Shown piece after piece: positions 1 through 64,000 of a stretch of 64,000 nucleotides of DNA (positions within the stretch are counted from its first letter, which is position 1; each line of letters begins with the position of its first letter). The stretch is from sequence record PZ445524.1. One strand, written 5' to 3'. This DNA is from a phage. A program made the translations under genes and the position numbers. Below the pieces are notes generated by a model. That model was given only the letters and a program-made list of their open reading frames with translations, made no database searches and was not told where the DNA came from.

Positions 1-510
1 GTTCATATGAATTTTATATTGTTCAATAGGAAAATATTCAAATTCAATAACATTATCAACTTTCTTATGCGCAGCCTTAGCAATGTCTAAATTTATACCT
101 TGGGAAATCACTTTAATTGGTGATTTAATTAATAGCTCTTCTTCAGTGTACAAATATGCCCATGGTCTATTTTTAACATTTGGCCAAGACTGCGAAAACG
201 GCAAACGTATATCTGTAAATAAATAATAAATTTTACTTTTGTATTTTGCCATAAATTTTTGCGCAGATAAAATTGCTAAATTAGGTTTACCACCAAAAAA
301 GTTAATAGAAGAATTAACAACTATCAAACGGTCATAATCATTAACATCTACTTCATCAAAAGATTTAGTGTAAACACCATTTTTAAGAGAAATAATGTCG
401 ACATTAAGACCCATTTCAGAAATAACTTTAAAAAGATAAATAGTTTCAGAAGATGGAACAGTTTTAAAATTAATAACATTATTACCCATATTAATTATAG
501 CAATTTTCAT
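1..510 (-). CDS. bgt: DNA beta-glucosyltransferase, N-terminal ~170 aa; 3' end lies beyond window start
   Basis: Reverse-strand ATG at 508-510 gives MKIAIINMGNNVINFK..., matching the T4 Bgt N-terminus as recalled; sits downstream of gene 42 as in T4. Confidence 0.85.
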   Translation of the reverse strand, partial: MKIAIINMGNNVINFKTVPSSETIYLFKVISEMGLNVDIISLKNGVYTKSFDEVDVNDYDRLIVVNSSINFFGGKPNLAILSAQKFMAKYKSKIYYLFTDIRLPFSQSWPNVKNRPWAYLYTEEELLIKSPIKVISQGINLDIAKAAHKKVDNVIEFEYFPIEQYKIHMN

Positions 511-533
511 ATTATTCCTTTTATGTTAAACGA

Positions 534-1274
534 TTAAGCGTATTTTCCTACATAATCTTTTTTCGAAATATGTGTTTCGCCAGTATTCCACCAATGATCA
601 ACCAAGTAAAAATGACGAGAATACACATGTAGGCTTCCAACATTCCATATAATGGAACCTGCTTTATACTGGCGAGTTGAATCACCTGCATTCAAATCAG
701 ATACTAATTTATCTAATACGTATTTTTGCCATGCATAATCATTACGGAATCCGAAGACCACGTCATTTGAGCGCATGTTAACAACCGCATTGATTTTCTT
801 GTCACGAATCAGGTATTGTACTGTATTCGTGCACATAAAATCTGACATACCATCTTTATTATAGTCAAACTGCATAGATGGACGAGTATAAATCATGATA
901 CCACGTCGAGAATCAGGATTTTGACCAAGTTCAGCTAAACACATATCATACTGGGCATAGTTATCTTCTGACCAAATAGCCCAACCATAATTCGAGTTAA
1001 TTTCGCCTTTAGAAGATGCTACTTGTTGCCAAATCTTCGGTGTTTCACCCGGAATATCTTTAACGAACAAGCTCTTAGATTTATACCATTCAAGTTCACG
1101 CTGAATGTATTCATCATTAAGAGCGCCAAAAATAAACGGTTCATCTGCTACAAATGATGCGCCAATAATTTCAATAGTTTTAACACCAGTTTTATCAACT
1201 ACGAAATCTTTTTCTTTTAATGCAAGCCCCAAATGAAGACGGATTTCTTCAACTGTCATAGAGTCACTAATCAT
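534..1274 (-). CDS. 42: dCMP hydroxymethylase (gp42)
   Basis: 246-aa ORF, thymidylate-synthase-like fold, same length as T4 gp42; ATG at 1272-1274. Confidence 0.93.
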   Translation of the reverse strand: MISDSMTVEEIRLHLGLALKEKDFVVDKTGVKTIEIIGASFVADEPFIFGALNDEYIQRELEWYKSKSLFVKDIPGETPKIWQQVASSKGEINSNYGWAIWSEDNYAQYDMCLAELGQNPDSRRGIMIYTRPSMQFDYNKDGMSDFMCTNTVQYLIRDKKINAVVNMRSNDVVFGFRNDYAWQKYVLDKLVSDLNAGDSTRQYKAGSIIWNVGSLHVYSRHFYLVDHWWNTGETHISKKDYVGKYA

Positions 1275-1427
1275 TTAAACCTCAATTGATACATTCATAT
1301 TTAACTTGTAACAGTAATAAACCCCAACCTAAAATAATAGTTGGAATCATAAGAGGAACCGTTACACTATAGTATATACTTATTATAACCATCAAGATTA
1401 AAAGCAATGCTGCTATAATTTTGCTTT

Positions 1428-1679
1428 TCATTCCTTCTCTCTGATGATAATTACCTGATTTGGCTGTGCAGACTTTTTAGTTTCACCGGCAATTGACCAA
1501 ATAAATGTAATAAACCAACCAATAATTGACCAGTTAAACAGTAAAGATGTGAAAAAGATTCCTACTGTCGATTTTGACCCACGCATCAAGGCAATGAACC
1601 ATGGAAGCATGTATATAATAATAGCCAACACGCCTGAAACTAAAACCATAAAAATTGAACCTGCTACTAAAGTTTCCAT
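1428..1679 (-). CDS. imm: Superinfection immunity protein Imm
   Basis: 83-aa hydrophobic membrane protein in the T4 imm position between 43 and 42. Confidence 0.8.
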   Translation of the reverse strand: METLVAGSIFMVLVSGVLAIIIYMLPWFIALMRGSKSTVGIFFTSLLFNWSIIGWFITFIWSIAGETKKSAQPNQVIIIREKE

Positions 1680-1686
1680 GTTTTCC

Positions 1687-2067
1687 TCACTTAGTCAAAT
1701 TTTTTACACATGAATTATAAGAATTCACTACATACTCCATCGGAGCATTTTTACCGGTACGCCACTGGTAATTATTAGCCCAATTTGCCCAAAGCACAGC
1801 ACAGTAGTTTTCAATTTTTTCTTCGCGTGTAATTACATCCGAATTACGATATGCTTGAGCAGATTCATCTGGACGAATAGCTTCGTCAAAATTCGCCTGC
1901 ATTTGTTCTACTGTCTGTTTTGGAGCTTCTTTATAACACTTGACATTAGGATTATAAAATTTGCTTGAACAGTTTACAATTTTTCCTACATCAGACTGAT
2001 TTACTACCGGTCCTTGAGCTACACAACCAGCAAGACCTAATGCAATAACCAAAATAGCGATTTTCAT
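1687..2067 (-). CDS. Small lipoprotein (imm.1 position)
   Basis: Track start 2079 is TTG; in-frame ATG at 2065-2067 with GGAG 6 nt upstream gives MKIAILVIALGLAGC..., a signal peptide plus lipobox. Confidence 0.6.
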   Translation of the reverse strand: MKIAILVIALGLAGCVAQGPVVNQSDVGKIVNCSSKFYNPNVKCYKEAPKQTVEQMQANFDEAIRPDESAQAYRNSDVITREEKIENYCAVLWANWANNYQWRTGKNAPMEYVVNSYNSCVKNLTK

Positions 2068-2099
2068 TTCATTCTCCAAATCCGTATCAGTAGTTGATA

Positions 2100-2136
2100 G
2101 TTGTATAGTACCATAGAAGAACAGGGATGTAAACAG
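2100..2136 (-). promoter_or_regulatory. T4-type early sigma70 promoter (-35 GTTTAC, extended -10 TGGTACTAT)
   Basis: Minus-strand reading ctGTTTACatccctgttcttctaTGGTACTATac upstream of imm.1; the same cassette recurs near 27920 and 42064. Confidence 0.5.
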
Positions 2137-2221
2137 TTTTATGAAAAAAAATTTTTAGGGAATCCAAAGGGTCCAGAATCATCTCTTTTTCATAAGTATA
2201 GATTTATATTACTTGTATGAA

Positions 2222-2243
2222 AAAGGGACCTGGAGGTCCCTAG
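2222..2243 (-). terminator. Stem-loop gggacc-tgga-ggtccc followed by T-run, downstream of gene 43
   Basis: Perfect 6-bp GC-rich inverted repeat; minus-strand RNA has UUUUU after the stem. Confidence 0.5.
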
Positions 2244-2253
2244 ATTTATTCTA

Positions 2254-4950
2254 TCAGCCAAACAGGAAGTCTAACGAAGCTTTTTCTTCATAGTCCATGC
2301 CAGCCGATTCACACATACCCGCAAGCGGTTTAACAAACGATTTTTGGAACAAAGTTGAGTGGTCAATCCAAGATAGTACATCAGAACGAATTTCTTTTGG
2401 AAGTTCTGTACCCGATGGCCAAGCAATGCACTTGTCACCAAATGGATTTCCTTCACGTAATGGAAGAACCATTACCTTATTTCCATCCAAAATTGGAGCT
2501 ACACCCAGACCACTAACAGCTCGACGATAAGTTAGCACACCGCGAATATGGAACGGGCATTTAAATCCTGGCCAACCTTTATCATCATATTTCGCTATAT
2601 CGTTCGCAGTTTTTACTTCAGCAATAACTTTATAGTCAAGTTGACGATATTCTTTCTCGAAGTTCTTGTAGTATTCTTGGACAGACTCTTCACCTTCCTG
2701 AAGAATACGACGAATACTTTCTTCGAGAGCTTCTTGCACTGCTTTTGGTGTTGAACTCTGCTGAGTTTCCATACCCATGATTTTTAGATGCGGTTCAGCA
2801 AATCGTTTATCTTCCATATCATAAACGTTCAGAGCATAACGCTTTTTCGCTTTCCAAAATCCACCAACACCCTTTGAACCAAGTGGAGGGCAAGAAATAG
2901 CTTCACGGTCCATATGCATCAGATGCTCGCGGTTATTCATATAATCACATAACTCACGATATGCAACATCAATCATAGGTTCCATCTTTTTCTTACCGAA
3001 CTGATTCATAAATTCAACCAAATCGTTCTGCTCTTTGAATCGGTCAAGACCTACTTTTTCAATAACTTTATCTACACAAACATATACAGAATCAGTATCA
3101 CCTGCTGCAATGAAATCTTCGCCATTAGTTCCGCATACTTTATTCAGATATTCATTAATTTTACGAGCAATCCACTGAATACCGACTTGACCAAAAATTG
3201 TGATAGCAGTAGCATTTCGCAAATCATAGTAACGGAAATGAATATTACCAAGAGCACCATAAAGACTGTTAATGAGAATTTTACGGTTTAGCTGATTTGT
3301 ATTAGCAAGTGTAGCCGCTTTTTCACATTCTTCAATCAGACTATTGAGAACAGATTCGGTGTAATTCGATAGTTCATTTAAGAAATCATCACTGAACTTA
3401 ACATATCGTTCAACTTCTGGTTTAGTTGAACAAGACCCTGCGCCTTTCATAATAATCTTTTTAATAGCTTCGGCATTCATTTCTTCAGCGAACATTTTCT
3501 TTTTCCAATCTTTACGCTGGAAAAATACTTTAGCGATTTCCTTTGGAATGATACCTTCTTGATGCTTATCATACATCCATCCATTCGGAGAACAAGAATA
3601 TTCATCACTCGGTTTAGGAGCTGTTCCTGCGATATATTCATGAATTGGATGAACTTTAAACTGACCACGAATAGTCTCAGGACTAATGTTAACCTGACGA
3701 ATAATGCTCGGATACAGAGACGTCAAGTCAAAACTCATAATATATCGACGAGCAATTGGTTTAGGTTCAAATACAAATGCACCCGGAAAACTTTGTTTAA
3801 CGTGCGAACCTTGCTGAGGAATAACCTTATGTTCACCTTTCAATGAGTTAAAAATAATAGCATCCCAAGTTTTAATAGGACTCATTACGCCAGAAAAAGG
3901 CATTTTAGCGTAATAAGACATACTTAAAACTAGATCGATAAACCCGCGAATTTTATCGATTGCTTGAACTGATTCTACGTCAATGATGTTATAACTAATG
4001 TATCGTTGATGATTAGTCTCACGAAGTTTATTAATAGGACCGTCGTATGGTAATTTACCTTTTTTGGTTTCATGCTGAGCAACTGATTCCAAAGAGAATG
4101 ACGGCAAATTAGTAAAAGCGAATTTCTTGTACAAATCTAAATAATCAAGAATAGATACGCCATCAATAGAATAAATTTCTTTGCTACCGTACATATTTTG
4201 AATTAGTTTAGATTTTACCCGACCGATTGGAGAGAAGCGTTTCATACTGCGTTCACCCAGAATCATTTTAACGCGATTCATGATATACGGAACGTCAAAT
4301 CCCTCAATATTCCAACCAGTAAAAATAGCAGGTCGTTTCTGTTCCCAGAGATTGATATATTCCATGAGCATATCACGCTCATTATCGAATGGCATATAAA
4401 TTACTCGGTCAAGAATTTCTTGAGGAACTTCATCACCACCTTCACAGTCAAGCTTAGCAGCTAACTTTGCATCCCATTTTGATACTGAACCATACATTGA
4501 ATTCAAAAGGTCGAAAACATAAAAACGGTCATCAATTGAATCGTAATGAGTGATAGCATCAATTTCATATTCAGCTTTCATTGGGTCAGGAAATTTATCA
4601 CCAGTAACCTCAATGTCACAGTTAGCTACACGAACAAATTTTCGGTCATAAACAATTTCTGAACCATACGTATCACTGATATAAGCGAGTTTAAAATCGT
4701 TCATACCGAGAGCTTCGAGACCGATGTCTTCCATTCGCTTCATCCAATCTCGAGCATCTTTCATTGATGGAAATTTTTGAGGAGCGCAATTTTTACCATA
4801 GATGTCTTTGTACTTTGACTCTTCCTTACAATGCCTAAACATAGTCGGAAGATATTCTACTTCACGAGTACGTTCCTTTCCGTTTTCATCAATATAACGT
4901 TCAACAATGTTATTTCCGACTGTTTCAATAGAGATATAAAATTCTTTCAT
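2254..4950 (-). CDS. 43: DNA polymerase (gp43), family B
   Basis: 898-aa ORF, same length as T4 gp43; DTDS polymerase motif; exonuclease motifs; ATG at 4948-4950. Confidence 0.97.
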   Translation of the reverse strand: MKEFYISIETVGNNIVERYIDENGKERTREVEYLPTMFRHCKEESKYKDIYGKNCAPQKFPSMKDARDWMKRMEDIGLEALGMNDFKLAYISDTYGSEIVYDRKFVRVANCDIEVTGDKFPDPMKAEYEIDAITHYDSIDDRFYVFDLLNSMYGSVSKWDAKLAAKLDCEGGDEVPQEILDRVIYMPFDNERDMLMEYINLWEQKRPAIFTGWNIEGFDVPYIMNRVKMILGERSMKRFSPIGRVKSKLIQNMYGSKEIYSIDGVSILDYLDLYKKFAFTNLPSFSLESVAQHETKKGKLPYDGPINKLRETNHQRYISYNIIDVESVQAIDKIRGFIDLVLSMSYYAKMPFSGVMSPIKTWDAIIFNSLKGEHKVIPQQGSHVKQSFPGAFVFEPKPIARRYIMSFDLTSLYPSIIRQVNISPETIRGQFKVHPIHEYIAGTAPKPSDEYSCSPNGWMYDKHQEGIIPKEIAKVFFQRKDWKKKMFAEEMNAEAIKKIIMKGAGSCSTKPEVERYVKFSDDFLNELSNYTESVLNSLIEECEKAATLANTNQLNRKILINSLYGALGNIHFRYYDLRNATAITIFGQVGIQWIARKINEYLNKVCGTNGEDFIAAGDTDSVYVCVDKVIEKVGLDRFKEQNDLVEFMNQFGKKKMEPMIDVAYRELCDYMNNREHLMHMDREAISCPPLGSKGVGGFWKAKKRYALNVYDMEDKRFAEPHLKIMGMETQQSSTPKAVQEALEESIRRILQEGEESVQEYYKNFEKEYRQLDYKVIAEVKTANDIAKYDDKGWPGFKCPFHIRGVLTYRRAVSGLGVAPILDGNKVMVLPLREGNPFGDKCIAWPSGTELPKEIRSDVLSWIDHSTLFQKSFVKPLAGMCESAGMDYEEKASLDFLFG

Positions 4951-4968
4951 AGATATTCCTTAGTTTAT

Positions 4969-4987
4969 AGCCCGAGTTATTAGGCTC
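4969..4987 (-). promoter_or_regulatory. Probable gp43 translational operator hairpin
   Basis: mRNA reads GAGCCUAAUAACUCGGGCU then AAGGA and AUG; matches my recollection of the T4 gene 43 autoregulatory operator. Confidence 0.4.
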
Positions 4988-5008
4988 TTGATATATTATA
5001 CTCCAAAT

Positions 5009-5026
5009 AAGGGGCCGAAGCCCCTT
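5009..5026 (-). terminator. Intercistronic hairpin ggggc-cgaa-gcccc (UUCG loop in mRNA) after regA
   Basis: mRNA GGGGCUUCGGCCCC then U-rich tract, 5 nt after the regA stop. Confidence 0.5.
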
Positions 5027-5028
5027 GC

Positions 5029-5397
5029 TTAATTACCAATCGTATATTTAGGAACGAGTTTCCATTCATGTTTTTGTTTAAAAGAAATAACTCGGAAGTT
5101 ATTAGTTAAATCTTTCATAAAAGTTCTTTGACCAGGAACGATTTCAATCAGTCCCCAATCTTCTAACAGCCATGCAATCGAATCACGACGAACTTCATCT
5201 TCTTCTGTCATTTCAACTTGGCGACCATCCATACGAAGCATTTCTTTAAAATGAACGATATAGTATAGTCCTTTTTTCTGAAGAATATGACAGGACTGAT
5301 ACAGAACTTTATCTTTATTATTAGCAATTCCCATACGAGTCAAAGTTTCTTTTACTTTCAGAAAATCTTCAGGTTTTTTAAGAGTAATTTCAATCAT
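5029..5397 (-). CDS. regA: Translational repressor RegA
   Basis: 122-aa ORF, same length and position as T4 RegA (between 43 and 62). Confidence 0.9.
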   Translation of the reverse strand: MIEITLKKPEDFLKVKETLTRMGIANNKDKVLYQSCHILQKKGLYYIVHFKEMLRMDGRQVEMTEEDEVRRDSIAWLLEDWGLIEIVPGQRTFMKDLTNNFRVISFKQKHEWKLVPKYTIGN

Positions 5398-5398
5398 T

Positions 5399-5962
5399 TT
5401 ACCATTCCAATGCTAGTTTTTTGAGTTGTTTCTGTTCTTTTACGTTCTTAGTCACTTCTTTCAAAAAATCATCCGTGACTAAACCTTTTAGTTCTTTTAA
5501 TACTAAAGGAAGTTTTCCATTTTTAGTAAGAATTGATTTATAGTTAATTGCATCATTTGTATTAACTTGATACCGCTTAGCAAGTAACTTAATAATCAAT
5601 ACTTCGGTGGAATCTTCAACCAGTTTTGCCCATTTACCATATCTTTTACCACGAGGAACTGCAGCCATTAGATAATTAAAATGAGCTTCATCACTTAAGC
5701 CTGATCCAATTAAATTCATAGCATATACAGCTGGCATGCACTCTGGAAATTGTGATAATGCATTCTCAACCATGAATTTTGAATAATCTTTTTGAGCAAT
5801 AGAACATTTAGTTTTATTATTGATAGCTCCAATTATTTCAAAAAATTCATTTTCAGCTTTTTCTTTAAAAGAATCAGCAGCGGATTGGACAGCTGTCCAA
5901 TCTTTTGAATACCAAGCAACTTGATGCTCGTTTAATTGAATATCATCTTCAAATAAGCTCAT
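5399..5962 (-). CDS. 62: Clamp-loader small subunit (gp62)
   Basis: ATG at 5960-5962 gives 187 aa MSLFEDDIQ...; start overlaps gene 44 stop. Confidence 0.92.
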
Positions 5963-5963
5963 A

Positions 5964-6923
5964 TCACTTCCACTGCATTTCACATGCTAATTGAATGAAA
6001 AGATAAGCTAGATGCAATTCAGTATTAGCTGCAATACCATGATACTGATTATTTTCGCCGACAATTTCGTACATACGAATAATACTTTGTGGAGTTACAC
6101 GTGAATAGATTTCTTCGGCAAGTTTACCCACGAACCACGAATAATCAGCTGCATATTTTGGTGCTAAAGCTCTGAGTTGTTTAACATCTTTATTTTTGAG
6201 AGACTCAAGAACATCATCAATAGCACCACGATCGTTAGTAACCAGTGATAAAATACCAGCATCCAAAACACCTTTAGATGAATAACTATCGAGCTCGCCA
6301 ATAGTTTTACGAAAATCAGGAAAATTCTTTTTAACCAAAGCTGCTACAACTTTCATATCAGCTATAGCAATTCCTTCATGCTTACAGATTTCAGTCAATC
6401 GACGAATCATCTGCTTCATCATTTCAATTTTATCTTCATCGGTCGGTTGACCGAATGTAATAACTCGACAGCGTGACTGAAGTGGTTTAATAATACCATC
6501 AATATTGTTAGCAGTAATAATAATACTACAGTTTGAACTATAAGCTTCCATAAAGGAACGAAGATGTCGCTGAGACTCTGCTAACCCTGAGCGGTCAAAT
6601 TCATCAATAACGATTACTTTTTGACGACCATCAAATGAAGCGGCGCTGGCAAAATTAGTCAAAGGACCGCGAACGAAATCAATTTTACAGTCTGATCCAT
6701 TTACAAACATCATATCAGCATTTACATCATGACACAATGCTTTTGCTACAGTTGTTTTACCTGTTCCTGGAGAAGGAGAATGAAGAATAATATGTGGAAT
6801 CTTACCTTTACTTGTAATAGATTTAAAGGTTTCTTTATCAAAGGCGGGAAGAATACATTCATCGATAGTAGATGGACGATATTTCTGTTCAAGAATGTGT
6901 TCTTTTTCATTTACGGTAATCAT
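5964..6923 (-). CDS. 44: Clamp-loader ATPase subunit (gp44)
   Basis: ATG at 6921-6923 with GAGG SD gives 319 aa MITVNEKEH...; Walker A SPGTGKT. Confidence 0.95.
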
Positions 6924-6957
6924 AATTTCCTCATTCAAGTTTTAGTGTAAATTATAA

Positions 6958-6971
6958 AGGGCCGAAGCCCT
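6958..6971 (-). terminator. Intercistronic hairpin agggc-cgaa-gccct between genes 45 and 44
   Basis: UUCG-loop hairpin in mRNA; weak U-tract, so may be a stability or processing element rather than a terminator. Confidence 0.35.
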
Positions 6972-6974
6972 CTA

Positions 6975-7661
6975 TTAAAAATCGTGGGTAGAATCAGCTT
7001 CAAGAGCTACTACATAATTCGCATGTTCACCTTCAAATTTAGCAGCACCTTGTTTACCTTTTGCCCAGAGCAGAAGTTTATAATTTCCTGGTTGCATTTT
7101 CATATTTGCCATATTGATAATGAAATTAAATGTATTTTCACCATCATAATCACCAAGAGTCAAAGAATATTTAACACGGGTCAAAGCAGAATCTTCTACT
7201 TTATTAAAACCGTTAATTACGATTTTACCTTCTTTTACCGTGATAGCAATTGTATCAATTTGCAGACCACGAGATACACGCAACAGTTGTTGAAGGTCTT
7301 CAGCTTTAATTTCAGTAACAACAGATGCTACCGGGAATGGAATTGGTTTATTAGGAGCAACTACTGTACTCGGATCGGCTGCTGGCCAAAAAATTGTTGA
7401 ACGAGCATCAGCAATTTTAATATTTCCATCTTCTGACTGGGAAATTTCTGCATCATCATTAACTAGAGACAGAATACCGAGAAAACCGTTCAAATCGTAA
7501 ATTGCTACATCAAAATCAATAACGTCAGAAATATTTGCTTCCGCATAAGTTGTACCATTAACTGCACGAGTCATAATAAATTGACCTGATTTAAGCATAA
7601 TGCCAGAGTTAATAGTAGCGAAATTTTTAAGCAGAGCAGTAGTATCTTTAGACAGTTTCAT
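6975..7661 (-). CDS. 45: Sliding clamp (gp45)
   Basis: 228-aa ORF, same length and position as T4 gp45. Confidence 0.95.
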   Translation of the reverse strand: MKLSKDTTALLKNFATINSGIMLKSGQFIMTRAVNGTTYAEANISDVIDFDVAIYDLNGFLGILSLVNDDAEISQSEDGNIKIADARSTIFWPAADPSTVVAPNKPIPFPVASVVTEIKAEDLQQLLRVSRGLQIDTIAITVKEGKIVINGFNKVEDSALTRVKYSLTLGDYDGENTFNFIINMANMKMQPGNYKLLLWAKGKQGAAKFEGEHANYVVALEADSTHDF

Positions 7662-7716
7662 GTAATTTCCTTCAATTCAAATGAGATTTAATTTTATAAC
7701 TAATTTAATAAAGCAA

Positions 7717-8106
7717 TTAACGATTAAAATCAGCCGCAATTGTTTCCGCAACAATTTGAGCAGCAACAATTAGACGTTCATCTGCGTTACCGCAATAATC
7801 ATCTTCAAGACGTTCACCACATGAAGTCATAATAAATTTAGCACCGGCGTTTAGGGATTCTGTAGTATGTTTGCGCATCAGTTCAATCCATTTATTACTC
7901 ACTTCACAATCGATAGCTTCATAATATGCATGACGAGCAGGTGCAGATTTAATTTTGTTCTGAATAACTTCCATCGCGTTATCAGAAAGAGACAAAACCC
8001 ATGCTCGACGAATTTTATTTTGGTTTTGTGGATTTGATTCAGAACGCACGTGTTTTGGCTGAATATCTTTTACGTCAACAGTATAATTCACAGTAATTTT
8101 AGTCAT
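7717..8106 (-). CDS. rpbA: RNA polymerase-binding protein RpbA
   Basis: 129-aa ORF in the T4 rpbA position between 45 and 46. Confidence 0.8.
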
Positions 8107-8115
8107 AATACACCT

Positions 8116-8304
8116 TTAGTCATAATAATCAGTAACAGTCCAAGCTTCATTTCTATTGGACATTATTTTTGTATATTCTGCTTTAAATGCATTCCTAAGC
8201 ATAGATTCAGTAACTATATGCTCTTCATTAGAAAAATTATTTCTCAGAATATATCGTTTTATTTCAGGAATAGTTAATAGATGCTGTCCAGTTGAATATT
8301 CCAT
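8116..8304 (-). CDS. Hypothetical protein (45.2 position)
   Basis: 62-aa ORF between rpbA and gene 46. Confidence 0.55.
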   Translation of the reverse strand: MEYSTGQHLLTIPEIKRYILRNNFSNEEHIVTESMLRNAFKAEYTKIMSNRNEAWTVTDYYD

Positions 8305-8359
8305 GTTTTTCCTCCATAGAGATTATACTCTAATAAATTAAAGCATAATCTCTTATAAA

Positions 8360-10042
8360 TTAAACCATTACAGTAAATCGACCAACTTTCTTCATTTGAA
8401 GATGCTGACCATATTCTTGCGGGTCATGGTCTTTATGCGAAATTATAAAAACATTAGTGTTTTTCATTGAATTTATAATATTAGCTACACCTTTAATACC
8501 TTCGGCATCAAATGACCCATCAAACACTTCATCGAGTATTAATGTACTAATACTAACACCAGATACAGTAGAAGCAATATCACGCCAAGTAAATAAAAGA
8601 GCAATATCAATTCTTGCTTTTTCACCTTCACTAAATGAAGCATAACTAAAATCTTCGCGACCACGGGATTTAATTGTCTCATTAAATTCTTCATCTAATG
8701 TAAACACATAATCCGCTTCCATTATTTTAAGATAATGGTTAATCTGCTTATTAAATAATGGAATGTACTTTTTAATAATAGCACCTTTAATACCAGAATC
8801 TTTGAGCATATCAGTCAAAATTCCTCGGTGGTATTTTTCCATTACTAAATTAGTTTTTGTCTTAACAATTTTATCAAGTTCTTCTTGAAGCAGTGCTATT
8901 TCATCAGCATGGTCAATAAACTCAGAAGATGCTTTTTCTATAGCCGCTTTAACCTTTTTAGCTTTATCTACTGCTGCGATCAGAGATTGCTTTTTATTGC
9001 GAATATCATTTGCCAACGACTGCTGGGTTTTAATATTATCTCGGTATTCATCAACAAGAACTTTTAAATTATCACGATGTGTTGAAAGCTGTTCAAACGA
9101 ATGCGTACATTCAGAAACTTTATCTTTAATTTTAGAAACAACTTTATCACCGGAACTCAATTGCGACAAACAGGTTGGACATAATCCACCTTCGTGATAC
9201 ATATTAATGACTTTATTATATGAGTCAATTTTTGATTTAATTAAAACTGCTTCTTGACCGATTTTATTAAATGCATCAGTCGGGTCTTCATCTAAAACAA
9301 TATTAACTAATCTTTCATTAGCTTCTTCTATTTCCGATTTTAGCGTTCTAGCTTCTTTTGCCAAATCATCATACATATTTTGCAGACGAGTAAGGTTGTC
9401 ACCCGTTAATTTTTTCTGGCGTTCAACGTTATCATTATATATTTTAATTTGTTGGATAATACTATCTTTTTTAACATCAAGCACTTGGTTTTGTGAATTT
9501 AATTCGCGTATTAGTGCTTTATTAAGCTTATCCATTTCAGCTAATGTTCCTACCTCGAGCAGGTCTTCCACAAGCTTTCTTCGCGCAGGGGTCGACAAAC
9601 CCATGAAAGGGGTATACCCTGCTGTACCAAGGACAACAATCTGCTTGAAACTGGCATATGACATTCCGATAAGCTGTTCAAATTCTGCTTGGAAATCTTT
9701 ACTGCTGGCAGATTCATTAAGACGTGTACCGTTAACGGTGATTTCGAAAACGTTTGGTTTTTGTCCTCTTTTGATATAATACTTTTTCTCATCATATTCC
9801 ATCCACAGTTCAACTAAAAGTTCTTTCTTATTTGTGCTGTTTATTAATTGACCTTTCTTTACATCGCGAAATGGCTTGCCAAAAAGCCCAAATGTGATGG
9901 CTTCTAGCATAGTAGACTTACCACCGCCATTTCGTCCAGTAATAAGAGTTTTTTGAACCTTATCTAATTGAATGTCAACTCCATTTTGACCAACTGACAT
10001 TATATTTTTATATTTTACTCTATTAAGTTTAAAATTCTTCAC
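8360..10042 (-). CDS. 46: Recombination endonuclease subunit gp46 (Rad50/SbcC-like)
   Basis: 560-aa ORF; Walker A GRNGGGKST; long central coiled coil; CPTC zinc hook. Start is GTG at 10040-10042 with AAGGAA SD. Confidence 0.95.
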   Translation of the reverse strand: MKNFKLNRVKYKNIMSVGQNGVDIQLDKVQKTLITGRNGGGKSTMLEAITFGLFGKPFRDVKKGQLINSTNKKELLVELWMEYDEKKYYIKRGQKPNVFEITVNGTRLNESASSKDFQAEFEQLIGMSYASFKQIVVLGTAGYTPFMGLSTPARRKLVEDLLEVGTLAEMDKLNKALIRELNSQNQVLDVKKDSIIQQIKIYNDNVERQKKLTGDNLTRLQNMYDDLAKEARTLKSEIEEANERLVNIVLDEDPTDAFNKIGQEAVLIKSKIDSYNKVINMYHEGGLCPTCLSQLSSGDKVVSKIKDKVSECTHSFEQLSTHRDNLKVLVDEYRDNIKTQQSLANDIRNKKQSLIAAVDKAKKVKAAIEKASSEFIDHADEIALLQEELDKIVKTKTNLVMEKYHRGILTDMLKDSGIKGAIIKKYIPLFNKQINHYLKIMEADYVFTLDEEFNETIKSRGREDFSYASFSEGEKARIDIALLFTWRDIASTVSGVSISTLILDEVFDGSFDAEGIKGVANIINSMKNTNVFIISHKDHDPQEYGQHLQMKKVGRFTVMV

Positions 10043-10254
10043 AAAAGATTCCTTTTAATGTATCTTTTAGACCATTCTATCATATCATCATAATCTAAAA
10101 AGTATTCATCAAATTCAGCCATGCAAACAACACCTTGTGCTGTTTTTGATGTAATATAAATTATTCCAACATATCTAGAATCTTCTTCGATATAATCAAT
10201 ATTTGCTATGAATTCATCATTAATGTCAAATGTCGAAAACTTCACAGTATGCAT
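10039..10254 (-). CDS. Hypothetical small protein (46.1 position)
   Basis: Track ORF 10039-10302; likely start is the in-frame ATG at 10252-10254 (MHTVKF...), limiting overlap with the upstream ORF. Confidence 0.4.
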   Translation of the reverse strand: MHTVKFSTFDINDEFIANIDYIEEDSRYVGIIYITSKTAQGVVCMAEFDEYFLDYDDMIEWSKRYIKRNLL

Positions 10255-10489
10255 CCTTAATACAAGATACAGCCATATCTTGTAGTGATTTAGGTGTGTC
10301 ATTATCTAAAATGTTGAAGTTAAAAGATACAGCCCAGTCAGTGCAGACTGTAACCTTTTTAATACAATTATCTTCAACTTCTAGCGGTTCAAACCAGTAT
10401 TCAATAATTTCTTTATGCCCAATATCATCTTTTACTTCGCATTCAAAATGCTGACTCATCATAACATTTTTAAATTCATCAAAAGTCAT
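10226..10489 (-). CDS. Hypothetical small protein (46.2 position)
   Basis: 87-aa ORF between 47 and 46. Confidence 0.45.
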   Translation of the reverse strand: MTFDEFKNVMMSQHFECEVKDDIGHKEIIEYWFEPLEVEDNCIKKVTVCTDWAVSFNFNILDNDTPKSLQDMAVSCIKDAYCEVFDI

Positions 10490-11505
10490 TGTGTTGCCTC
10501 TACATATAGCTGATTTGCATATTGAATAAGTGCTTCACGGTCAGAATCAGTGATGTCTGGAATTGCATTAATATACTCTTCCATTAATGTCTGAAGCGAT
10601 TGAACTTCAACTTCTTCACTGTCATCTGACTCGACAGAGTTATCAATCTTTGACACAACTCGTAACGAATGCACAACTTTTTCTAGTTCAGATTCGAACT
10701 TCGTCAGATTTTTGTCTACTTCAGTTACTATAACACGTACTGATAGATTTGTAAAATCTTTATAGTCAATTTTTCCTTTAAATGGATAATGAATTCTACG
10801 ATGCCAGGTAGTATTGTTTGGAATAAATTCCATTCGTTCTGTTTCTGTATCAAACATCCAGAACCCACGAGGGTCATTCTCGTCACCTGCAGTTAGTGTC
10901 CATGGTGTCCCAATATATCTGACGTTTGCAGCCTCAGAAATAGTATGGAAGTGACCAGACCACACTTCTTTATAAGTCTTAAGGAAATCAGGTTCAAGAC
11001 CGTGAGATTTCATTCCTTTATAAAAATAAAATCCATTCAGTTCCCAGTGACCAACACAAAAAGAAGCAGATGAAGTTTTGATGTGCTCAAGAATTTCACC
11101 AGTATTTTCTTCGCACATCCAAGGAATCAAATCAATCAAACATCCGTCAAAATCTACTGTAGTAGGCTTATCATATACTTTAACATTAGGATATTTAGCC
11201 AAAAGCTCAGTAGAAGCATTTGGAGTTAAAGTATTTTTAAAGTGCATATCATGGTTTCCTACAACAGTATGCAGGGTAATACCAGCATCATCAAGCATTT
11301 GAACTATTTCACGAGCAAACTCCATAGTTTTATGCGTGATTGCTTTTCGCACATCAAAAATATCGCCGTATTGAATCCAGGTAGTAATTCCATTTTTCTT
11401 AGAATATTCTATCGCTTGCTTAATTCCATCCAACTGAATGGATTGAACCCACTCATCATCGGCTTTAACGCCTAAATGCCAATCACCTAAATTTAAAATT
11501 TTCAT
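10486..11505 (-). CDS. 47: Recombination endonuclease subunit gp47 (Mre11/SbcD-like)
   Basis: 339-aa ORF; calcineurin-like phosphoesterase motifs (GDWH, GNHD); same length as T4 gp47. Confidence 0.95.
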   Translation of the reverse strand: MKILNLGDWHLGVKADDEWVQSIQLDGIKQAIEYSKKNGITTWIQYGDIFDVRKAITHKTMEFAREIVQMLDDAGITLHTVVGNHDMHFKNTLTPNASTELLAKYPNVKVYDKPTTVDFDGCLIDLIPWMCEENTGEILEHIKTSSASFCVGHWELNGFYFYKGMKSHGLEPDFLKTYKEVWSGHFHTISEAANVRYIGTPWTLTAGDENDPRGFWMFDTETERMEFIPNNTTWHRRIHYPFKGKIDYKDFTNLSVRVIVTEVDKNLTKFESELEKVVHSLRVVSKIDNSVESDDSEEVEVQSLQTLMEEYINAIPDITDSDREALIQYANQLYVEATQ

Positions 11506-11666
11506 ATATCAAGAACCGTCATTGAAATGCAAAATAAAATTATTGAAATAAATCCATCTGGAGTGCTAAAGAACCCAATCCAACATGCTCTAGTGAATAG
11601 ATAAAATGCAAGAAAAAGTATCACATATCCAAGAAATATCATTATATCAAACTCCGTATAAAGCTA

Positions 11667-11683
11667 AAGGGCCGAAGCCCTTT
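11667..11683 (-). terminator. Hairpin aagggc-cgaa-gccctt overlapping the agt stop
   Basis: mRNA UAA then AGGGCUUCGGCCCUU then U-rich sequence. Confidence 0.45.
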
Positions 11684-12884
11684 ATTTTGTAATAATGTCA
11701 AACTGTTCTTTAAAGCAGAAGCTTGAATCTTGATGCTGATACAAAAATTCATATGCTTTTTCTCGCTCACGGTCATAAAGAGCTCGGTCAGATGACAGTT
11801 CTTTAATACGTTCAAATGTTGATTCCATGTCATTTTCATCAAACCAAATGATACCGCTATCATGCGAGGTCAAAGGAGTATTATCAACACGGAATTTTAA
11901 ATTTTCGCCAGTAGATTTCCAGAAAACAGGAATTGTACCGCAAGCACCTAATTCAAGATGAGTATATTCGAGTGAGCGTTGTAAGTATTTCTGGTTAAGT
12001 TTACTCAACTGATATCCAAAGCCAGATTTACTCATTCGTTCAAGCATTTCACTATTAATATAACAATCTAGGATTTGTGCCGGTTGATTCGGCGCGAGAT
12101 TCATTTTATCAATCTCACGATTACCGTAATATTCATACGGAATACCTTTTTCCTTAATTGCAATAAAAGCAGGGGAACGTTCAAGACCTTCCATTACAGT
12201 GGATTTACCAGAAGGTTTTAAGAATTTTTCGTGAAAATCAAACATCTGATAAAAACCTTTCCATGTAGTCGTACGACCAATCCAACGGTTGATGTTCATG
12301 TTAATTTCAGAAACATCTTTCCAATAAGTTGACCGAACCTTCGCAATATCCATAGGAGGCTGAAAGTTATATACTGTCGGTGCTTCTTCAATATCATCAA
12401 ACAGAGAAACAGTTTCTGGATACCATTCTTTCATCAGAACTTTATTAAAATCACCATTATCAGAATGGCTAAAAATAACATCAGCTCGACGAACAGTTTC
12501 TTCTAATCCCAAATTTCGACGCAAAGAAAGAACAGAATGATCATGCTGATAAACTACAACACGAATAGAAGGTTTAATATTATCTAAAAGTTTTTTATAG
12601 TTATTAATCGTGGCTTCTTGAACGGAAGTAGCAGGAACAGAATTAATAATTAGAATATCACAATCATTAATCAGTTTAAGTGCTTTATCGTATTCTTTAG
12701 CTAAAATAACTGGAATTGAAAATGATTTGTGGTCATGAGAACTTGTACGAGTAAATGATTTATCTTTAGCATAAACCAAAGTTACTTCATGACCATTTTT
12801 AATAAACCAATCACGTTGCTCGAGTGAGAATTTTGTTACACCACAACCTTCAAGACCCCGAGCCAGAAAAATGCATACTTTCAT
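11682..12884 (-). CDS. agt: DNA alpha-glucosyltransferase
   Basis: 400-aa ORF matching T4 Agt as recalled (MKVCIFLARGLEGCGVTKF...). Confidence 0.93.
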   Translation of the reverse strand: MKVCIFLARGLEGCGVTKFSLEQRDWFIKNGHEVTLVYAKDKSFTRTSSHDHKSFSIPVILAKEYDKALKLINDCDILIINSVPATSVQEATINNYKKLLDNIKPSIRVVVYQHDHSVLSLRRNLGLEETVRRADVIFSHSDNGDFNKVLMKEWYPETVSLFDDIEEAPTVYNFQPPMDIAKVRSTYWKDVSEINMNINRWIGRTTTWKGFYQMFDFHEKFLKPSGKSTVMEGLERSPAFIAIKEKGIPYEYYGNREIDKMNLAPNQPAQILDCYINSEMLERMSKSGFGYQLSKLNQKYLQRSLEYTHLELGACGTIPVFWKSTGENLKFRVDNTPLTSHDSGIIWFDENDMESTFERIKELSSDRALYDREREKAYEFLYQHQDSSFCFKEQFDIITK

Positions 12885-12938
12885 TTAATATCCTCTTTGT
12901 TTTGGTTCATTTTACCAAAAAATTTATAAAGCAATATA

Positions 12939-12952
12939 GGAGCCGAAGCTCC
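12939..12952 (-). terminator. Hairpin ggagc-cgaa-gctcc upstream of agt
   Basis: UUCG-loop hairpin in the intergenic region before agt. Confidence 0.35.
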
Positions 12953-13128
12953 TATCCACATAATACGCCATACAGAGGCTCGTTAGAACTTTTAAATTTT
13001 ATGCGCTTATATGTTATAGTTCCTTCTGCTTTAGCTTTATCATGAGACTCTTTAAAGCGTCTCATCATTTCCTCTTTAGAGGAACGAATTTTATTATAAT
13101 CTATTTCAGAAGTCTGGGTGTTCATCTT

Positions 13129-13335
13129 TCACAGTTGCCACCATTTTTTGACTTGATAAGAATCAACCCACACTTTCATATTAGGGTCTGCTCTTACAAT
13201 AGGAGGATTAACTTCTTTAATTGAACTATTACGGTATTCTTTTTCAGAAATTTTCACACAAAGATGACCATTCAAAGATTCAGTAAATCCTGCATTAATT
13301 TTAAGACGCTTGAATTTTACGCGTGTAAGCATCAA
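13129..13335 (-). CDS. Hypothetical small protein
   Basis: 68-aa ORF between 55 and agt; overlaps the upstream ORF, start uncertain. Confidence 0.35.
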   Translation of the reverse strand: MMLTRVKFKRLKINAGFTESLNGHLCVKISEKEYRNSSIKEVNPPIVRADPNMKVWVDSYQVKKWWQL

Positions 13336-13618
13336 TCATATCCTCAATCTGCGATCTAGTAGTCTTCCAAAGAATACTAATGAGTTCATCGTTATATGGC
13401 TGTTTTAGAATATCCCGACTTTTCTTGATAGCATATTCGTATTGAGCAAAATTATTATTTTCAGCTGCAATCTGAGCGTGCTTATAAAGACGATTCAGTT
13501 CGCGTTTGTTTTTAGACAATAACTTATTTGCTTTTCTTTCTGCTTCAAGACGGTTCTTTTCTTCAATAGAAGAAATAAGCTTTTCCACTTCATCATTAAT
13601 TTCGGGTTTATCAGTCAT
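13301..13618 (-). CDS. Hypothetical protein, helical
   Basis: 105-aa ORF, charged and helical; no recognised motif. Confidence 0.5.
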   Translation of the reverse strand: MTDKPEINDEVEKLISSIEEKNRLEAERKANKLLSKNKRELNRLYKHAQIAAENNNFAQYEYAIKKSRDILKQPYNDELISILWKTTRSQIEDMIDAYTRKIQAS

Positions 13619-13619
13619 A

Positions 13620-13838
13620 TTATTTCTCTAATATAAAATAAAAATCATCATCTGTTAAATGATACCGATAGTTTAATTCTACACCATTAGATTTAAAAGC
13701 GGTATCATACGGATTTTCTGGATCAATATCAATGTCAAGAGCTAAAACTTCCCTGAGATACATTTTAAGTAAATAGGGAATAGCTTCAACTTCAGGTATT
13801 TCTTCCAAGAATCCGGAGAGGTTAATCGTTAGCCTCAT
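13620..13838 (-). CDS. Hypothetical acidic small protein
   Basis: 72-aa ORF with ATG at 13836-13838; start overlaps the 3' end of gene 55. Confidence 0.45.
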
Positions 13839-14379
13839 ATAAAAAATCCAAACTAGGAGAATCGTCTACAACACTTTTCTTTTCAGCCCCCGGTGTTCTA
13901 TAGGTTGATTCTTCGTAATGCGTCATTTTATCGTAGATGTCTTGAATAAAAGTTTCATCTACTAACGCAACCATATCGTCGTCACGACTGTCATAGACAT
14001 TGTGAACGAAGTAACTATATTTCTTTGCAACTTCCTTACGTTCTTTTTTAATACGTTGGACGAATGCATTAAAACAAGCTTGAGTTATATACGCATGTGG
14101 GTTTTTATATTTCGTTTCATCAAAATTATGAAGCCCCTTAATAGAAGCTTCTATACCATCTGCAATCATTTCTTGTTTCCAAGACTGGGTGTATCCTGAA
14201 AAGTTGAAACGTTTAGATAAGCCTTCTGCAATAAGCATAATGGCTAATCCGATAGTATCATTCTGACGAACTACTTTATTTGGGTCTTTATTATTTGCTA
14301 ATTCTGTTTTCCAATCAATAATAGCTTGTAAAAGCTCTTTATTGTTTACGTAATTATATTTAGGCTTAGTTTCTGACAT
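13822..14379 (-). CDS. 55: Late-transcription sigma factor gp55
   Basis: ATG at 14377-14379 with GAGGTG SD gives 185 aa [11 protein letters not shown]..., matching T4 gp55 as recalled. Confidence 0.92.
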
Positions 14380-14457
14380 TTTCACCTCTTAGCTCAATTC
14401 ATAGATCTATTATATCATAATATTTGAAGATCTATCTTAAAGCATAGAGGATATCAG

Positions 14458-14727
14458 TTATCTAAGTAAGCAGTATGCTTGGAACACTTTCTCCATCATC
14501 TTTTTAAATTCATGAATATCTATATAATGACTAGTTAAATCAGCATGATATAAAAAGTCTAAAAACTTTTCATGTGTGCTAACATATTCACTTTCATTTA
14601 ATTCAGAAACATGACTTTCCCAATATCCAACACCAGTCTTATTTGGGAAAAATGAAATTTTCATGTATTGGTCAACATAGAAAATGCCATAATTTTCAAT
14701 AGTAATAGAAATATTAATAAATTTCAT
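14458..14727 (-). CDS. Hypothetical protein
   Basis: 89-aa ORF in the block between 55 and nrdH (T4 55.x positions). Confidence 0.45.
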   Translation of the reverse strand: MKFINISITIENYGIFYVDQYMKISFFPNKTGVGYWESHVSELNESEYVSTHEKFLDFLYHADLTSHYIDIHEFKKMMEKVFQAYCLLR

Positions 14728-14945
14728 ACATTCATCAACTTAGCCGCTTCAAGAGCTGCATCTAGTGAATCAAATTGATCGACATATTCAATCAGTTCGC
14801 CGTAATTAGCATATAACCACCATTGGCTAAATTCATACTCAAGGATGAATCCGTTTCCTTCAATTTGAGTTAAACCAATGCCATTTGTATTTACTTCATA
14901 TCCAGCAAGACGCAAATCGTTAATAAGAGCTTCGTTCATATTCAT
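14724..14945 (-). CDS. Hypothetical protein
   Basis: 73-aa ORF, start overlaps upstream stop. Confidence 0.45.
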   Translation of the reverse strand: MNMNEALINDLRLAGYEVNTNGIGLTQIEGNGFILEYEFSQWWLYANYGELIEYVDQFDSLDAALEAAKLMNV

Positions 14946-15268
14946 ACCTTAGTAATTTTCAGGTCTGCAAATTTTTTCTTGCGTTGATTTTTCATGCGAC
15001 GAATAGTTTTATCGGAAATTTCATGCTTTTGATAAGCTTTAGATTCTACACCAAAAGCTTTAACATCAAATTCTGACAAGATATATTGAACCAACAATTC
15101 ACGGACAGTATTGCGTCCAATCTTCTGATCATTCTGTTTCATCGTCTGATGAAGCTCTTTTTCCCATTTATCCAAAATTTGAGGAGTTACAATATCGCCT
15201 TTTTCTAGCAAAGAAACTACTTTATCATATGCGTAAGAATTAATGACGTTTTTAATTTGAATAGTCAT
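14942..15268 (-). CDS. Hypothetical protein
   Basis: 108-aa ORF with a basic C-terminal tail. Confidence 0.5.
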   Translation of the reverse strand: MTIQIKNVINSYAYDKVVSLLEKGDIVTPQILDKWEKELHQTMKQNDQKIGRNTVRELLVQYILSEFDVKAFGVESKAYQKHEISDKTIRRMKNQRKKKFADLKITKV

Positions 15269-15308
15269 ACATTATCCTCAATTACGTTAAAATTTTATCA
15301 TCCAAAAA

Positions 15309-15320
15309 GGGCCGAAGCCC
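15309..15320 (-). terminator. Hairpin gggc-cgaa-gccc after the 66-aa ORF
   Basis: mRNA GGGCUUCGGCCC directly after the stop codon. Confidence 0.4.
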
Positions 15321-15521
15321 TTAGCTAAACTTTTTGGCACCCTTCCAGCCTTCGTACATCATTGCGGCTGATATTAATATTGCTCCTGAGCAACTTGAAT
15401 ATTTGTGGTTCCAAAACCAATTCAGAAAAACTTCGTCATCAATACCTTGGGCTATCATATTTTCAAAGAACTGACGACGAGCTTCGGCAATTCGCTGCGA
15501 TAATTTAGATTCAGGATTCAT
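15321..15521 (-). CDS. Hypothetical small protein
   Basis: 66-aa ORF. Confidence 0.45.
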   Translation of the reverse strand: MNPESKLSQRIAEARRQFFENMIAQGIDDEVFLNWFWNHKYSSCSGAILISAAMMYEGWKGAKKFS

Positions 15522-15653
15522 TTAAATTTCCCAATTACCATTTTCATCAATAAATTTAATCCAGTCATTTACTGACCACTTAGTTGTATCGCCTTTTGGA
15601 GTAACATTTAAAGTATATAGTCCTTGCTTAAAAAGCATTCGTTTGATATTCAT
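15522..15653 (-). CDS. Hypothetical small protein (43 aa)
   Basis: Track ORF 15522-15737 overlaps the upstream gene; in-frame ATG at 15651-15653 (MNIKRMLF...) avoids the overlap. Confidence 0.3.
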   Translation of the reverse strand: MNIKRMLFKQGLYTLNVTPKGDTTKWSVNDWIKFIDENGNWEI

Positions 15654-15660
15654 ATTTTCC

Positions 15661-15954
15661 TCAGCTATAACGATAACACTCGTTTGATTTACGCTTAGCA
15701 ACCCGTTGAGAAGTATTATAATCAAAATCATCGTCAATGTAAACTGATTTTTTCAACTTTCTTACTTCACCGCGTAATTGACGATTTAACTCATCTTTAA
15801 CTTCTGAATCAATGCCTTTCATTCTACGCCATTTATCTGAGCGAAAAATGTTTTCAACCATATCTTTATGACTTACCCCATCAGGAGCTTTACGCTTTCC
15901 GAAATAGTCATAATCACGAACTTTCAAGTCTTTACGACGATACGTTTTACCCAT
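15661..15954 (-). CDS. Highly basic small protein
   Basis: Start moved to ATG 15952-15954 (MGKTYRRKDLKV...); 97 aa, very Lys/Arg rich. Confidence 0.45.
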   Translation of the reverse strand: MGKTYRRKDLKVRDYDYFGKRKAPDGVSHKDMVENIFRSDKWRRMKGIDSEVKDELNRQLRGEVRKLKKSVYIDDDFDYNTSQRVAKRKSNECYRYS

Positions 15955-16123
15955 GGAGTTTAATTTCCTTAGCAACTGAACTAAATACAGCACGATCACA
16001 AACCATGCGTTTGTTCCATTTAATCACAGTATAATGAACATCTAGATCATCGACTGCTGTAACAATAACGATATGTCCGTTAACACGATAATACTGATCA
16101 ATTTTAATCTCTTTATCAACCAT
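15947..16123 (-). CDS. Hypothetical small protein (58 aa)
   Basis: Found by hand, below the track cutoff: ATG 16121-16123 gives MVDKEIKIDQYYRVNGHIVIV...; stop overlaps the next ATG. Confidence 0.3.
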   Translation of the reverse strand: MVDKEIKIDQYYRVNGHIVIVTAVDDLDVHYTVIKWNKRMVCDRAVFSSVAKEIKLHG

Positions 16124-16151
16124 ATCAATTCCTCAAAGGCAATTCATGTGT

Positions 16152-16185
16152 TAATAATACCACAGTTTGAGCTCGTTGTAAACAA
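16152..16185 (-). promoter_or_regulatory. T4-type early promoter
   Basis: Minus strand GTTTAC, 18-nt spacer, TGGTATTAT. Confidence 0.45.
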
Positions 16186-16264
16186 CTTTGTGAAAATTAT
16201 TTTAGGGAATGATAAGAAGGGAACGATAGCTTAGAATGGTAATATACAGAATGTGAGAAAGAAA

Positions 16265-16277
16265 GGCCCAGAGGGCC
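16265..16277 (-). terminator. Hairpin ggccc-aga-gggcc after nrdH-like gene
   Basis: GC-rich inverted repeat directly after the stop. Confidence 0.35.
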
Positions 16278-16281
16278 CGTC

Positions 16282-16590
16282 TTAATCTTCTATGATATCT
16301 CTATCATATCCAAGTGAAATGAGAGTTTCTTTGAAGTGTTTAATGTTCTTTTGTCTAGAATCATTAATGAAAATGACTGGATAACGAATGTTAAGAGATG
16401 TGAATCCAGCGCGTTTAGCAAGAGATACAATCAGTGGACGATCATACTCAATCTTACCATTATTTGTAAGAACTTTATAGAAAGTAAAAGGAGCATTGAG
16501 CTCCTTTAGAAGTTTTGTAACTGATTGACATCCAGGACAACGACCTACTTCATCTGGAATTCCATAGACTTCAATCTTATTTTGTTTCAC
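16282..16590 (-). CDS. nrdH: Glutaredoxin/thioredoxin-like redox protein (NrdH-like)
   Basis: 102 aa with CPGC redox motif; GTG start at 16588-16590 with AAGGAA SD; T4 nrdH position. Confidence 0.65.
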   Translation of the reverse strand: MKQNKIEVYGIPDEVGRCPGCQSVTKLLKELNAPFTFYKVLTNNGKIEYDRPLIVSLAKRAGFTSLNIRYPVIFINDSRQKNIKHFKETLISLGYDRDIIED

Positions 16591-16592
16591 AA

Positions 16593-16805
16593 CTATTCCT
16601 TACTAAGAGCAGCATTCAGCTTGTTAGTAATTTTATCCAGACGCTCATTGAACTCACTAGAAGATAAGCCCTTTTCTGGAGAAATCAAACTAATCACGAA
16701 AAATATAGCAATAAAAGGAATAAGGAAAATAGCTCCAACTGCCATAAACAGAAAGAATGTTACAGTTGTAAGAAAATCAGCTAAACCTTTACGAAATTTA
16801 TACAT
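16593..16805 (-). CDS. Small membrane protein
   Basis: 70 aa with one long hydrophobic segment. Confidence 0.5.
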   Translation of the reverse strand: MYKFRKGLADFLTTVTFFLFMAVGAIFLIPFIAIFFVISLISPEKGLSSSEFNERLDKITNKLNAALSKE

Positions 16806-16923
16806 TTACCTTTACCTTTAATTAATTAACCAAGCATTGATAAGCACTAAACTATACTGGGAATAAAATTCTGGACCAAAATGAAAAATCATATCATTTA
16901 TAGTATCCATAATATAATTCAAT

Positions 16924-17394
16924 TTAATCATGTTTCCACACCCCATCGGTATTTGACCAAAGCCGCTGATTATCTGATCCTCGCCACAGCTTTTTAGTCG
17001 GAAGATTTTTCTCATACTTCCCATCAATAATAACATCAACATATTTAAGCATTTCTAGTTGTTTAATATCTTCAAACTTATATCCAGTCCACAACCAAAT
17101 GCTTTTATTGGGATAAAGATTTTTTACTGTTTGAACAATGCAATGAATAACATCTCGGTTATCAGGATAGAGAGGGTCACCTCCGGTTATAGTCAATCCT
17201 TCTATATAATCATTATTCAAACATTCAATTAATTGTTCTAGTGTTTCACCAGTGAATGGAACGCCATTTCTAGCATTCCATGTTGATTTATTATAACACC
17301 CTTCACATTTATGCAAACAGCCTGTAACGAAAAGAACGGTCCTGCAGCCAGGACCATTAATAAAATCGCAAGGATAAAATCTATCATAATTCAT
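16924..17394 (-). CDS. nrdG: Anaerobic ribonucleotide reductase activating protein NrdG (radical SAM)
   Basis: 156 aa with a radical-SAM-type cysteine cluster (CLHKCEGC); same length as T4 NrdG. Confidence 0.93.
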   Translation of the reverse strand: MNYDRFYPCDFINGPGCRTVLFVTGCLHKCEGCYNKSTWNARNGVPFTGETLEQLIECLNNDYIEGLTITGGDPLYPDNRDVIHCIVQTVKNLYPNKSIWLWTGYKFEDIKQLEMLKYVDVIIDGKYEKNLPTKKLWRGSDNQRLWSNTDGVWKHD

Positions 17395-19208
17395 TGGTGT
17401 TTAACCCTATGCATGATTTCTTTATTTTTGCCGAGATTAAATCCGCGTTCGTTCGGATTTCCCAAATAACCACACGTTCTTCTTATTGTGTTCATCTTTT
17501 TAGGATCAGTTTCTCCACAAATAGAACAAACAAATCCGTTTTCAGTAGGAGTCATTTCATGGGTACTTCCACATGTAAAACATTTATCTACTGGCATATT
17601 AACACCAAAATAATCTAAATGTTGTGCAGCATAATCCCACACGGCCTCAAGACCTTTCAAGTTATTTTTCATATCAGGAAGTTCAACATAAGAAATGTGA
17701 CCACCTGTCGCAATGAAATGATATGGCGCTTCACGAGAAATCTTTTCAAACGGAGTAATATTTTCTTCTACTGAAACATGGAAACTGTTAGTGTACCAAC
17801 CTTTATCGGTAACATCTTTTACGCTTCCATATTTTTCTGTATCGAGTTTACAGAAGCGATAACAAAGGTTTTCAGCAGGAGTCGAATATAAACTAAAAGC
17901 AAATCCAGTTCTTTCAGTCCACTGTTTAAGACGAGCATTCATTTTAGTTAAAATTTCTCGTCCAATATCACGACCGGCAAGAATATTCAATTCGTGAATA
18001 CCAATGTATCCTAAAGACACTGAACTTCTACCGTTTTTAAATAACTCAATTATGTCGTCATCAGGTTTAAGACGAACCCCGAATGCACCTTCTTGGTAAA
18101 GAATAGGAGCAACAGTAGCTTTAACTCCTTTTAAGGAACTAATTCTACACATCAAAGCTTCAAAACATAAATCCATTCGTTCATTAAATAGCTCAACAAA
18201 TTTCTGTTCATTGAACTGTGTTCCAATATAAGAATCTAACGCGATGCGAGGAAGATTCAGTGTTACAACACCAAGATTATTACGTCCATCAAGAATTTCA
18301 TTACCAGTCGAATCTTTCCATACGCTCAAGAAACTACGGCATCCCATCGGAGAAACAGGAACAGATGAACCAGTGATAGCTTTATTGTTCTTAGCTGAAA
18401 TAATATCAGGATACATCCTTTTGCTTGCACACTCTAGAGCAAGCTGCTTAATATCATAGTTCGGATCATCTTTATAAAGATTAACACCTTCTTCGACGAA
18501 CATAACAAGCTTAGGGAAAATAGGAGTTATCCCATCACGACCAAGACCTTTAATACGATTTTTCAGAATTGCTTTCTGAATCATTCGTTCAGTCCAGTCA
18601 GTTCCCGTACCAAATGTAATTGTTACAAAAGGTGTTTGCCCGTTTGAACTAAAGAGAGTATTTACTTCATATTCATAAGCTTGGAATGCATCGTATACGT
18701 CTTTTTCTGTTTTAGATTGAGCATAATTCAACGCATCAGCGATTTGCCATTTTTCTGCATCTTCAATATGTTTTGCATAGGTGCGTTTAACATAAGGAGA
18801 AAGTACTTTATCTACATTCGCAAAAGTCGTTCCGCCGTATTGGTGAGAAGCAACCTGTGCAGTAATTTGTGCCATAATTGCAGTAGCAACACCGATTGAT
18901 TTAGGAGTTTCAATCTGCGCATTACCAAGCTTAAATCCGTTCTCAAGCATTCCTTTTAAATCTACTAAACAGCAATTAGTAAATGGAAGAGCAGGGGAAT
19001 AATCAATATCATGGAAATGAATAATTCCGCTTTCATGCGCTTTCATAATAAAAGACGGGACCATATTTTTGGCAATGTGTTTAGACACAATACCAGCCAT
19101 AAGGTCCCGTTGAGTTGGAAAAACACGAGAATCTTTATTAGCATTCTCGTTTAAAAGGTCTTTATTAGTTTTATGAATCAATCCTTCAATTTCTTTTTCA
19201 ATTGTCAT
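17391..19208 (-). CDS. nrdD: Anaerobic ribonucleoside-triphosphate reductase NrdD, uninterrupted
   Basis: 605-aa continuous ORF; C-terminal glycyl-radical region (RRTCGYLGNP) and zinc-ribbon cysteines. Confidence 0.95.
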   Translation of the reverse strand: MTIEKEIEGLIHKTNKDLLNENANKDSRVFPTQRDLMAGIVSKHIAKNMVPSFIMKAHESGIIHFHDIDYSPALPFTNCCLVDLKGMLENGFKLGNAQIETPKSIGVATAIMAQITAQVASHQYGGTTFANVDKVLSPYVKRTYAKHIEDAEKWQIADALNYAQSKTEKDVYDAFQAYEYEVNTLFSSNGQTPFVTITFGTGTDWTERMIQKAILKNRIKGLGRDGITPIFPKLVMFVEEGVNLYKDDPNYDIKQLALECASKRMYPDIISAKNNKAITGSSVPVSPMGCRSFLSVWKDSTGNEILDGRNNLGVVTLNLPRIALDSYIGTQFNEQKFVELFNERMDLCFEALMCRISSLKGVKATVAPILYQEGAFGVRLKPDDDIIELFKNGRSSVSLGYIGIHELNILAGRDIGREILTKMNARLKQWTERTGFAFSLYSTPAENLCYRFCKLDTEKYGSVKDVTDKGWYTNSFHVSVEENITPFEKISREAPYHFIATGGHISYVELPDMKNNLKGLEAVWDYAAQHLDYFGVNMPVDKCFTCGSTHEMTPTENGFVCSICGETDPKKMNTIRRTCGYLGNPNERGFNLGKNKEIMHRVKHQ

Positions 19209-19678
19209 TTTAAACTCTTTCTAAGCTGCTTCTTGAATGAAGCTATTAATTGTGTTTTGGTGTCAGATTCATTATATTCAAATCCTCTTTGAAGCATCTC
19301 GGCCATCATTTCCTCTTTTCCTAAACGAGAAAATTCCTTTGATTTATCTCCAACAAAGTTAGGGTGAATATTATTTTGGGTGTAATCGGATTTTAAATAA
19401 GTAAGTAAATTTTCTAACCATTCAAGATAATCAACACCTTGTCCCTTTAAGCCAGAACGATTAAATTTATGCTTCATTTGACCTTCTGCGGCATTGCATA
19501 GATTACAAAGCAATCCACGTACCTTTCCTGCTTTTGGTCCATTTAATTCATGGTCATGATCGAGGTGATTAGCTTGAACATCAGGATTTAGTTCTCGTTG
19601 GCAAATTAAGCATTTACCGTTTTGTGCATCATAAAATTTCTGTTTTTCTTCTTTATATAATTTGCCAGTCAATAACAT
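19205..19678 (-). CDS. 49: Endonuclease VII (gp49), Holliday-junction resolvase
   Basis: 157 aa with CxxC zinc-binding cysteines and DHDH motif; stop overlaps nrdD start. Confidence 0.9.
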   Translation of the reverse strand: MLLTGKLYKEEKQKFYDAQNGKCLICQRELNPDVQANHLDHDHELNGPKAGKVRGLLCNLCNAAEGQMKHKFNRSGLKGQGVDYLEWLENLLTYLKSDYTQNNIHPNFVGDKSKEFSRLGKEEMMAEMLQRGFEYNESDTKTQLIASFKKQLRKSLK

Positions 19679-19719
19679 AATAAACCCTTACCTTAAATAG
19701 ATAAGGGTATTTATTATTT

Positions 19720-20205
19720 TCAAGTATTGTAAAACATTTGATGCAATCGCTTATATTGCCGAATCTTTTGGTCAGAAAAAGAAATTTGAGTTTCAAGCCA
19801 TTCAATATATTCTGCCGCAGCTTGCATCAAATTTCCTTCGTAATCATCAATATCTTTTTTCAACGCCGATTTAGCTAATGCGTATGAAATACGTTCACCT
19901 TGAAAACCGGCTTTAGGCTTCTGAATAACTTGATTAGTTCGCTCTACAACTTCTTCAATTTCGCCATTTTCGACTGATTCAGTATTCCACAAGCACCAAT
20001 ACGTAATTGGCTTATCATAGATGTTAATAATCTTTCCATCAGAAAGTTCAATTTCAATAATTCCAGTATCAGGTTCTATATCATCTTCACATTCTTTTGC
20101 AAGTTCACGAACTTTAAAGACAGTACCTGCACTAAGTTCCGGCCAGTAATTACACAGCCCTATATCAGCACGATTAATTCTAAACCACTTATCTACTGTA
20201 ATCAT
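19720..20205 (-). CDS. pin: Probable PinA-like protein (Lon protease inhibitor)
   Basis: Track start is TTG; ATG at 20203-20205 gives 161 aa, the recalled T4 PinA length, in the expected position after gene 49. Confidence 0.5.
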   Translation of the reverse strand: MITVDKWFRINRADIGLCNYWPELSAGTVFKVRELAKECEDDIEPDTGIIEIELSDGKIINIYDKPITYWCLWNTESVENGEIEEVVERTNQVIQKPKAGFQGERISYALAKSALKKDIDDYEGNLMQAAAEYIEWLETQISFSDQKIRQYKRLHQMFYNT

Positions 20206-20327
20206 GTCCCATCTCCATATCAATTAAGTCATTTATTGTAGGTTCATTGTATACTGTTTCTTCATCAGTGTAAACCGGTTCTTCCGGCTCTGGCTCTACA
20301 GTTTCCCATCTAGCCGCCCACCAGGGT

Positions 20328-20537
20328 TTAACCCCGAAGCTTATTAAGTTCTTCATAATCAATCCAGGATTCTAATCCTGATGGCAAATCAGATTCAATT
20401 TCCCAAAGAAGTTCTTCAATTTTATGAAGACGATCTAATTCTTCAGCTGGAATAGTAACCATTGATGGAGTTCTTGATACACTAATATCGTAAATCATAT
20501 TTACCCCAGTTTGACCATGCAATCGCCGTATTTCCAC
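20328..20537 (-). CDS. Hypothetical acidic small protein
   Basis: 69-aa ORF. Confidence 0.4.
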   Translation of the reverse strand: MEIRRLHGQTGVNMIYDISVSRTPSMVTIPAEELDRLHKIEELLWEIESDLPSGLESWIDYEELNKLRG

Positions 20538-20716
20538 TTAGAAATAGACTTTTCGCCATTAGAATAATAAACTTCGAGTTTAGCACGATTATTTTTAATT
20601 TGAATAACCTTGGCTGTCATCAAAGTTCCATATCCATAGTAAACTGCAACTTCATCACCTACATATACCGCGCTTCCGCGGTAATCATGGATATAATCAG
20701 TTCCTTCGAGCATCAT
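20501..20716 (-). CDS. Hypothetical small protein
   Basis: 71-aa ORF; overlaps neighbours, start uncertain. Confidence 0.4.
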   Translation of the reverse strand: MMLEGTDYIHDYRGSAVYVGDEVAVYYGYGTLMTAKVIQIKNNRAKLEVYYSNGEKSISKWKYGDCMVKLG

Positions 20717-20976
20717 TTAAAGTATTCCCGCAATTGGTCAAATCCACCAATATGACTTCCATCAGGAGCAAATACCTGAGGCATTGTCAAGCCGATTTGA
20801 GTATCACGACCTAGTTTAGTCAGAAGCTCAGCAATTTTCTCATCATCAAAAACACCTTTTTCCGGCATAATGTTGATAAATTCAAACGGCTGTTTCTTCA
20901 CAGTCAAAAGACGTTTTGCATTATCGCAATACACACATTTATGGATGTTGCTATCATAACCATATACTTTAAACAT
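20713..20976 (-). CDS. nrdC: Thioredoxin/glutaredoxin NrdC
   Basis: 87 aa with CVYC active site; matches T4 NrdC as recalled. Confidence 0.9.
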   Translation of the reverse strand: MFKVYGYDSNIHKCVYCDNAKRLLTVKKQPFEFINIMPEKGVFDDEKIAELLTKLGRDTQIGLTMPQVFAPDGSHIGGFDQLREYFK

Positions 20977-20977
20977 A

Positions 20978-21220
20978 TTATTCCTTAATTCCTAGTACTT
21001 GTTTAAAAGTCTCGTCGTAATCAAGACTTTGGCCCGTTTGTTCTTTATGTTTGTATATAATATCACTTACTTCTGATAGCATATTTTTATATGAACGAGT
21101 TAAAGCTGATTTAAGCACGCTGTATCTATCAGGAAATTTACCGTGTTCATTATAATAAGCTATTGCTAATTCACGGACTGCCTTTTCGGCAGTCTCCATA
21201 TATTCTTTACGCTTGGTCAT
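20978..21220 (-). CDS. Hypothetical protein (nrdC.1 position)
   Basis: Track ORF runs to 21379 inside the upstream gene; in-frame ATG at 21218-21220 ([10 protein letters not shown]...) gives 80 aa. Confidence 0.4.
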
Positions 21221-21503
21221 TTTCTTCTCGGTCAAATCGGTGTTTACAATGGCGACATTTATAACGAAGATTATTAGTCTGCCAATGGACCAATTGCACC
21301 TGTTCAGTTCCACATTCAGGGCAATTAGGAACGTATTTAGAAGCCCTTTCGCGACGTTTAACCATAGCCATAATGGCATCCCATGCTGGAGGTTTAAAAT
21401 CTAAATCGTCAGTAACTAGCAGTCCTTTATCAAACCCAGCGCATGGAGTCCATTCAGGAAAATCTGAAGCTTCGGCAATATCTTCTAATAGACGCTTTTT
21501 CAT
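21207..21503 (-). CDS. Zinc-ribbon protein
   Basis: 98 aa with CPEC...CRHC four-cysteine zinc-ribbon signature. Confidence 0.5.
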
Positions 21504-22426
21504 TTCAATACCTCAATAGCATTACGTAAACCATTTGCTTTTGCATTAAGAGCTTTTAACAATTTGGTGTGTTCTGCAATTTGGGCTTCAACTTCAATCA
21601 AACGAGCATTGAGATATTCGCGTTCTTCTTTCATAGTATCATTCCCATGATTGGATTTTGGTGTAGGTTTAAATTCACTAGGGTCCTTTAATTTAATAAC
21701 AAATTTAGTTTCAAACAGTGAAAGACCATAATTCATATTATCATCAAAGGATTTGACTACATCCATATCAGATAATAACACGCGTAAATTATAAGCCAAA
21801 GAACTAATAGTTTCATTGTGTTTATTAGCTTCGCGTGGTTTCATATACGGAAGATTTTTATATATCTCGTGCGGAGCACAAATGATAATTGACAATTCAA
21901 ATTGCCCATTCTGGGACGATGGAGTGAATTTAGCCGTAACCCAGTCTTTTACATTTACATTAATAGTACGGTTATCACCATGACAAAACAGTCTACGAGA
22001 ATGCTTAAAAAGCATATTCACATTATTATTAAATTCGTGTGAAAATTCACTAGCAAATTTTTCTTTACTATCTTTAGAAAACCATTCTTCTAAATAAGTT
22101 CTTTTCACGTCGTTAATAATATTAAATGTAACAACACTAGCATTTGATACATTAGTCTCAATGTAGCTTGGATACATAAATTTTTTAACATTATTAACAG
22201 CTATCACAGAAGATAGTAATCGGGAACGTTTGAACCACTCGAGCAAAGAACCAAGAGAATGTGAATATGCATTTTGTGTATCTTTACAAATATGGTTTTC
22301 CCATCCAATATAGTCTAAAAAATCACGAAGAATATTATTGATTACTGCTCTGTGTCCTATCTGATAATTACGATGTTTAGTAATAAGACTGTCAAAATAA
22401 TCAATATAATGTTTACGAGTTTTCAT
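21500..22426 (-). CDS. Hypothetical protein with C-terminal coiled coil (member 1 of 4)
   Basis: 308 aa; last ~40 residues heptad-like ([37 protein letters not shown]). Confidence 0.55.
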   Translation of the reverse strand: MKTRKHYIDYFDSLITKHRNYQIGHRAVINNILRDFLDYIGWENHICKDTQNAYSHSLGSLLEWFKRSRLLSSVIAVNNVKKFMYPSYIETNVSNASVVTFNIINDVKRTYLEEWFSKDSKEKFASEFSHEFNNNVNMLFKHSRRLFCHGDNRTINVNVKDWVTAKFTPSSQNGQFELSIIICAPHEIYKNLPYMKPREANKHNETISSLAYNLRVLLSDMDVVKSFDDNMNYGLSLFETKFVIKLKDPSEFKPTPKSNHGNDTMKEEREYLNARLIEVEAQIAEHTKLLKALNAKANGLRNAIEVLK

Positions 22427-22478
22427 GTTCTTCTCACTTGGTTAATGATTTATACTCCGAGCCATCCTTGGCTTTAAA

Positions 22479-23480
22479 TTACTTAATTAACTGTAAAGCT
22501 TGTTCCAGACGATCAAGACGATTAACAGATTCTTCCCAAATCCTTTTAGCCTGCTCATATTCTTTCTGCGCTTTATTAGAAATTTCTAGAACTTCTTTAT
22601 AAGCTTTTTCTAGTGCAATAACTTCTGGACGAATTTCTATCGGTTCAGGTGAATCATCAAGACATTCCATTAGTTCCTCAAGGGTAGTTTCTTCTTTAGG
22701 AGTATTCACAATTTCATCACATTTTTGTTGATAAATTTCTTTATCAGTAGGTGAGTACGCGCACTTTACTTCACGAAGACTAATTACAATTTTATATCCT
22801 TCCCAACCGCATATATTCTTAAAAGGATAAGTATGAATATTTTCTACTGTTTCCATACAAAGTAATGCGGTCTCTAATTGACGAGTTATAGTGCTAGCAA
22901 TTGAGAAAAATTTATTAATGTTCTTTTGGTTAGTTTCTGGTGTAAAAAATCCATAATTCACAAAAATAGATACTTTATTTTTATCAAGTTCATATTCTTT
23001 TATGATAATCATATCAGAAGCCAAAGGATGAATTTGACGATAATCGCCATAACATAATTTAGAAGCTGATTTTAGAATCTGTCCTTTGAAAAGTCTGAAA
23101 TTACTAATCCAACGACGAGTAAAAATATTCTCAGGGTCTTCTTTATTATTAAGATGATAAGAATTAACATCACCGAACCAATTATATCCTACTACATCTT
23201 TGGTTCGTTTAATTTCTTTCCCAAAATTACCAAGAATATCCCGATTAACCAAATATGAAAGAAGACGAGACTCTTTAAAGGTTTTCTTGATAAGATCTTT
23301 ATCTACACGGCTAGAAATTTTACGAATTTCATGAATAAATTTAGTAGAAGAAACAATACCTGCATCAACACTATTGAGCCATTGATTGATAATAGAAAGA
23401 ACGCTATTTTGGCCAAACATCGGTATAGCTTTATCATCAATAACGCTATTGAATGATTTGATATATTCGTTACGAGTCAT
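22479..23480 (-). CDS. Hypothetical protein with C-terminal coiled coil (member 2 of 4)
   Basis: Track start is TTG; ATG at 23478-23480 with GAGGAG SD gives 333 aa; C-terminal coiled coil. Confidence 0.55.
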   Translation of the reverse strand: MTRNEYIKSFNSVIDDKAIPMFGQNSVLSIINQWLNSVDAGIVSSTKFIHEIRKISSRVDKDLIKKTFKESRLLSYLVNRDILGNFGKEIKRTKDVVGYNWFGDVNSYHLNNKEDPENIFTRRWISNFRLFKGQILKSASKLCYGDYRQIHPLASDMIIIKEYELDKNKVSIFVNYGFFTPETNQKNINKFFSIASTITRQLETALLCMETVENIHTYPFKNICGWEGYKIVISLREVKCAYSPTDKEIYQQKCDEIVNTPKEETTLEELMECLDDSPEPIEIRPEVIALEKAYKEVLEISNKAQKEYEQAKRIWEESVNRLDRLEQALQLIK

Positions 23481-23506
23481 ATTAATCTCCTCAGTAGAAA
23501 GTAAGA

Positions 23507-23540
23507 ACATTATACCACATCCTTGTGGCAAAGTAAACTA
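23507..23540 (-). promoter_or_regulatory. T4-type early promoter (GTTTAC ... TGGTATAAT)
   Basis: Near-consensus -35 and extended -10 just upstream of the 22479-23480 gene. Confidence 0.5.
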
Positions 23541-24563
23541 GTTCAGTGCATTTAGTGCATTGTTCAGTTTAGAACGTTGCTTTGTCAGATTTTGAACCCT
23601 TGACTGAGCTTGTTTTAACACCTTTTCAGCTTCTAGCACTTCATTGGTCGCTTTAACGAGTTCAGCATCTACTGCTTTAAGAGACTTCTCAATCGCATCT
23701 GCATGCCATTTTTCAACAGGTTTAAGACTCGGATTTTCAACAGGAAGAAAATTCACTTTATTGAATTTCCATGCATCTTTATTACCTGAACTATACATCC
23801 AAAATTTAGGATCGTTTGATAAGTAATTGGATAAATTTAAATTTAAGTTATCTTGCACTTCCTGCTTTTTCTCTTGCGGGACTTCGTCCTTTCTCAAAAA
23901 TTCATATTTAAATGAAACGATCATATCAAGTTCATATGATGTTGTATCTAACTTAAATCGTTCAAAACGAGGTAAAATCTTAGATTGAACAGCAGCAACA
24001 ACATCCATATACTTAAATGCTTCTGTCAACTGTGATTTAAGGCATTCACAAATTGAAAGAGAATTTTTTGTATTAGGTTTAAAGCTAATTCGTGCAGTTC
24101 TATTATTTTCTTTTAACGGTCTTACTTCCATCTGAAGAGTATAACCATCAAATTTCAGATTCTTTAAGTTAATATCAGAGCCTTTTAATCGACTAGCAGT
24201 AGACAAAATTTGCTTTAATTGTCTACGGAATAGAGCAATAAATCTCCATTCAAGACGATAATGATTTGGATTGAAAAATCCAGATGATAAATCGACCTTA
24301 CTTTGACCAACGCCTTGAACAAATAGAGGATTTTTATAATCAATAGTTTTACAGAAATCGGTGAGCTGCTCACGAGCAGTCATTTGTGTAATATACCCCG
24401 CTTTACTAAAATGACGTAACCATTCACTGCTATTCATATATTTAAAGTGAATATCACGATTAACTTTATCAGGGTCTAAATTATTTTGGCACAAAAATGT
24501 CATAACATCACGAGTATAGCTGGCATTACGAACCATATCTTCAATTTGAGAACGAGTTTTCAT
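23538..24563 (-). CDS. Hypothetical protein with C-terminal coiled coil (member 3 of 4)
   Basis: 341 aa; C-terminal coiled coil. Confidence 0.55.
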   Translation of the reverse strand: MKTRSQIEDMVRNASYTRDVMTFLCQNNLDPDKVNRDIHFKYMNSSEWLRHFSKAGYITQMTAREQLTDFCKTIDYKNPLFVQGVGQSKVDLSSGFFNPNHYRLEWRFIALFRRQLKQILSTASRLKGSDINLKNLKFDGYTLQMEVRPLKENNRTARISFKPNTKNSLSICECLKSQLTEAFKYMDVVAAVQSKILPRFERFKLDTTSYELDMIVSFKYEFLRKDEVPQEKKQEVQDNLNLNLSNYLSNDPKFWMYSSGNKDAWKFNKVNFLPVENPSLKPVEKWHADAIEKSLKAVDAELVKATNEVLEAEKVLKQAQSRVQNLTKQRSKLNNALNALN

Positions 24564-24571
24564 GGTGTTCC

Positions 24572-25459
24572 TTAAGATTTAAGTAAATCAACAATTTTAA
24601 TTAACTTTTCACGCTCAGATTTAGCTTTACTACTCAATCCAGATAGTCTGAAAATTTCATCATCATATTGTTGAATAGAAATATTCAGCTCTTCAATCTG
24701 TTTATTAAAATAATCAATTTGTTCAGAATGTTTTTCGTTACTACGAAATGGTACAAGTTTTGTAGGCAATTTAGTTGAACTGGATTCATTCGGGCGATAA
24801 ATTAAAATGCAATTTGAACCAATCGGGCATTTAGCACCAGATGAATATTCTAACGTTCCAGCTTCTTTTAAAACTTCAAAAGCTAAACAGAGATGATGCC
24901 CCATATTAACATAATCTGTAGAGCGAGCTCTGATGTAATAATCATCTCCACGAGTACTAAATTTAAAGCATTTAAGGTCTTCTGTATTATTGGTCTTAAA
25001 AATCATTTGTTTATCTAGACCTTTAGCTAATCGAGCACCTAATGCTAATAATCGTCGTTGATTTTCCCACAAATCTGCGATCATTTGGTCGAATGATAAT
25101 TTCGGCATTAGTCGGCCATAAAGGTCATATCCTTTATTATAATTACGAAGGATTTCACTCGCGTTAATACGAGACAATGCTCCAATTTTATTAAGGGCTT
25201 TCATAATGCGATTAGATAAACTCATTCCAGACCCGTTTGTTCGCTGTAAATGTTTATCTAATCCAAACCCAATATCAACTTTAAATTTATCTAAAATTTC
25301 TGCATGAACATCTTTATCAATAACATTCAAATCCAAAGTTGGGTTAAATCTATGAAAAAATTTATCTGGCTCTCCACGACGAAGTACAGTCCATTCATTC
25401 AATTTTTTATTAACTAAAGATTTAATTACTGCATTGACATTATTAATTACTACTGACAT
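24572..25459 (-). CDS. Hypothetical protein with C-terminal coiled coil (member 4 of 4)
   Basis: Track start is TTG; ATG at 25457-25459 with GAGGAAAAT SD gives 295 aa; C-terminal coiled coil. Confidence 0.55.
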   Translation of the reverse strand: MSVVINNVNAVIKSLVNKKLNEWTVLRRGEPDKFFHRFNPTLDLNVIDKDVHAEILDKFKVDIGFGLDKHLQRTNGSGMSLSNRIMKALNKIGALSRINASEILRNYNKGYDLYGRLMPKLSFDQMIADLWENQRRLLALGARLAKGLDKQMIFKTNNTEDLKCFKFSTRGDDYYIRARSTDYVNMGHHLCLAFEVLKEAGTLEYSSGAKCPIGSNCILIYRPNESSSTKLPTKLVPFRSNEKHSEQIDYFNKQIEELNISIQQYDDEIFRLSGLSSKAKSEREKLIKIVDLLKS

Positions 25460-25466
25460 ATTTTCC

Positions 25467-25874
25467 TCACTCAATTTCAATTTTACTAAATATACAGAAT
25501 AAGATAGAACAGACTATATAAGCACCACACACAGATTGAACTAATACCATTCCAAAGAACCAAACAATATTATCAAACCATGTCTGTTTTACGTCGAAAG
25601 GACGTAAACTTACAGTAATATTATCACCTTTTTCTATTGAAGAATACATCTCCGGTGAAATATATTCGCTAAATCTATAACCGTCTTTGAGTTCATATAC
25701 AGCAATAAACGATAAACTAGACCCCTTTCCTTGAGTTCCTGTAAGGGTATTAACTACAGTAACATCATAATCTTTATAATGCATATAATCATTAATTGCG
25801 TAATAACCATATGCAATTACTATACATAAACAACATATCAATAAATTCAATCTTTTAATTATCAACTGTTTCAT
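25467..25874 (-). CDS. Membrane protein
   Basis: 135 aa with N-terminal and C-terminal hydrophobic helices. Confidence 0.5.
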   Translation of the reverse strand: MKQLIIKRLNLLICCLCIVIAYGYYAINDYMHYKDYDVTVVNTLTGTQGKGSSLSFIAVYELKDGYRFSEYISPEMYSSIEKGDNITVSLRPFDVKQTWFDNIVWFFGMVLVQSVCGAYIVCSILFCIFSKIEIE

Positions 25875-25904
25875 AATAATCTCAATTAAAAGGGCTTAGA
25901 ACCA

Positions 25905-25924
25905 TTATACCATCCTTGGTATAA
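25905..25924 (-). terminator. Hairpin ttatacca-tcct-tggtataa after the 175-aa ORF
   Basis: 8-bp inverted repeat a few nt after the stop. Confidence 0.3.
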
Positions 25925-25929
25925 AGCGG

Positions 25930-26457
25930 TTATGCGAGTACCGTCTTTAACCGTTCTTCAAACTTCCGAAGAGTGTTCTGGCGTTCAGCTCTTTGCTTTT
26001 TGTAAGTTTCAATACGCTCTGAAATGAGAGTGTATCGTTCATTTACTGATTCTTTCATAAAATCAGGAATTTCACGAGAAGCTTTAATCTCATCAAATTT
26101 ATCAATAACAGCTTGCTCTTCAGCAATTAAGTTATCATACATCAAAATATCTTTCTTGATGAACTCAATATCTTCTTGAGTTACACGAGATAATTTAGAT
26201 GCTTTATCCTTTTTGTACTGTTCATTAGTATCACGAGACCAGTGTAATGTACGATTTTTATTCGTATTTTTGTAAATTTCTACAATACCAATCTCATCGA
26301 TAATAACGATCCAATTCCAACGAGATTTGTAAATTTGCCCTCCGTCAACCGTGATTTCACCTCCGATTGAGATGTCATTAAAGAACTTGCTTTGTGCTTC
26401 AGATTTAAATTTACCATCGTTGTAATTTACCAGGTTGAAAATATCTTTAGCGTTCAT
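25930..26457 (-). CDS. Hypothetical protein
   Basis: 175-aa ORF with charged helical C-terminus. Confidence 0.5.
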   Translation of the reverse strand: MNAKDIFNLVNYNDGKFKSEAQSKFFNDISIGGEITVDGGQIYKSRWNWIVIIDEIGIVEIYKNTNKNRTLHWSRDTNEQYKKDKASKLSRVTQEDIEFIKKDILMYDNLIAEEQAVIDKFDEIKASREIPDFMKESVNERYTLISERIETYKKQRAERQNTLRKFEERLKTVLA

Positions 26458-26517
26458 TTTGTGTTCCTCCGTAGTTGATAGTTGTATAGTACCACAGAGG
26501 AACAGTCTTGTAAACCA

Positions 26518-26820
26518 CTAAAAGAAACTTCTTTCACAATTTTTTCCACTGAACCACGCGCTCACTGCTTTCTTAGTCTCAGGAGCAGTGTTATCCATAA
26601 ACCATTCAAAGGCAGCCTTTTTATGATTCTGGAGGGCTTCTCGGGCTTTAATCTGCTCACGGTCTATTAACACTAACATATGAGCCTTTCTTGTCACCAG
26701 GGGCTTCTTATGATTTTTTGAATACTCCCAATCATTTGTCCATCGCATCGTTGTTGCGAATTGAAGTACAGCTTCTTTAATCTTAGTTTCGTAAATTTCA
26801 CGAGCCTTTGAGTATAACAT
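26518..26820 (-). CDS. Hypothetical protein
   Basis: Track start 26832; ATGs also at 26823 and 26820; GGAGGT lies between the first and later ATGs, so 26820 is favoured. Confidence 0.4.
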   Translation of the reverse strand: MLYSKAREIYETKIKEAVLQFATTMRWTNDWEYSKNHKKPLVTRKAHMLVLIDREQIKAREALQNHKKAAFEWFMDNTAPETKKAVSAWFSGKNCERSFF

Positions 26821-26921
26821 CATTACCTCCATTTACCAGTTTAATTCTAGTCATCTTTTTGATGGCAGTCCATATAATCTATTTCTGAACTGCCTTTTTG
26901 TCACAGAAGGCCTCTTATGAA

Positions 26922-27890
26922 TTATTTCAGAAGAGTAACCTCAGCGATTTCTTCCCAACCGTTTTTGTCGGTCATAATAAAGTCAGCAAGATAAAGAGCA
27001 GTACGCAGTGAAACATTGCGTAAACGGTTAACATTGACTTTCATCCATGATAATGCTTTATAAGTTTCTTCATCAGAAAGACCGCGCTTTTGCATCATGT
27101 CAGTTGAAAGAATAACATCTTCAACCCTGACCATAATTTCTTCATTAGTGTGAACACCCAAATCCAAATAAACTGAGCGGGACACTAATGCTTGTAAATG
27201 TGGAGCAAGTTTAGTACCACGGTCTAATTCGCGGTCAATGTCAACGTTTGTGATAAAAACAATCGTTCCTTTAAATTCAAACTCACGCTCAATGCCTTTT
27301 TCTTCTAAATAAGAAGATGCAGTGCTCCAGCAGACTTTACGGGTCTCTCCAGTGTCCAGAGCAGCTTTCAGAAGATTAAGAATGTCCATATCAGAGAAAA
27401 CATCCACATCATCAATCAAAAGGACAGAATTCTCTTCACGATTATTCCAGAGCTGTTCATAAAGACCGATACCAGAGATTTTACCGTTAATGCTTTTATA
27501 TTCAATGTATCCAATATCATTTGCTTTATTTAAAGCTTTATCTAAAGAATACGTTTTACCAATACCTGCTGCTCCCGAGATAATTAATGAACGAATATTT
27601 CCGTTAATAATACCATTCGTCATCATTCCCATAACATTAAATCTTTTATTAATGCGGGTTTTCATATCTTCATATGATTCTTTAACTTCTTCAACTTTTA
27701 CACCATCATATGAAATGTCTGATTTGTAAACCCAAACACCACGACGTTTACCGTCAATTTCAACAAAAACTTTACCATCTCCTTGTGCATCTACTGGTGC
27801 ATTATCTGGGAACCATTCGCCTAAGAGCTCAAAAGTTCCAGAGATTTCTTTACCGAAGTAGATACCCTTATTGATAGTTACAGTTTTCAT
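26922..27890 (-). CDS. P-loop ATPase
   Basis: Track start is TTG; ATG at 27888-27890 with GGAG SD gives 322 aa; Walker A GAAGIGKT and Walker B LLIDDVD. Confidence 0.6.
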   Translation of the reverse strand: MKTVTINKGIYFGKEISGTFELLGEWFPDNAPVDAQGDGKVFVEIDGKRRGVWVYKSDISYDGVKVEEVKESYEDMKTRINKRFNVMGMMTNGIINGNIRSLIISGAAGIGKTYSLDKALNKANDIGYIEYKSINGKISGIGLYEQLWNNREENSVLLIDDVDVFSDMDILNLLKAALDTGETRKVCWSTASSYLEEKGIEREFEFKGTIVFITNVDIDRELDRGTKLAPHLQALVSRSVYLDLGVHTNEEIMVRVEDVILSTDMMQKRGLSDEETYKALSWMKVNVNRLRNVSLRTALYLADFIMTDKNGWEEIAEVTLLK

Positions 27891-27919
27891 TTTATTCTCC
27901 AAATCCGTATCAGTTGATA

Positions 27920-27956
27920 GTTGTATAGTACCATAAAGCTTTATGCTTGTAAACAG
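27920..27956 (-). promoter_or_regulatory. T4-type early promoter cassette (copy of the 2100-2136 element)
   Basis: Shares the leader ccgtatcag...ttgatagttgtatagtaccat...gtaaacagtttt with the elements at 2081-2165 and 42041-42127. Confidence 0.45.
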
Positions 27957-27984
27957 TTTTGTGAAAAATTTTTGAAATAAAAAA

Positions 27985-28002
27985 GGGAGCCCGAAGGCTC
28001 CC
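27985..28002 (-). terminator. Hairpin gggagcc-cgaa-ggctccc after the nucleotidyltransferase gene
   Basis: 7-bp GC stem with UUCG loop in mRNA, 2 nt after the stop, followed by U-rich tract. Confidence 0.5.
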
Positions 28003-28004
28003 TA

Positions 28005-29015
28005 TCATTTATAATAACTTCGGTGGTTTTCAAGATAGACCTTCTCAAGGAAGTCATCCCAGAAACCCATGTCTACTTTTTGCTGCATACCGTTCTTAGA
28101 AGCTTCAGTAGATGCTGCTTCTACTTGATCGACCACATCTTCCAAAAACTCTTGAACCGTTTTAAATGGATGTTTACCCAACTTCACGTCGAGAATAAAT
28201 GGAGCGTCTTTGAGTGGATAGACTAAGTCGCCAGTTTTGTAAATTTCCAATAGTTGAAGTCCACCACGACAAGCATGGCTCAGAGCTTTCCAGTCAATGC
28301 CTTCGTTGGCTTCGGCCTTACGAGCGCGTTCACCATATTCAGCATCTAATTTGTTCAGTGACTGCTTAAGCTCAATAAGAGAAAGAGTTGTCTGATATTT
28401 ACGACCCAACACAGTGTAGAACGTTTGTGGGCCTGTTTTCTCATGATTATGAAATACCCATTCACAGAACTCGTTCTCTGGAAGACGATGCTTAATATCT
28501 TCAACTTTAGTGCGACGCTGCTTAATAGAACCATCTTCTTGGTAATCAACCCATTGCTCAGGGATTTGATTAACTACTTTCAATACATCGCGTAATGCAG
28601 CCAAACGAGAACCCTTGACACCGTATTTAGAAGCTTGCTTGCGAACATATCCTAAATATGATTTCATGTTAGTCGTATAAAAACGAGAACGGTTGTCTTG
28701 AATAAACTTCCACACATCAGGCAAATCAGATTTAACCACTAGCTCAGGTGGAGTGTGAAGCATATCTAATGCTACAGTTTCACCATCTGCTGCTAATTTA
28801 AAGAAATACTTAAGACTGTATAGTTCATGGTCAATATCATCTTTAGTGTTTTTAGATGATGTGTTGTTAGTGTTTTTACTCATATGCTCTTTGACGTTTC
28901 CGATAAGAATATCGCGAGCAGGAGGAACAAAAATTTCTTTAAAATCTACATCAGATTCTGGGGTAGAAGTTCCATAAAGATGACTACCAAAATAAGACTT
29001 AACTACAGTTTTCAT
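28005..29015 (-). CDS. Polymerase-beta-superfamily nucleotidyltransferase-like protein
   Basis: N-terminal motif GSHLYGTSTPESDVDF (GS-x10-DxD) plus a later acidic residue (VALDMLH). Start ambiguous: track 29051 is TTG, ATGs at 29039, 29030, 29015; the start region overlaps the 3' end of the HNH gene. Confidence 0.55.
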   Translation of the reverse strand: MKTVVKSYFGSHLYGTSTPESDVDFKEIFVPPARDILIGNVKEHMSKNTNNTSSKNTKDDIDHELYSLKYFFKLAADGETVALDMLHTPPELVVKSDLPDVWKFIQDNRSRFYTTNMKSYLGYVRKQASKYGVKGSRLAALRDVLKVVNQIPEQWVDYQEDGSIKQRRTKVEDIKHRLPENEFCEWVFHNHEKTGPQTFYTVLGRKYQTTLSLIELKQSLNKLDAEYGERARKAEANEGIDWKALSHACRGGLQLLEIYKTGDLVYPLKDAPFILDVKLGKHPFKTVQEFLEDVVDQVEAASTEASKNGMQQKVDMGFWDDFLEKVYLENHRSYYK

Positions 29016-29778
29016 TATTAGACCTTTCATAATCTTCATTAAATTGTACAATCAATCGATGATAATTAGATTTTGGATATCCTAATTTACTTATATAAGT
29101 TCCGAATGACCCACGTTTAGGTCTATTTAATTTAATCCATAACTTATAAAGTAAGTCATAGTCTTGCCAATGTTTACCAGTTCTTTGTCTAATTTTAGAT
29201 GAATTTGATTGTTTCTTTTTAGTTTCAAAATTATTCAAAGATTTTTTGACTGCAGCAGAGTGTTTTTCTTTAACTCCCGGTCGTTTAAAAGCAGCTTTCA
29301 CCCCTTTAGATATTTTTTCTTTAACTTCCGGTTTGTTTTGTGCTTCTAACTGGGATTCTGAAATTTTAGCCCTTATTTCAGGAAGACTTAATGTTATCGA
29401 ACGTTTTTCTCTGTATTCATTAGACTTCCACATTTCTTTCATTGTATTAGAATGTATTTTTGAAAATTTTTCTCTAACTAACTGATATCCTCTTGAAGTT
29501 AATTTGAGATTTCTTCCTAAAGAATCTTCTCCAAAATTATAAAATGACCACCATGCATAAATTAATCCAGGCGAATTATAATGAATTTTAGCTAAAAGCC
29601 AATGGGCTATAAAATGCTCTCTAGCTGTTAATAAAACTAGATTATCAGAATCATCATTACCACCAATACAAGATGGAATAATATGATGCTTTTCCGTATA
29701 AAAATTTAATTTAGATTTATCTAATTTTCTGAGTTTTCCTTTCTTAATTAAATTATTATATACTTTAGTATAATTCAT
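28999..29778 (-). CDS. mobD: HNH homing endonuclease (MobD-like)
   Basis: 259 aa; HNH core EKHHIIPSCIGGNDDSDNLVLLTAREHFIAHW; repeated basic C-terminal modules (PEVKEKISKGVKAAFKRPGVKEKHSAAVKKS). Confidence 0.75.
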   Translation of the reverse strand: MNYTKVYNNLIKKGKLRKLDKSKLNFYTEKHHIIPSCIGGNDDSDNLVLLTAREHFIAHWLLAKIHYNSPGLIYAWWSFYNFGEDSLGRNLKLTSRGYQLVREKFSKIHSNTMKEMWKSNEYREKRSITLSLPEIRAKISESQLEAQNKPEVKEKISKGVKAAFKRPGVKEKHSAAVKKSLNNFETKKKQSNSSKIRQRTGKHWQDYDLLYKLWIKLNRPKRGSFGTYISKLGYPKSNYHRLIVQFNEDYERSNNENCS

Positions 29779-29852
29779 TGGTTCTTCGTCTCATTTAATT
29801 TTGCTTTGCATTTATAACACATGTCTGTTCCACTTGAAATAAACATATTTCC

Positions 29853-30410
29853 TCACTTTGAAATCATAGTTGGAATAACAGAATCAAGATAAGTCTTTAG
29901 TGCAATAGCTTCGTCTTTGTTTAATGTAATGATATGTGATCGAAAATCGTCAATTTGACGAATAGATACTATATCTCCCTCTTCATAGCATTTTGACACA
30001 TTTAAAATAGTTTCATCATTATGATTACAGGAGTTAGTAATAATAGCATTACATTTTTTAAACCATTTTAAATTATGTTTTCTTTTAGTAGAATCATAAA
30101 AATATTTAATGTTAGTTATAAAATTATCCCAATTATTAATTGATAAGCACATTGACTCGCTTTTAATATTAAATCCTGGGCATGAAGAATAAAAATGAAT
30201 TTTATGCTCATCATTAATGCTTACAATTTTATCAGTGTAAGCATATTCAATTTGGGTTAAACGAACAATTTCGCTAGGCGTAAAATATAACATGTCATCT
30301 TCTTGCGTCAAACGATACATGTTATTTACTTTTTCTATAGCCAATTCACCAAAAAGCGGACTAACTTCTAATACTAATCGTTTCATATTGATTCTCTTCG
30401 ACTCACTCAC
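29853..30410 (-). CDS. Hypothetical Cys-rich protein
   Basis: 185 aa with scattered cysteines; start may be GTG at 30410 or ATG at 30386. Confidence 0.45.
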   Translation of the reverse strand: MSESKRINMKRLVLEVSPLFGELAIEKVNNMYRLTQEDDMLYFTPSEIVRLTQIEYAYTDKIVSINDEHKIHFYSSCPGFNIKSESMCLSINNWDNFITNIKYFYDSTKRKHNLKWFKKCNAIITNSCNHNDETILNVSKCYEEGDIVSIRQIDDFRSHIITLNKDEAIALKTYLDSVIPTMISK

Positions 30411-30543
30411 AATTACATACTCCTTTGAATAATATCAATAATGTTGTTCACCAGATTATAAGTAAACATTGGGTAATTATATTGAATCATCACATACACA
30501 ACAAACAAAATTTTCATTCTCTTCTCCTTGACAGTTGACAAGA

Positions 30544-30577
30544 TTACTATACCATAACCTTGCCAACTTGTAAACCA
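30544..30577 (-). promoter_or_regulatory. T4-type early promoter (GTTTAC ... TGGTATAGT)
   Basis: Minus strand GTTTAC, 18 nt, TGGTATAGT. Confidence 0.45.
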
Positions 30578-30751
30578 TTAAATGACGTTTTCAATAAAAT
30601 TCTGAAGCTTTGTGTGAGCATCAACCATGATTTTCATTTCTTCCTTTGCGAAAGCTGTACCTCTTTCCCGAGAAGAACATTCATAGTCAGAAACTGCATT
30701 AGCATATTCTTCAATTAGCTTCATTAAAAACATCTGCTTTTCAGTTTTCAT
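30578..30751 (-). CDS. Hypothetical small protein (57 aa)
   Basis: Found by hand: ATG 30749-30751 with GGTGGAAT SD gives MKTEKQMFLMKLIEEYANAV... Confidence 0.3.
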   Translation of the reverse strand: MKTEKQMFLMKLIEEYANAVSDYECSSRERGTAFAKEEMKIMVDAHTKLQNFIENVI

Positions 30752-30935
30752 TATTCCACCTAATCATTTCAAGATATTGAACTAACTTAGCTTTAGATTT
30801 ATCCAAATCCTTTTTAGCTGCTTCTATACCGTCGTATGAATATCCTTCACAATGCTCAACTGCTAATTGGTATGAATCTATTTCAATATCACGTGCTAAT
30901 TTAATGATTTTTTCAAACTGTTCACGTGTTAGCAT
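30741..30935 (-). CDS. Hypothetical small protein
   Basis: 64-aa ORF. Confidence 0.4.
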   Translation of the reverse strand: MLTREQFEKIIKLARDIEIDSYQLAVEHCEGYSYDGIEAAKKDLDKSKAKLVQYLEMIRWNNEN

Positions 30936-30937
30936 AA

Positions 30938-31120
30938 TTAAACTCTCGTATTATGATCGATAATTTCATCAAGAAACATATCTAACGCTTCTAAAGCATT
31001 ATCAACTTTAGCTTCAAGTTCTTCAATACCTGATAAGGCAAAGTTAATGCGTTCCTCATCTGCTTTACGAATTAAAGCTACCAATTCCTTAATTTTATCA
31101 GCTTGTTCGATACTAATCAT
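30938..31120 (-). CDS. Hypothetical small acidic protein
   Basis: ATG at 31118-31120 (MISIEQADK...) overlaps the upstream stop by 1 nt. Confidence 0.4.
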   Translation of the reverse strand: MISIEQADKIKELVALIRKADEERINFALSGIEELEAKVDNALEALDMFLDEIIDHNTRV

Positions 31121-31308
31121 TATTCCACCACATATGAAAGAGAGAATATTGCACACGCCATGTGAGTTGCAACTTCATCACACATATTATAACGTTTCTT
31201 AAGAAGTTCTACAAGTTCTTCACTAGTAACTTCATCCATGTCGACGAAAAAATCACCATTAATGATGACGTAGATATTTCCTTCTTGATTGAGTGCTTCA
31301 ATTTTCAT
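31120..31308 (-). CDS. Hypothetical small protein
   Basis: ATG at 31306-31308 with AGAGGAGAA SD ([10 protein letters not shown]...). Confidence 0.4.
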
Positions 31309-31332
31309 GATGTTCTCCTCTTTATCCGATGG

Positions 31333-31368
31333 TTGTATAGTACCACAGCTCAAACGGAAAGTAAACCG
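31333..31368 (-). promoter_or_regulatory. T4-type early promoter
   Basis: Minus strand GTTTAC and TGGTACTAT, upstream of the 31120-31308 gene. Confidence 0.45.
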
Positions 31369-31382
31369 GTAAAATGAAAAAA

Positions 31383-31398
31383 GTCTCCCGAAGGAGAC
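31383..31398 (-). terminator. Hairpin gtctcc-cgaa-ggagac
   Basis: mRNA GUCUCCUUCGGGAGAC, 5 nt after the stop of the 128-aa ORF. Confidence 0.45.
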
Positions 31399-31403
31399 TA
31401 ATG

Positions 31404-31790
31404 TTATTCGAGGGAAAGAAGATACTTACTCTGGTAAAACATTCCAGTAATATCATCTATCGTGCTTTGGATGGCTGGAGGCATTTCTTTATAAATGCTG
31501 TTAGATTGGTCTAGTATGCGATCAATCATTTTAATTGTGTCGGTAGGAAGTTTACTAGCATCTGGAATTGAAGGTGTGTATTTTCTACCAGAATACCCCA
31601 AATATTGCTCACCAAATTTATCAATCAAATCTGGCAACTCGGAGAAAATAAAATCGTATGCTTTGTGTCTAGCATAACTTTTAGTTTCAAAATGTGCAGA
31701 ATGAAAATAAGCTTGTGCAGCCATTAATAAACCTAAGTATTCATCTGCCTTTGAAGGTTTTCCACTTTGTGAAAAGTCGCTGAATTTCAT
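31404..31790 (-). CDS. Hypothetical protein (immediately downstream of rI)
   Basis: 128-aa ORF; start overlaps rI stop. Confidence 0.5.
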
Positions 31791-32080
31791 TCAGTCTCCA
31801 ATTTAATGTTCATAATTCTAGCGTATGATTGTGCCATCTCCGCGCCTCGTTCTATACATTCAAAATCAGAAGAGCACGGGTCATTTTTATAGGTCGTTCT
31901 CATAAAACTATAGAATTGTTCAGACGATTCTACGCTTTTATTTTCAAAAAGCATATAAACGTGCCTAATACCAGATTCCATAAATTTATCAAAATGAGGA
32001 TCGACATTCGCTTCAATCGATGGAGATAAAACAAATGACAATCCTAGCATGGCAAATAGTGCCGTTGCTTTTAAGGCCAT
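31787..32080 (-). CDS. rI: Lysis-inhibition regulator RI (antiholin)
   Basis: 97 aa with signal-anchor MALKATALFAMLGLSFVLSPSIEA; matches T4 RI as recalled. Confidence 0.8.
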   Translation of the reverse strand: MALKATALFAMLGLSFVLSPSIEANVDPHFDKFMESGIRHVYMLFENKSVESSEQFYSFMRTTYKNDPCSSDFECIERGAEMAQSYARIMNIKLETE

Positions 32081-32092
32081 AAAGGCCTCCTA

Positions 32093-32305
32093 TCATTTTT
32101 GCCCTGTATTTACTTTATGCCGATGCACGGCCTTAACTTTATCAAGGTATTTTTCAAAATTTCGCAATCTAGTATAGTCTGCCGGAGATTGGTTGAGTGA
32201 TACTTCTCGACGCAAAGCTGAAATGATATTTCCAACTTCCCTACGAATTTCATCTAATTGAAGCACAGTAAGATTGCGAAGTTGCTTTTCAGTTAATTGT
32301 AGCAT
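32093..32305 (-). CDS. Hypothetical basic small protein
   Basis: 70-aa ORF between tk and rI. Confidence 0.45.
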
Positions 32306-32347
32306 ATATACCCCTTTAGTTAGATAAACCTATTTATAACTTTTGCA

Positions 32348-32929
32348 CTAACCGAGCTTTTTAGTTAATTCATTCCAATGTTTTCTACACAAAGAAACAT
32401 AAATTTCATCACCAATACAGATTTGATTACCTTCTTTAACGGGTGTTCCATCTTCCATTAATCGAGCTGTCATAATAGCTTTTTTACCACAATGACAAAC
32501 TGCCTTTAGTTCAATAAGTTTATCTGCAATCGCCAAAAGTTCTTTAGAACCTTCAAACAATTTTCCAGCGAAATCAGTCCTTAATCCATAAGCCATAACA
32601 GGAACATTATATGTATCAACAATTCGACTCAATTGATGCACCTGTTCAGTTTTTAAAAACTGGGCTTCATCTACAAATACGCAATGAATATCTTTTTGTG
32701 CTTCAGCCCATTTATAGAACTCGAAAATATCCATATCATCTGTAATAATATTTGCTTCCTGCCTAATTCCAATGCGAGAAACGACTTCACAGACAGAATC
32801 GCGAGTATCAATAGCAGGCTTAAGAACTAATACACTCATTCCACGTTCTTTATAATTATGTGCAGCAGTCAAAAGAGAAGCAGATTTTCCAGCATTCATT
32901 GCTGCATAAGTAAAAATTAAACTCGCCAT
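32348..32929 (-). CDS. tk: Thymidine kinase
   Basis: 193 aa; P-loop AAMNAGKS and C-terminal zinc-ribbon cysteines; same length as T4 Tk. Confidence 0.95.
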   Translation of the reverse strand: MASLIFTYAAMNAGKSASLLTAAHNYKERGMSVLVLKPAIDTRDSVCEVVSRIGIRQEANIITDDMDIFEFYKWAEAQKDIHCVFVDEAQFLKTEQVHQLSRIVDTYNVPVMAYGLRTDFAGKLFEGSKELLAIADKLIELKAVCHCGKKAIMTARLMEDGTPVKEGNQICIGDEIYVSLCRKHWNELTKKLG

Positions 32930-32930
32930 T

Positions 32931-33119
32931 TTAATCCTTAGTTAAATTTTCTAAATATGTTTTTAAATCATTTTCAGCTTTATCGATAGATTTTACTAAT
33001 TCGTAATATGTTTCGGCATCTCCATATTCAGAAGATATTTCAAAAGACAAATCCTTTTCTAAACTAATAATTTCACCAACTAAAAATAATATTTCGTTCT
33101 TTTGTTCGCGAGTAATCAT
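32931..33119 (-). CDS. Hypothetical small acidic protein
   Basis: 62-aa ORF (tk.1 position). Confidence 0.4.
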   Translation of the reverse strand: MITREQKNEILFLVGEIISLEKDLSFEISSEYGDAETYYELVKSIDKAENDLKTYLENLTKD

Positions 33120-33307
33120 AAGGAATTTATATAATCAATGAGTTCTTGTTCTTTATTATCGAATTCTTTAGAAAGTTCTTCGTACTCGTTTGCACTAAAA
33201 GGACCGCATTCATTACAAACTTTTTCCAATTCACTATTTTTATCCATAACTTCGTGGATAAGAGAAAAGAGTTTGTCTTTTTGTTCTTTACTTAAACTCA
33301 TAACCAT
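33116..33307 (-). CDS. Hypothetical small acidic protein
   Basis: 63-aa ORF. Confidence 0.4.
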   Translation of the reverse strand: MVMSLSKEQKDKLFSLIHEVMDKNSELEKVCNECGPFSANEYEELSKEFDNKEQELIDYINSL

Positions 33308-33525
33308 GTCACCTTTAAGCAGTATTCTTCTACATGCTGTTTACGACCTTTCTTATCAATAAAGGTATATTCAACGAATGTTCCAATGTAGTCTTTATCT
33401 ACATCATGTGGACTATTAATTGGACATTTAGTACGGCAAATGCGTTCCCATTGACGAATAATTACTGCCTTATTCTTTGGGTCATATGGATGTGGATAAT
33501 GTATATTCATAATAATGGTTCCCAA
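33298..33525 (-). CDS. Hypothetical small protein
   Basis: 75-aa ORF. Confidence 0.4.
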   Translation of the reverse strand: MGTIIMNIHYPHPYDPKNKAVIIRQWERICRTKCPINSPHDVDKDYIGTFVEYTFIDKKGRKQHVEEYCLKVTWL

Positions 33526-33974
33526 TCAACAATCACAATTTCTAATTTAGAGGAATATGTATCTAAAATCCCCTCAATAATATCCCAGTTCCCTTTACCT
33601 ATGCCTGCACCAATCCTAGGCATATAGATTGTAGGTTTAATCAGTTTATTTTCACCAAACTCATTTAATTCTAACATACAATTCATTAAAGCGGAATATT
33701 CAAAATTTGGCCCTGGTTGAAATTGAGTATAAAGATTAAAGCAGTAAGCTTTATGAGTCCTAAAGTATTTTTCATAGACTGAATAAGAACCAAGTTTAGT
33801 TACATCACCCCATTCAGTCTGTAATTTATCAGCTTCCAAAATTTTAGGGAAAGCTTTGGTTAATTGACCTGCGACTCCAGCTTTCATCGTATGAAAACAA
33901 TTGCATCCATGCGCAATATTTTTACCTTCAGTGAAAAGGGCGACAATATCGCCCTTGATATATTTTACAATCAT
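33507..33974 (-). CDS. Macro-domain-like protein (putative ADP-ribose binding or processing)
   Basis: 155 aa; N-terminal GDIVALFTEGKNIAHGCNCFHTMKAGVAGQL and later IGAGIGKG resemble the two Gly-rich macro-domain loops. Confidence 0.6.
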   Translation of the reverse strand: MIVKYIKGDIVALFTEGKNIAHGCNCFHTMKAGVAGQLTKAFPKILEADKLQTEWGDVTKLGSYSVYEKYFRTHKAYCFNLYTQFQPGPNFEYSALMNCMLELNEFGENKLIKPTIYMPRIGAGIGKGNWDIIEGILDTYSSKLEIVIVDWEPLL

Positions 33975-34318
33975 TTAGTACTCAATCCTCGATTATAAGA
34001 ATCTACCAAACGGTCAACCATTGAATGACAAGCGGCTTTATCTTTCTCCTCCGCAACTGAACATTCTAAGGTATTCCACTTTTTAGCATATCGTTTTAAT
34101 AATGTATCGTTTTTGTATCTGCTTGATTTATCTCTTTCTCCGTCTTTATATGCATATATTAATTTCTGTGCAAATTCAGCTTGGCATGCTTTATTTTTCC
34201 CACAATAATCTGCCGCAGTGCGGTTTACATATTCTCTAATTTCAGTATATGATGTATCTGCTGACGCAGAAGCAGAAAATGAAATTAATCCTATACATAA
34301 AACCAAAATTTTAGTCAT
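33971..34318 (-). CDS. Secreted small protein (vs position)
   Basis: 115 aa with signal peptide MTKILVLCIGLISFSASASA; lies immediately downstream of the SLT-like gene. Confidence 0.45.
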   Translation of the reverse strand: MTKILVLCIGLISFSASASADTSYTEIREYVNRTAADYCGKNKACQAEFAQKLIYAYKDGERDKSSRYKNDTLLKRYAKKWNTLECSVAEEKDKAACHSMVDRLVDSYNRGLSTK

Positions 34319-34856
34319 TTACTATTTCCAAAAGTTTATTATTTTTAAGGTAATTAGCCTTTTCTAGGACTTCAGAAGCATATTTAGAACCAGCTTTAAC
34401 ATTCCATCCCGAATTATAAGAGGATATTGCTTTTCTTATATCGCCCTTATGTATATTTAACCAATAAGAAAGTTCAATGTACGCCCAGGAAGCTGAATTG
34501 GATCGTTTATTCAACATTCTTTTTATTTCAGCATCGGTCATATTATAACCAAGTTCCTTAACTCTTGCTCGCATAGTAGGCAAATAATTTTGGAACATTC
34601 CGTAGGCGTGATGCTTTGGTTTAGATTTTAAATTAACTCCGCCAGAGCTTTCTTGCCATAAAATAGCAGCCATTATATGACCTAATCCGCTCTTGTGGAT
34701 ATTTTTGTGTGTTTTATATTTTCCATCCTTAGAAAATTGTTCCCCGAATTGATACGCGTAACGCATGTTATCGAGTTGGACATTACTGAAAGTATGCTCG
34801 GAGCTATGTGCCATCATTGAAATGGCCAATAGACCAGCGAGTAGTGCTTTTCTCAT
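34311..34856 (-). CDS. Secreted protein with lytic-transglycosylase-like motif
   Basis: 181 aa with signal peptide; ILWQESSGG resembles the SLT-domain E-S catalytic motif. Confidence 0.4.
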   Translation of the reverse strand: MRKALLAGLLAISMMAHSSEHTFSNVQLDNMRYAYQFGEQFSKDGKYKTHKNIHKSGLGHIMAAILWQESSGGVNLKSKPKHHAYGMFQNYLPTMRARVKELGYNMTDAEIKRMLNKRSNSASWAYIELSYWLNIHKGDIRKAISSYNSGWNVKAGSKYASEVLEKANYLKNNKLLEIVND

Positions 34857-34863
34857 GCTTACC

Positions 34864-35325
34864 TCATTGAGTTTTAATTACTGCTTTAGAAGCCTTTCCT
34901 GGTAAACGACGACTGTTGATAATTGCCATCCTACATTGAAGTGACGGGTCTTTGAACTTCGCGTTAGGTTTACAAACTGTAAATCCAAGCCAAAGATTTC
35001 CATCTGTGATTTCTAAACGTCCAGGACGATATTCAACCCCATCAATAAAATCCTCGTCAATGTCAGGACGCGGAGGCATACTCAGGAATTCATTAACTTC
35101 TAAAACATGGTCTTTTATTTTATGGAATAATTCAAAAACGTATGTCTCATCAATCTCCCGTTGAATTGCGCGATCAAGAAGATGCTGAGAATATTTTAGA
35201 TGAAACGATGAGACTCCTGCTGCTTTTGATGCCTCACGAATCTCATTGTTAATTTGACGAAACTCCGACTCAAAGTGACGACGAAGCTTATTTCGACGGA
35301 TAAAAACTTCTGTATTGATAGTCAT
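34864..35325 (-). CDS. regB: Endoribonuclease RegB
   Basis: 153 aa; matches T4 RegB as recalled (MTINTEVFIRRNKLRRHFE...). Confidence 0.9.
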   Translation of the reverse strand: MTINTEVFIRRNKLRRHFESEFRQINNEIREASKAAGVSSFHLKYSQHLLDRAIQREIDETYVFELFHKIKDHVLEVNEFLSMPPRPDIDEDFIDGVEYRPGRLEITDGNLWLGFTVCKPNAKFKDPSLQCRMAIINSRRLPGKASKAVIKTQ

Positions 35326-35384
35326 GTTATTCTCCTCTTAACTGATAGAAAAATTATACCACAGTCAAGAGGAAAAGTAAACAG

Positions 35385-35663
35385 TTATTCTTTAAATCTA
35401 ATCAATTTATTCATAGACTTTGAAACTTCTGCACGAACCTCATGTAGATTTTTGAGCTGTTCAAGACGCTGCGTATAGTAAGCAATTTCATCTTCTTCGA
35501 GACAGTCCTGTGAATCTTCTTTAAGATAACGTGCATAGTCCTGGAAAGCGTTACGAACTACTTCCTGGAAATCATCAAGACTTTGAATTTTCTTAGGAGC
35601 AGCAGATACACGACGAGGGGCAGTATAATACTCATAACCAAACCCTGCGCTTAATTGAGCCAT
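35385..35663 (-). CDS. Hypothetical protein
   Basis: Start moved to ATG 35661-35663 ([10 protein letters not shown]...), overlapping the upstream stop. Confidence 0.4.
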
Positions 35664-35959
35664 TAGTATTTTTCCTCTGGTTGGAACACTGCACGACAAG
35701 CCCACATACTGGCTTCTTTGAGTTTCGTTTTAGCAATAGTTAACTGATCGAGGCTTTCGGCGTAATTCTTCGCGAGTTCATCATCTTCACAGCTATCAAA
35801 TGCTTCCCAAAATTCATCGTATAAAGCATCAAAGATAAGTCCTAAACGAACTTCAGCGTCTTTAATAGCATTTACTTTACCGATTTTTTCGTCGGTGTGT
35901 GGCTTATAACCTTTAATATCTTCAATCATATTTGACTTCCTCACCAGTGCATAAATCAT
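35663..35959 (-). CDS. Hypothetical protein in the T4 vs.4 (Acb2) position
   Basis: Position-based only (vs.4 slot after regB). Track start is TTG; ATG at 35957-35959, or ATG at 35927-35929 which has a GAGGA SD. Confidence 0.4.
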
Positions 35960-36143
35960 ATTCAACTAAACGAATAGGTTCATGAATGCCATATCCCTGA
36001 ACAGAAATTTCTGTCGTAGGATAAATTCCATCAATATCGCCCATATTCCACGCTTCATTAAATTGCTGTTCGCCTGAATTACTAAACCACTCGGCGAAAG
36101 CATTTAGAACATCTTTAGAACCTTCAATAATTATCTTTGCCAT
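35922..36143 (-). CDS. Hypothetical acidic small protein
   Basis: 73-aa ORF; start overlaps the grcA-like stop. Confidence 0.4.
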   Translation of the reverse strand: MAKIIIEGSKDVLNAFAEWFSNSGEQQFNEAWNMGDIDGIYPTTEISVQGYGIHEPIRLVEYDLCTGEEVKYD

Positions 36144-36505
36144 TACAAACTCTCGGTGAAGGTACGAGCGATAACGTCGCGCTGCTGTTCCGGAGTCAGA
36201 GAGTTAAAGCGAACTGCATAACCGGATACACGGATGGTCAGCTGCGGATATTTTTCCGGATGCTTAACTGCATCTTCCAGAGTTTCACGACGCAGAACGT
36301 TAACGTTCAGGTGCTGACCACCTTCAATTTTAACTGTAGGCTGTGACTCAATTTCAATTTCACGGGCATGCAAACCATAGAAAATTTCTGGGTCTACAAA
36401 AGAGTCCTCTTTAAAGGTTTTAGAGACAATAATTCGTGCTTGAATACCATCTTCAAAATAAATAGTACCTTTATGTGTGCCTTCAAGAATTTGATATGCT
36501 TTCAT
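36143..36505 (-). CDS. grcA: Autonomous glycyl-radical cofactor (GrcA/YfiD-like; T4 Y06I homolog)
   Basis: 120 aa; the C-terminal ~59 residues ([60 protein letters not shown]) match E. coli GrcA as I remember it; the 3' half is visibly more GC-rich than its surroundings. Confidence 0.88.
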
Positions 36506-36512
36506 ATAAACC

Positions 36513-36839
36513 TCAATTAGAAAATAAATTTATCCAAGATTGTTCTTTAATTAAAAATGGCTCAGAATCATATGCCATTAAACTTTGCGTAATTAGTCCT
36601 TTAAAAGGCCCATCAATAAATTCCATGGTAAAATATGGAATTTTATTCATTAGCCGTGCATTAGGAGCAGTACACAAAACTCTGCATCCTTTGAATACGC
36701 CTTTTTGCAATTTGTATTGCTTAGGATAAAATTCGCTTAAAATGTTATTTTTTGCCAAAATTTCAAAATGATTCACCAATTTATTTTTAATAGTTTTTGG
36801 CGAAAAATAAAGATATTCGAAAAGCTGAGTGTCTGTCAT
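36513..36839 (-). CDS. Hypothetical protein
   Basis: Start moved to ATG 36837-36839 (MTDTQLFEY...), overlapping the upstream stop. Confidence 0.4.
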
Positions 36840-37378
36840 CATTGCATTCCGATTACGAAAAACTGTGGACGAGTAATACCACCAATACAACATTTAATAT
36901 TACAGCAGCAGTGTACAGTGTCAATATGGACACTATAAATTTTATCCATATCAGGAGATTTAACAGGCTCATCAATTATATACAAAATTCGCGAAAGCTT
37001 TAAACCTCTGAACTTGCTTCCTTTATTACCGATAAAACTGCGCACAGAATCAGTAAATAAACGAAAACGTATATCATCATTAGAATAACGCGAAAATTCC
37101 TTTTTGATGCTATTTGCAGAAATTTTAGCGTAAGCTGAAGTATTAGAAAGAACAATAACTGTTCCGCCATCATACAACCAATTAGCGGCAAAATTAGTTA
37201 CTGCAGTTGATTTACCGGATTGACGTCCACCATCTAGTCGAAGTGTGCAATACTGCTTAAGTAAGTCTTCAAATGGTGGGATATAATCGTTTTTACAAAT
37301 TTCTTCTACTCTAGCATCAGAATGGTGTGTAAAAGCATTCATCAGGGATAGATAAGGACCAGTTAAAAATGTTCTCAT
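36839..37378 (-). CDS. P-loop NTPase-like protein
   Basis: Walker A GGRQSGKST and Walker B ILYIIDE; start ambiguous (ATGs at 37426, 37408, 37378; only the last has a weak SD). Confidence 0.45.
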   Translation of the reverse strand: MRTFLTGPYLSLMNAFTHHSDARVEEICKNDYIPPFEDLLKQYCTLRLDGGRQSGKSTAVTNFAANWLYDGGTVIVLSNTSAYAKISANSIKKEFSRYSNDDIRFRLFTDSVRSFIGNKGSKFRGLKLSRILYIIDEPVKSPDMDKIYSVHIDTVHCCCNIKCCIGGITRPQFFVIGMQ

Positions 37379-37555
37379 TTTATTCTCTCTAAATTTGGGC
37401 CATTCCATGGCGCATGAATTGTCCATTTCTGTATTTACCCATTACCGCACTTGGGCTTGACCTTATTACAGGTTGGCGGGAATCCCTCACAAAATCATGA
37501 GGTCCAGGTTGTTCCCATGTTATTTAAATGTAAATAGGTCTGAGTATTCGCTTTA

Positions 37556-38134
37556 TTAGGAATTACGGGCTGCATTAGCAACGGCATACGCGTACTGAAT
37601 ATTAGCGTCTTTAAACTTACCTTTAGAGGTATCTATTTCTGCCTTAAAGCCGCCTTTAGTCATAACATCGGCAAATTCTTTACGGAAAGCCATTGCATCA
37701 AGACCTTTCCATGATGATTTATGCTTAGCAAATTCAAGACCTGCGAAGTTAACAGCCTTAGCTAATTTATTATCAATAACCCATTTACCGGCTTTAGGCA
37801 CAAACTTCGGGCCTTTCTGTTTAGAGAACAGTTTTAAATTCCAGCGGCGAAGGTCTGCATCAGCTTTAACAAATTCTGAGTCTAAGTTACTAGCAACAAC
37901 ATCTTCAATATGAGCAAATTTAAGTCCGTCAACTTCAATATTTAAATCGGTACGCCAGCGAAGTCCTTCCCATGCGAAGGCTTTAAAGTCGGAAGCCTTT
38001 GTAGCTAAGTACCGTTCAATAGGAGCTGTTTTAGGGTCAAAGCCGTTTCCCGATCGGTAGGTCCACTCATCTTTGTTAATGCCTTTGGCCTTTACTACAG
38101 AAGCTTCGGCAATAAATTCTTGATATGTTTTCAT
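37556..38134 (-). CDS. ipIII: Internal protein III
   Basis: 192 aa beginning with the capsid-targeting leader MKTYQEFIAEA. Confidence 0.8.
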   Translation of the reverse strand: MKTYQEFIAEASVVKAKGINKDEWTYRSGNGFDPKTAPIERYLATKASDFKAFAWEGLRWRTDLNIEVDGLKFAHIEDVVASNLDSEFVKADADLRRWNLKLFSKQKGPKFVPKAGKWVIDNKLAKAVNFAGLEFAKHKSSWKGLDAMAFRKEFADVMTKGGFKAEIDTSKGKFKDANIQYAYAVANAARNS

Positions 38135-38150
38135 GCGTTTCCTTTAATTT

Positions 38151-38468
38151 TTATTCTTTAGGGAAGTTTTTAGAATATGCATCATAAAGCTTATTTCCAA
38201 TACGGCGGAAAACTCTAGCCGCAAAACGATTTTCTGGGTTTTTAATCATGATTTGCATCATATAAGTACCCGCGTCAGAAAGAGCTTCTTCATAGTACCC
38301 GTTAATTTCTTTAAGAGTCCTACGTTTACCACCAGGACCATCAACAGTGATTTTCCATTTACCTGTAGAAGTGCGACTTGGCGGCTCAACTTGTTCAATC
38401 CAAATATAACCGCCTTCTACACGTTGTCCTGCAGCAGATTCTGCAATAAATTCTTGATATGTTTTCAT
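38151..38468 (-). CDS. ipII: Internal protein II
   Basis: 105 aa beginning MKTYQEFIAES. Confidence 0.75.
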   Translation of the reverse strand: MKTYQEFIAESAAGQRVEGGYIWIEQVEPPSRTSTGKWKITVDGPGGKRRTLKEINGYYEEALSDAGTYMMQIMIKNPENRFAARVFRRIGNKLYDAYSKNFPKE

Positions 38469-38556
38469 GTGTTTCCTTTAAATATTTTAATTAGTAATTT
38501 GTCTCTTCAAGCAACTGTGAATATACTATCACAATTCTAGGAGAAAGTAAACAACT

Positions 38557-39087
<531 letters not shown>

Positions 39088-39528
39088 TTAAAAGAGGTTG
39101 TTCATTATTCGGTAAAGTGAAGGACCCATCACATATTGCCACTGAGTACGAGGAATAAGAGCAAAAGCGTCCATCTCTGGAATCATAACGCCATCTTTAT
39201 TTTCAAAATAAGACTCGCAACGGCAATTTCTAAACATCTCATGCTCTACTGGAATCGTATAATAAAATAACTGTAGGTCTTTATTACTAGAATATTTAAA
39301 TACACCTAGGTCTTCTAGAAGGTCTGGATTATAATTGCTAAAACCAGTCTCTTCTAAGCATTCTCTTCGTGCTGCATCTAATGCGCTTAAATCAGAACAT
39401 TCTACACGACCTTTTGGAATATCCCAACGATGTGCCATCATTCCAGGCTTACGAGAACCAGTAACCCGACCCATAAATAAATCTTTATCTTCTGTCATAA
39501 AGATAATACCAGCTGATAATGTTTTCAT
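39088..39528 (-). CDS. nudE: Nudix hydrolase NudE
   Basis: Nudix box (RECLEETGF); ATG at 39526-39528 with AGGAA SD; track extends to a TTG at 39543. Confidence 0.85.
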   Translation of the reverse strand: MKTLSAGIIFMTEDKDLFMGRVTGSRKPGMMAHRWDIPKGRVECSDLSALDAARRECLEETGFSNYNPDLLEDLGVFKYSSNKDLQLFYYTIPVEHEMFRNCRCESYFENKDGVMIPEMDAFALIPRTQWQYVMGPSLYRIMNNLF

Positions 39529-39887
39529 TTTAATTTCCTGCAATCACTCACAAACTCTTTCATTGATTCATTTTCAATATAAGACATGTAGCTATTATAT
39601 TCCTTTAATTGTATTTTGTAATCCTTTTTTCTTTGCCAATTTATTTTAAAATTATCATAATGAAAATATAGCATGATACCAAAGAATGAAAATAATGAAA
39701 TCGCTATAGTAAAACGAAGTTCACTCCAAACCTCTGTTATAATTACTGTGCCGTCGATGTTTAAAATAAGACAGTCAATTAACAATCCAAAAAGACTACC
39801 TGCAAGAGCTGCAGCCAACGCCACAGCAAAAATTAAAAATGACTCAGGAAACGAATATTTGACTTTATTTAATTTTGGCTTTTGCAT
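39525..39887 (-). CDS. Small membrane protein
   Basis: 120 aa with two predicted transmembrane helices. Confidence 0.5.
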   Translation of the reverse strand: MQKPKLNKVKYSFPESFLIFAVALAAALAGSLFGLLIDCLILNIDGTVIITEVWSELRFTIAISLFSFFGIMLYFHYDNFKINWQRKKDYKIQLKEYNSYMSYIENESMKEFVSDCRKLK

Positions 39888-40261
39888 CGTGATTCCTTAA
39901 CAAATTTCATAATTTCATTAAATTCATACATATCAAGTTTAAGCTGATGTTCCCTTTTAATCTTTTTACATTGGGCTTTCCAATCGCGTACACGTTTACG
40001 ATAATGTCTTCCTTGATACCAATATCCTATCCAGTTTACAGGTACTAATAAAAATGGAACTATTAATGGAAGAATTAGCATTAACACAAGTATTTCGCCA
40101 GAATCAATATCAGTCATAACATCTAAAACACCTCCAATAATCAATAGAATTACAAATGATATGAGTATCACAGGACCTATTAATACATCAGTAGAAATTA
40201 TCTGACGCTTTAATTCATACTTCAACGGTTTACTTGGAAGGTATAGTGATGGTTTTGACAT
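39869..40261 (-). CDS. Small membrane protein
   Basis: Track start is TTG; ATG at 40259-40261; two hydrophobic helices. Confidence 0.45.
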   Translation of the reverse strand: MSKPSLYLPSKPLKYELKRQIISTDVLIGPVILISFVILLIIGGVLDVMTDIDSGEILVLMLILPLIVPFLLVPVNWIGYWYQGRHYRKRVRDWKAQCKKIKREHQLKLDMYEFNEIMKFVKESRCKSQN

Positions 40262-40838
40262 ATTCTCTACATTCCTTAACAAATTTTTCTAGTAATAAAT
40301 CACTTTCAAAATTAGGATTTTCCACTAATTTATCAAAAAGACCATCAACAATATTCAAGATATTTCTTTTACTAAGAATACGTTTATTTTCATGCTTCGT
40401 TTCAGAATCAACTATAAGAGTAAAGAAATATTTCTTTCCCTGAAATTTTACTGTAGTATCAATATAGAATAAATTTGACTTTTGTAAGTTACGTTTAAAC
40501 CATGCGTCACTTAAACTATAAACACCGAGATAATCAAAATCGTCGTTTAAATAACAAACTGTCCATTCAGGGGAAATGAAATCAGTAAATTCAACATCAA
40601 AATCACATGTCAATAAATGAATTGATTCAATGCTGTTAATAAGTATTCCAGGACGTATTAAAGACTTTTTACCTCTGGAAAATCTTCCAGAAAGACTTTC
40701 ATCAGTTTCATATGAAGAACCCCAATAATAATTACGTCCTTCTGCCATACGTTTAAGAGCATTTAGCAATTGGTCTGGAACATCAACTTGCCTTTGGAAC
40801 TCTTCAAACATTGAATTGAAATCACTTTGCATTTTCAT
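40230..40838 (-). CDS. Hypothetical protein
   Basis: 202-aa ORF. Confidence 0.5.
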   Translation of the reverse strand: MKMQSDFNSMFEEFQRQVDVPDQLLNALKRMAEGRNYYWGSSYETDESLSGRFSRGKKSLIRPGILINSIESIHLLTCDFDVEFTDFISPEWTVCYLNDDFDYLGVYSLSDAWFKRNLQKSNLFYIDTTVKFQGKKYFFTLIVDSETKHENKRILSKRNILNIVDGLFDKLVENPNFESDLLLEKFVKECREYVKTITIPSK

Positions 40839-40859
40839 TCCTATTTACTCCAAGTAATA

Positions 40860-40873
40860 GGGGCCGAAGCCCC
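40860..40873 (-). terminator. Hairpin ggggc-cgaa-gcccc
   Basis: UUCG-loop hairpin 7 nt after the stop of the 197-aa gene. Confidence 0.45.
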
Positions 40874-40879
40874 TTATCA

Positions 40880-41473
40880 TTATTTCAGAGAATTAATATA
40901 TTCCTGAACATCGGCAGAGGTAGTTTCAACCCCAGAAATATTGCCATTAAATGTTTCAACTCGAGCAAGAGTATCTTCAATATCAACCTTAGTCAGTGCT
41001 GCAATTTCAACTACATCATCAGCAGTACTAATTCCAAGTGCATTCGCTGCACGAGTTTCACGGATATATTCCAATTTAACTGCAAGTTCTTGGCGAGCAT
41101 CATCTAACTCAACTACTTTCTTAGCGATTTCAATTCGCATTTCAGCATAACCATCAGCTTTAGTAGTCAGCTGTTCAGCTGTTCGACGATATAGCAAACC
41201 GAGTTTAGCATGCATTGTTACATCTTGACCTTCGGAAAGAAGCTTGCGAATTTCACGCTCTTTTGATTCAGCCTGCTTATTCTTTTCGACAATAAGTTCA
41301 CGAATACGCTTTTCTTCATTAATAGATTTAACAGAAGCAGTTTTTAGATCTTTAATTTTATCAAGCAGTTTTGCTGCTGCGGCAGTATACTGTTCTTCAA
41401 CAGATAAATTTTTAGCCATAGCAGAACCAAGTTTAGTGCGAATAAACTCAACAATTTTCTTCAGTGTGTTCAT
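40880..41473 (-). CDS. All-alpha coiled-coil protein
   Basis: 197 aa, heptad-rich and charged throughout. Confidence 0.5.
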
Positions 41474-41516
41474 AGTATTTCCTTAGGTTAATTAAGATTT
41501 AAAATCCATGAGAGTA

Positions 41517-41693
41517 TTATACTCCGGATAGGTTGTAAACTATTTCAACATCGCCTTTTGCTGCTTTATAACCTTCAGCCCAAGATACAACCGAGTTTTT
41601 ATCCGAAGATTCAAATTCTGGCATTGGGCTTTCGCCAATGTTCACGCAGTATGTTTCTTCATTTTCGTCAAACCAAATAATTAAAGTAGTCAT
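41517..41693 (-). CDS. Hypothetical small protein (58 aa)
   Basis: Found by hand: MTTLIIWFDENEETYCVNIGESPMPEF... Confidence 0.3.
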   Translation of the reverse strand: MTTLIIWFDENEETYCVNIGESPMPEFESSDKNSVVSWAEGYKAAKGDVEIVYNLSGV

Positions 41694-41762
41694 TTATTTC
41701 TCCGTTTTCTGTATTTGTTTTGATAAGTCTATAATAACACCGTCCTTGGCGTTTGTACACAA

Positions 41763-42026
41763 TTATTTCATATTATTGAAATATTCTTCTGCGATTTCAT
41801 CGTTATCATGGTAAACTTTAGAAGACAGTTTAACATAACCTTCAGCAGTGAACATGTTAATCACAACCTTTACAGTATACCACTGACCATCTTCATTACC
41901 CATTACTGCGTAAGTTTCAAACATCGGATGGTCAGGACCGATAACTTTAATATCATTCACTGTACGACCAAAATCTTCTGAAACACATTTCATAAAGAAG
42001 TTGAACAGTTCACCGTAATTATCCAT
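41763..42026 (-). CDS. Hypothetical protein
   Basis: Track start is TTG; ATG at 42024-42026 preceded by the same GGAGAATAAA leader seen at 27890 and 2067. Confidence 0.45.
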   Translation of the reverse strand: MDNYGELFNFFMKCVSEDFGRTVNDIKVIGPDHPMFETYAVMGNEDGQWYTVKVVINMFTAEGYVKLSSKVYHDNDEIAEEYFNNMK

Positions 42027-42063
42027 TTTATTCTCCAAGTTGTTTTCTGTATCAGTAGTTGAT

Positions 42064-42100
42064 AGTTGTATAGTACCATGGAAGAACAGGGATGTAAACA
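42064..42100 (-). promoter_or_regulatory. T4-type early promoter cassette (near-identical copy of 2100-2136)
   Basis: About 80 bp nearly identical to 2088-2165. Confidence 0.5.
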
Positions 42101-42227
42101 GTTTTGTGAAAAATTTTTAGGGAATTCTAGGGCGGGGAGGGGCAATTAAAAGATAGGATAATATATTATAAAGGGTATAAACTAAATGACGCCTAGAGAG
42201 GTCTGGAAAGGCCTAGATACCAAAAAG

Positions 42228-42246
42228 CCCTATCATTTAGATAGGG
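42228..42246 (-). terminator. Intrinsic terminator ccctatc-loop-gataggg with U-tract
   Basis: 7-bp stem then CUUUUUG on the minus strand, 9 nt after the stop of the 187-aa gene. Confidence 0.5.
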
Positions 42247-42254
42247 ATTTAAAA

Positions 42255-42818
42255 TTATTTACCTAGTTTAGCTATTATAGCTTCGGCAGCAGCTTTTAGC
42301 TTAGATGCAGTGTTAATACGATTTTTAATTTCAGTATAAGCATCGCCAAGAACATCAAGGCTATCAGAATAAACACTTACACTATTGCGTTCGCTATTTG
42401 AAATAGAACCTTTAGTTTTACGATCAAAATCGGTATACACGTCTTGAAGATCGCGGGCTGCCTTCTTTGCATCATCCAATGCATCAAGAGCTTTATTCAA
42501 AGCATTAACATATTTTTTAGTGTCAAACATATTCTTAGAAATTTTGACAGGTGCGCGTTCAGGAGTAGCTAAGGCAGATTTAGGAACCTGTTTACCAGAT
42601 GCCAGTTTCTTAGAAATTTTGAAAAATGCTTTATTGAAATTATTTTCTTGACTCATCGTAAAAGAACTATTATCGATGTTATACATTTCAATAGCTTTAG
42701 CTTTCCACTTAAGAAAATCGCCCCGGTCTTTTGGGTCCAAGTGGAAGAATACTTTAGTAAGATCTGCTTCAGATGGTAATTTTGCTGCTTCGGTTAAAAA
42801 TTCTGCATAGGTTTTCAT
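42255..42818 (-). CDS. Internal-protein-like protein with capsid-targeting leader (187 aa)
   Basis: N-terminus MKTYAEFLTEAAK follows the MKT(Y/F)xEF(I/L)xE leader pattern of T4 internal proteins. Confidence 0.55.
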   Translation of the reverse strand: MKTYAEFLTEAAKLPSEADLTKVFFHLDPKDRGDFLKWKAKAIEMYNIDNSSFTMSQENNFNKAFFKISKKLASGKQVPKSALATPERAPVKISKNMFDTKKYVNALNKALDALDDAKKAARDLQDVYTDFDRKTKGSISNSERNSVSVYSDSLDVLGDAYTEIKNRINTASKLKAAAEAIIAKLGK

Positions 42819-42897
42819 TTAAAATCCTTGAAATAATTTATTGGTTATTAATTATTTATTATTGTAACAGCATTCTCCGAGTGATTCAAACTAAAAA

Positions 42898-42919
42898 GCC
42901 CCAACCTTTCGGTCGGGGC
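42898..42919 (-). terminator. Intrinsic terminator closing the tRNA/stable-RNA operon
   Basis: mRNA GCCCCGACC-GAAA-GGUUGGGGC then UUUUU. Confidence 0.55.
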
Positions 42920-42925
42920 TAAGCC

Positions 42926-43236
42926 TTGCGGCAACCTTGTCGGGGTTCCACCTGCTAAGGCAAGTGTTTGTACGAAACGCCGGGACTTGAACCCGGTTAT
43001 TGAGTAGTTGACGCTACTCAATATTTTTAAAAGGCCATATCTCGACCATATCCGAACGTTCCGTCAAAAACGCTACTCGGCTTATGGCAAAGATATTTCC
43101 TCGAATCGATAATTCGGTGCGCCGTTTCTGCTGTGATGTAAGGGGATATTAACAAATCGTAAAGATTTATTAAGACCAGTCCTTACTCAGGGAACATCAG
43201 TCCGACGACTTACCGGTAGCGACCCGGTTTCTTGTC
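42926..43236 (-). ncRNA. Stable small RNA region downstream of tRNA-Arg (T4 rnaC/rnaD equivalent), boundaries unresolved
   Basis: No ORF; lies between tRNA-Arg and the terminator; contains a 9-bp hairpin and a T-arm-like GGGTTCAAGTCCC element. Confidence 0.4.
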
Positions 43237-43313
43237 TGGTCGAGGCAGAAGGATTCTAACCTTCAACCTACGGATTAGAAATCCGTTGCTCTATACAATT
43301 GAGCTATGCCCCG
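43237..43313 (-). tRNA. tRNA-Arg (anticodon UCU), CCA encoded
   Basis: Cloverleaf built by hand: acceptor CGGGGCA/TGCCTCG, anticodon loop TTTCTAA, T-loop GTTAGAATCC. Confidence 0.85.
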
Positions 43314-43316
43314 TAA

Positions 43317-43982
43317 TTAAAATTTCATTTTTCGACCTTTAAACCATCCTTCTGGAATTGGGTCAGTTTTCTTAATACGTTTAGAAACTTTTTCATCTAA
43401 TGAATGAATCCACATCATACCAAATTGGGAATTCTTTTCGCCCTGTTGATGTTTATTTCTGGCGTGAGATTCTTTCATTTTATTAATAGTTTCAGGAGTA
43501 TGATGCTTATTTAAAAATCTGCTATTATTTAAAAATTTTTCCCTGTATTCAGGAGTTGACCACAAGCGTTTAAATACATTTGAACCATGTTTACGATATT
43601 TTTCTTGAAGTAAAATATCATTTTTAAAACGTGACTTAAACGATTTAGCTCCTTTTAAGCTAGCATCTTTCTTCTGGTTTAGCATCCCAGGAATATTTAC
43701 ATGATCCCATCCACCTTCACCACCAAGTTTTAAATTATACACATCTGGTCTATTTAAAAACTCTTCTGTGACAATATTTTTCTCGGCTTCAAGCATAGAT
43801 TCTTTATCATCAAAATACTCTAATATTTCTTTAGAAAAATTTTCTATACCATATTTATCTTGGGCTCTTTTTAATAATTTACCAGAACCCATATATCCAT
43901 CATCTAAATTTTCGGTAGAATGCGCACCAATATAAATTTTATTATTAATTTTATTTGTTATTTTATAAGTGTAATGGAACAT
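43317..43982 (-). CDS. segB: GIY-YIG homing endonuclease SegB
   Basis: 221 aa; GIY-YIG motif (YTYKITNKINNKIYIGAHST); sits between tRNA subclusters as in T4. Confidence 0.85.
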   Translation of the reverse strand: MFHYTYKITNKINNKIYIGAHSTENLDDGYMGSGKLLKRAQDKYGIENFSKEILEYFDDKESMLEAEKNIVTEEFLNRPDVYNLKLGGEGGWDHVNIPGMLNQKKDASLKGAKSFKSRFKNDILLQEKYRKHGSNVFKRLWSTPEYREKFLNNSRFLNKHHTPETINKMKESHARNKHQQGEKNSQFGMMWIHSLDEKVSKRIKKTDPIPEGWFKGRKMKF

Positions 43983-44023
43983 AAATATCTCCTATTTCTA
44001 AGAGTATTTATGTTCCCAAAATA

Positions 44024-44095
44024 TGGCCCTGGGTGGAATTGAACCACCATCTGGCGATTATGAGTCGCTTGCTTGAACCTTCCAGCTACAGGGCC
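44024..44095 (-). tRNA. tRNA-Ile (anticodon CAU), CCA not encoded
   Basis: Acceptor GGCCCTG/CAGGGCC; anticodon loop CTCATAA; T-loop GGTTCAATTCC. Confidence 0.8.
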
Positions 44096-44096
44096 T

Positions 44097-44172
44097 TGGT
44101 GCTGATTGACGGAATCGAACCGCCGACCTTCTCATTACAAGTGAGTTGCTCTACCTACTGAGCTAAATCAGC
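44097..44172 (-). tRNA. tRNA-Thr (anticodon UGU), CCA encoded
   Basis: Acceptor GCTGATT/AATCAGC; anticodon loop CTTGTAA; T-loop GGTTCGATTCC. Confidence 0.85.
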
Positions 44173-44174
44173 AA

Positions 44175-44261
44175 CGGAGGCGATAGGATTTGAACCTATG
44201 AGTCGCCGGAGCGACTGCCGGTTTTCAAGACCGGTGCATTAAACCACTCTGCCACGCCTCC
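44175..44261 (-). tRNA. tRNA-Ser (anticodon UGA), long variable arm, CCA not encoded
   Basis: Acceptor GGAGGCG/CGCCTCC with G discriminator; anticodon loop CTTGAAA; long extra arm. Confidence 0.85.
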
Positions 44262-44263
44262 AG

Positions 44264-44337
44264 TCTCCGCGGCAGGATTTGAACCTGCGACATTCTGCTC
44301 CCAAAGCAGACGCTCTACCAAACTGAGCTACACGGAG
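44264..44337 (-). tRNA. tRNA-Pro (anticodon UGG), CCA not encoded
   Basis: Anticodon stem TCTGC/GCAGA with loop TTTGGGA; T-loop GGTTCAAATCC. Confidence 0.85.
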
Positions 44338-44347
44338 TAAATTAAAT

Positions 44348-44421
<74 letters not shown>

Positions 44422-44426
44422 AAATT

Positions 44427-44513
44427 TGGTGCGAGAAGTGGGACTCGAACCCACAAGGAAATCATTCCGCAGCATTTTAAGTGCTGTGCCTTTACCAATT
44501 TGACCATTCTCGC
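44427..44513 (-). tRNA. tRNA-Leu (anticodon UAA), long variable arm, CCA encoded
   Basis: Acceptor GCGAGAA/TTCTCGC; anticodon loop CTTAAAA; long extra arm. Confidence 0.85.
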
Positions 44514-44514
44514 G

Positions 44515-44587
44515 CTGGGAATAAAGGACTCGAACCTTTGCATCCTGGAATCAAAATCCAGTGCCTTACCAACTTGGCTAATTCCCA
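44515..44587 (-). tRNA. tRNA-Gln (anticodon UUG), CCA not encoded
   Basis: Acceptor TGGGAAT/ATTCCCA; anticodon loop TTTTGAT; only 1 nt separates it from tRNA-Leu. Confidence 0.85.
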
Positions 44588-44656
44588 ATTATTAACAAAG
44601 GCTCTCTAACAAGAACCCTTGATGATAGAGGGTATTAATCAGTGCGGTATGAGTTA

Positions 44657-44681
44657 ATAATAACAAATAATTCTTAAAGCA
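44657..44681 (-). promoter_or_regulatory. Candidate MotA-dependent middle promoter for the tRNA operon
   Basis: Minus strand aTGCTTTAa (MotA-box-like), 12 nt, TATTAT, about 70 nt upstream of tRNA-Gln. Confidence 0.4.
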
Positions 44682-44684
44682 TAT

Positions 44685-44972
44685 TTACCATTTATGATGA
44701 TATGTATTTACGATACATTCAAGACCCAAAGGATTCTTGAAAATATCATATTCAAGAGGACCTTTTTCCGTTTCAATAAAGAAATCAAAATTTACTGTAT
44801 TAAATTTACGGTCTTCCTTTACTAATTTAACTTGAGAAGATGAACGGTCAATGTAAACCTTTTCAACTTCAAAACATGTTAAAATTCCATAATCATCAAT
44901 CAAGGCTTTAGCTGCGTCTTGATCATATTTATATCCATTTTCAATGGACGATACTTTCGCATAAAGAATCAT
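44685..44972 (-). CDS. Hypothetical protein
   Basis: 95-aa ORF upstream of the tRNA cluster. Confidence 0.45.
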   Translation of the reverse strand: MILYAKVSSIENGYKYDQDAAKALIDDYGILTCFEVEKVYIDRSSSQVKLVKEDRKFNTVNFDFFIETEKGPLEYDIFKNPLGLECIVNTYHHKW

Positions 44973-44974
44973 TA

Positions 44975-45385
44975 TCAGCCTCTATCAACAATAGCATGAG
45001 TATGGGCATTTACAATTTGCCACCAATCGAAACGATTGGAACCATAATCTGGTTTATTTTCATTTTCTTTAATGATATCACGCAGTTTATCTTCTGTTTC
45101 AGCATACGCAATTAAATCATCATATCCGCCACAAGGATAATAATTATCACCTGCGAATAAAAGAAAATTTACCTTAGATGGATTTACGTAATAATGGTCT
45201 TTAGGATATTTAGTTCCTCTCCAATCAGTTACTTCAACATAACGGTAAGAAAATCCATTTTTACTTTCAATCCAACTCCACGCTTCAAAAGGAGTATTAA
45301 AAACTTTATCAGGTATTAAATTACCTTCAAAATGAGAAGGATTTGCATAATCCCCAGCATAAACATAGTATTCGTTAATACTCAT
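44975..45385 (-). CDS. Hypothetical aromatic-rich protein
   Basis: 136-aa ORF rich in Tyr and Trp. Confidence 0.5.
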   Translation of the reverse strand: MSINEYYVYAGDYANPSHFEGNLIPDKVFNTPFEAWSWIESKNGFSYRYVEVTDWRGTKYPKDHYYVNPSKVNFLLFAGDNYYPCGGYDDLIAYAETEDKLRDIIKENENKPDYGSNRFDWWQIVNAHTHAIVDRG

Positions 45386-45571
45386 CTATTCACCTTTAGA
45401 AATTTTATCCATAACAATAGCGATTAAACCAATTAAAAATGCTACTACAAGTGAAAACACATTTTCTGATGTAGTTAATAATCCGCATATAAATCCAACA
45501 AACATTGAAAAACTAAAAGCGGAAGCAGAAATTGCAATAGCAACATTTCGAATTAATTCACAACGTTTCAT
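45386..45571 (-). CDS. Small two-helix membrane protein (61 aa)
   Basis: ATG at 45569-45571 with GAGGAG SD (MKRCELIRNVAIAISASAFSF...); two hydrophobic segments. Confidence 0.45.
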   Translation of the reverse strand: MKRCELIRNVAIAISASAFSFSMFVGFICGLLTTSENVFSLVVAFLIGLIAIVMDKISKGE

Positions 45572-45632
45572 TTTATTCTCCTCAGTAGTTGATAGGGTAA
45601 TAATATCACTATTAAAACCCAATGTAAACAAT

Positions 45633-45857
45633 TTATTCAACACCAGCGGCTTTCAAAAGTTTTTTAAGATTGGCAACACCTTGAGCAGAAAATGTGACCT
45701 TGCCACCTTTTTCACTGATAGAACCAACCAATTTAGCAAGTTTATCATTAGGAATTTTTTTAAAATCAGCCAATGTTCCATCAAAGGTTTTTGAAACAAA
45801 AGGCAGTTCGTCTTCATGTCTTTTAGCTTCTGCAATAAATTCTTGATATGTTTTCAT
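45633..45857 (-). CDS. ipI: Internal protein I-like (capsid-targeted, 74 aa)
   Basis: Starts MKTYQEFIAEAKRH (ATG 45855-45857); in the T4 ipI position upstream of 57B. Body not verified against T4 IPI. Confidence 0.6.
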   Translation of the reverse strand: MKTYQEFIAEAKRHEDELPFVSKTFDGTLADFKKIPNDKLAKLVGSISEKGGKVTFSAQGVANLKKLLKAAGVE

Positions 45858-45892
45858 TTTAGTTTCCATTTGGATGTTTTGTTTTGATAGGG

Positions 45893-45926
45893 TAATAATA
45901 TCACCACCCTATCTAAAAGTAAACAG
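45893..45926 (-). promoter_or_regulatory. T4-type early promoter of the ipI-like gene
   Basis: Minus strand GTTTAC, about 18 nt, TGATATTAT within the conserved ttttgatagggtaata element. Confidence 0.45.
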
Positions 45927-45934
45927 TTTATAAA

Positions 45935-46243
45935 CTATTTTATTCCGCGTGATGCAATTGTGTTCTGTCGTTTAACACCAGTTTGTTTAAAGTCATGATT
46001 GTCGATTTGATCGGTACGAGCAACTCCGAATGATGATTTGATTTTAGCTTTAGATCCTTTAGTTATAGAAATAAACATCTCGGAAGCCCCTTTCTTAAAG
46101 TCCGAGGCGATTACTTCAACGCCGTTCTTAGCAAGTGACTTCAGAATTGCCTCTGCATACTCATCGTCAAGACTCGTCTGAGTATTAATAACGAATGTCT
46201 TTGGCGCAGCCGCTTCATTGATAAATTCTTTAAATGTTTTCAT
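45935..46243 (-). CDS. Internal-protein-like protein with capsid-targeting leader (102 aa)
   Basis: Starts MKTFKEFINEAAA; basic body. Confidence 0.55.
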   Translation of the reverse strand: MKTFKEFINEAAAPKTFVINTQTSLDDEYAEAILKSLAKNGVEVIASDFKKGASEMFISITKGSKAKIKSSFGVARTDQIDNHDFKQTGVKRQNTIASRGIK

Positions 46244-46271
46244 TTTATTTTCCTAATTAATTTTGATAGGG

Positions 46272-46305
46272 TAATAGTATCACTACTAAAACCACATGTA
46301 AACAA
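46272..46305 (-). promoter_or_regulatory. T4-type early promoter (IP cassette)
   Basis: Minus strand GTTTAC, 18 nt, TGATACTAT; the 5' leader is nearly identical to that of the next gene. Confidence 0.45.
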
Positions 46306-46315
46306 CTTTGTGAAA

Positions 46316-46573
46316 TTATTTTAAATCTTCTAATCGTTTCTTCATCTTAGAACCGTTCTTAGCGATTTCGCCTGCATCAGAGCATAATGCTAAAAGCGCT
46401 TTAACTTTAGTTTGGTCTCCTTTAAAAGATGAAGGATCCACAGCAGCAGCAAGTTCTTTAATACGAGAGAAAAGACGCTCAGCTTCAGCTAAAGCCATTC
46501 CAAGCTTTACTTCCATACCGTGGGAAGATTCAGTGATAGTAGTTTTTGTAGCAAACTCTTTGAAAGTTTTCAT
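46316..46573 (-). CDS. Internal-protein-like protein with capsid-targeting leader (85 aa)
   Basis: Starts MKTFKEFATKTTITE. Confidence 0.55.
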   Translation of the reverse strand: MKTFKEFATKTTITESSHGMEVKLGMALAEAERLFSRIKELAAAVDPSSFKGDQTKVKALLALCSDAGEIAKNGSKMKKRLEDLK

Positions 46574-46601
46574 TTTATTTTCCTAATTAATTTTGATGAG
46601 G

Positions 46602-46635
46602 TAATAGTATCACTACCTCATCAGTATGTAAACAA
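46602..46635 (-). promoter_or_regulatory. T4-type early promoter (IP cassette)
   Basis: Same element as 46272-46305 with a few substitutions. Confidence 0.45.
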
Positions 46636-46645
46636 CTTTGTGAAA

Positions 46646-47342
<697 letters not shown>

Positions 47343-47343
<1 letters not shown>

Positions 47344-48068
47344 TATAGTACCTTTAGTGTATTTTTAATTTTAGAAAAAAGTTCTTCAAGAGAACCATCG
47401 TTTGTAATTACTAAATCGCCATCACGAATTGGCAATCCAGCTTCTGTAATATGTGTATCATTGGATTTTTGACCAGGACGAACTACATGAATTACTGTAG
47501 CACCCATCGCCCTAGCCGCATCCATTTCATGATCTTGACGGGTATCAGGAACGATATAATAATCATAACCTGAGTTAAATTTATCAAGATAATCTAAAGC
47601 AAATAATTTTACCCAGTACATGCGGTCGAAGTTATTAACAATCAAATCCGTACCTAGGGCTTGCATCAGACGACGGACTGACCATTGATCTTCAATATTA
47701 TTTATAACGTCAATAATCTTGTTAAATGCTACGGAATTAACTGATTCTTGTCCTTCGTCATCAAAAACAAACACACCTTTAATTGGGCTTTTACCATTAA
47801 GATAGCAAAATGCTTGTTCCATAATCGTGATTACTTCTGATTTAGTCAGATTTAAATTAGTCTCACGATCATAGTCAATTCCTTCAAACTCTTTACGAGT
47901 TAAGCAAGGATAGTCAGTGTTTGCTGCAAATACTCCCCATGCATAAGCCAATGCATCCTTAATAGGACCAGCAAGTTGGTATTTAACTGCAGAATAATTG
48001 CTCATGATAAAATCAGCAGTAGTATCTTTTCCACTACGCTTTACACCGCTTAAAAAGATTAGTTTCAT
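47343..48068 (-). CDS. 1: Deoxynucleoside monophosphate kinase (gp1)
   Basis: ATG at 48066-48068 with GAGGAG SD gives 241 aa; P-loop GVKRSGKDT. Confidence 0.93.
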
Positions 48069-48117
48069 GTGTTTCTCCTCAAATTTAATTAAGATTATAA
48101 CACACAAAACTGAAGCA

Positions 48118-48648
48118 TTAAACTTCTGCTATAATTTTTCCATCTTTTTCTACTTGAAAATAGGTGTAAGGAATCGTTGCTGTACATACTAAAGCCGGGT
48201 CTGAATCTTCCGTATAGCTAAATTCTACTTCAGATAGGTCAGAAACCCAAGGCTTATAAAAATTTATTGACATCACGATTTCAGTTTTGCTATTATCTAA
48301 GATGTAAAGCGTAATGTACTCAGGACCTGTTTTTTGGGCAGTATTTTCACCTGTAAGATAGTTGCTAGTTCCTAGCATCCATTCATACATTCCTATCCAC
48401 GACTTAAGCTCTTCATCAACTATAAATCTCACGATGAGTGGATCATACTCGAATGTAGCACCTGGACGTTGTGCTCGGCCCAGTCCAAACGGCCCAGTCA
48501 CGGTATCAGTAACAGGTATTCTAATTCCTGGAATAGGAACTGACTGAGCATTTAAAGTAAAAGCAGATGTAGTATTACTATGTGGTATTGATACTACAAA
48601 GTTAGTTGTATTTGCTTGGTTAAAAATTTGTTGCAGAGCTTGCGACAT
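48118..48648 (-). CDS. 3: Tail completion/sheath stabiliser gp3
   Basis: ATG at 48646-48648 with GAGG SD gives 176 aa MSQALQQIFNQ... Confidence 0.9.
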   Translation of the reverse strand: MSQALQQIFNQANTTNFVVSIPHSNTTSAFTLNAQSVPIPGIRIPVTDTVTGPFGLGRAQRPGATFEYDPLIVRFIVDEELKSWIGMYEWMLGTSNYLTGENTAQKTGPEYITLYILDNSKTEIVMSINFYKPWVSDLSEVEFSYTEDSDPALVCTATIPYTYFQVEKDGKIIAEV

Positions 48649-48754
48649 ATATTCCTCATAATGCTTTATAATTGTTGGTGGTATAATGGGTCTAAGTCCC
48701 TTCCATTCAATTCCATTTAGAACAAACAACAGAAAAGAATGGAAGATAATAGAA

Positions 48755-49579
48755 TTAAATATTTGACCAGACTTTGTTTGCAGAGAAACGTTTTCCTTTT
48801 GAAACGAACTGCTGAAGTGGCATCAACACAACGTTCGCCCAGTCTTTCGGGGCGATTTCAACAAGGCTACCCATAATATTACCAGGTATATATGCCTTAA
48901 TCATTTGGTCTGCACCCCTAAATCCTTTCACTTGACTCCAATCAATTTTTAATTTCGTTTTATTAGTAATAGTAGGTGTATTTGCATATTGCTTTAAAAG
49001 CTCTTCTAGAAATTGCTGACGAGCTTTAGGTGGAATATAGTGCAAGTTTAATCCGTACATTAAATTATGCTTACCTAAACCAAGGTAAATTATCAAAGGA
49101 AATTTATCCCAGTAAGGAAGAGTTTCCTTGTGTTTAGCATCATAAGCAAAAGCATATATTCGTCCCGGTTGCGGGCGAACAACTTTATGTCCTTTTACTT
49201 GCTTAATAGTTTCAGCAAACCACTTTCTTGTTTTATTATTAATTGCTGCACCTTCATTACGAATTTTATCACGCAATGTTTGTCTGAATGAATTTATCAT
49301 AAGCAGTTGTCTTTCTTGCTTATTGAGTTTATTCATTGGTTTTGATTCAAGCTTTTGAATCTTTTCAGCCGTTTTAATTCCTGAAGCATATTTTGACATT
49401 GCTGAAGTAAACGTAGAGTATTTGATTCCTCTTTCTTCAGCAAATTGCTTTCCTGTCATTCCTTTTGCTTTGGCCTTTTTATATTCAAGACCTATCTGAA
49501 TCCATTTCTTTTCGTTTAATGATTGCTTAACCTTTGGAACTTGGGGAGTGCTTTCATTAATTATTTGAAAAATAGCCAT
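48755..49579 (-). CDS. 2: DNA end-protector protein gp2
   Basis: 274-aa basic protein in the T4 gene 2 position. Confidence 0.9.
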
Positions 49580-50031
49580 TATGCCCCCTTAAAGCCAAGA
49601 GCTCGTAATCCATCTTCTGTTAGAATTCTAAATTTTATTCCACGCTTTTCAGCTAAAGATTGTGCTGCTTTCCATTTGTCGGTATTAACAGAATATGTAT
49701 AAATTTCATTCATAAATCTTTTTTTCGCTGCGGTTGTTAGATGTGCTGGTTTAACTGGTGGTTGTGTTTCTTTTTTAGGTTTTATTTCAATAAAAAATTC
49801 TTGCCCAGAAGAATCTTTCATCCAAATATCCATGAAGTATCTACGTTTTTTCCCTTCTGCATTACAAAAATAAGGAATTACTGCTGTTTCACTACCCCAT
49901 GCAATAATTTCTGGATTTTTATCTAACCATTCAAAAAAGAATTTTTCCCAATTTGATCTATACGTAATTTTTTTAGGGTCACCTCTATACTTTGATATAT
50001 TTTTAGGAACCCATTTTCCAGAATATGCCAT
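49579..50031 (-). CDS. 4: Head completion protein gp4
   Basis: 150-aa ORF; stop overlaps gene 2 start. Confidence 0.9.
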
Positions 50032-50042
50032 TGGATTCTCCT

Positions 50043-50050
50043 TATAAATA
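50043..50050 (+). promoter_or_regulatory. T4 late promoter TATAAATA for gene 53
   Basis: Exact TATAAATA about 29 nt upstream of the gene 53 ATG. Confidence 0.7.
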
Positions 50051-50057
50051 GATAATA

Positions 50058-50065
50058 TATTTATA
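50058..50065 (-). promoter_or_regulatory. T4 late promoter TATAAATA (minus strand) for gene 4
   Basis: Plus strand TATTTATA is the reverse complement of TATAAATA, about 27 nt upstream of the gene 4 ATG. Confidence 0.65.
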
Positions 50066-50078
50066 AACAGGAGGGCCC

Positions 50079-50669
50079 ATGCTCTTTACATTTTTTGATC
50101 CGATTGAATATGCGGCCAAAACGGTGAATAAAAACGCGCCGACTATTCCTATGACAGATATTTTTAGAAACTATAAAGACTATTTTAAACGCGCTCTTGC
50201 GGGATACCGCTTACGTACTTATTATATCAAAGGTTCACCACGCCCGGAAGAATTAGCAAATGCTATATACGGAAATCCACAGCTGTATTGGGTTTTATTG
50301 ATGTGTAATGATAATTATGACCCGTATTATGGATGGATTACTTCACAAGAAGCTGCTTATCAGGCATCTATACAAAAATACAAAAATGTAGGTGGAGACC
50401 AAATAGTATATCATGTGAATGAGAACGGTGAAAAATTTTATAATTTAATATCATACGATGATAATCCATATGTTTGGTATGATAAAGGCGATAAAGCTAG
50501 AAAATATCCTCAATACGAAGGAGCACTTGCTGCGGTCGATACGTATGAAGCTGCTGTTCTTGAAAATGAAAAACTTCGTCAAATAAAAATAATAGCAAAA
50601 TCAGACATCAATTCATTTATGAACGACCTTATACGTATAATGGAGAAATCTTATGGAAATGATAAGTAA
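50079..50669 (+). CDS. 53: Baseplate wedge protein gp53
   Basis: 196-aa ORF, same length and position as T4 gp53. Confidence 0.92.
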   Translation: MLFTFFDPIEYAAKTVNKNAPTIPMTDIFRNYKDYFKRALAGYRLRTYYIKGSPRPEELANAIYGNPQLYWVLLMCNDNYDPYYGWITSQEAAYQASIQKYKNVGGDQIVYHVNENGEKFYNLISYDDNPYVWYDKGDKARKYPQYEGALAAVDTYEAAVLENEKLRQIKIIAKSDINSFMNDLIRIMEKSYGNDK

Positions 50670-52380
50670 TAACCTTAATTGGTTTGTTGGTGTTGTTGAA
50701 GATAGAATGGACCCATTAAAATTAGGTCGTGTTCGTGTTCGTGTGGTTGGTCTGCATCCACCTCAAAGAGCACAAGGTGATGTAATGGGTATTCCAACTG
50801 AAAAATTACCATGGATGTCAGTTATTCAACCTATAACTTCTGCAGCAATGTCAGGAATTGGAGGTTCTGTTACAGGGCCAGTAGAAGGAACTAGAGTTTA
50901 TGGTCATTTTTTAGACAAATGGAAAACTAACGGAATTGTCCTTGGTACGTATGGTGGAATAGTTCGCGAAAAACCGAATAGACTTGAAGGATTTTCTGAC
51001 CCAACTGGGCAGTATCCTAGACGTTTAGGAAATGATACTAACGTACTAAACCAAGGCGGAGAAGTAGGATATGATTCGTCTTCTAACGTTATCCAAGATA
51101 GTAACTTAGACACTGCAATAAATCCCGATGATAGACCACTATCAGAAATTCCAACTGATGATAATCCAAATATGTCAATGGCTGAAATGCTTCGCCGTGA
51201 TGAAGGATTAAGACTAAAAGTTTATTGGGATACTGAAGGATATCCGACAATTGGTATTGGTCATCTTATCATGAAGCAGCCAGTTCGTGATATGGCTCAA
51301 ATTAATAAAGTTTTATCAAAACAAGTTGGTCGTGAAATTACTGGAAACCCAGGTTCTATTACAATGAAAGAAGCGACGACTTTATTTGAACGTGATTTGG
51401 CTGATATGCAACGGGACATTAAATCACATTCTAAAGTAGGACCAGTCTGGAAAGCTGTCAACCGTTCTCGTCAAATGGCGTTAGAAAATATGGCATTTCA
51501 GATGGGTGTTGGTGGTGTAGCTAAATTTAACACAATGTTAACTGCTATGTTAGCAGGAGATTGGGAAAAAGCATATAAAGCCGGTCGTGATTCATTGTGG
51601 TATCAACAAACAAAAGGCCGTGCATCCCGTGTTACCATGATTATTCTTACGGGGAATTTGGAATCATATGGTGTTGAAGTGAAAACACCAGCTAGGTCTT
51701 TATCTGCAATGGCTGCTACTGTAGCTAAATCTTCTGACCCTGCTGACCCTCCTATTCCAAATGACTCGAGAATTTTATTCAAAGAACCAGTTTCTTCATA
51801 TAAAGGTGAATATCCTTATGTGCATACAATGGAAACTGAAAGCGGACATATTCAGGAATTTGATGATACCCCTGGGCAAGAACGATACAGATTAGTTCAT
51901 CCAACTGGAACTTATGAAGAAGTATCACCGTCAGGAAGAAGAACAAGAAAAACTGTTGATAATTTGTATGATATAACCAACGCTGATGGTAATTTTTTGG
52001 TAGCCGGTGATAAAAAGACTAACGTCGGTGGATCAGAAATTTATTATAACATGGATAATCGTCTTCATCAAATAGATGGAAGTAATACAATATTTGTACG
52101 TGGCGATGAAACTAAGACAGTTGAAGGTAATGGAACTATCCTAGTCAAAGGTAATGTTACTATTGTAGTTGAAGGCAATGCTGACATTACAGTTAAAGGA
52201 GATGCTACCACTTTAGTTGAAGGAAATCAAACTAATACAGTAAATGGAAACCTTTCTTGGAAAGTTGCCGGGACAGTTGATTGGGACGTTGGTGGTGATT
52301 GGACAGAAAAAATGGCATCTATGAGTTCTATTTCATCTGGTCAATACACAATTGATGGATCGAGGATTGACATTGGCTAA
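50653..52380 (+). CDS. 5: Baseplate hub spike and tail lysozyme gp5
   Basis: 575 aa; lysozyme domain (MAEMLRRDEGLRLKVYWDTEGYPTIGIGHL) and C-terminal VxGxxxxx beta-helix repeats. Confidence 0.97.
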   Translation: MEMISNNLNWFVGVVEDRMDPLKLGRVRVRVVGLHPPQRAQGDVMGIPTEKLPWMSVIQPITSAAMSGIGGSVTGPVEGTRVYGHFLDKWKTNGIVLGTYGGIVREKPNRLEGFSDPTGQYPRRLGNDTNVLNQGGEVGYDSSSNVIQDSNLDTAINPDDRPLSEIPTDDNPNMSMAEMLRRDEGLRLKVYWDTEGYPTIGIGHLIMKQPVRDMAQINKVLSKQVGREITGNPGSITMKEATTLFERDLADMQRDIKSHSKVGPVWKAVNRSRQMALENMAFQMGVGGVAKFNTMLTAMLAGDWEKAYKAGRDSLWYQQTKGRASRVTMIILTGNLESYGVEVKTPARSLSAMAATVAKSSDPADPPIPNDSRILFKEPVSSYKGEYPYVHTMETESGHIQEFDDTPGQERYRLVHPTGTYEEVSPSGRRTRKTVDNLYDITNADGNFLVAGDKKTNVGGSEIYYNMDNRLHQIDGSNTIFVRGDETKTVEGNGTILVKGNVTIVVEGNADITVKGDATTLVEGNQTNTVNGNLSWKVAGTVDWDVGGDWTEKMASMSSISSGQYTIDGSRIDIG

Positions 52381-52414
52381 TATACTTCCAATGAGCGCTG
52401 ATTTAGGAGAATCC

Positions 52415-52909
52415 ATGGAAGGTTCTTCTATCGACGTCACCTTTACCGCTCAATTAGAAACAGGTGAAACGTTAGTATCTATAAATATAACTAGTTACGA
52501 AGAAACTCCTGGGGTTTTAGTAGAAGAAAATCGCTTATATGGAACATATGAATCTGTGTTTGGATTTGGAAATGACGCGTTGAAATATCGACTAGGCGAT
52601 GAATTTAAAACTGCTGCTTCATGGGAAGAACTTCCTACTGATTCTGACACTCAGTTGTATTTGTGGAAAGCTCCTCAGAATCTCCAGAAGACATTCACTT
52701 ACGAAGTAACATTAATATATGACTACCAAGAACAAAGTGAATCTGGGGGTTCTGGCAGTAATTCTAGGTCATCTTCTGATACTACTGAACCGACAGATCC
52801 TCCTGCTCCAGTAAGAAAAACTCTCGTTAAAAATTATACTAAAACTATAGTTGGAAATTGGAGTCGTTGGGCTAATAAACTGAGAAGCTATGTGTATGAG
52901 AGGCCATAA
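52415..52909 (+). CDS. 5.1: Baseplate-associated protein gp5.1
   Basis: ATG at 52415 with AGGAG SD; track ORF begins at 52352 inside gene 5. Confidence 0.7.
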
Positions 52910-53203
52910 ATGTCAGGATTAAGTTATGATAAGTGTGTTACTGCTGGCCATGAAGCGTGGCCTCCAACAGTTGTGAATGCTACACAAAGTAAAGTATTCA
53001 CTGGAGGAATTGCTGTTCTAGTAGCAGGCGATCCAATTACAGAACATACAGAAATTAAAAAGCCATATGAAACACATGGCGGAGTGACACAACCCAGAAC
53101 TTCTAAGGTATATGTCACTGGAAAGAAAGCTGTTCAAATGGCTGATCCAATATCATGTGGTGATACTGTGGCTCAGGCATCATCTAAAGTATTCATTAAA
53201 TAG
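52910..53203 (+). CDS. 5.4: PAAR-repeat spike-tip protein gp5.4
   Basis: 97-aa ORF immediately after 5.1, same length and position as T4 gp5.4. Confidence 0.85.
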
Positions 53204-53211
53204 GATTTAAA

Positions 53212-55194
53212 ATGGCAAATACCCCTGTAAATTATCAATTAACAAGAACAGCAAATGCTATTCCCGAGATATTCGTCGGGGGTACGTTTGCTGAAATAAA
53301 ACAAAACCTCATTGAATGGCTTAATGGCCAAAATGAATTTTTGGATTATGATTTTGAAGGCTCAAGATTAAACGTTCTGTGTGACCTTTTGGCTTATAAT
53401 ACACTGTACATTCAGCAGTTTGGTAATGCTGCTGTGTATGAAAGCTTTATGCGTACTGCTAACTTACGAAGTTCAGTTGTTCAAGCTGCACAAGATAACG
53501 GATATTTACCTACTTCAAAATCCGCTGCGCAGACCGAAATTATGTTAACATGCACTGACGCATTGAATAGGAATTACATTACTATTCCTCGCGGAACTCG
53601 CTTTTTAGCATATGCAAAAGATACTTCTGTTAATCCATATAACTTCGTTTCTACCGAAGACGTTATTGCTATTCGTGATAAAAATAACCAATATTTTCCG
53701 CGTTTAAAATTGGCCCAGGGGCGTATAGTAAGAACTGAAATCATTTATGATAAATTAACACCTATTATCATTTATGATAAAAATATTGATAGAAACCAGG
53801 TTAAATTATATGTTGATGGAGCGGAATGGATTAACTGGACGAGAAAGTCAATGGTTCATGCTGGTTCAACATCAACGATTTACTATATGCGTGAAACTAT
53901 TGATGGAAACACTGAATTCTATTTTGGTGAAGGTGAAATTTCTGTTAATGCTTCTGAAGGAGCTTTGACCGCTAATTATATCGGAGGTCTTAAACCTACT
54001 CAGAACTCTACGATTGTTATTGAGTACATCAGTACTAATGGCGCTGACGCGAACGGAGCAGTCGGATTTTCATACGCAGATACATTAACAAATATAACTG
54101 TCATCAATATTAATGAAAATCCAAACGATGACCCAGATTTTGTTGGGGCAGATGGAGGCGGTGATCCAGAAGATATTGAGCGTATTCGCGAATTGGGTAC
54201 TATTAAACGCGAAACCCAACAACGATGCGTAACTGCGACTGACTATGATACATTCGTTTCAGAGAGATTTGGTTCTATTATTCAGGCAGTTCAAACTTTC
54301 ACTGATTCTACTAAACCTGGGTATGCATTTATTGCTGCTAAACCTAAATCAGGATTGTATTTAACTACTGTGCAACGTGAAGATATTAAAAATTATCTCA
54401 AAGACTATAATTTAGCTCCTATTACGCCATCAATTATTTCTCCTAATTATCTTTTTATTAAGACTAATTTAAAAGTCACATATGCTTTAAATAAGCTGCA
54501 AGAATCCGAACAGTGGCTCGAAGGTCAAATAATTGATAAAATTGATCGTTATTATACCGAAGATGTAGAAATTTTTAACTCGTCTTTCGCCAAGTCTAAG
54601 ATGTTGACATATGTAGATGATGCAGATCATTCTATCATTGGTTCATCAGCGACAATTCAAATTGTTCGTGAAGTACAAAACTTCTATAAAACACCTGAAG
54701 CAGGTATTAAATACAATAATCAAATAAAAGATCGTTCTATGGAATCTAATACGTTTTCATTTAATTCTGGACGAAAGGTTGTAAATCCTGATACTGGTTT
54801 AGAAGAAGATGTATTATATGACGTTCGCATAGTATCAACAGACCGAGATTCTAAAGGAATTGGTAAAGTTATTATTGGTCCATTTGCTTCTGGCGATGTT
54901 ACAGAAAATGAAAACATTCAGCCGTATACAGGCAACGATTTTAACAAATTAGCAAATTCTGATGGACGCGACAAATACTATGTTATCGGTGAAATAAATT
55001 ATCCAGCTGATGTGATTTATTGGAATATCGCTAAAATTAATTTAACATCTGAAAAATTTGAAGTTCAAACTATTGAATTATATTCTGACCCAACCGATGA
55101 TGTTATCTTTACTCGCGATGGTTCACTGATTGTATTTGAAAATGACTTACGTCCACAATACTTAACTATCGATTTGGAGCCTATATCACAATGA
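53212..55194 (+). CDS. 6: Baseplate wedge protein gp6
   Basis: 660-aa ORF, T4 gp6 length and position. Confidence 0.95.
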   Translation: MANTPVNYQLTRTANAIPEIFVGGTFAEIKQNLIEWLNGQNEFLDYDFEGSRLNVLCDLLAYNTLYIQQFGNAAVYESFMRTANLRSSVVQAAQDNGYLPTSKSAAQTEIMLTCTDALNRNYITIPRGTRFLAYAKDTSVNPYNFVSTEDVIAIRDKNNQYFPRLKLAQGRIVRTEIIYDKLTPIIIYDKNIDRNQVKLYVDGAEWINWTRKSMVHAGSTSTIYYMRETIDGNTEFYFGEGEISVNASEGALTANYIGGLKPTQNSTIVIEYISTNGADANGAVGFSYADTLTNITVININENPNDDPDFVGADGGGDPEDIERIRELGTIKRETQQRCVTATDYDTFVSERFGSIIQAVQTFTDSTKPGYAFIAAKPKSGLYLTTVQREDIKNYLKDYNLAPITPSIISPNYLFIKTNLKVTYALNKLQESEQWLEGQIIDKIDRYYTEDVEIFNSSFAKSKMLTYVDDADHSIIGSSATIQIVREVQNFYKTPEAGIKYNNQIKDRSMESNTFSFNSGRKVVNPDTGLEEDVLYDVRIVSTDRDSKGIGKVIIGPFASGDVTENENIQPYTGNDFNKLANSDGRDKYYVIGEINYPADVIYWNIAKINLTSEKFEVQTIELYSDPTDDVIFTRDGSLIVFENDLRPQYLTIDLEPISQ

Positions 55195-58100
55195 CAGTAA
55201 AAGCACCTTCAGTCACTAGTCTCAGAATTTCCAAGTTATCCGCAAATCAGGTGCAAGTACGCTGGGATGACGTTGGTGCTAATTTCTACTATTTTGTAGA
55301 AATCGCTGAGACAAAAACAGACTCGGGGGAAAATCTCCCGAGTAATCAATACAAATGGATTAACTTAGGATATACAGCAAATAATAGTTTCTTTTTTGAT
55401 GATGCTGATCCATTAACAACATACATTATTAGAGTAGCCACAGCTGCGCAAGATTTTGAGCAGTCTGATTGGATTTATACCGAAGAGTTTGAAACTTTTG
55501 CTACAAATGCTTATACATTTCAAAACATGATTGAAATGCAATTAGCCAATAAATTCATTCAGGAAAAATTTACTCTTAATAATTCTGATTATGTTAATTT
55601 TAATAATGATACTATAATGGCTGCATTGATGAATGAATCGTTCCAATTCAGCCCATCATATGTTGATGTTTCATCAATAAGTAATTTTATTATTGGTGAA
55701 AATGAGTATCATGAAATACAAGGTTCCATTCAGCAAGTATGTAAGGATATTAATCGAGTTTATTTGATGGAATCAGAAGGGATTCTATATCTTTTTGAGC
55801 GCTATCAGCCTGTAGTTAAAGTATCCAATGATAAAGGACAAACCTGGAAAGCTGTGAAGCTCTTCAATGACCGTGTAGGATATCCTTTATCTAAGACAGT
55901 ATATTACCAATCTGCGAACACAACATACGTTCTAGGATACGACAAGGTCTTCTATGGCCGTAAATCGACTGACGTTAGATGGTCAGCAGATGATGTCAGA
56001 TTCAGTTCACAGGATATAACATTTGCTAAATTAGGAGACCAACTTCATTTAGGATTCGATGTTGAAATCTTCGCTACTTATGCTACTTTACCAGCGAATG
56101 TATACCGTATAGCTGAGGCTATTACTTGCACGGATGATTATATCTATGTTGTTGCCAGAGATAAAGTTAGATACATAAAAACGAGTAATGCACCTATAGA
56201 TTCTGATCCATTATCCCCAACATATTCGGAAAGACTTTTTGAACCTGACACAATGACTATAACCGGAAATCCTAAAGCAGTATGCTATAAAATGGATTCT
56301 GTTGGTGATAAAGTTTTTGCTCTTATTATTGGTGAAGTTGAAACATTAAATGCCAATCCGAGAACATCAAAAATAATTGATTCCGCTGATAAAGGAATAT
56401 ATGTTTTAAACCATGATACGAAAACGTGGAAAAGAGTTTTTGGTAATACTGAAGAAGAAAGAAGACGTATTCAACCCGGATATGCGAATATGTCAACTGA
56501 CGGTAAATTAGTTTCTCTGTCTTCGAGTAATTTTAAATTTTTAAGTGATAATGTTGTTAATGACCCTGAAACTGCAGCAAAATATCAGTTAATTGGTGCT
56601 GTCAAATATGAATTTCCTCGTGAATGGTTAGCTGATAAGCATTATCATATGATGGCATTTATAGCGGATGAAAAATCTGATTGGGAGACTTTTACTCCTC
56701 AACCAATGAAATACTACGCAGAACCGTTCTTTAACTGGTCTAAAAAATCTAACACACGCTGTTGGATAAACAACTCTGATAGAGCTGTAGTAGTTTATGC
56801 GGATTTAAAATACACCAAAGTTATAGAAAATATTCCGGAAACATCACCAGATAGATTAGTACATGAATACTGGGATGATGGCGATTGCACTATAGTAATG
56901 CCAAATGTTAAATTCACTGGATTTAAAAAATACGCATCAGGAATGCTTTTCTATAAAGCCTCCGGTGAAATAATTTCTTACTATGATTTTAACTATCGTG
57001 TGAGAGATACAGTAGAAATTATTTGGAAGCCAACTGAAGTATTTTTAAAAGCATTTTTACAAAACCAAGAGCATGAGACTCCTTGGTCACCAGAAGAAGA
57101 GCGTGGATTAGCTGACCCCGATTTAAGGCCATTAATTGGCACAATGATGCCTGATTCTTATTTGTTACAGGATTCGAATTTTGAGGCATTTTGCGAAGCA
57201 TATATTCAATATCTTTCTGATGGATATGGAACTCAGTATAACAATTTACGAAATTTAATTCGTAATCAGTATCCTAGAGAAGAGCATGCATGGGAATATT
57301 TGTGGTCAGAGATATATAAAAGAAACATTTATTTAAATGCTGATAAACGCGATGCTGTTGCGAGATTCTTTGAATCACGTAGCTATGATTTTTATTCTAC
57401 TAAAGGAATTGAAGCATCATACAAGTTTCTTTTTAAAGTTCTTTATAATGAAGAAGTTGAAATTGAAATTGAATCTGGGGCTGGTACTGAATATGACATA
57501 ATCGTTCAATCTGATTCTTTGACTGAAGATTTAGTAGGACAAACGATTTATACGGCAACAGGAAGATGTAATGTTACTTATATAGAAAGAAGCTATTCTA
57601 ATGGTAAATTGCAATGGACCGTAACTATTCATAATCTTTTGGGAAGATTAATTGCTGGTCAAGAAGTTAAAGCAGAAAGACTCCCTAGTTTTGAAGGCGA
57701 AATTATTCGTGGCGTTAAAGGAAAGGATTTGCTTCAAAACAATATAGACTATATTAATAGAAGTAGATCATACTATGTAATGAAAATTAAATCCAATTTA
57801 CCTTCTTCCCGCTGGAAATCTGACGTTATTCGTTTTGTTCATCCAGTAGGATTTGGATTTATAGCAATTACCCTTTTAACAATGTTTATTAATGTTGGTT
57901 TAACTCTTAAACATACAGAGACTATAATTAATAAATACAAAAACTATAAATGGGATTCTGGATTGCCTACTGAATATGCCGACAGAATAGCTAAATTAAC
58001 TCCAACCGGTGAAATTGAGCATGATTCAGTAACAGGCGAAGCAATTTATGAGCCTGGCCCAATGGCTGGTGTAAAATATCCTCTTCCTGATGACTATAAT

Positions 58101-58289
58101 GCTGAAAATAATAATTCAATATTTCAAGGTCAATTGCCGTCTGAACGACGTAAATTAATGAGTCCTTTATTTGATGCATCTGGAACAACATTTGCGCAAT
58201 TTAGAGATTTAGTTGATAAACGTCTAAAAGATAATATAGGAAATCCAAGAGACCCTGAAAATCCAACACAGGTTAAAATAGATGAATGA
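55191..58289 (+). CDS. 7: Baseplate wedge protein gp7
   Basis: 1032-aa ORF, T4 gp7 length and position. Confidence 0.95.
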   Translation: MTVKAPSVTSLRISKLSANQVQVRWDDVGANFYYFVEIAETKTDSGENLPSNQYKWINLGYTANNSFFFDDADPLTTYIIRVATAAQDFEQSDWIYTEEFETFATNAYTFQNMIEMQLANKFIQEKFTLNNSDYVNFNNDTIMAALMNESFQFSPSYVDVSSISNFIIGENEYHEIQGSIQQVCKDINRVYLMESEGILYLFERYQPVVKVSNDKGQTWKAVKLFNDRVGYPLSKTVYYQSANTTYVLGYDKVFYGRKSTDVRWSADDVRFSSQDITFAKLGDQLHLGFDVEIFATYATLPANVYRIAEAITCTDDYIYVVARDKVRYIKTSNAPIDSDPLSPTYSERLFEPDTMTITGNPKAVCYKMDSVGDKVFALIIGEVETLNANPRTSKIIDSADKGIYVLNHDTKTWKRVFGNTEEERRRIQPGYANMSTDGKLVSLSSSNFKFLSDNVVNDPETAAKYQLIGAVKYEFPREWLADKHYHMMAFIADEKSDWETFTPQPMKYYAEPFFNWSKKSNTRCWINNSDRAVVVYADLKYTKVIENIPETSPDRLVHEYWDDGDCTIVMPNVKFTGFKKYASGMLFYKASGEIISYYDFNYRVRDTVEIIWKPTEVFLKAFLQNQEHETPWSPEEERGLADPDLRPLIGTMMPDSYLLQDSNFEAFCEAYIQYLSDGYGTQYNNLRNLIRNQYPREEHAWEYLWSEIYKRNIYLNADKRDAVARFFESRSYDFYSTKGIEASYKFLFKVLYNEEVEIEIESGAGTEYDIIVQSDSLTEDLVGQTIYTATGRCNVTYIERSYSNGKLQWTVTIHNLLGRLIAGQEVKAERLPSFEGEIIRGVKGKDLLQNNIDYINRSRSYYVMKIKSNLPSSRWKSDVIRFVHPVGFGFIAITLLTMFINVGLTLKHTETIINKYKNYKWDSGLPTEYADRIAKLTPTGEIEHDSVTGEAIYEPGPMAGVKYPLPDDYNAENNNSIFQGQLPSERRKLMSPLFDASGTTFAQFRDLVDKRLKDNIGNPRDPENPTQVKIDE

Positions 58290-59286
58290 TTCAAGTGTTA
58301 TCTATCGTGCGATAGTTACTTCAAAATTTAGAACAGAAAAAATGTTGAATTTTTATAATTCAATTGGAAGTGGTCCAGATAAAAACACTATCTTTATCAC
58401 ATTTGGAAGATCAGAACCATGGTCATCAAATGAAAATGAGGTGGGCTTTGCCCCACCTTATCCAACCGATTCTGTATTAGGCGTAACTGACATGTGGACG
58501 CATATGATGGGAACAGTAAAAGTTCTTCCATCAATGCTTGATGCAGTTATTCCTCGTCGAGATTGGGGAGATACTAGATATCCGGATCCATACACATTTA
58601 GAATTAACGATATTGTAGTGTGTAACTCAGCTCCTTACAATGCTACTGAATCAGGCGCAGGCTGGTTAGTATATCGTTGTTTAGATGTTCCTGATACCGG
58701 AATGTGTTCAATCGCATCTTTAACTGATAAAGATGAATGCCTTAAGTTAGGTGGAAAATGGACTCCTTCTGCTAGGTCAATGACTCCGCCTGAAGGCCGA
58801 GGAGATGCTGAAGGAACAATTGAACCTGGAGACGGATATGTTTGGGAATATCTATTTGAGATTCCGCCTGATGTATCTATAAATAGATGTACGAATGAAT
58901 ATATCGTGGTTCCTTGGCCTGAGGAATTAAAAGAAGACCCGACTAGATGGGGGTATGAAGATAATCTCACTTGGCAACAAGATGATTTTGGATTAATTTA
59001 CCGTGTTAAGGCAAATACTATCCGTTTTAAAGCATATTTAGATTCAGTTTATTTTCCTGAAGCTGCATTGCCAGGAAATAAAGGATTTAGACAAATATCA
59101 ATAATCACGAATCCTCTTGAAGCTAAAGCTCATCCAAATGACCCAAACGTTAAAGCTGAAAAGGATTATTATGACCCAGAAGATTTAATGAGGCATTCGG
59201 GTGAAATGATTTACATGGAAAATAGGCCACCTATTATTATGGCAATGGATCAAACAGAAGAAATCAATATTCTGTTTACATTTTAA
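58282..59286 (+). CDS. 8: Baseplate wedge protein gp8
   Basis: 334-aa ORF, T4 gp8 length and position. Confidence 0.95.
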   Translation: MNDSSVIYRAIVTSKFRTEKMLNFYNSIGSGPDKNTIFITFGRSEPWSSNENEVGFAPPYPTDSVLGVTDMWTHMMGTVKVLPSMLDAVIPRRDWGDTRYPDPYTFRINDIVVCNSAPYNATESGAGWLVYRCLDVPDTGMCSIASLTDKDECLKLGGKWTPSARSMTPPEGRGDAEGTIEPGDGYVWEYLFEIPPDVSINRCTNEYIVVPWPEELKEDPTRWGYEDNLTWQQDDFGLIYRVKANTIRFKAYLDSVYFPEAALPGNKGFRQISIITNPLEAKAHPNDPNVKAEKDYYDPEDLMRHSGEMIYMENRPPIIMAMDQTEEINILFTF

Positions 59287-59291
59287 ATTAA

Positions 59292-59316
59292 GGGAGCCCA
59301 TGGGCTCCCTTTTTCT
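59292..59316 (+). terminator. Intrinsic terminator after gene 8
   Basis: Palindrome gggagccc-a-tgggctccc followed by TTTTTC. Confidence 0.6.
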
Positions 59317-59317
59317 T

Positions 59318-59325
59318 TATAAATA
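59318..59325 (+). promoter_or_regulatory. T4 late promoter TATAAATA for gene 9
   Basis: Exact TATAAATA about 25 nt upstream of the gene 9 ATG. Confidence 0.7.
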
Positions 59326-59349
59326 CTATAAACTCATAAGGAAACCGCT

Positions 59350-60216
59350 ATGTTCATTCAAGAACCAAAGAAATTGATTGATACCGGCGAAATTGGTAAC
59401 GCTTCTACTGGTGATATCTTATTCGACGGTGGTAATAAAATTAATAGTGATTTTAACGCAATTTATAATGCGTTTGGCGATCAGCGTAAAATGGCAGTAG
59501 CAAACGGCACTGGAGCAGATGGTCAAATTATTCATGCTACTGGATATTATCAAAAACACTCTATTGCAGAGTACGCAACTCCAGTAAAAGTTGGCACTAG
59601 GCATGATATTGATACCTCTACTGTAGGTGTTAAAGTTATCATTGAAAGAGGCGAACTCGGCGATTGTGTTGAATTCATTAACTCTAATGGATCAATATCA
59701 GTTACTAATCCTTTGACAATTCAAGCTATTGATTCAATTAAAGGTGTTTCAGGTAATTTAGTAGTAACTAGCCCATATAGTAAAGTAACTTTACGCTGTA
59801 TTTCATCTGATAATTCTACGTCGGTTTGGAATTATTCTATTGAAAGTATGTTTGGACAAAAGGAATCACCAGCTGAAGGTACATGGAATATTTCTACATC
59901 TGGATCAGTTGACATTCCATTATTTCATCGTACTGAATACAATATGGCTAAATTGCTAGTTACGTGCCAATCGGTAGATGGAAGAAAAATTAAAACAGCA
60001 GAAATAAATATTCTTGTGGATACTGTTAATTCAGAGGTAATTTCTTCTGAATATGTTGTCATGCGAGTTGGGAATGAAACCGAAGAAGACGAAATCGCTA
60101 ATATTGCATTTAGTATTAAAGAAAACTATGTAACGGCGACTATAAGTTCTTCAACTGTCGGTATGAGAGCAGCAGTTAAAGTTATCGCTACGCAGAAAAT
60201 CGGGGTGGCTCAATAA
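59350..60216 (+). CDS. 9: Baseplate protein gp9 (long tail fibre socket)
   Basis: 288-aa ORF, T4 gp9 length and position. Confidence 0.95.
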   Translation: MFIQEPKKLIDTGEIGNASTGDILFDGGNKINSDFNAIYNAFGDQRKMAVANGTGADGQIIHATGYYQKHSIAEYATPVKVGTRHDIDTSTVGVKVIIERGELGDCVEFINSNGSISVTNPLTIQAIDSIKGVSGNLVVTSPYSKVTLRCISSDNSTSVWNYSIESMFGQKESPAEGTWNISTSGSVDIPLFHRTEYNMAKLLVTCQSVDGRKIKTAEINILVDTVNSEVISSEYVVMRVGNETEEDEIANIAFSIKENYVTATISSSTVGMRAAVKVIATQKIGVAQ

Positions 60217-62024
60217 TGAAACAAAATATTAATATCGGTAATGTTGTAGATGATGGTACCGGTGACTACCTGCGTAAAGGTGGTATAAAAATAAATGAAA
60301 ACTTTGATGAGCTTTATTATGAACTTGGTGATGGTGATGTTCCATATTCAGCCGGTGCCTGGAAAACTTATGATGCTTCATCTGGGCAAACACTAAAAGC
60401 TGAATGGGGAAAATCATACGCTATTAATACCTCTTCTGGAAGAGTGACTATAAATCTTCCAAAAGGAACAGTTAATGATTACAACAAGGTAATTAGAGCT
60501 AGAGACGTATTTGCTACATGGAACATCAACCCAGTTACTTTAGTAGCTGCTTCCGGTGATACGATTAAAGGGTCTGCAGTACCAGTTGAAATTAATGTTC
60601 AATTCAGTGATTTAGAACTAGTGTATTGTGCCCCAGGACGTTGGGAATATGTCAAAAATAAACAAATTGACAAAATTACCAGTTCAGACATTAGTAATGT
60701 AGCTCGTAAAGAATTTTTAGTCGAAGTCCAAGGACAAACGGACTTTTTAGATGTTTTCCGTGGAACTAGTTATAATGTAAATAACATCAGAGTAAAACAT
60801 CGCGGTAACGAATTGTATTACGGTGATGTGTTTAGCGAAAACAGCGATTTTGGCTCTCCGTGCGAAAATGAAGGAGAACTAGTTCCTCTTGATGGATTTA
60901 ATATTCGATTAAGACAGCCTTGTAATATTGGTGACACTGTTCAAATTGAAACATTTATGGATGGTGTATCGCAGTGGAGAAGTTCATATACAAGACGTCA
61001 AATTAGATTGTTAGATTCAAAATTAACGTCAAAAACTTCTTTAGAAGGAAGCATTTACGTTACTGATTTATCAACAATGAAATCAATTCCATTTTCTGCT
61101 TTTGGATTAATTCCAGGAGAACCTATTAATCCTAACTCTCTTGAGGTTCGTTTTAATGGAATTTTACAAGAATTGGCTGGAACAGTTGGAATGCCATTAT
61201 TTCATTGTGTTGGTGCCGATTCAGACGATGAAGTAGAATGCTCTGTTTTAGGTGGAACTTGGGAACAATCTCATACCGATTATTCAATTGAAACTGATGA
61301 AAACGGCATACCGGAAATTTTACATTTCGATAGAGCATTTGAGCATGGTGACATTATCAATATCACCTGGTTTAATAATGATTTGGGTACATTATTAACA
61401 AAAGACGAGATTATTGATGAAACTGATAATCTCTATGTATCGCAAGGACCGGGAGTAGATATTTCTGGTGATGTAAATTTAACAGACTTCGATAAAATTG
61501 GTTGGCCAAATGTAGAAGCAGTTCAATCTTATCAACGCGAATTTAATGCTGTTTCAAATATCTTTGATACGATTTATCCTATTGGAACTATATATGAAAA
61601 CGCTGTTAATCCAAATAACCCTGTTACATATATGGGATTCGGCTCATGGAAATTATTTGGGCAAGGAAAAGTTTTAGTTGGATGGAATGAAGATATTTCG
61701 GATCCGAATTTTGCTCTAAATAACAACGATTTAGATTCTGGTGGAAATCCTTCGCATACTGCAGGTGGAACAGGTGGTTCTACTTCGGTTACATTGGAAA
61801 ATGCTAATCTTCCTGCAACTGAAACAGATGAAGAAGTTCTAATAGTTGATGAAAATGGATCAGTCATTGTTGGTGGGTGTCAATACGATCCAGATGAATC
61901 CGGTCCAATTTACACTAAATACCGTGAAGCTAAAGCATCTACTAACTCTACTCACACTCCGCCAACATCAATAACTAACATTCAACCATATATTACAGTT
62001 TATCGTTGGATAAGGATTGCATAA
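60216..62024 (+). CDS. 10: Baseplate protein gp10
   Basis: 602-aa ORF, T4 gp10 length and position. Confidence 0.95.
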
Positions 62025-62683
62025 TGAGTTTACTTAATAATAAAGCGGGAGTTATTTCCCGCTTAGCCGATTTTCTTGGTTTTAGACCTAAAGCTGGTAA
62101 TATAGATGTAATGAATCGTCAATCAGTTGGGTCAGTGACAATTTCTCAATTAGCGAAAGGATTTTATGAACCAAACGTAGAATCAGCTATTAATGACGTT
62201 CATAATTTTTCTATAAAAGACGTTGGTACAATTATTACTAATAAAACTGGTGTTTCTCCTGAGGGTGTTTCTCAAACTGATTATTGGGCATTTTCTGGAA
62301 CTGTAACAGACGATTCTCTTCCTCCGGGTTCTCCTGTTACGGTATTAGTATTTGGTCTTCCAGTTTCAGCAACAACTGGAATGACGGCAATTGAGTTTGT
62401 TGCAAAAGTTCGTGTTGCCCTTCAAGAAGCTATTGCGTCATTTACTGCTATCAACTCATATAAAGACCATCCAACAGATGGTAGTAAATTAGAAGTTACT
62501 TATTTAGATAATCAAAAACATGTATTAAGCACATATTCTACATATGGAATAACTATTTCGCAGGAAATTATTTCTGAGTCTAAACCTGGCTATGGTACAT
62601 GGAATTTATTAGGCGCACAAACTGTAACTTTAGATAATCAGCAGACTCCTACAGTATTTTATCATTTTGAGAGAACAGCATGA
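62024..62683 (+). CDS. 11: Baseplate protein gp11
   Basis: ATG at 62024 overlapping the gene 10 stop gives 219 aa [10 protein letters not shown]... Confidence 0.93.
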
Positions 62684-64000
62684 GTAATAATACATATCAA
62701 CACGTTTCTAATGAATCTCGTTATGTAAAATTTGATCCTACCGATACGAATTTTCCACCAGAGATTACTGATGTTCAGGCTGCTATAGCAGCCATTTCTC
62801 CTGCTGGCGTAAATGGAGTTCCTGATGCATCGTCAACAACAAAGGGAATTTTATTTCTTGCCACTGAACAGGAAGTTATAGATGGAACTAATAATACCAA
62901 AGCAGTTACACCAGCAACGTTGGCAACAAGATTATCATATCCAAACGCAACTGAAACTGTTTACGGATTAACAAGATATTCAACCAATGATGAAGCCATT
63001 GCCGGAGTTAATAATGAATCTTCTATAACTCCAGCTAAATTTACTGTTGCTCTTAATAATGCGTTTGAAACACGAGTTTCAACTGAATCCTCTAATGGTG
63101 TTATTAAAATTTCATCTCTACCGCAAGCATTAGCTGGTGCAGATGATACTACTGCAATGACTCCATTAAAAACACAGCAGTTAGCTATTAAATTAATTGC
63201 GCAAATTGCTCCTTCTGAAACTACAGCTACAGAGTCTGACCAGGGTGTTGTTCAATTAGCAACAGTAGCACAGGTTCGTCAGGGAACTTTAAGAGAAGGC
63301 TATGCAATTTCTCCTTATACGTTTATGAATTCATCTGCTACTGAAGAATATAAAGGCGTAATTAAATTAGGAACACAGTCAGAAGTTAACTCGAATAATG
63401 CTTCCGTTGCAGTTACTGGCGCAACTCTTAATGGTCGTGGTTCTACAACGTCAATGAGAGGCGTAGTTAGATTAACAACAACGGCTGGTTCACAGAGTGG
63501 AGGCGATGCTTCATCAGCCTTAGCTTGGAATGCTGATGTTATCCACCAAAGAGGCGGTCAAACGATTAATGGAACACTTCGCATTAATAATACGCTCACG
63601 ATAGCTTCAGGTGGAGCAAATATTACCGGAACAGTTAACATGACCGGTGGTTATATTCAAGGTAAGCGTGTCGTAACACAAAATGAAATTGATAGAACTA
63701 TTCCTGTCGGAGCTATTATGATGTGGGCCGCTGATAGTCTTCCTAGTGATGCTTGGCGTTTTTGCCACGGTGGAACCGTTTCAGCGTCAGATTGTCCATT
63801 ATATGCTTCTAGAATTGGAACAAGATATGGCGGAAGCTCATCAAATCCTGGATTACCTGATATGCGTGGTCTTTTTGTTCGTGGCTCTGGTCGTGGCTCT
63901 CACTTAACAAATCCAAATGTTAATGGTAATGACCAGTTTGGTAAACCTAGATTAGGTGTAGGTTGTACTGGTGGATATGTTGGTGAAGTACAGAAACAAC
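62680..64000 (+). CDS. 12: Short tail fibre protein gp12, N-terminal ~440 aa; continues beyond window end
   Basis: ATG at 62680 overlapping the gene 11 stop; [31 protein letters not shown]... matches the T4 gp12 N-terminus as recalled. Confidence 0.93.

Follow-up and report, generated by a model that had tools for sequence, protein, structure and literature searches.

Hyperplastic loci with internal-protein genes are known in T4-type phages, and these phages reportedly also carry PeSL cassettes. Phage T2 has been known since the 1950s and 1960s to be about twice as UV-sensitive as T4, owing to its lack of the v (denV) function. At the level of RNA, ROOL and GOLLD are large phage-associated orphan RNAs linked to tRNA clusters. 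T4 rnaC and rnaD are small stable, phage-encoded non-coding RNAs associated with tRNA gene clusters as well, and HDV-like 'theta' ribozymes reportedly adjoin phage tRNAs.

The locus analyzed here is situated in a close relative of T4 (97% identity over 92% of a 24 kb query, with no identical record in the phage collection), within a window of 64,000 nucleotides that comprises the whole stretch of DNA under study (record PZ445524.1). As in the hyperplastic loci, its internal-protein genes share a leader, MKTYQEFIAE, that recurs as a DNA repeat, and close relatives differ in the set and the arrangement of their internal-protein genes and denV. In contrast to those loci, one boundary is fixed here, and it is formed by a structured RNA element instead of an internal-protein leader or a promoter stem-loop. 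It is likely that two things come together at this place, a cassette version without denV and ipII on the one hand and a conserved RNA element in the adjacent spacer on the other.

The cassette between e and vs.8

The genes follow each other on the minus strand in the order e, a 105-aa internal-protein-like gene, ipIII, the spacer, a P-loop gene (the vs.8 homologue), vs.7 and vs.6. The parts of the locus needed below are:

38557..39051, minus strand: gene e, lysozyme (from the comparison with T4)
38151..38468, minus strand: 105-aa internal-protein-like gene with leader MKTYQEFIAE (PHROG 3966), not at the T4 locus
37556..38134, minus strand: ipIII, internal virion protein, 99% amino acid identity to T4 IpIII (PHROG 5341)
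37517..37555, minus strand: junction to ipIII (from alignment to T4 and other T-evens)
37379..37398, minus strand: short vs.8 leader, in which GAGAG at 37385-37389 is Shine-Dalgarno-like (read from the sequence)
36839..37378, minus strand: vs.8 homologue, P-loop protein of 179 aa resembling a terminase ATPase domain, starting MRTFLTG at ATG 37378 and 97% identical to T4 Vs.8

In related records, the region matched by this locus bears the label ipIV or Ip4.

An earlier note on this DNA had placed denV of T4 between the vs genes and ipII/ipIII, and had seen no such gene here. This placement agrees with the T4 RefSeq order (e, ipIII, ipII, denV, vs.8, vs.7), and the T4 position is indeed without a denV-like ORF: the best tblastn match of T4 DenV in the 64 kb has an E-value of 0.91, compared to 1e-94 for the positive control on the T4 locus. 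The window follows T4 closely on both sides, with 95.8% identity over 36500-37516 and 97.2% over 37543-38147 against T4 ipIII and its flank, and in between only 26 bp take the place of the 882 bp that make up denV and ipII in T4. When this 882-bp segment was compared to the window by sensitive blastn, the internal-protein leader repeat and 24 nt of the conserved element were the only matches. The 26 bp (approximately; 37517-37542) have no T4 counterpart, yet they recur in other T-evens whatever gene lies upstream, and 37543-37555 represents the T4-like flank 3' of ipIII.

The same arrangement is found elsewhere. The contiguous junction from ipIII to the element is present in about 50 phage records, and KIT06 shows exactly the organization of the window at this locus. 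Like the window, T2, KIT06 and VEc74 have no DenV homologue between e and vs.8. T2 and VEc74 differ from it in that they encode a 158-aa protein and have no ipIII at this place (the T2 locus reads e, 158-aa protein, element, vs.8), whereas the window and KIT06 encode the 105-aa internal protein and ipIII. The search for a DenV homologue was also negative across the complete genomes of KIT06 (167,059 bp; best E 3.9) and T2 (163,826 bp; best E 4.6). The position of denV varies across related loci: immediately upstream of the element in some, beyond ipIII in others, and in yet others the gene is missing. Among records whose name begins with Escherichia, the element occurs in 615 and a DenV homologue in 479, and jumbo phages outside the T4-like group are counted in the latter number. 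denV is thus missing from a substantial fraction of T-even-type coliphages.

The absence of denV is real and, with 64 kb of a genome of ~168 kb seen, probably genome-wide. The idea that the phage may lack this UV-repair function is plausible: DenV is missing from the window and from the KIT06 and T2 genomes, and for the phage itself the statement covers the 64 kb. Loss of denV is a common, long-known cassette polymorphism of the e-to-vs.8 locus among T-even phages. The phage carries a version of the cassette free of denV and ipII (e, 105-aa internal protein, ipIII), at a locus that is reshuffled among T-even phages, and its UV sensitivity is predicted to be comparable to that of T2 or a T4 denV mutant. 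A search of the open-access literature on the UV sensitivity of T2 versus T4 yielded no citable paper. Taken alone, the denV result is routine and presents the e-to-vs.8 locus once more as a swap region.

The spacer itself (37379-37555) was aptly described as poor in ORFs and rich in G+C. It spans 177 bp without a long ORF, the only ones listed being of 33 aa (37389-37490) and 30 aa (37495-37587), and its G+C content amounts to 40.7%, rising to 46.8% in 37391-37516, compared to 34.9% for the whole window. The conclusion that had been drawn from these features, that the spacer may be a scar of the denV deletion or a foreign G+C-rich insert, is refuted by the alignment to T4. It is true that denV and ipII are missing exactly here and that the G+C content exceeds the window mean. 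Yet no residual denV similarity emerges in the window (blastn, word size 7), and 126 nt of the spacer (37391-37516) are present in T4 at 96-100% identity right after an intact denV, beginning at the nucleotide that follows the denV stop codon. In addition, the same element was found in 1006 phage records with a 136-nt query. The raised G+C content of the spacer, of which ~120 nt are this element shared with T4, is due to a conserved structured element and not to foreign DNA.

Distribution and proposed fold of the spacer element

Positions 37391-37516 are near-invariant in T4, KIT06 and VEc74, although the upstream gene is a different one in each (denV, ipIII and a 158-aa ORF, respectively). 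The core of the element comprises ~37 near-invariant nucleotides, ACCUGUAAUAAGGUCGAGCC-NNNN-GYGCGGUAA-N-G. Throughout the Tevenvirinae (Tequatrovirus, Dhakavirus, Jiaodavirus, Karamvirus and others) the element is located just upstream of vs.8, except in some Jiaodavirus-like phages, where an internal-protein gene takes the place of vs.8. The core is shared by rV5-like Vequintavirinae, phAPEC8-like coliphages together with Pseudomonas phage PsgM04F, the N4-like Klebsiella phages KpCHEMY26 and Pylas, one jumbo contig of 359 kb and several unclassified contigs. Outside the Tevenvirinae it typically lies within a tRNA cluster or next to one, with the same orientation as the tRNAs. In the case of KpCHEMY26, a tmRNA-like tag region (...GCA AAC GAU GAU GUU GUU CUG AUG GCU GCU UAA) lies ~400 nt downstream of the element, along with a T-arm-like hairpin. 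Vequintavirinae and PsgM04F have a sigma-70-like promoter behind the element, an arrangement more in keeping with a 3' or stand-alone RNA than with a 5' leader.

The window, KIT06 and T2 each have one copy of the element. The covariance model R1, built on the core with Pc, P2 and mini-helix, gives one match in the 64 kb, at 37434-37479 on the minus strand (66.3 bits, E = 2e-20), for a seed that included the window sequence; T2, which stood outside the seed, scores 57.5 bits. Members of the family reach 56-69 bits, compared to at most 26.5 bits for loci that share only the search pattern. There was no second copy and no paralogue of rnaC or rnaD in the window. The element has no match in 5,426 E. 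coli genomes, where a host origin was looked for, nor in Rfam 15 at E-values up to 10 for the window and 13 loci with six variants, and its core was not found in the literature searched. No tRNA or tmRNA is predicted within it, ARAGORN reporting only the 8 known tRNAs of the window. The element is well supported as a conserved RNA and is missing both from Rfam and from the literature searched.

Its building blocks in the window are the following:

37478..37516, minus strand: 5' domain (compensatory changes within and between lineages)
37512-37516 with 37478-37482, minus strand: helix P1 (compensatory changes)
37505-37507 with 37429..37431, minus strand: pseudoknot, 5' strand CUG and 3' strand CAG (covariation in other lineages)
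37498-37502 with 37485-37489, minus strand: hairpin P1a (compensatory changes)
37474..37477, minus strand: 5' strand of Pc, GCCA (alignment of 47 sequences)
37460..37473, minus strand: hairpin P2, ACCU-GUAAUA-AGGU, with a hexaloop (stem invariant in 47 sequences)
37442..37459, minus strand: conserved junction CAAGCCCAAGUGCGGUAA with a 2-bp mini-helix, 37456/37447 and 37455/37448 (near-invariant columns)
37437..37441, minus strand: 3' strand of Pc, UGGGU, with an invariant bulged G at 37440 (alignment of 47 sequences)
37399..37411, minus strand: Tevenvirinae-specific tail hairpin GCCAUGGAAUGGC, whose loop contains A-N-GGA (GCC/GGC invariant in 21 type-B sequences)

A second GGA motif, A-U-GGA at 37421-37426, lies 18 nt from the first.

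The spacer carries a conserved RNA element of ~90-120 nt on the gene-sense (minus) strand. According to the fold that we propose, helix P1 would enclose an internal loop and hairpin P1a and be followed directly by Pc with its invariant bulged G. Pc in turn would close a three-way junction composed of the P2 hairpin with its GUAAUA-type hexaloop, the 2-bp mini-helix and the invariant single strands CRA and GGUAA. Pairing between the internal loop in the P1 domain and a stretch located a few nucleotides past Pc would create a pseudoknot.

Helix Pc is formed around the bulged G by the 3-5 nt that precede ACCU and the nucleotides that follow GGUAA. In an ungapped, unfitted natural alignment of 47 distinct sequences, three pairs are formed in 47 of 47, each by 3-5 pair types (CG34/GC11/AU2; CG34/UA6/GC4/AU2/GU1; AU28/UA10/UG6/CG3). 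The covariation amounts to 0.377, compared to 0.100 in shuffled alignments, none of 500 of which reaches the observed value. Sliding the partners by 1-3 columns reduces covariation to at most 0.083 and pairing to at most 49%. A local helix P3 (GCCC/GGGU) in the core, which had looked good by eye and in single-sequence folds, was rejected: it does not covary and is paired in only 69%, and its GGG pairs with the nucleotides before P2 as Pc.

The pseudoknot joins the internal loop of the P1 domain to a stretch just 3' of Pc. In the 21 type-B sequences, its three pairs occur as CG13/AU7/GC1, GC13/CG8 and CG21, with none unpaired, and the fifth pair of P1 as GC14/CG6/AU1. In a plain, unfitted MAFFT alignment of these 21 sequences, the covariation of pseudoknot and P1 is 0.131, compared to 0.038 after shuffling (0 of 500 shuffles reach the observed value). 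In other lineages the pseudoknot covaries as CCG/CGG, CAC/GUG, CGC/GCG, CCAG/CUGG and GAGG/CCUC, with (G)CCAG(C)/(G)CUGG(U), (U)GAGG/CCUC(A) and CGG[G/A/U]/[U/U/G]CCG at the same relative positions, whereas in the lineage of the window it has only 3 bp (CUG/CAG) and does not vary.

The helices P1 and P1a differ between lineages, and within lineages they change in a compensatory way. Double substitutions convert GGGAA/UUCCC to GGGAG/CUCCC (L023) and CUCA/UGAG to CUUA/UAAG (L042), AAAGG/CCUUU becomes AAAGC/GCUUU or AAAGA/UCUUU, and one sequence (L015) has a paired deletion. Over all lineages, 92.9% of cells are paired compared to 72.6% in shuffles, in a hand-padded alignment of P1 and P1a that was fitted to the structure and is biased towards the fold. 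Since the sequences are related, the independent compensatory events are fewer than the cell counts suggest.

Of the 46 columns of the core alignment, 20 do not vary across phage families. The P2 stem ACCU/AGGU is invariant while its loop varies as R-U-R-R-N-A, and a scan with the stem left free returned no covarying P2 variants, only an unrelated gene. The inner pair of the mini-helix is C-G in 44 sequences and U-A in three (L094, L096, L099). G.U wobbles are located on the gene-sense strand, indicating that the fold belongs to the transcript. Folding energies do not differ from those of shuffled sequences and support neither side, with z ~0 for either strand of the entire spacer as well as for eleven 5' domains of 66 nt. 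RNAalifold on a plain MAFFT alignment detected no covariation because types A and B were misaligned. We infer that the element would be transcribed along with the leftward early transcript and act as RNA.

The start of vs.8

The P-loop gene would extend to 37426 if an upstream in-frame ATG were used, and in T4 RefSeq most of the element is annotated as codons 1-40 of vs.8 (219 aa). For the window, a start at ATG 37378, as had been assumed in the earlier note, is upheld. The PHROG 1488 profile (177 positions) aligns over its entire length with residues 3-179 of the 179-aa form, and M(R/K)xFLT is the sole start that is conserved across all lineages. The vs.8 product also has a weaker profile match to the terminase large subunit. 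The frame of T4 vs.8 is continuous by virtue of a net 8 bp insertion, apparently a 9-bp tandem repeat CTTATAGAG, which occurs in T4 only among the sequences compared; in the window, KIT06 and VEc74 the upstream frame stops at a TAG. A 40-residue N-terminal extension of Vs.8 was rejected for the window, being outside the PHROG 1488 profile and in a discontinuous frame. The extension of T4 Vs.8 is, judged from these comparisons, most likely an annotation artefact.

Coding capacity of the spacer in general, be it as such an extension or as a separate peptide of 33 aa (MRDSRQPVIRSSPSAV...), is very improbable. Apart from the RefSeq annotation, it may be argued in its favour that an ATG or GTG stands 17 nt ahead of the core in types A and B and that several core substitutions are synonymous in the T4 frame. 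That frame depends on the insertion particular to T4, however, and the GenBank record of 1986 already gave five alternative starts for the ORF (219, 203, 190, 179 and 167 aa), of which the 179-aa form is the one fitted by the 177 positions of the profile. The T4 frame lacks a start codon ahead of the core in Vequintavirinae, type C, type D and Jiaodavirus, and PsgM04F even has a stop codon directly before the core. Moreover, a run of at least 19 nucleotides, with its third codon positions, does not vary across phage families, and the conserved tail block GCCA-N-GGAA-Y-GGCCC is read in differing frames among phages. Such invariant third positions and shifting frames indicate a constraint on the nucleotide sequence and not on a protein. 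The start of vs.8 in the T4 reference annotation is corrected by this analysis, which concerns a protein that has recently been proposed to be a non-terminase activator of the Avs2 defence sensor (bioRxiv 10.64898/2026.04.30.721860).

Possible functions of the RNA element

A cis-acting 5' leader that controls translation of vs.8, as a riboswitch or as a protein operator (e.g., of the CsrA type at the A-N-GGA motifs), is possible but rather unlikely. In Tevenvirinae a distance of 20-50 nt always separates the element from the gene downstream, which is vs.8 or, in some Jiaodavirus-like phages, one for an internal protein. Its tail presents two GGA motifs 18 nt apart, one of them in a hairpin loop, and a plasmid study took the region upstream of vs.8 as a promoter (PMC13243611). 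A riboswitch or cis-regulatory leader is expected at a constant position before a functionally coherent set of genes, together with an expression platform, yet what follows the element varies between vs.8, an internal-protein gene, a promoter and tRNA genes. In Vequintavirinae and PsgM04F the promoter intervenes between the element and the next gene, in other phages the element sits between tRNA genes with no ORF to control, and the GGA-bearing tail is not conserved beyond Tevenvirinae. A role at the level of DNA, either as a recombination anchor at the cassette edge in the manner of PeSL or as a promoter, is improbable. The homology breakpoints with T4, KIT06, VEc74 and T2 lie at or just 5' of the element, which is consistent with exchange at a conserved block. 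The compensatory changes, including G.U pairs on one strand, nevertheless reveal selection on RNA pairing, and the core is maintained in phages with unrelated transcription systems and without the cassette locus. A scan of both strands of 37379-37600 detected no sigma-70-like promoter or terminator, and a PeSL-type cassette or sigma-70 promoter was rejected for the same interval, in which the early-promoter consensus by the stem-loop is missing. Service as a recombination anchor may be a by-product or an additional role.

Self-cleavage, i.e., a ribozyme that processes polycistronic transcripts, is suggested by the order of the helices and is unlikely on other grounds. The window presents P1 5', pseudoknot 5', hairpin P1a, P1 3', an extended hairpin and pseudoknot 3', which matches the nested double pseudoknot of HDV (P1-P2-P3-P1'-P4-P2'), and the placement in tRNA clusters is a further likeness to the HDV-like and theta ribozymes. 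This topology alone does not define the HDV-like family, in which an L3 of 7-8 nt forms P1.1 with two nucleotides after P1 and a catalytic C is located in J4/2. The element differs from that family by having no P1.1, a short L3, no conserved catalytic C and a much larger invariant core. The P1a loop of Vequintavirinae and type C measures 4 nt, too short for P1.1; the J4/2-like stretch in the lineage of the window, AAAUA, contains no C; the ~30 invariant nucleotides far exceed those of small ribozymes; and the Rfam search (E-values up to 10) gave no match to the HDV family or any other ribozyme. The element is not a member of the HDV-like family.

Instead of these three readings, we tentatively prefer a stable structured RNA that would bind a conserved component of the host machinery for translation or RNA processing, a possibility to which we would give less than an even chance and for which the partner is a guess. 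This preference follows from the other phage families, which maintain the element among clustered tRNA genes and, in one instance, close to a tmRNA-like gene, and from how highly its sequence is constrained in hosts ranging from Escherichia to Pseudomonas. Indeed, the retention of the core in unrelated enterobacterial and Pseudomonas phages, mostly among tRNA genes, points to a shared host partner. In T-even phages, such an RNA would in addition constitute the upstream boundary and the leader of vs.8.

Whether the element represents an undescribed class of functional phage RNA appears to us an evenly balanced matter. As predicted from sequence comparison, this class would be a pseudoknotted three-way junction with ~30 invariant nucleotides, present in at least five groups (Tevenvirinae, Vequintavirinae, phAPEC8-like, N4-like and jumbo phages) and acting as a ribozyme or as a decoy or ligand of a host factor. 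If so, an RNA has been overlooked in T4 for ~40 years, hidden by the annotation of its sequence as the beginning of vs.8. In the best-studied phage, an RNA fold under strong constraint comes to light, and the question that it raises, namely what this RNA binds or cleaves, can be tested in T4.

With T4 rnaC and rnaD the element has in common that it is associated with tRNA gene clusters in phages, but there is no sequence match to them in the window. It shares the same association with ROOL and GOLLD, yet is far smaller and lies outside the tRNA cluster in T-even phages. Further putative resemblances are to E. coli tmRNA (AGGUCAAACCCAAAAG), RNase P (GUGCGGUAA), the anticodon loop and D-arm of tRNA-Tyr, twister (CCCAAGCCCGG) and HDV (CGGUAAUGGC). 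The P2 loop GUAAUA may resemble the hexaloop of 23S rRNA helix 44, which is said to be GUAAUA too and to belong to the L11/GTPase-associated centre. The P2 stem and the surrounding junction are unrelated to that helix, whereas the loop variants retain R at position 1 and A at position 6, as expected with a sheared G.A closure.

Start of vs.8 in T4 and state of its T2 copy

The P-loop gene vs.8, which lies downstream of the conserved, pseudoknotted putative RNA element, is annotated in the T4 reference (NC_000866, L001) with 219 amino acids, while the protein is about 179 amino acids long family-wide. The surplus, 40 codons at the N-terminus, runs across the conserved element and stays in frame solely because T4 has gained a net 8 bp here through an insertion, apparently a 9-bp tandem repeat (CTTATAGAG); among the sequences compared, this insertion was seen in T4 only.

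T4 locus 3380-3525 (record positions ~64,793-64,938): 5' extension of vs.8 overlapping the element

In the T2 record AP018813.1 (L072, locus 6754-7400) the vs.8 matches are spread over three different reading frames, indicating either that this copy is a frameshifted pseudogene or that the record contains sequencing errors. The element core of the same record carries a G-to-T change (AAUAAUGUC) that breaks one C-G pair of the P2 stem, the core hairpin, which is otherwise invariant.

Tail and flanks of the element

The 3' tail specific to Tevenvirinae holds two A-N-GGA motifs with an 18-nt spacing. The loop of the GCC/GGC hairpin contains the second one, and a third GGA occurs in the Shine-Dalgarno region of several relatives.

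37399-37426, minus strand: two A-N-GGA motifs (columns 113-141 of the alignment of element copies, A6)

This layout resembles that of CsrA binding sites. In L015 and L025 a 33-nt insertion (GGCAAGGAGCCCAAUUCGAUUCUAGGAAGGAAA) separates the pseudoknot 3' strand from the first GGA motif, so this linker tolerates a change in length.

Outside Tevenvirinae, the element is flanked in Vequintavirinae by a repeated motif, CCC(C)UUAGAGGGCUUGA(U/A)AGUGC, found about 60 nt upstream in the rV5-like loci L004, L005 and L057 and on both sides in L036, L040, L051 and L069-L071; the motif may serve as a phage-specific promoter or as a processing signal. An extra closing helix (e.g., GUUGUGA/UCACAAC) surrounds the phAPEC8-like, N4-like and jumbo versions (L056, L079, L081, L082, L087, L090, L091, L053, L094), which also share conserved 5' (GAAAGCAAA) and 3' (GGUUAGUAG) flanks, the latter followed by a conserved ACACACAACAGGUAAGAGCA.

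A tmRNA-like region in KpCHEMY26

Klebsiella phage KpCHEMY26 (MN163281.1, L090) carries a tmRNA-like region whose tag frame reads ANDDVVLMAA and whose hairpin UUAGGUUCAACUCCUAA is T-arm-like.

L090 2950-3140, minus strand: tmRNA-like region with tag frame and T-arm-like hairpin

Against Rfam tmRNA_permuted the region reaches 33.7 bits, short of the gathering score, and it is not called by ARAGORN. A weaker equivalent is present in L087.

Variable genes in the window and its relatives

The tRNA genes of the window are Arg, Met/Ile, Thr, Ser, Pro, Gly, Leu and Gln. Both tRNA-Tyr and tRNA-Asn are absent from the window and T4, but occur in the tRNA cluster of T2 and of KIT06, a T-even relative with the window's gene arrangement at the e-to-vs.8 locus.

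KIT06 (L060/L061) 99,990-100,152: tRNA-Tyr/tRNA-Asn
T2 (L072) 12452-12617: tRNA-Tyr/tRNA-Asn

In T4 a spacer of just 87 bp separates e from ipIII; in the window an extra internal-protein-like gene of 105 amino acids sits between the two.

38151-38468, minus strand: internal-protein-like gene matching PHROG 3966

The matched region is labelled ipIV or Ip4 in related records.

What the first reader, a model, noticed from the sequence alone, without database searches (positions are those of the whole stretch)
40880..41473. 197-aa all-helical coiled-coil protein with unknown role
The protein is charged and heptad-rich over its whole length and has its own terminator. The architecture is reminiscent of membrane-stress or ESCRT-III-like remodelling proteins (PspA/IM30 class), but I see no diagnostic motif, so this is only a structural impression.
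Basis: inference. Interest (0 to 1): 0.35.

Follow-up and report, generated by a model that had tools for sequence, protein, structure and literature searches.

The report
T4 e.6: phage-encoded PspA/Vipp1-like protein
This gene is T-even phage gene e.6, a very divergent, compact relative of the bacterial membrane-repair proteins PspA/Vipp1 (ESCRT-III superfamily) that the phage makes early in infection, probably to keep the host inner membrane intact; the resemblance has been noted in two papers but never tested experimentally.

Summary
The ORF at 40880..41473 (-) is real. It is gene e.6 of a T-even phage: the protein is 100% identical to T4 e.6/"msp3", and in T4 it is detected as early RNA and middle protein. 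It is 197 aa, 34% charged, has no Pro/Cys/Trp, is about 84% helical in the model, and has significant heptad periodicity.

- A profile of the extended e.6 family aligns to PspA+Vipp1 in register from residue 1 (hhalign 94-95%, E 1e-7 to 2e-8; reversed or shuffled decoys reach at most 15%).
- The sequence profile alone reaches Vipp1 in PDB at E=8e-5.
- Template-free AlphaFold models give the helix order α0, α1-α2/3 hairpin, α4, α5.
- The ten best Foldseek PDB hits are all Vipp1, followed by archaeal CdvB2.

It is very divergent. Pfam PF04012 gives no hit, the hallmark motifs F4, N14/N16, AEDP and W71 are absent, and there are no psp partner genes.

The "own terminator" is a conserved G+C hairpin (GGGGC-UUCG-GCCCC) without a U-tract.

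The homology was already noted in passing (PMC7862958, PMC9409062). Function is untested. The most likely role is a phage-supplied membrane/PMF stabiliser after host shut-off.

The parts
40880..41473 (-). Gene e.6 (197 aa plus stop codon): divergent PspA/Vipp1(IM30)/ESCRT-III-superfamily protein
   Evidence: ORF list. 100% identical to T4 e.6/msp3. phrog_1203 at E 8e-88. hhalign against PspA+Vipp1 94-95%. Foldseek top ten hits are all Vipp1.
41408..41470 (-). Codons 2-22: N-terminal helix α0, amphipathic, the presumed membrane anchor
   Evidence: Predicted helix 2-22. Hydrophobic moment 0.36-0.45, against 0.40 for E. coli PspA and 0.50 for Vipp1 over the same residues. Residues 1-24 alone align in register to PspA 1-22, score 22.6 against a decoy maximum of 11.1.
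41039..41401 (-). Codons 25-145: α1 (25-80), turn (81-85) and α2/3 (86-145), forming the long helical hairpin that is the core of the ESCRT-III fold
   Evidence: pLDDT 79-98 across the hairpin. Residues 25-145 alone align to PspA 26-137, score 27.6 against a decoy maximum of 15.9. The family's most conserved block, [10 protein letters not shown] (88-97), lies on the PspA/Vipp1 block LAR(E/A)AL..K.
40883..41038 (-). Codons 146-197: C-terminal short helices (152-160, 166-174, 186-196), the presumed α4/α5 equivalents, ending in the conserved ...D(V/I)xEY(L/I)xSLK
   Evidence: Global hhalign places the tail on the Vipp1 α5 motif VEDELAALK. On its own this segment gives no significant match (score 13.6, within decoy range), so the assignment is tentative.
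40859..40874 (-). 3' stem-loop AGGGGC-UUCG-GCCCCU, 5 nt after the stop codon, with no U-tract on this strand; likely an RNA 3'-end stabiliser or weak terminator
   Evidence: Annotated as 'stem_loop, putative' in T4 L13089.1. A G+C hairpin of different sequence occupies the same position in all eight other phage records examined.
41511..41540 (-). Promoter-like region upstream of e.6: GTTTACA (41534-41540), then either TATAAT (41516-41521, 12-nt spacer) or TACTCT (41511-41516, 17-nt spacer)
   Evidence: Read from the sequence. In T4 the same GTTTACA is annotated as the -35 of a promoter (GTTTACA-17-TATTAT). That fits the T4/PST early-promoter consensus TTTACW-N17-TAYWAT (PMC4122927). The simple sigma-70 scan did not call it in this window.
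41480..41484 (-). Shine-Dalgarno sequence AAGGA, 6-10 nt upstream of the ATG
   Evidence: Read from the sequence. Invariant between this window, T4 and T2.

Best explanation
e.6 is a phage-encoded, highly divergent and compact (197 aa, α0-α5) member of the PspA/Vipp1(IM30)/ESCRT-III superfamily. The proposed mechanism has three parts. (1) It is transcribed early from its own promoter as a single-gene cassette. (2) The soluble protein attaches to the cytoplasmic face of the host inner membrane through its N-terminal amphipathic helix α0, and polymerises through the α1-α2/3 hairpin, with the C-terminal helix bridging subunits as in PspA/Vipp1. (3) The resulting carpets, rings or rods stabilise stressed membrane and keep the proton-motive force up during infection. 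T4 abolishes host gene expression within minutes, so the host cannot induce its own sigma-54-dependent psp operon and the phage supplies the effector itself. Plausible stresses include tail-tube puncture and superinfection, holin accumulation and lysis inhibition, and insertion of phage membrane proteins. Shown here: gene identity, expression class (from the literature), homology and predicted fold. Inferred: membrane binding, polymerisation and the physiological role.
For: Homology:
- hhalign of the 42-sequence e.6 family (A2) against 8 PspA + 21 Vipp1 (A3): 95.4%, E 1.8e-8, e.6 1-140 against PspA 1-141.
- With first-sequence match states: 94.1%, 167 columns, 1-176 against 1-171.
- Against the Vipp1 subset alone: 93.5%.
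- Decoys: reversed profiles 0.3%; 90 column/block shuffles at most 14.6%, score at most 27 against 52-60.
- α0 alone and the hairpin alone each align in the correct register above their decoys.
- hmmsearch of A2 against PDB sequences: the four best hits are Vipp1, E 8e-5 to 4.5e-4, 1-146 against 1-147.

Fold:
- Template-free AF2 models built only from e.6-family sequences (pLDDT 74.6 and 82.0) give helices 2-22, 25-80, 86-145 and three short ones.
- Foldseek PDB: ranks 1-10 are all Vipp1 (E 2.4e-4 to 1.5e-2, probability 1.00), then CdvB2; CHMP1B is at rank 21 (same pattern).
- α0 is amphipathic at PspA-like strength, and the protein has no TM segment.
- Class-conserved equivalents exist for PspA polymer-contact residues R44, R88, L91, L125 and L139 (residue list from PMC11746142).

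Literature and expression:
- Independent HHpred reports: PMC7862958 and PMC9409062.
- T4 e.6 is early RNA, middle protein.
- Host transcripts are globally degraded within 4-7 min (PMC9697503).
Against: - No significant Pfam PF04012 or Snf7 match for any of 31 family members.
- The PspA/Vipp1 hallmark residues F4, N14, N16, A22-E-D-P25 and W71 are not conserved. Only 16 of 44 strongly conserved columns keep their residue class. The conservation profiles correlate weakly (r=0.22, barely above shifted registers).
- The C-terminal third has no independent statistical support.
- Whole-chain TM-scores are modest (0.41-0.51).
- A deep profile search of 1.84 billion representatives pulled in no cellular PspA.
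- Long helical hairpins are prone to spurious similarity; prefoldin alpha appears at E 7.5e-4.
- Nothing here shows membrane binding, oligomerisation or any phenotype.
Confidence: 0.6

Rival explanations
1. Dedicated counter-defence. e.6 is a PspA-like protein whose selected role is to neutralise abortive-infection systems that kill by depolarising or permeabilising the inner membrane (Rex-type and similar), not general membrane upkeep.
For: This was proposed for the phrog_1203 member of Kuttervirus SeF3a (PMC9409062). The gene is early. It lies in a hyperplastic, accessory region. It is patchily distributed in Ackermannviridae and moves as a single-gene cassette between unrelated contexts, which is typical of anti-defence genes.
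Against: There is no experimental support. The gene is near-universal and well conserved across many Straboviridae genera on varied hosts (1107 records), which suits a general infection-physiology role better than a counter to one defence. It shares the homology evidence with the main explanation and differs only in purpose.
Confidence: 0.2
2. Regulatory mimic. e.6 imitates host PspA to bind PspF (or PspB/PspC) and silence or hijack the host phage-shock response, without acting on the membrane itself.
For: From general knowledge, E. coli PspA is both an effector and an anti-activator of PspF, acting through its N-terminal helices. e.6 retains α0 and α1 in register.
Against: Identity to E. coli PspA is only about 11-13%. 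The match to the enterobacterial PspA subset alone (50%) is weaker than to cyanobacterial Vipp1 (93.5%), so there is no sign of host-specific mimicry. Host transcription and mRNA are eliminated within minutes anyway, which makes repression of one sigma-54 operon redundant.
Confidence: 0.08
3. A generic coiled-coil protein with a different job (virion or assembly scaffold, or 'host specificity' / 'tail completion' protein as some records call it). On this view the PspA likeness is convergence of long helical hairpins.
For: Some GenBank/UniRef entries label homologues 'host specificity protein' or 'tail completion protein'. Pfam noise hits are all coiled coils. Prefoldin and other coiled coils appear among the weaker hits.
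Against: These labels come with no evidence. The gene sits among early non-structural genes and is in the early-RNA class. The alignment to PspA/Vipp1 is in register from Met1 through about 170 residues, survives reversal and shuffle controls, and is reproduced by two separate segments. Every one of the top ten structural matches is Vipp1, not an assortment of hairpins.
Confidence: 0.07

Closest known systems
Vipp1/IM30 of cyanobacteria and chloroplasts (e.g. Synechocystis sll0617; PDB 7O3W, 6ZVR, 8QBR)
   Same: Best sequence-profile and structural match. α0 and the α1-α2/3 hairpin align in register, 1-146 against 1-147. In global mode e.6 1-197 spans Vipp1 1-214, i.e. α0 to α5. α0 is amphipathic in both.
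   Different: About 13-20% identity. e.6 lacks the Vipp1-specific C-terminal extension (α6) and has a shorter α3-α5 region. The hallmark residues F4, N14/N16, AEDP and W71 are absent. It is encoded by a virus of non-photosynthetic hosts.
E. coli PspA (phage shock protein A; PDB 4WHE; Pfam PF04012)
   Same: Same superfamily and helix order, similar length (197 against 222 aa). Aligned 1-176 against 1-171. HHpred 99.9% was reported for a T4 e.6 homologue against 4WHE_A (PMC7862958). PspA is a peripheral inner-membrane effector that preserves PMF (PMC9409062).
   Different: No PF04012 hit. The match to the PspA-only profile is weak (50%, E 1.6e-4). There is no psp operon context (no PspB, PspC or PspF). 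It has an early phage promoter instead of sigma-54/PspF control.
Other phrog_1203 members already called PspA-like: Kuttervirus SeF3a gp125 ('shock protein A') and Klebsiella phage Metamorpho gp163
   Same: Same protein family as e.6. All are about 200 aa and are followed by a G+C hairpin.
   Different: Only 25-37% identical across the Straboviridae/Ackermannviridae divide. They lie in unrelated gene neighbourhoods (replication genes in SeF3a; lysozyme/tRNA region in T-even phages), and the downstream genes are not homologous.
Archaeal CdvB/CdvB2 and eukaryotic ESCRT-III (CHMP1B, Snf7)
   Same: Same basic fold by Foldseek: CdvB2 at ranks 11-14 and CHMP1B at rank 21.
   Different: Much weaker matches (E 0.035-0.16). 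No Snf7 Pfam hit. No Vps4-type ATPase partner gene is evident nearby.
Annotated 'PspA/IM30 family protein' of Acinetobacter phage vB_AbaM_ME3
   Same: Another phage-borne member of the superfamily, picked up structurally by the e.6 model (rank 12, E 0.095).
   Different: It carries a recognisable PspA/IM30 annotation and is 229 aa. It is not a member of the e.6 family at sequence level, since it did not appear.

Membership tests
PspA/IM30 family (Pfam PF04012) | Significant match to the curated family profile | tested here: not met
   PF04012 does not appear for e.6, even at E up to 10. It is also not among the 25 most frequently matched families when all 31 members are scanned.
PspA/Vipp1/ESCRT-III superfamily | Detectable homology by profile-profile comparison, in register over α0-α3 | tested here: met
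   hhalign 94-95%, E 1e-7 to 2e-8, from residue 1. Decoys reach at most 14.6%. The profile reaches Vipp1 in PDB at E 8e-5.
PspA/Vipp1/ESCRT-III superfamily | Fold: long α1-α2/3 helical hairpin followed by shorter α4 and α5 (six helices in PspA; PMC11746142) | tested here: met
   Predicted, not experimental. Helices at 2-22, 25-80, 86-145, 152-160, 166-174 and 186-196. Foldseek ranks 1-10 are all Vipp1.
PspA/Vipp1/ESCRT-III superfamily | N-terminal amphipathic helix α0 (first ~22 residues) for membrane binding | tested here: met
   Helix 2-22. Hydrophobic moment 0.36-0.45, against 0.40 (PspA) and 0.50 (Vipp1). α0 aligns alone in register. Membrane binding itself was not tested.
PspA/Vipp1/ESCRT-III superfamily | Conserved signature residues (F4, R6, N14, N16, A-E-D-P 22-25, R44, W71, LAREAL block, L125/E126) | tested here: inconclusive
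   16 of 44 strongly conserved columns keep their class (R6, L40, R44, R88, A90, L91, K94, L125, E131, L139, A145...). F4, N14, N16, AEDP and W71 are lost. The conservation correlation of 0.22 is barely above shifted registers.
PspA/Vipp1/ESCRT-III superfamily | C-terminal α5 that docks on a neighbour's hairpin in the polymer | tested here: inconclusive
   The conserved tail ...DVxEYLxSLK lines up with Vipp1 ...VEDELAALK in global mode. The C-terminal segment alone scores within decoy range.
PspA/Vipp1/ESCRT-III superfamily | Homo-oligomerisation into rings, rods or carpets, and membrane stabilisation or remodelling | not testable with these tools
   Needs purified protein, EM and liposome assays. 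No multimer prediction was available.
Psp stress-response system (PspF-ABC) | Operon or regulon context with PspB/PspC/PspF and sigma-54 control | tested here: not met
   The neighbours are phage genes e.5, e.4, e.3, nudE, e and small ORFs with no Psp domains. The promoter is early-phage type.
Canonical ESCRT-III (Snf7 family, PF03357) | Snf7 profile match and a Vps4-type AAA ATPase partner | tested here: not met
   No Snf7 hit. No such partner among the neighbouring genes. CdvB2 and CHMP1B are only weak structural matches.
Intrinsic (Rho-independent) terminator, for the 3' hairpin | G+C-rich stem-loop immediately followed by a U-run on the transcribed strand | tested here: not met
   The stem-loop is present, but the tail is AUUACUUGGAG and the scan called it only on the opposite strand. 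Among the eight other phage records checked, only RB43's hairpin has a U-run.

The most novel reading that the evidence does not exclude
e.6 is a functional minimal viral ESCRT-III. On this reading it is a self-sufficient polymer of about 200 residues that T4-like (and some Ackermannviridae) phages deploy early to remodel or seal the host inner membrane. For example, it could close tail-tube or superinfection punctures, or hold the membrane energised so that holin triggering and lysis inhibition stay under phage control. It would spread between phage lineages as a one-gene promoter-to-hairpin cassette. That would make the best-studied phage the first with a demonstrated ESCRT-III-type membrane system and the smallest natural member of the superfamily.
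Probability: 0.3. Interest if true: 0.7.

Novelty: new member of a known kind. Interest (0 to 1): 0.4.

Why it matters
PspA, Vipp1 and ESCRT-III are now seen as one ancient membrane-repair and remodelling superfamily, but no viral member has been characterised experimentally.

e.6 is found in more than a thousand sequenced phages, including T4, the classic model with full genetics. It is still labelled 'hypothetical' or, wrongly, 'host specificity protein'.

If it stabilises the host membrane after host shut-off, that would explain how T-even phages keep the proton-motive force up through puncture, superinfection and prolonged lysis inhibition. It would also provide a very small, tractable ESCRT-III-like polymer for structural work.

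It matters for phage therapy annotation as well, as a possible counter to membrane-depolarising abortive-infection systems.

The homology itself is not a new discovery; it has been mentioned in two papers. The value lies in a well-controlled confirmation and a testable mechanism.

Tried and rejected
1. Direct Pfam assignment. No significant family for e.6 or any of 31 homologues; the hits are coiled-coil noise below the curated cut-offs.
2. Narrow-family profile (A1, 31 close sequences). This gave only 16% by hhalign and E about 1-2 against Vipp1 in PDB. Significance needed the distant members found by the deep search.
3. Deep profile search of 1.84 billion representatives. It found only about 45 e.6-type clusters and no bridge sequences to cellular PspA.
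4. C-terminal α5 motif as independent evidence. Rejected as unsupported, since its score lies within the decoy range.
5. Coincidence of conserved columns. Too weak to count (r=0.22 against 0.20 at shifts).
6. A conserved e.6 + downstream-gene module. Rejected: e.5 (phrog_2607), the Ackermannviridae 'membrane protein' (phrog_11433) and RB43 ORF268 (phrog_10543) are unrelated.
7. Canonical terminator. Rejected because there is no U-tract on the gene's strand.
8. A true PeSL element at the e.6 3' end. Not established. The hairpin is not followed by a promoter before e.5, and e.6 is not mentioned in PMC4122927.
9. 'Host specificity protein' and 'tail completion protein' labels. No supporting evidence found.
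10. The most distant members (P0084, P0088) lie in arrays of genes without any Pfam hit. That looks phage-like but is uninformative.
11. Literature searches for experiments on e.6 or on phage-encoded PspA found none in the held library.

Full report
**1. What is there.**
The ORF at 40880..41473 on the minus strand is exactly as described: ATG start, 197 codons, preceded by an AAGGA ribosome-binding site. The window is a T-even phage genome. This 1.3-kb stretch is 98% identical to phage T2, where the gene is annotated e.6 and lies between e.5 and a small ORF. That places it downstream of the tRNA cluster and upstream of e.4, e.3, nudE and the lysozyme gene e. The protein is 100% identical to T4 e.6, called msp3 in the old T4 record L13089.1. 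Homologues are encoded in 1107 of 50,697 phage records, mostly Straboviridae of Enterobacterales and Aeromonas. In T4 the gene is expressed: published time-resolved omics put e.6 in the early-RNA, middle-protein class (PMC9697503 supplements).

**2. Checking the observation.**
- Composition: 34% charged residues, net charge -1, no Pro, Cys or Trp. The 3.5-residue hydrophobic periodicity over the whole chain was matched by none of 1000 shuffles.
- Structure: two template-free AlphaFold2 models built only from e.6-family alignments agree on helices at 2-22, 25-80, 86-145, 152-160, 166-174 and 186-196, about 84% helix. Mean pLDDT is 74.6 with 31 sequences and 82.0 (pTM 0.67) with 42.
- So 'all-helical, charged, heptad-rich' is right. 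The architecture, though, is a long antiparallel hairpin plus short helices, and residues 146-185 are low-confidence.
- Terminator: this claim is only half right. A strong hairpin AGGGGC-UUCG-GCCCCU starts 5 nt after the stop codon. On the gene's strand it is followed by AUUACUUGGAG and then the e.5 start, not by a U-run. The scan accepted it only for the opposite strand.

**3. What it is.**
Direct family searches are uninformative. Pfam gives only sub-threshold coiled-coil noise for e.6 and for all 31 aligned homologues, with no PF04012. PHROGs places it in phrog_1203, 'unknown function'. A profile search of 1.84 billion representative proteins finds only about 45 clusters. The complete ones are about 200 aa and match end to end, the rest are short fragments, and none is a cellular PspA.

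Adding those distant members to the alignment (A2, 42 sequences, down to 18% identity) makes the remote relationship visible.

- Profile-profile, full set: hhalign against an alignment of 8 enterobacterial PspA and 21 cyanobacterial Vipp1 sequences (A3) gives 95.4% probability, E 1.8e-8, with e.6 1-140 on PspA 1-141.
- With first-sequence match states the alignment runs 1-176 against 1-171 at 94.1%.
- Controls: coiled coils can inflate such scores, so I ran decoys. Reversed profiles give 0.3%. Ninety column- or heptad-block-shuffled profiles reach at most 14.6% (score at most 27, against 52-60 for the real comparison).
- Subsets: Vipp1 alone gives 93.5%. The low-diversity PspA subset alone gives 50%.
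- Split queries: residues 1-24 (α0) align to PspA 1-22 (score 22.6, decoy maximum 11.1). Residues 25-145 align to 26-137 (27.6, decoy maximum 15.9). Residues 146-197 alone give nothing above decoys.
- Sequence profile alone: hmmsearch of A2 against PDB sequences puts four Vipp1 sequences on top at E 8e-5 to 4.5e-4, again 1-146 against 1-147. With the narrower A1 profile these were only E of about 1-2.
- Fold: Foldseek on the better model ranks ten Vipp1 chains first (E 2.4e-4 to 1.5e-2, probability 1.00), then archaeal CdvB2, with CHMP1B at rank 21.
- Whole-chain TM-scores are modest (0.41-0.51). The hairpin-only chain 6ZVS_A gives 0.69 normalised to the target.
- The viral structure library extends the e.6 family to Ackermannviridae-type phages. 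It also lists an annotated phage PspA/IM30 protein and a giant-virus Snf7 among the weaker hits.

**4. Anatomy against PspA/Vipp1.**
PspA is described as six helices: α0 is the first 22 residues, α1 and α2/3 form the hairpin, and α5 contacts the hairpin of a neighbour in the polymer (PMC11746142). e.6 reproduces the order and the boundaries of α0, α1 and α2/3 almost residue for residue.
- Its α0 has a hydrophobic moment of 0.36-0.45, against 0.40 for E. coli PspA and 0.50 for Vipp1.
- It has no transmembrane segment.
- The most conserved block of the e.6 family, [10 protein letters not shown] at the start of α2, falls on the conserved LAR(E/A)AL..K block of PspA/Vipp1.
- Class-conserved equivalents exist for the polymer-contact residues R44, R88, L91, L125 and L139.
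- The divergence is nonetheless large. F4, N14, N16, the A-E-D-P junction motif and W71 are not conserved. Only 16 of 44 strongly conserved columns keep their class. The conservation profiles correlate weakly. This explains why Pfam misses it.
- The conserved tail ...DVxEYLxSLK resembles the α5 motif ...VEDELAALK / ...SEQLAQLK, but that resemblance is not statistically supported.

**5. Context and mobility.**
- In RB43, in Kuttervirus SeF3a (where it is annotated 'shock protein A') and in Klebsiella phage RCIP0012, the gene lies in unrelated neighbourhoods. The downstream genes belong to different PHROGs and are not similar to e.5. There is therefore no conserved partner gene, and no Psp-type partners.
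- In T-even phages two 2-TM proteins (e.4, e.3) lie just downstream. In the Ackermannviridae-type phages a 1-TM protein follows directly. This is noted but not interpreted.
- T4 has an annotated promoter directly upstream (GTTTACA-17-TATTAT). It fits the T4/PST early-promoter consensus TTTACW-N17-TAYWAT (PMC4122927).
- The GTTTACA is conserved in this window, but the -10 spacing is ambiguous.
- In all eight other phage records examined (T4, four further Straboviridae, RB43 and two Ackermannviridae-type phages), a G+C-rich hairpin of different sequence sits 5-10 nt after the stop codon. Only RB43's has a U-run.
- e.6 thus looks like a self-contained early cassette bounded by a promoter and a stem-loop. 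That fits its movement between lineages. The hairpin more likely stabilises a 3' end or terminates weakly than acts as a canonical terminator.

**6. Mechanism.**
- Best supported: e.6 is a phage-supplied PspA/Vipp1-type effector.
- Shown here or in cited data: identity, early expression, homology, predicted fold, amphipathic α0.
- Inferred from what the superfamily does: α0-mediated binding to the cytoplasmic face of the inner membrane, polymerisation through the hairpin and the C-terminal helix, and stabilisation of stressed membrane and of the proton-motive force.
- The rationale is that host gene expression is shut off and host mRNAs are degraded within minutes of T4 infection (PMC9697503). 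An inducible host Psp response is therefore unavailable just when the membrane is punctured, loaded with phage membrane proteins and holin, and held through lysis inhibition.
- Rivals:
  - A dedicated counter to membrane-depolarising abortive-infection systems, as proposed in PMC9409062.
  - A regulatory mimic of PspA acting on PspF or PspBC.
  - A generic coiled-coil or structural protein with only convergent similarity.
- The second is disfavoured by the very low identity to host PspA and by host shut-off. The third is disfavoured by the register-true alignment, the decoy controls and the uniformly Vipp1 structural hits.

**7. Known or new.**
- The homology is not new. A 2021 genome announcement states that a T4 e.6 homologue (Metamorpho gp163) aligns to E. 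coli PspA 4WHE_A by HHpred at 99.9% (PMC7862958). A 2022 paper calls a phrog_1203 member of Kuttervirus SeF3a a PspA homologue and suggests an anti-Abi role (PMC9409062).
- I found no experimental work on e.6 or on any phage-encoded PspA-like protein in the searchable library.
- Public records still say 'hypothetical' or 'host specificity protein'.
- I therefore file it as a divergent member of a known superfamily. It fails the Pfam family test but passes the profile-profile and fold tests, and its function is untested.
- Interest is moderate. The result is unsurprising to anyone who has run HHpred on it. It remains an uncharacterised ESCRT-III-superfamily protein in the best-studied phage, with clear and cheap experiments available.

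Noticed in passing
window 40859-40874; also L002:1581-1596, L009, L010, L011, L012, L004, L005, L003 just after the e.6 stop codon: A G+C-rich hairpin lies 5-10 nt after the e.6 stop codon in every phage examined. Its sequence and loop differ between lineages (UUCG, AAA, UACG, ACAU, UAUA, GCAA), and the downstream gene differs too. Only RB43's has a U-run. The position is conserved while the sequence changes on both sides of the stem, which suggests a functional RNA 3' structure or cassette boundary.
   Followed up: partly
window 37556..38134, 38151..38468, 42255..42818, 45633..45857, 45935..46243 (all minus strand): Five ORFs begin with near-identical N-termini (MKTYQEFIAE / MKTYAEFLTE / MKTFKEFINE). 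From general knowledge this looks like the capsid-targeting sequence of T4 internal proteins. It would mean an expanded and scattered set of internal-protein genes, one of them (187 aa) between e.8 and the tRNA cluster.
   Followed up: partly
window 43237-44587 (minus strand): Eight tRNA genes (Arg, Met, Thr, Ser, Pro, Gly, Leu, Gln). A 221-aa ORF that reads as a GIY-YIG (SegB-like) homing endonuclease (43317..43982) sits between tRNA-Arg and tRNA-Met. That family call is from reading the translation, not from a profile search.
   Followed up: partly
window 39525..39887 (e.3) and 39869..40282 (e.4), minus strand: Two overlapping genes each encode a small protein with two predicted transmembrane segments and a charged helical C-terminal tail of similar character, so they may be paralogues. 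In Ackermannviridae-type phages the PspA-like gene is instead followed directly by a single-TM 'membrane protein' (phrog_11433). Whether any of these cooperate with e.6 is unknown.
   Followed up: partly
window 41517..41693 (minus strand) compared with L002:584-919: The gene just upstream of e.6 differs between close relatives. Here and in T2 it is a 58-aa ORF (phrog_5461); T4 has a 111-aa e.7. The sequence diverges exactly upstream of the conserved GTTTACA promoter element, which points to a recombination or indel boundary at the promoter.
   Followed up: partly
L003:4154-4447 (RB43 e.6): RB43's annotated e.6 is only 97 aa, and tblastn matches only residues 52-197 of T4 e.6. The gene may be truncated, frameshifted or mis-annotated in RB43.
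   Followed up: no
database labels of e.6 homologues: Many GenBank/UniRef entries call e.6 homologues 'host specificity protein', and one calls its homologue 'tail completion protein'. Nothing in the sequence, context or expression class supports these names, so they look like propagated mis-annotations.
   Followed up: partly
window 42897-42920 (minus strand): A canonical-looking intrinsic terminator (10-bp stem with 7 G-C pairs, GAAA loop, then UUUUAG) lies upstream of the 187-aa internal-protein-like ORF. It contrasts with the U-less hairpin after e.6.
   Followed up: no

What the first reader, a model, noticed from the sequence alone, without database searches (positions are those of the whole stretch)
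42255..42818. A fourth capsid-targeting-leader protein (187 aa) sits alone upstream of the tRNA cluster
This ORF starts MKTYAEFLTEAAK, the same leader type as ipI/ipII/ipIII, but lies about 3 kb from the main IP locus on the other side of the tRNA genes, with its own intrinsic terminator at 42228-42246. Together with ipII, ipIII and the three genes at 45633-46573 the window holds six leader-bearing genes, versus the three classical T4 internal proteins.
Basis: partly seen in the sequence, partly recalled or inferred. Interest (0 to 1): 0.6.

Follow-up and report, generated by a model that had tools for sequence, protein, structure and literature searches.

The report
Unnamed packaged-protein gene in T4-like phage
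This T4-like phage carries a real, self-contained gene whose product has the short N-terminal tag that T4 uses to load proteins into its head and inject them into the host; it belongs to a widespread family, never named, at a site that is empty in T2, T4 and T6.

Summary
Window 42255-42818 (- strand) encodes 187 aa starting MKTYAEFLTE|AAK, with its own sigma-70-type promoter (42889-42861) and terminator (42246-42228).

The leader carries the residues shown experimentally to matter in the T4 IPIII capsid-targeting sequence: aromatic 4, F7, L/I8, E10. These are kept in 36-37 of 37 relatives whose bodies are only 13-30% identical.

It is most likely a packaged, gp21-trimmed, injected internal protein (mature 177 aa, 19.6 kDa, pI 9.5). 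Packaging was not shown directly.

It belongs to PHROG 2280 ("unknown function") and is "hypothetical" or an equally uninformative label in every record listed. Relatives sit at the same place (tRNAs/rnaC, gene, e.8) in several Tevenvirinae genera. T2, T4, T6 and PST have that site empty, and recent papers speak of "two Ip loci".

The gene is a 662-bp terminator-bounded cassette. Many relatives carry a paralogous cassette beside it, whose product was detected in fD1 virions.

Sequence and fold give no function. An anti-restriction role is inferred by analogy with Ip1-3 and Bas37_0260.

Corrections: the gene lies downstream of the tRNAs in transcription; the window's 105-aa "ipII" is not T4 ipII; more than three Ips have long been known.

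The parts
42897..42920 (-). Intrinsic terminator at the end of the rnaC homologue (AGCCCCGACC-GAAA-GGTTGGGGCT + TTTTT). It is the upstream boundary of the cassette.
   Evidence: The same hairpin ends rnaC in T4 (L003).
42861..42889 (-). Sigma-70-type promoter TTGAAT-17 nt-TACAAT with TG before the -10 hexamer.
   Evidence: The -35 hexamer is conserved in RB14, G4498, HP3 and RB69, while the -10 region varies among them. A consensus match only; function is inferred.
42825..42829 (-). Shine-Dalgarno AAGGA, 6 nt before the ATG.
   Evidence: Read from the sequence.
42255..42818 (-). Coding sequence, 187 aa plus stop. Member of PHROG 2280; equals RB14ncORF136c.
42789..42818 (-). Codons 1-10, MKTYAEFLTE: capsid-targeting leader, with predicted gp21 cleavage after Glu10 (L8-T9-E10|A11).
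   Evidence: Determinants are taken from PMC9026906.
42600..42770 (-). Residues 17-73: the conserved N-terminal three-helix domain, which defines the family.
   Evidence: Alignments A4 and A5. AlphaFold2 pLDDT about 80 in the full model and 87.5 alone.
42519..42599 (-). Residues 74-100: basic, Pro/Ala/Lys-rich linker predicted to be disordered. It is much longer in Karamvirus relatives.
42261..42518 (-). Residues 101-186: C-terminal three-helix bundle (pLDDT above 90). This domain is replaced by an unrelated one in some relatives.
42228..42246 (-). The gene's own intrinsic terminator. Its GGGCTTTTT tail is the downstream junction of the cassette.
42231..42892 (-). The 662-bp cassette (promoter, gene, terminator) that is absent from T4. 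Both junctions fall in a shared GGGCTTTTT.
   Evidence: T2, T6 and PST also lack it.
37556..38134 (-). Context: ipIII, 99% identical to T4 IPIII, leader MKTYQEFIAE.
38151..38468 (-). Context: 105-aa leader-bearing gene. It is not T4 ipII; it belongs to PHROG 3966, unknown function.
45633..46573 (-). Context: three leader-bearing genes at the classical ipI locus, between 57B and tRNA.4 (46316-46573 Ip5-like, 45935-46243, 45633-45857).

Best explanation
The gene encodes a T4-type internal protein (Ip) of a family not yet named.

Shown by the sequence:
- It is a self-contained unit: a sigma-70-type promoter placed right after the rnaC terminator, an AAGGA ribosome-binding site, 187 codons, and its own terminator.
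- The first ten residues, MKTYAEFLTE, match the IPIII capsid-targeting sequence.

Inferred from T4 experiments on IPIII:
- The leader binds the precursor to the scaffolding core while the prohead assembles.
- The prohead protease gp21 cuts after Glu10 (Leu-Thr-Glu|Ala).
- The 177-aa basic product (19.6 kDa, pI 9.5) stays in the head with the DNA and is injected with it. It can therefore act before any phage gene is expressed.

Inferred by analogy only: its job is to neutralise a host defence that attacks the incoming modified DNA. All four leader-bearing T-even proteins with a known target inhibit type IV restriction (Ip1, Ip2 and Ip3 inhibit distinct GmrSD enzymes; Bas37_0260 inhibits McrBC).

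The protein has a conserved N-terminal three-helix domain, a flexible basic linker and a C-terminal helical bundle that is exchangeable between relatives. I take the C-terminal domain to be the specificity module.

The gene is gained and lost as a cassette by recombination between repeated terminator sequences.

My estimates: packaged and processed, about 0.8. Anti-defence role given packaging, about 0.55. Type IV restriction as the specific target, about 0.3.
For: Leader:
- It has 7 of 10 residues identical to the IPIII/IPII leader. It has Tyr4 and Phe7 (targeting) and Leu8 and Glu10 (processing), the positions mapped by suppressor analysis (PMC9026906; sequence).
- A chance match is excluded: 0.008 expected against 5 observed in the window, in five of the six leader-bearing genes.
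- In 37 full-length family representatives, position 4 is F/Y in 37, position 7 is F/I in 37, position 8 is L/I in 36, position 10 is E in 37, and position 11 is A/S/T in 36. Their bodies are only 13-30% identical to this protein. That is selection on the leader itself.

Protein properties:
- The mature protein has the same size class and charge as IPIII* (19.6 kDa and pI 9.5, against 20.4 kDa and pI 9.65), and all six leader proteins of the window have pI 9.2-9.65.
- It is a real folded protein: AlphaFold2 mean pLDDT 81, above 90 for the C-terminal domain and 87.5 for the N-terminal domain alone.

Distribution:
- It is accessory, like other Ips. It occurs in 165 phage records, while about 700 share the flanks. 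It is absent from T2, T4, T6 and PST.

Virion evidence:
- The paralogue fD1 g140 is in the same PHROG 2280, at the same site, with leader MKSYTQFLNE. It is listed as particle-associated in the fD1 virion LC-MS/MS table, and its neighbours g138 and g139 (e.8) are not (PMC8309999, Table S3).

Functional precedent:
- Ip1, Ip2 and Ip3 each inhibit a distinct GmrSD (PMC12373910).
- Bas37_0260, which has a CTS-type leader, inhibits McrBC (bioRxiv 10.1101/2025.11.20.689424).

Cassette anatomy and mobility:
-.
Against: - There are no virion data for this protein itself. The fD1 proteome lists 113-137 of 277 gene products, including dNMP kinase and lysozyme, so it is not specific.
- Its promoter is not the GTTTAC...TAnTAT early promoter shared by four of the other five leader genes of the window (ipIII has no promoter of its own). 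There is no exact TATAAATA late promoter in the cassette; the nearest upstream on this strand is at 44926-44933, beyond the tRNAs and a terminator. Supply of the protein at the time of prohead assembly is therefore assumed.
- The family keeps its genomic position across several genera, its N-terminal domain is well conserved (67% identity between two Karamvirus-type clusters), and the Tequatrovirus copies are at least 95% identical. That is less variable than expected for a pure arms-race gene.
- It shows no similarity to any known inhibitor, defence component or solved structure.
- Internal L/I-x-E sites are not depleted in the family: 55 observed against 48 expected.
Confidence: 0.65

Rival explanations
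1. It is packaged, but it is a DNA-associated head protein, not an enzyme inhibitor. The conserved three-helix N-terminal domain and the lysine-rich linker would bind the packaged genome. The role could be condensation, charge neutralisation, help with ejection, or shielding the entering DNA.
For: - The mature protein is basic, with 32 Lys+Arg in 177 residues.
- The linker is Pro/Ala/Lys-rich. In Karamvirus relatives it becomes a 40-50-residue PAKAPK-type tract resembling histone-H1 tails.
- The family keeps its position and its N-terminal domain across genera.
- Lysines of T4 internal proteins contact DNA phosphates (PMC3012670).
Against: - T2, T4, T6 and PST do without the gene, so any structural role is dispensable.
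- All Ips are basic, yet those tested are specific inhibitors.
- The swapped C-terminal domains suggest changing protein targets.
Confidence: 0.17
2. It is not packaged. It would be an ordinary early cytoplasmic protein whose 5' end was acquired by recombination with an ip gene, so that the leader is a relic.
For: - T-even ip genes share leader-coding DNA (first 30 nt compared).
- Chimeric ORFs involving this gene exist in metagenomes (P0010, P0011, P0015), so module exchange does happen here.
- The only promoter-like site is of the early type.
Against: - A relic would decay. Instead, the functional positions of the leader are kept in 36-37 of 37 relatives that have diverged to 13-30% identity, while positions 2, 3, 5 and 9 vary freely.
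- The leader DNA differs from that of the other ip genes in the window at several positions, so it is not a recent copy.
Confidence: 0.1
3. It is a non-essential prohead-core or assembly helper. It would enter the core through the leader, modulate head assembly as IPIII does, and have no role after injection.
For: IPIII mutants assemble heads more slowly and make polyheads (PMC9026906). The target matches IPIII in size and charge.
Against: - IPIII is itself present in this window.
- The gene is absent from many close relatives that have identical head genes.
- The swapped C-terminal domains are hard to reconcile with a conserved assembly partner.
Confidence: 0.05

Closest known systems
T4 IPIII (gene ipIII), the protein on which the capsid-targeting sequence was defined
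   Same: The N-terminal ten residues are 7/10 identical and keep all four mapped determinant positions. An L/I-x-E|small cleavage motif is present. The mature size is about 20 kDa and the pI about 9.6. Both are non-essential accessory genes.
   Different: There is no similarity beyond residue 11. The target sits at a different locus, in a cassette with its own promoter and terminator. Packaging is experimentally shown for IPIII and only inferred here.
Injected type IV restriction inhibitors of T-even phages: Ip1 (IPI*), Ip2, Ip3 and Bas37_0260
   Same: They share the same kind of leader and the same logic: a protein delivered with the DNA that acts before phage gene expression. They also share a patchy distribution among close relatives.
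   Different: There is no sequence or fold similarity, although these inhibitors also share none with each other. The target of this protein is unknown. The known inhibitors lie in the two published ip loci; this one does not. This family is conserved across genera, unlike Ip1-3.
PHROG 2280 (unknown function). Members include RB14ncORF136c, RB69ORF149c/148c, JS98 orf135, Pet-CM3-4 SCN45822, HP3 gp116 and gp117, and fD1 g140
   Same: This is the family the gene belongs to (E 1.4e-53, full length). Members share the leader, the domain order and the genomic site.
   Different: Members differ in linker length and in the C-terminal domain, of which there are at least two unrelated versions. The 157-aa MKSYTQFLNE paralogue has a different N-terminal body.
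PeSL promoter/stem-loop cassettes of T4-type phages (Arbiol 2010, PMC2839356; Comeau 2014, PMC4122927)
   Same: A variable ORF is bracketed by repeated stem-loop sequences with an early-type promoter, and the indel junctions between close relatives fall inside the repeat.
   Different: I did not score the repeats against the published PeSL consensus. Here the repeated element is the rnaC-type terminator, and the downstream copy is diverged (68-75%).

Membership tests
T4-type internal proteins (CTS-bearing Ip) | N-terminal capsid-targeting sequence with the targeting determinants at positions 4 and 7 (Tyr4 and Phe7 in IPIII) | tested here: met
   The leader is MKTYAEFLTE, with Tyr4 and Phe7. 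The determinants are from PMC9026906. They are kept as F/Y and F/I in 37/37 relatives.
T4-type internal proteins (CTS-bearing Ip) | gp21 processing motif: L/I at position 8 and Glu at position 10, followed by a small residue | tested here: met
   Leu8-Thr9-Glu10|Ala11. Glu10 is kept in 37/37 relatives, L/I8 in 36/37 and A/S/T11 in 36/37. It is the only L/I-x-E in the protein.
T4-type internal proteins (CTS-bearing Ip) | Physically present in the mature head in processed form | not testable with these tools
   Only indirect evidence exists. The paralogue fD1 g140 is flagged as particle-associated in a low-specificity virion proteome (PMC8309999, Table S3).
T4-type internal proteins (CTS-bearing Ip) | Injected into the host with the DNA | not testable with these tools
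   No data. Inferred from IPIII fusion experiments (PMC9026906).
T4-type internal proteins (CTS-bearing Ip) | Small, basic, dispensable, and variably present among close relatives | tested here: met
   The mature protein is 19.6 kDa with pI 9.5. It is present in 165 records and absent from T2, T4, T6 and PST.
T4-type internal proteins (CTS-bearing Ip) | Typical but not defining: located in one of the two described ip loci (next to e, or between 57B and tRNA.4) | tested here: not met
   It lies between the rnaC homologue and e.8. Published text refers to 'the two Ip loci' (PMC12373910).
Injected type IV restriction (GmrSD/McrBC) inhibitors | Relieves restriction by a specific type IV enzyme | not testable with these tools
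   This needs plaque assays. Ten named ip genes (ip1-10) were tested by Silas et al. None of the leader strings I searched for, including this family's, occurs in their supplementary text.
Injected type IV restriction (GmrSD/McrBC) inhibitors | Sequence or fold similarity to a known inhibitor | tested here: not met
   There is no similarity to T4 Ip1, Ip2 or Ip3 beyond the leader. No PDB, BFVD or Pfam match. The known inhibitors are also unrelated to each other, so this does not exclude the function.
PHROG 2280 | Full-length match to the family profile | tested here: met
   E 1.4e-53, residues 1-181 against profile positions 1-178 of 178. Relatives and the MKSY-157 paralogue match the same profile.
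PeSL-type mobile cassette | A variable ORF flanked by repeated stem-loop and early-promoter motifs, with indel junctions inside the repeat | tested here: inconclusive
   The flanking terminator repeats and the shared GGGCTTTTT junction were found. All four occupancy states of the site exist. The repeats were not compared with the published PeSL consensus.

The most novel reading that the evidence does not exclude
The interval between rnaC and e.8 is a third internal-protein locus of Tevenvirinae, missed because T2, T4 and T6 have it empty. It holds one or two PHROG 2280 cassettes. Their products would be injected two-domain proteins: a conserved N-terminal domain and basic linker that ride on the DNA, and an exchangeable C-terminal bundle that disarms a class of host defence different from the GmrSD and McrBC targets of the known Ips.
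Probability: 0.3. Interest if true: 0.65.

Novelty: new member of a known kind. Interest (0 to 1): 0.4.

Why it matters
Injected internal proteins have recently become a productive source of anti-defence factors. Ip2, Ip3 and Bas37_0260 were all assigned targets in 2025. That work treats T-even phages as having two ip loci and about ten named Ips.

This gene family is common. The target type occurs in 165 records, the paralogue in 512 and distant relatives in 190, with overlaps. It spans several genera and carries a conserved packaging leader, yet every record listed calls it "hypothetical" or an equally uninformative name.

T2, T4 and T6 naturally lack it, so they are ready-made test phages: supply the protein and look for hosts that become permissive.

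If it is instead a DNA-bound escort protein, it would be the first Ip with a conserved, non-arms-race role.

Either way this is an addition to a known class, not a new principle.

Tried and rejected
Family and structure libraries:
- Pfam gave only sub-threshold helical-bundle noise, such as cytochrome b562 at E 0.006.
- NCBIfam gave nothing.
- PADLOC gave nothing meaningful.
- Sequence searches of the PDB with the single protein and with the family profile gave only designed helical bundles at E > 0.06.

Fold searches:
- BFVD returned only the family itself.

Cleavage-site test:
- I tested whether proteins resident with the prohead protease avoid internal L/I-x-E sites. They do not: 55 observed against 48 expected.

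Late promoter:
- No exact TATAAATA lies in the cassette.

Literature:
- Locus tags and accessions gave no paper, and neither did the leader strings.
- Repoila 1994 is not held.
- The supplement of Comeau 2014 is not held.
- The fPS-65 paper has no proteome.
- The Jiaodavirus virion proteome (PMC13119998) was not pursued, because the match there covers only part of the N-terminal domain.

Rejected reading:
- 'Not a real gene' is rejected. The ORF is conserved across genera with the same architecture, it has a promoter, a ribosome-binding site and a terminator, and its fold is predicted with confidence.

Full report
WHAT THE WINDOW IS

The window is a Tequatrovirus (T4-like) genome segment. The 1-kb region around the finding is 95-97% identical to HY03, vB_EcoM_G4498 and RB14, and about 700 phage records match its flanks.

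All genes discussed are on the - strand. The order in the direction of transcription is:
- gene 1 (48107-47343), 57A, 57B (47101-46646)
- three leader-bearing genes (46573-45633)
- tRNA.4, tRNA.3 and tRNA.2 homologues
- seven tRNA genes (44587-44024)
- a segB-type homing endonuclease (43982-43317)
- tRNA-Arg (43313-43237)
- homologues of the small RNAs rnaD and rnaC (87% identical to T4 over window 43363-42893)
- the ORF of the finding (42818-42255)
- e.8 (42038-41763), then e.6 and onward to lysozyme e
- a 105-aa leader gene (38468-38151) and ipIII (38134-37556)

These assignments rest.

CHECK OF THE OBSERVATION

The ORF, its first 13 residues and the hairpin terminator at 42246-42228 are exactly as described. 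Six genes with the leader are present. The leader pattern is expected 0.008 times among the 607 candidate starts of the window and occurs five times, in five of those six genes.

Two details are wrong. First, the gene lies downstream of the tRNA cluster in the direction of transcription. Second, the 105-aa gene is not T4 ipII, because only its ten-residue leader matches. It belongs to PHROG 3966, also of unknown function.

ANATOMY

The gene is a closed unit.
- The rnaC-type terminator lies at 42920-42897.
- It is followed at once by TTGAAT-17-TACAAT with an upstream TG (42889-42861), then an AAGGA ribosome-binding site (42829-42825), the ORF, and a second terminator.

Compared with T4, window 42231-42892 (662 bp) is an insertion or deletion. 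Both junctions fall in the same nine bases, GGGCTTTTT, which are the tails of the two terminators.

In HP3-type phages the 31-nt rnaC terminator is repeated almost exactly, once before a first cassette and again before the homologue of this gene. A diverged third copy follows the homologue.

All four occupancy states of the site exist:
- Empty: T2, T4, T6 and PST.
- This gene only: the window, RB14 and G4498.
- The other cassette only: fD1.
- Both: HP3 and fPS-65.

RB69, a Mosigvirus, has this gene at 97% identity but split by a frameshift.

This resembles the promoter/stem-loop (PeSL) cassette exchange described for T4-type phages (PMC2839356, PMC4122927). I did not score the repeats against the published motif.

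THE LEADER

Experiments summarised in PMC9026906 showed three things. The first ten residues of IPIII suffice for incorporation into the head. Residues 4 and 7 carry the targeting. Residues 8 and 10 carry the processing.

The ORF has Tyr4, Phe7, Leu8 and Glu10, followed by Ala11. It differs from IPIII only at positions 5, 8 (Ile to Leu) and 9.

The strongest argument comes from evolution. Among 37 full-length family representatives, these positions are kept in 36-37 of 37, while positions 2, 3, 5 and 9 vary freely. The rest of each protein is only 13-30% identical to this one. A vestigial leader would not behave like that.

THE FAMILY

Close relatives (at least 89% identity) occur only in T-even-like genomes. 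An exhaustive HMMER scan of 1.84 billion representatives found one distant homologue (P0013, 30% identity, leader MITFNEFLNE|S).

A profile built from it recovered 46 clusters, the longest contigs being phage-genome-sized, about 170 kb. tblastn then found 190 further phage records in genera that include Karamvirus, Dhakavirus and Kanagawavirus. In Klebsiella phages such as KP179 only the N-terminal part matched.

In JS98, Pet-CM3-4 and Kosakonia phage 305 the gene occupies the same place, downstream of the tRNA genes. In JS98 the next gene is annotated e.8, and JS98 orf135 begins MKTYNEFLNE|S.

All members match PHROG 2280, 'unknown function'. So does the 157-aa MKSYTQFLNE protein of the neighbouring cassette, which occurs in 512 records. 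That protein is directly similar to JS98 orf135 (29% identity, E 9e-9), so it is a paralogue.

Every GenBank record listed labels these genes 'hypothetical protein' or something equally uninformative. Annotators who did name Ips in RB14 and PST (Ip4, Ip5, IpI, IpIII-VI) placed them only at the two classical loci. Silas et al. 2025 write of 'the two Ip loci in T-even phages'. No paper in the searchable library contains the locus tags or the leader strings.

THE PROTEIN

The mature form is 177 aa, 19.6 kDa, pI 9.5. This is close to IPIII*, and all leader proteins of the window are similarly basic.

AlphaFold2 on the family alignment gave mean pLDDT 81 and three parts:
- A three-helix N-terminal domain, residues 17-73 (pLDDT 87.5 when modelled alone).
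- A disordered basic linker, residues 74-100.
- A three-helix bundle, residues 101-186 (pLDDT above 90).

The N-terminal domain is the conserved core of the family, with K37, Y46, I48, A64 and F65 invariant. The linker grows to 40-50 Pro/Ala/Lys residues in Karamvirus.

The C-terminal domain is exchangeable. P0026 and P0032 are 67% identical through leader, N-terminal domain and linker, and unalignable afterwards.

EVIDENCE ON PACKAGING

There is none for this protein itself. The paralogue g140 of phage fD1 is marked as particle-associated in the LC-MS/MS table of PMC8309999, as are the leader proteins g129 and g146. The adjacent g138 and g139 are not. That proteome lists about half of all fD1 gene products, so it counts only as weak support.

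MOST LIKELY MECHANISM AND ITS LIMITS

The precursor is made from its own promoter and carried into the prohead core by the leader. It is trimmed by gp21 after Glu10, kept in the head and injected with the DNA.

Function is inferred by analogy. Ip1, Ip2 and Ip3 each block one GmrSD variant (PMC12373910), and Bas37_0260 blocks McrBC.

Several points argue against a simple extension of that pattern:
- The family is syntenic across genera and has a conserved N-terminal domain.
- The Tequatrovirus copies are nearly identical to each other.
- The promoter differs from the GTTTAC-type early promoters of the other ip genes.
- There is no late promoter in the cassette.

The main rival is therefore a DNA-associated role for the conserved N-terminal domain and lysine-rich linker. 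A mixed model is also possible, with a DNA-riding N-terminal half and a target-specific C-terminal half.

VERDICT

It is not surprising in kind, because T-even phages are known to carry many alternative Ips.

What is new is modest but concrete. It is an unnamed, widespread, cross-genus family (PHROG 2280) with a conserved packaging leader. It defines a third ip site that is empty in T2, T4 and T6, it is organised as terminator-bounded cassettes, and its C-terminal domains are swappable.

Noticed in passing
window 38151-38468 (- strand): This 105-aa gene has the exact IPII/IPIII leader (MKTYQEFIAE|S), but its body is unrelated to T4 IPII. It matches PHROG 3966, 'unknown function'. It sits between lysozyme e and ipIII, the reverse of the T4 order ipIII then ipII.
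   Followed up: partly
L004 (HP3) 1757-2230; L008 (fD1) 17943-18416: A second leader gene (157 aa, MKSYTQFLNE|A) lies directly upstream of the homologue of the finding in HP3-type phages, and alone in fD1. It is in the same PHROG 2280, occurs in 512 phage records, is 'hypothetical' in nearly every record listed, and is flagged as particle-associated in the fD1 virion proteome.
   Followed up: yes
proteins P0010, P0011, P0015 (metagenome clusters): These are chimeric ORFs. P0011 joins residues 97-122 of this protein to the Nudix region of NudE, which implies a deletion from here to nudE. P0010 has a foreign N-terminus joined to residues 112-176. P0015 joins the first residues of e.8 to the C-terminal 28 residues. 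They are recombination scars around the cassette.
   Followed up: partly
L005 (RB69) 3001-3563: RB69, a Mosigvirus, carries the gene at 97% amino-acid identity to the Tequatrovirus copies, but it is split into ORF149c and ORF148c by a frameshift. This suggests recent transfer between genera followed by decay, or a sequencing error.
   Followed up: partly
L006 (JS98) 507-716 and 796-1089: Two unannotated ORFs with leaders (MKSYKEFLTE, MKTYQEFIKE) lie between 57B and trna.4 in the JS98 GenBank record. The classical ipI locus is occupied there but not annotated.
   Followed up: no
window about 42893-43236 (- strand): Homologues of the T4 stable RNAs rnaD and rnaC (87% identical over the surrounding region) reach no Rfam family at gathering threshold. 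In some GenBank records (for example G4498) three small 'hypothetical protein' CDS are annotated over this RNA region.
   Followed up: partly
window 43317-43982 and 44024-44095 (- strand): A segB-type GIY-YIG homing endonuclease gene sits inside the tRNA cluster, as in T4. The tRNA called Met(CAT) by ARAGORN corresponds in position to the T4 tRNA annotated as Ile. The window has 8 tRNAs, whereas RB14 and G4498 have 10 (with extra Tyr and Asn) and no segB.
   Followed up: no
window 45633-45869 (- strand): The mechanical ORF list starts this gene at METKMKTYQEF (45869). The conserved leader indicates that the true start is the ATG at 45857.
   Followed up: no
proteins P0026 and P0032 (family alignment A4): Family members share the leader, N-terminal domain and linker (67% identity) but carry unrelated C-terminal domains. 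One version ends ...LVELSKQTGLSY; the other is the helical bundle seen in the window. This is domain shuffling inside a packaged protein.
   Followed up: partly
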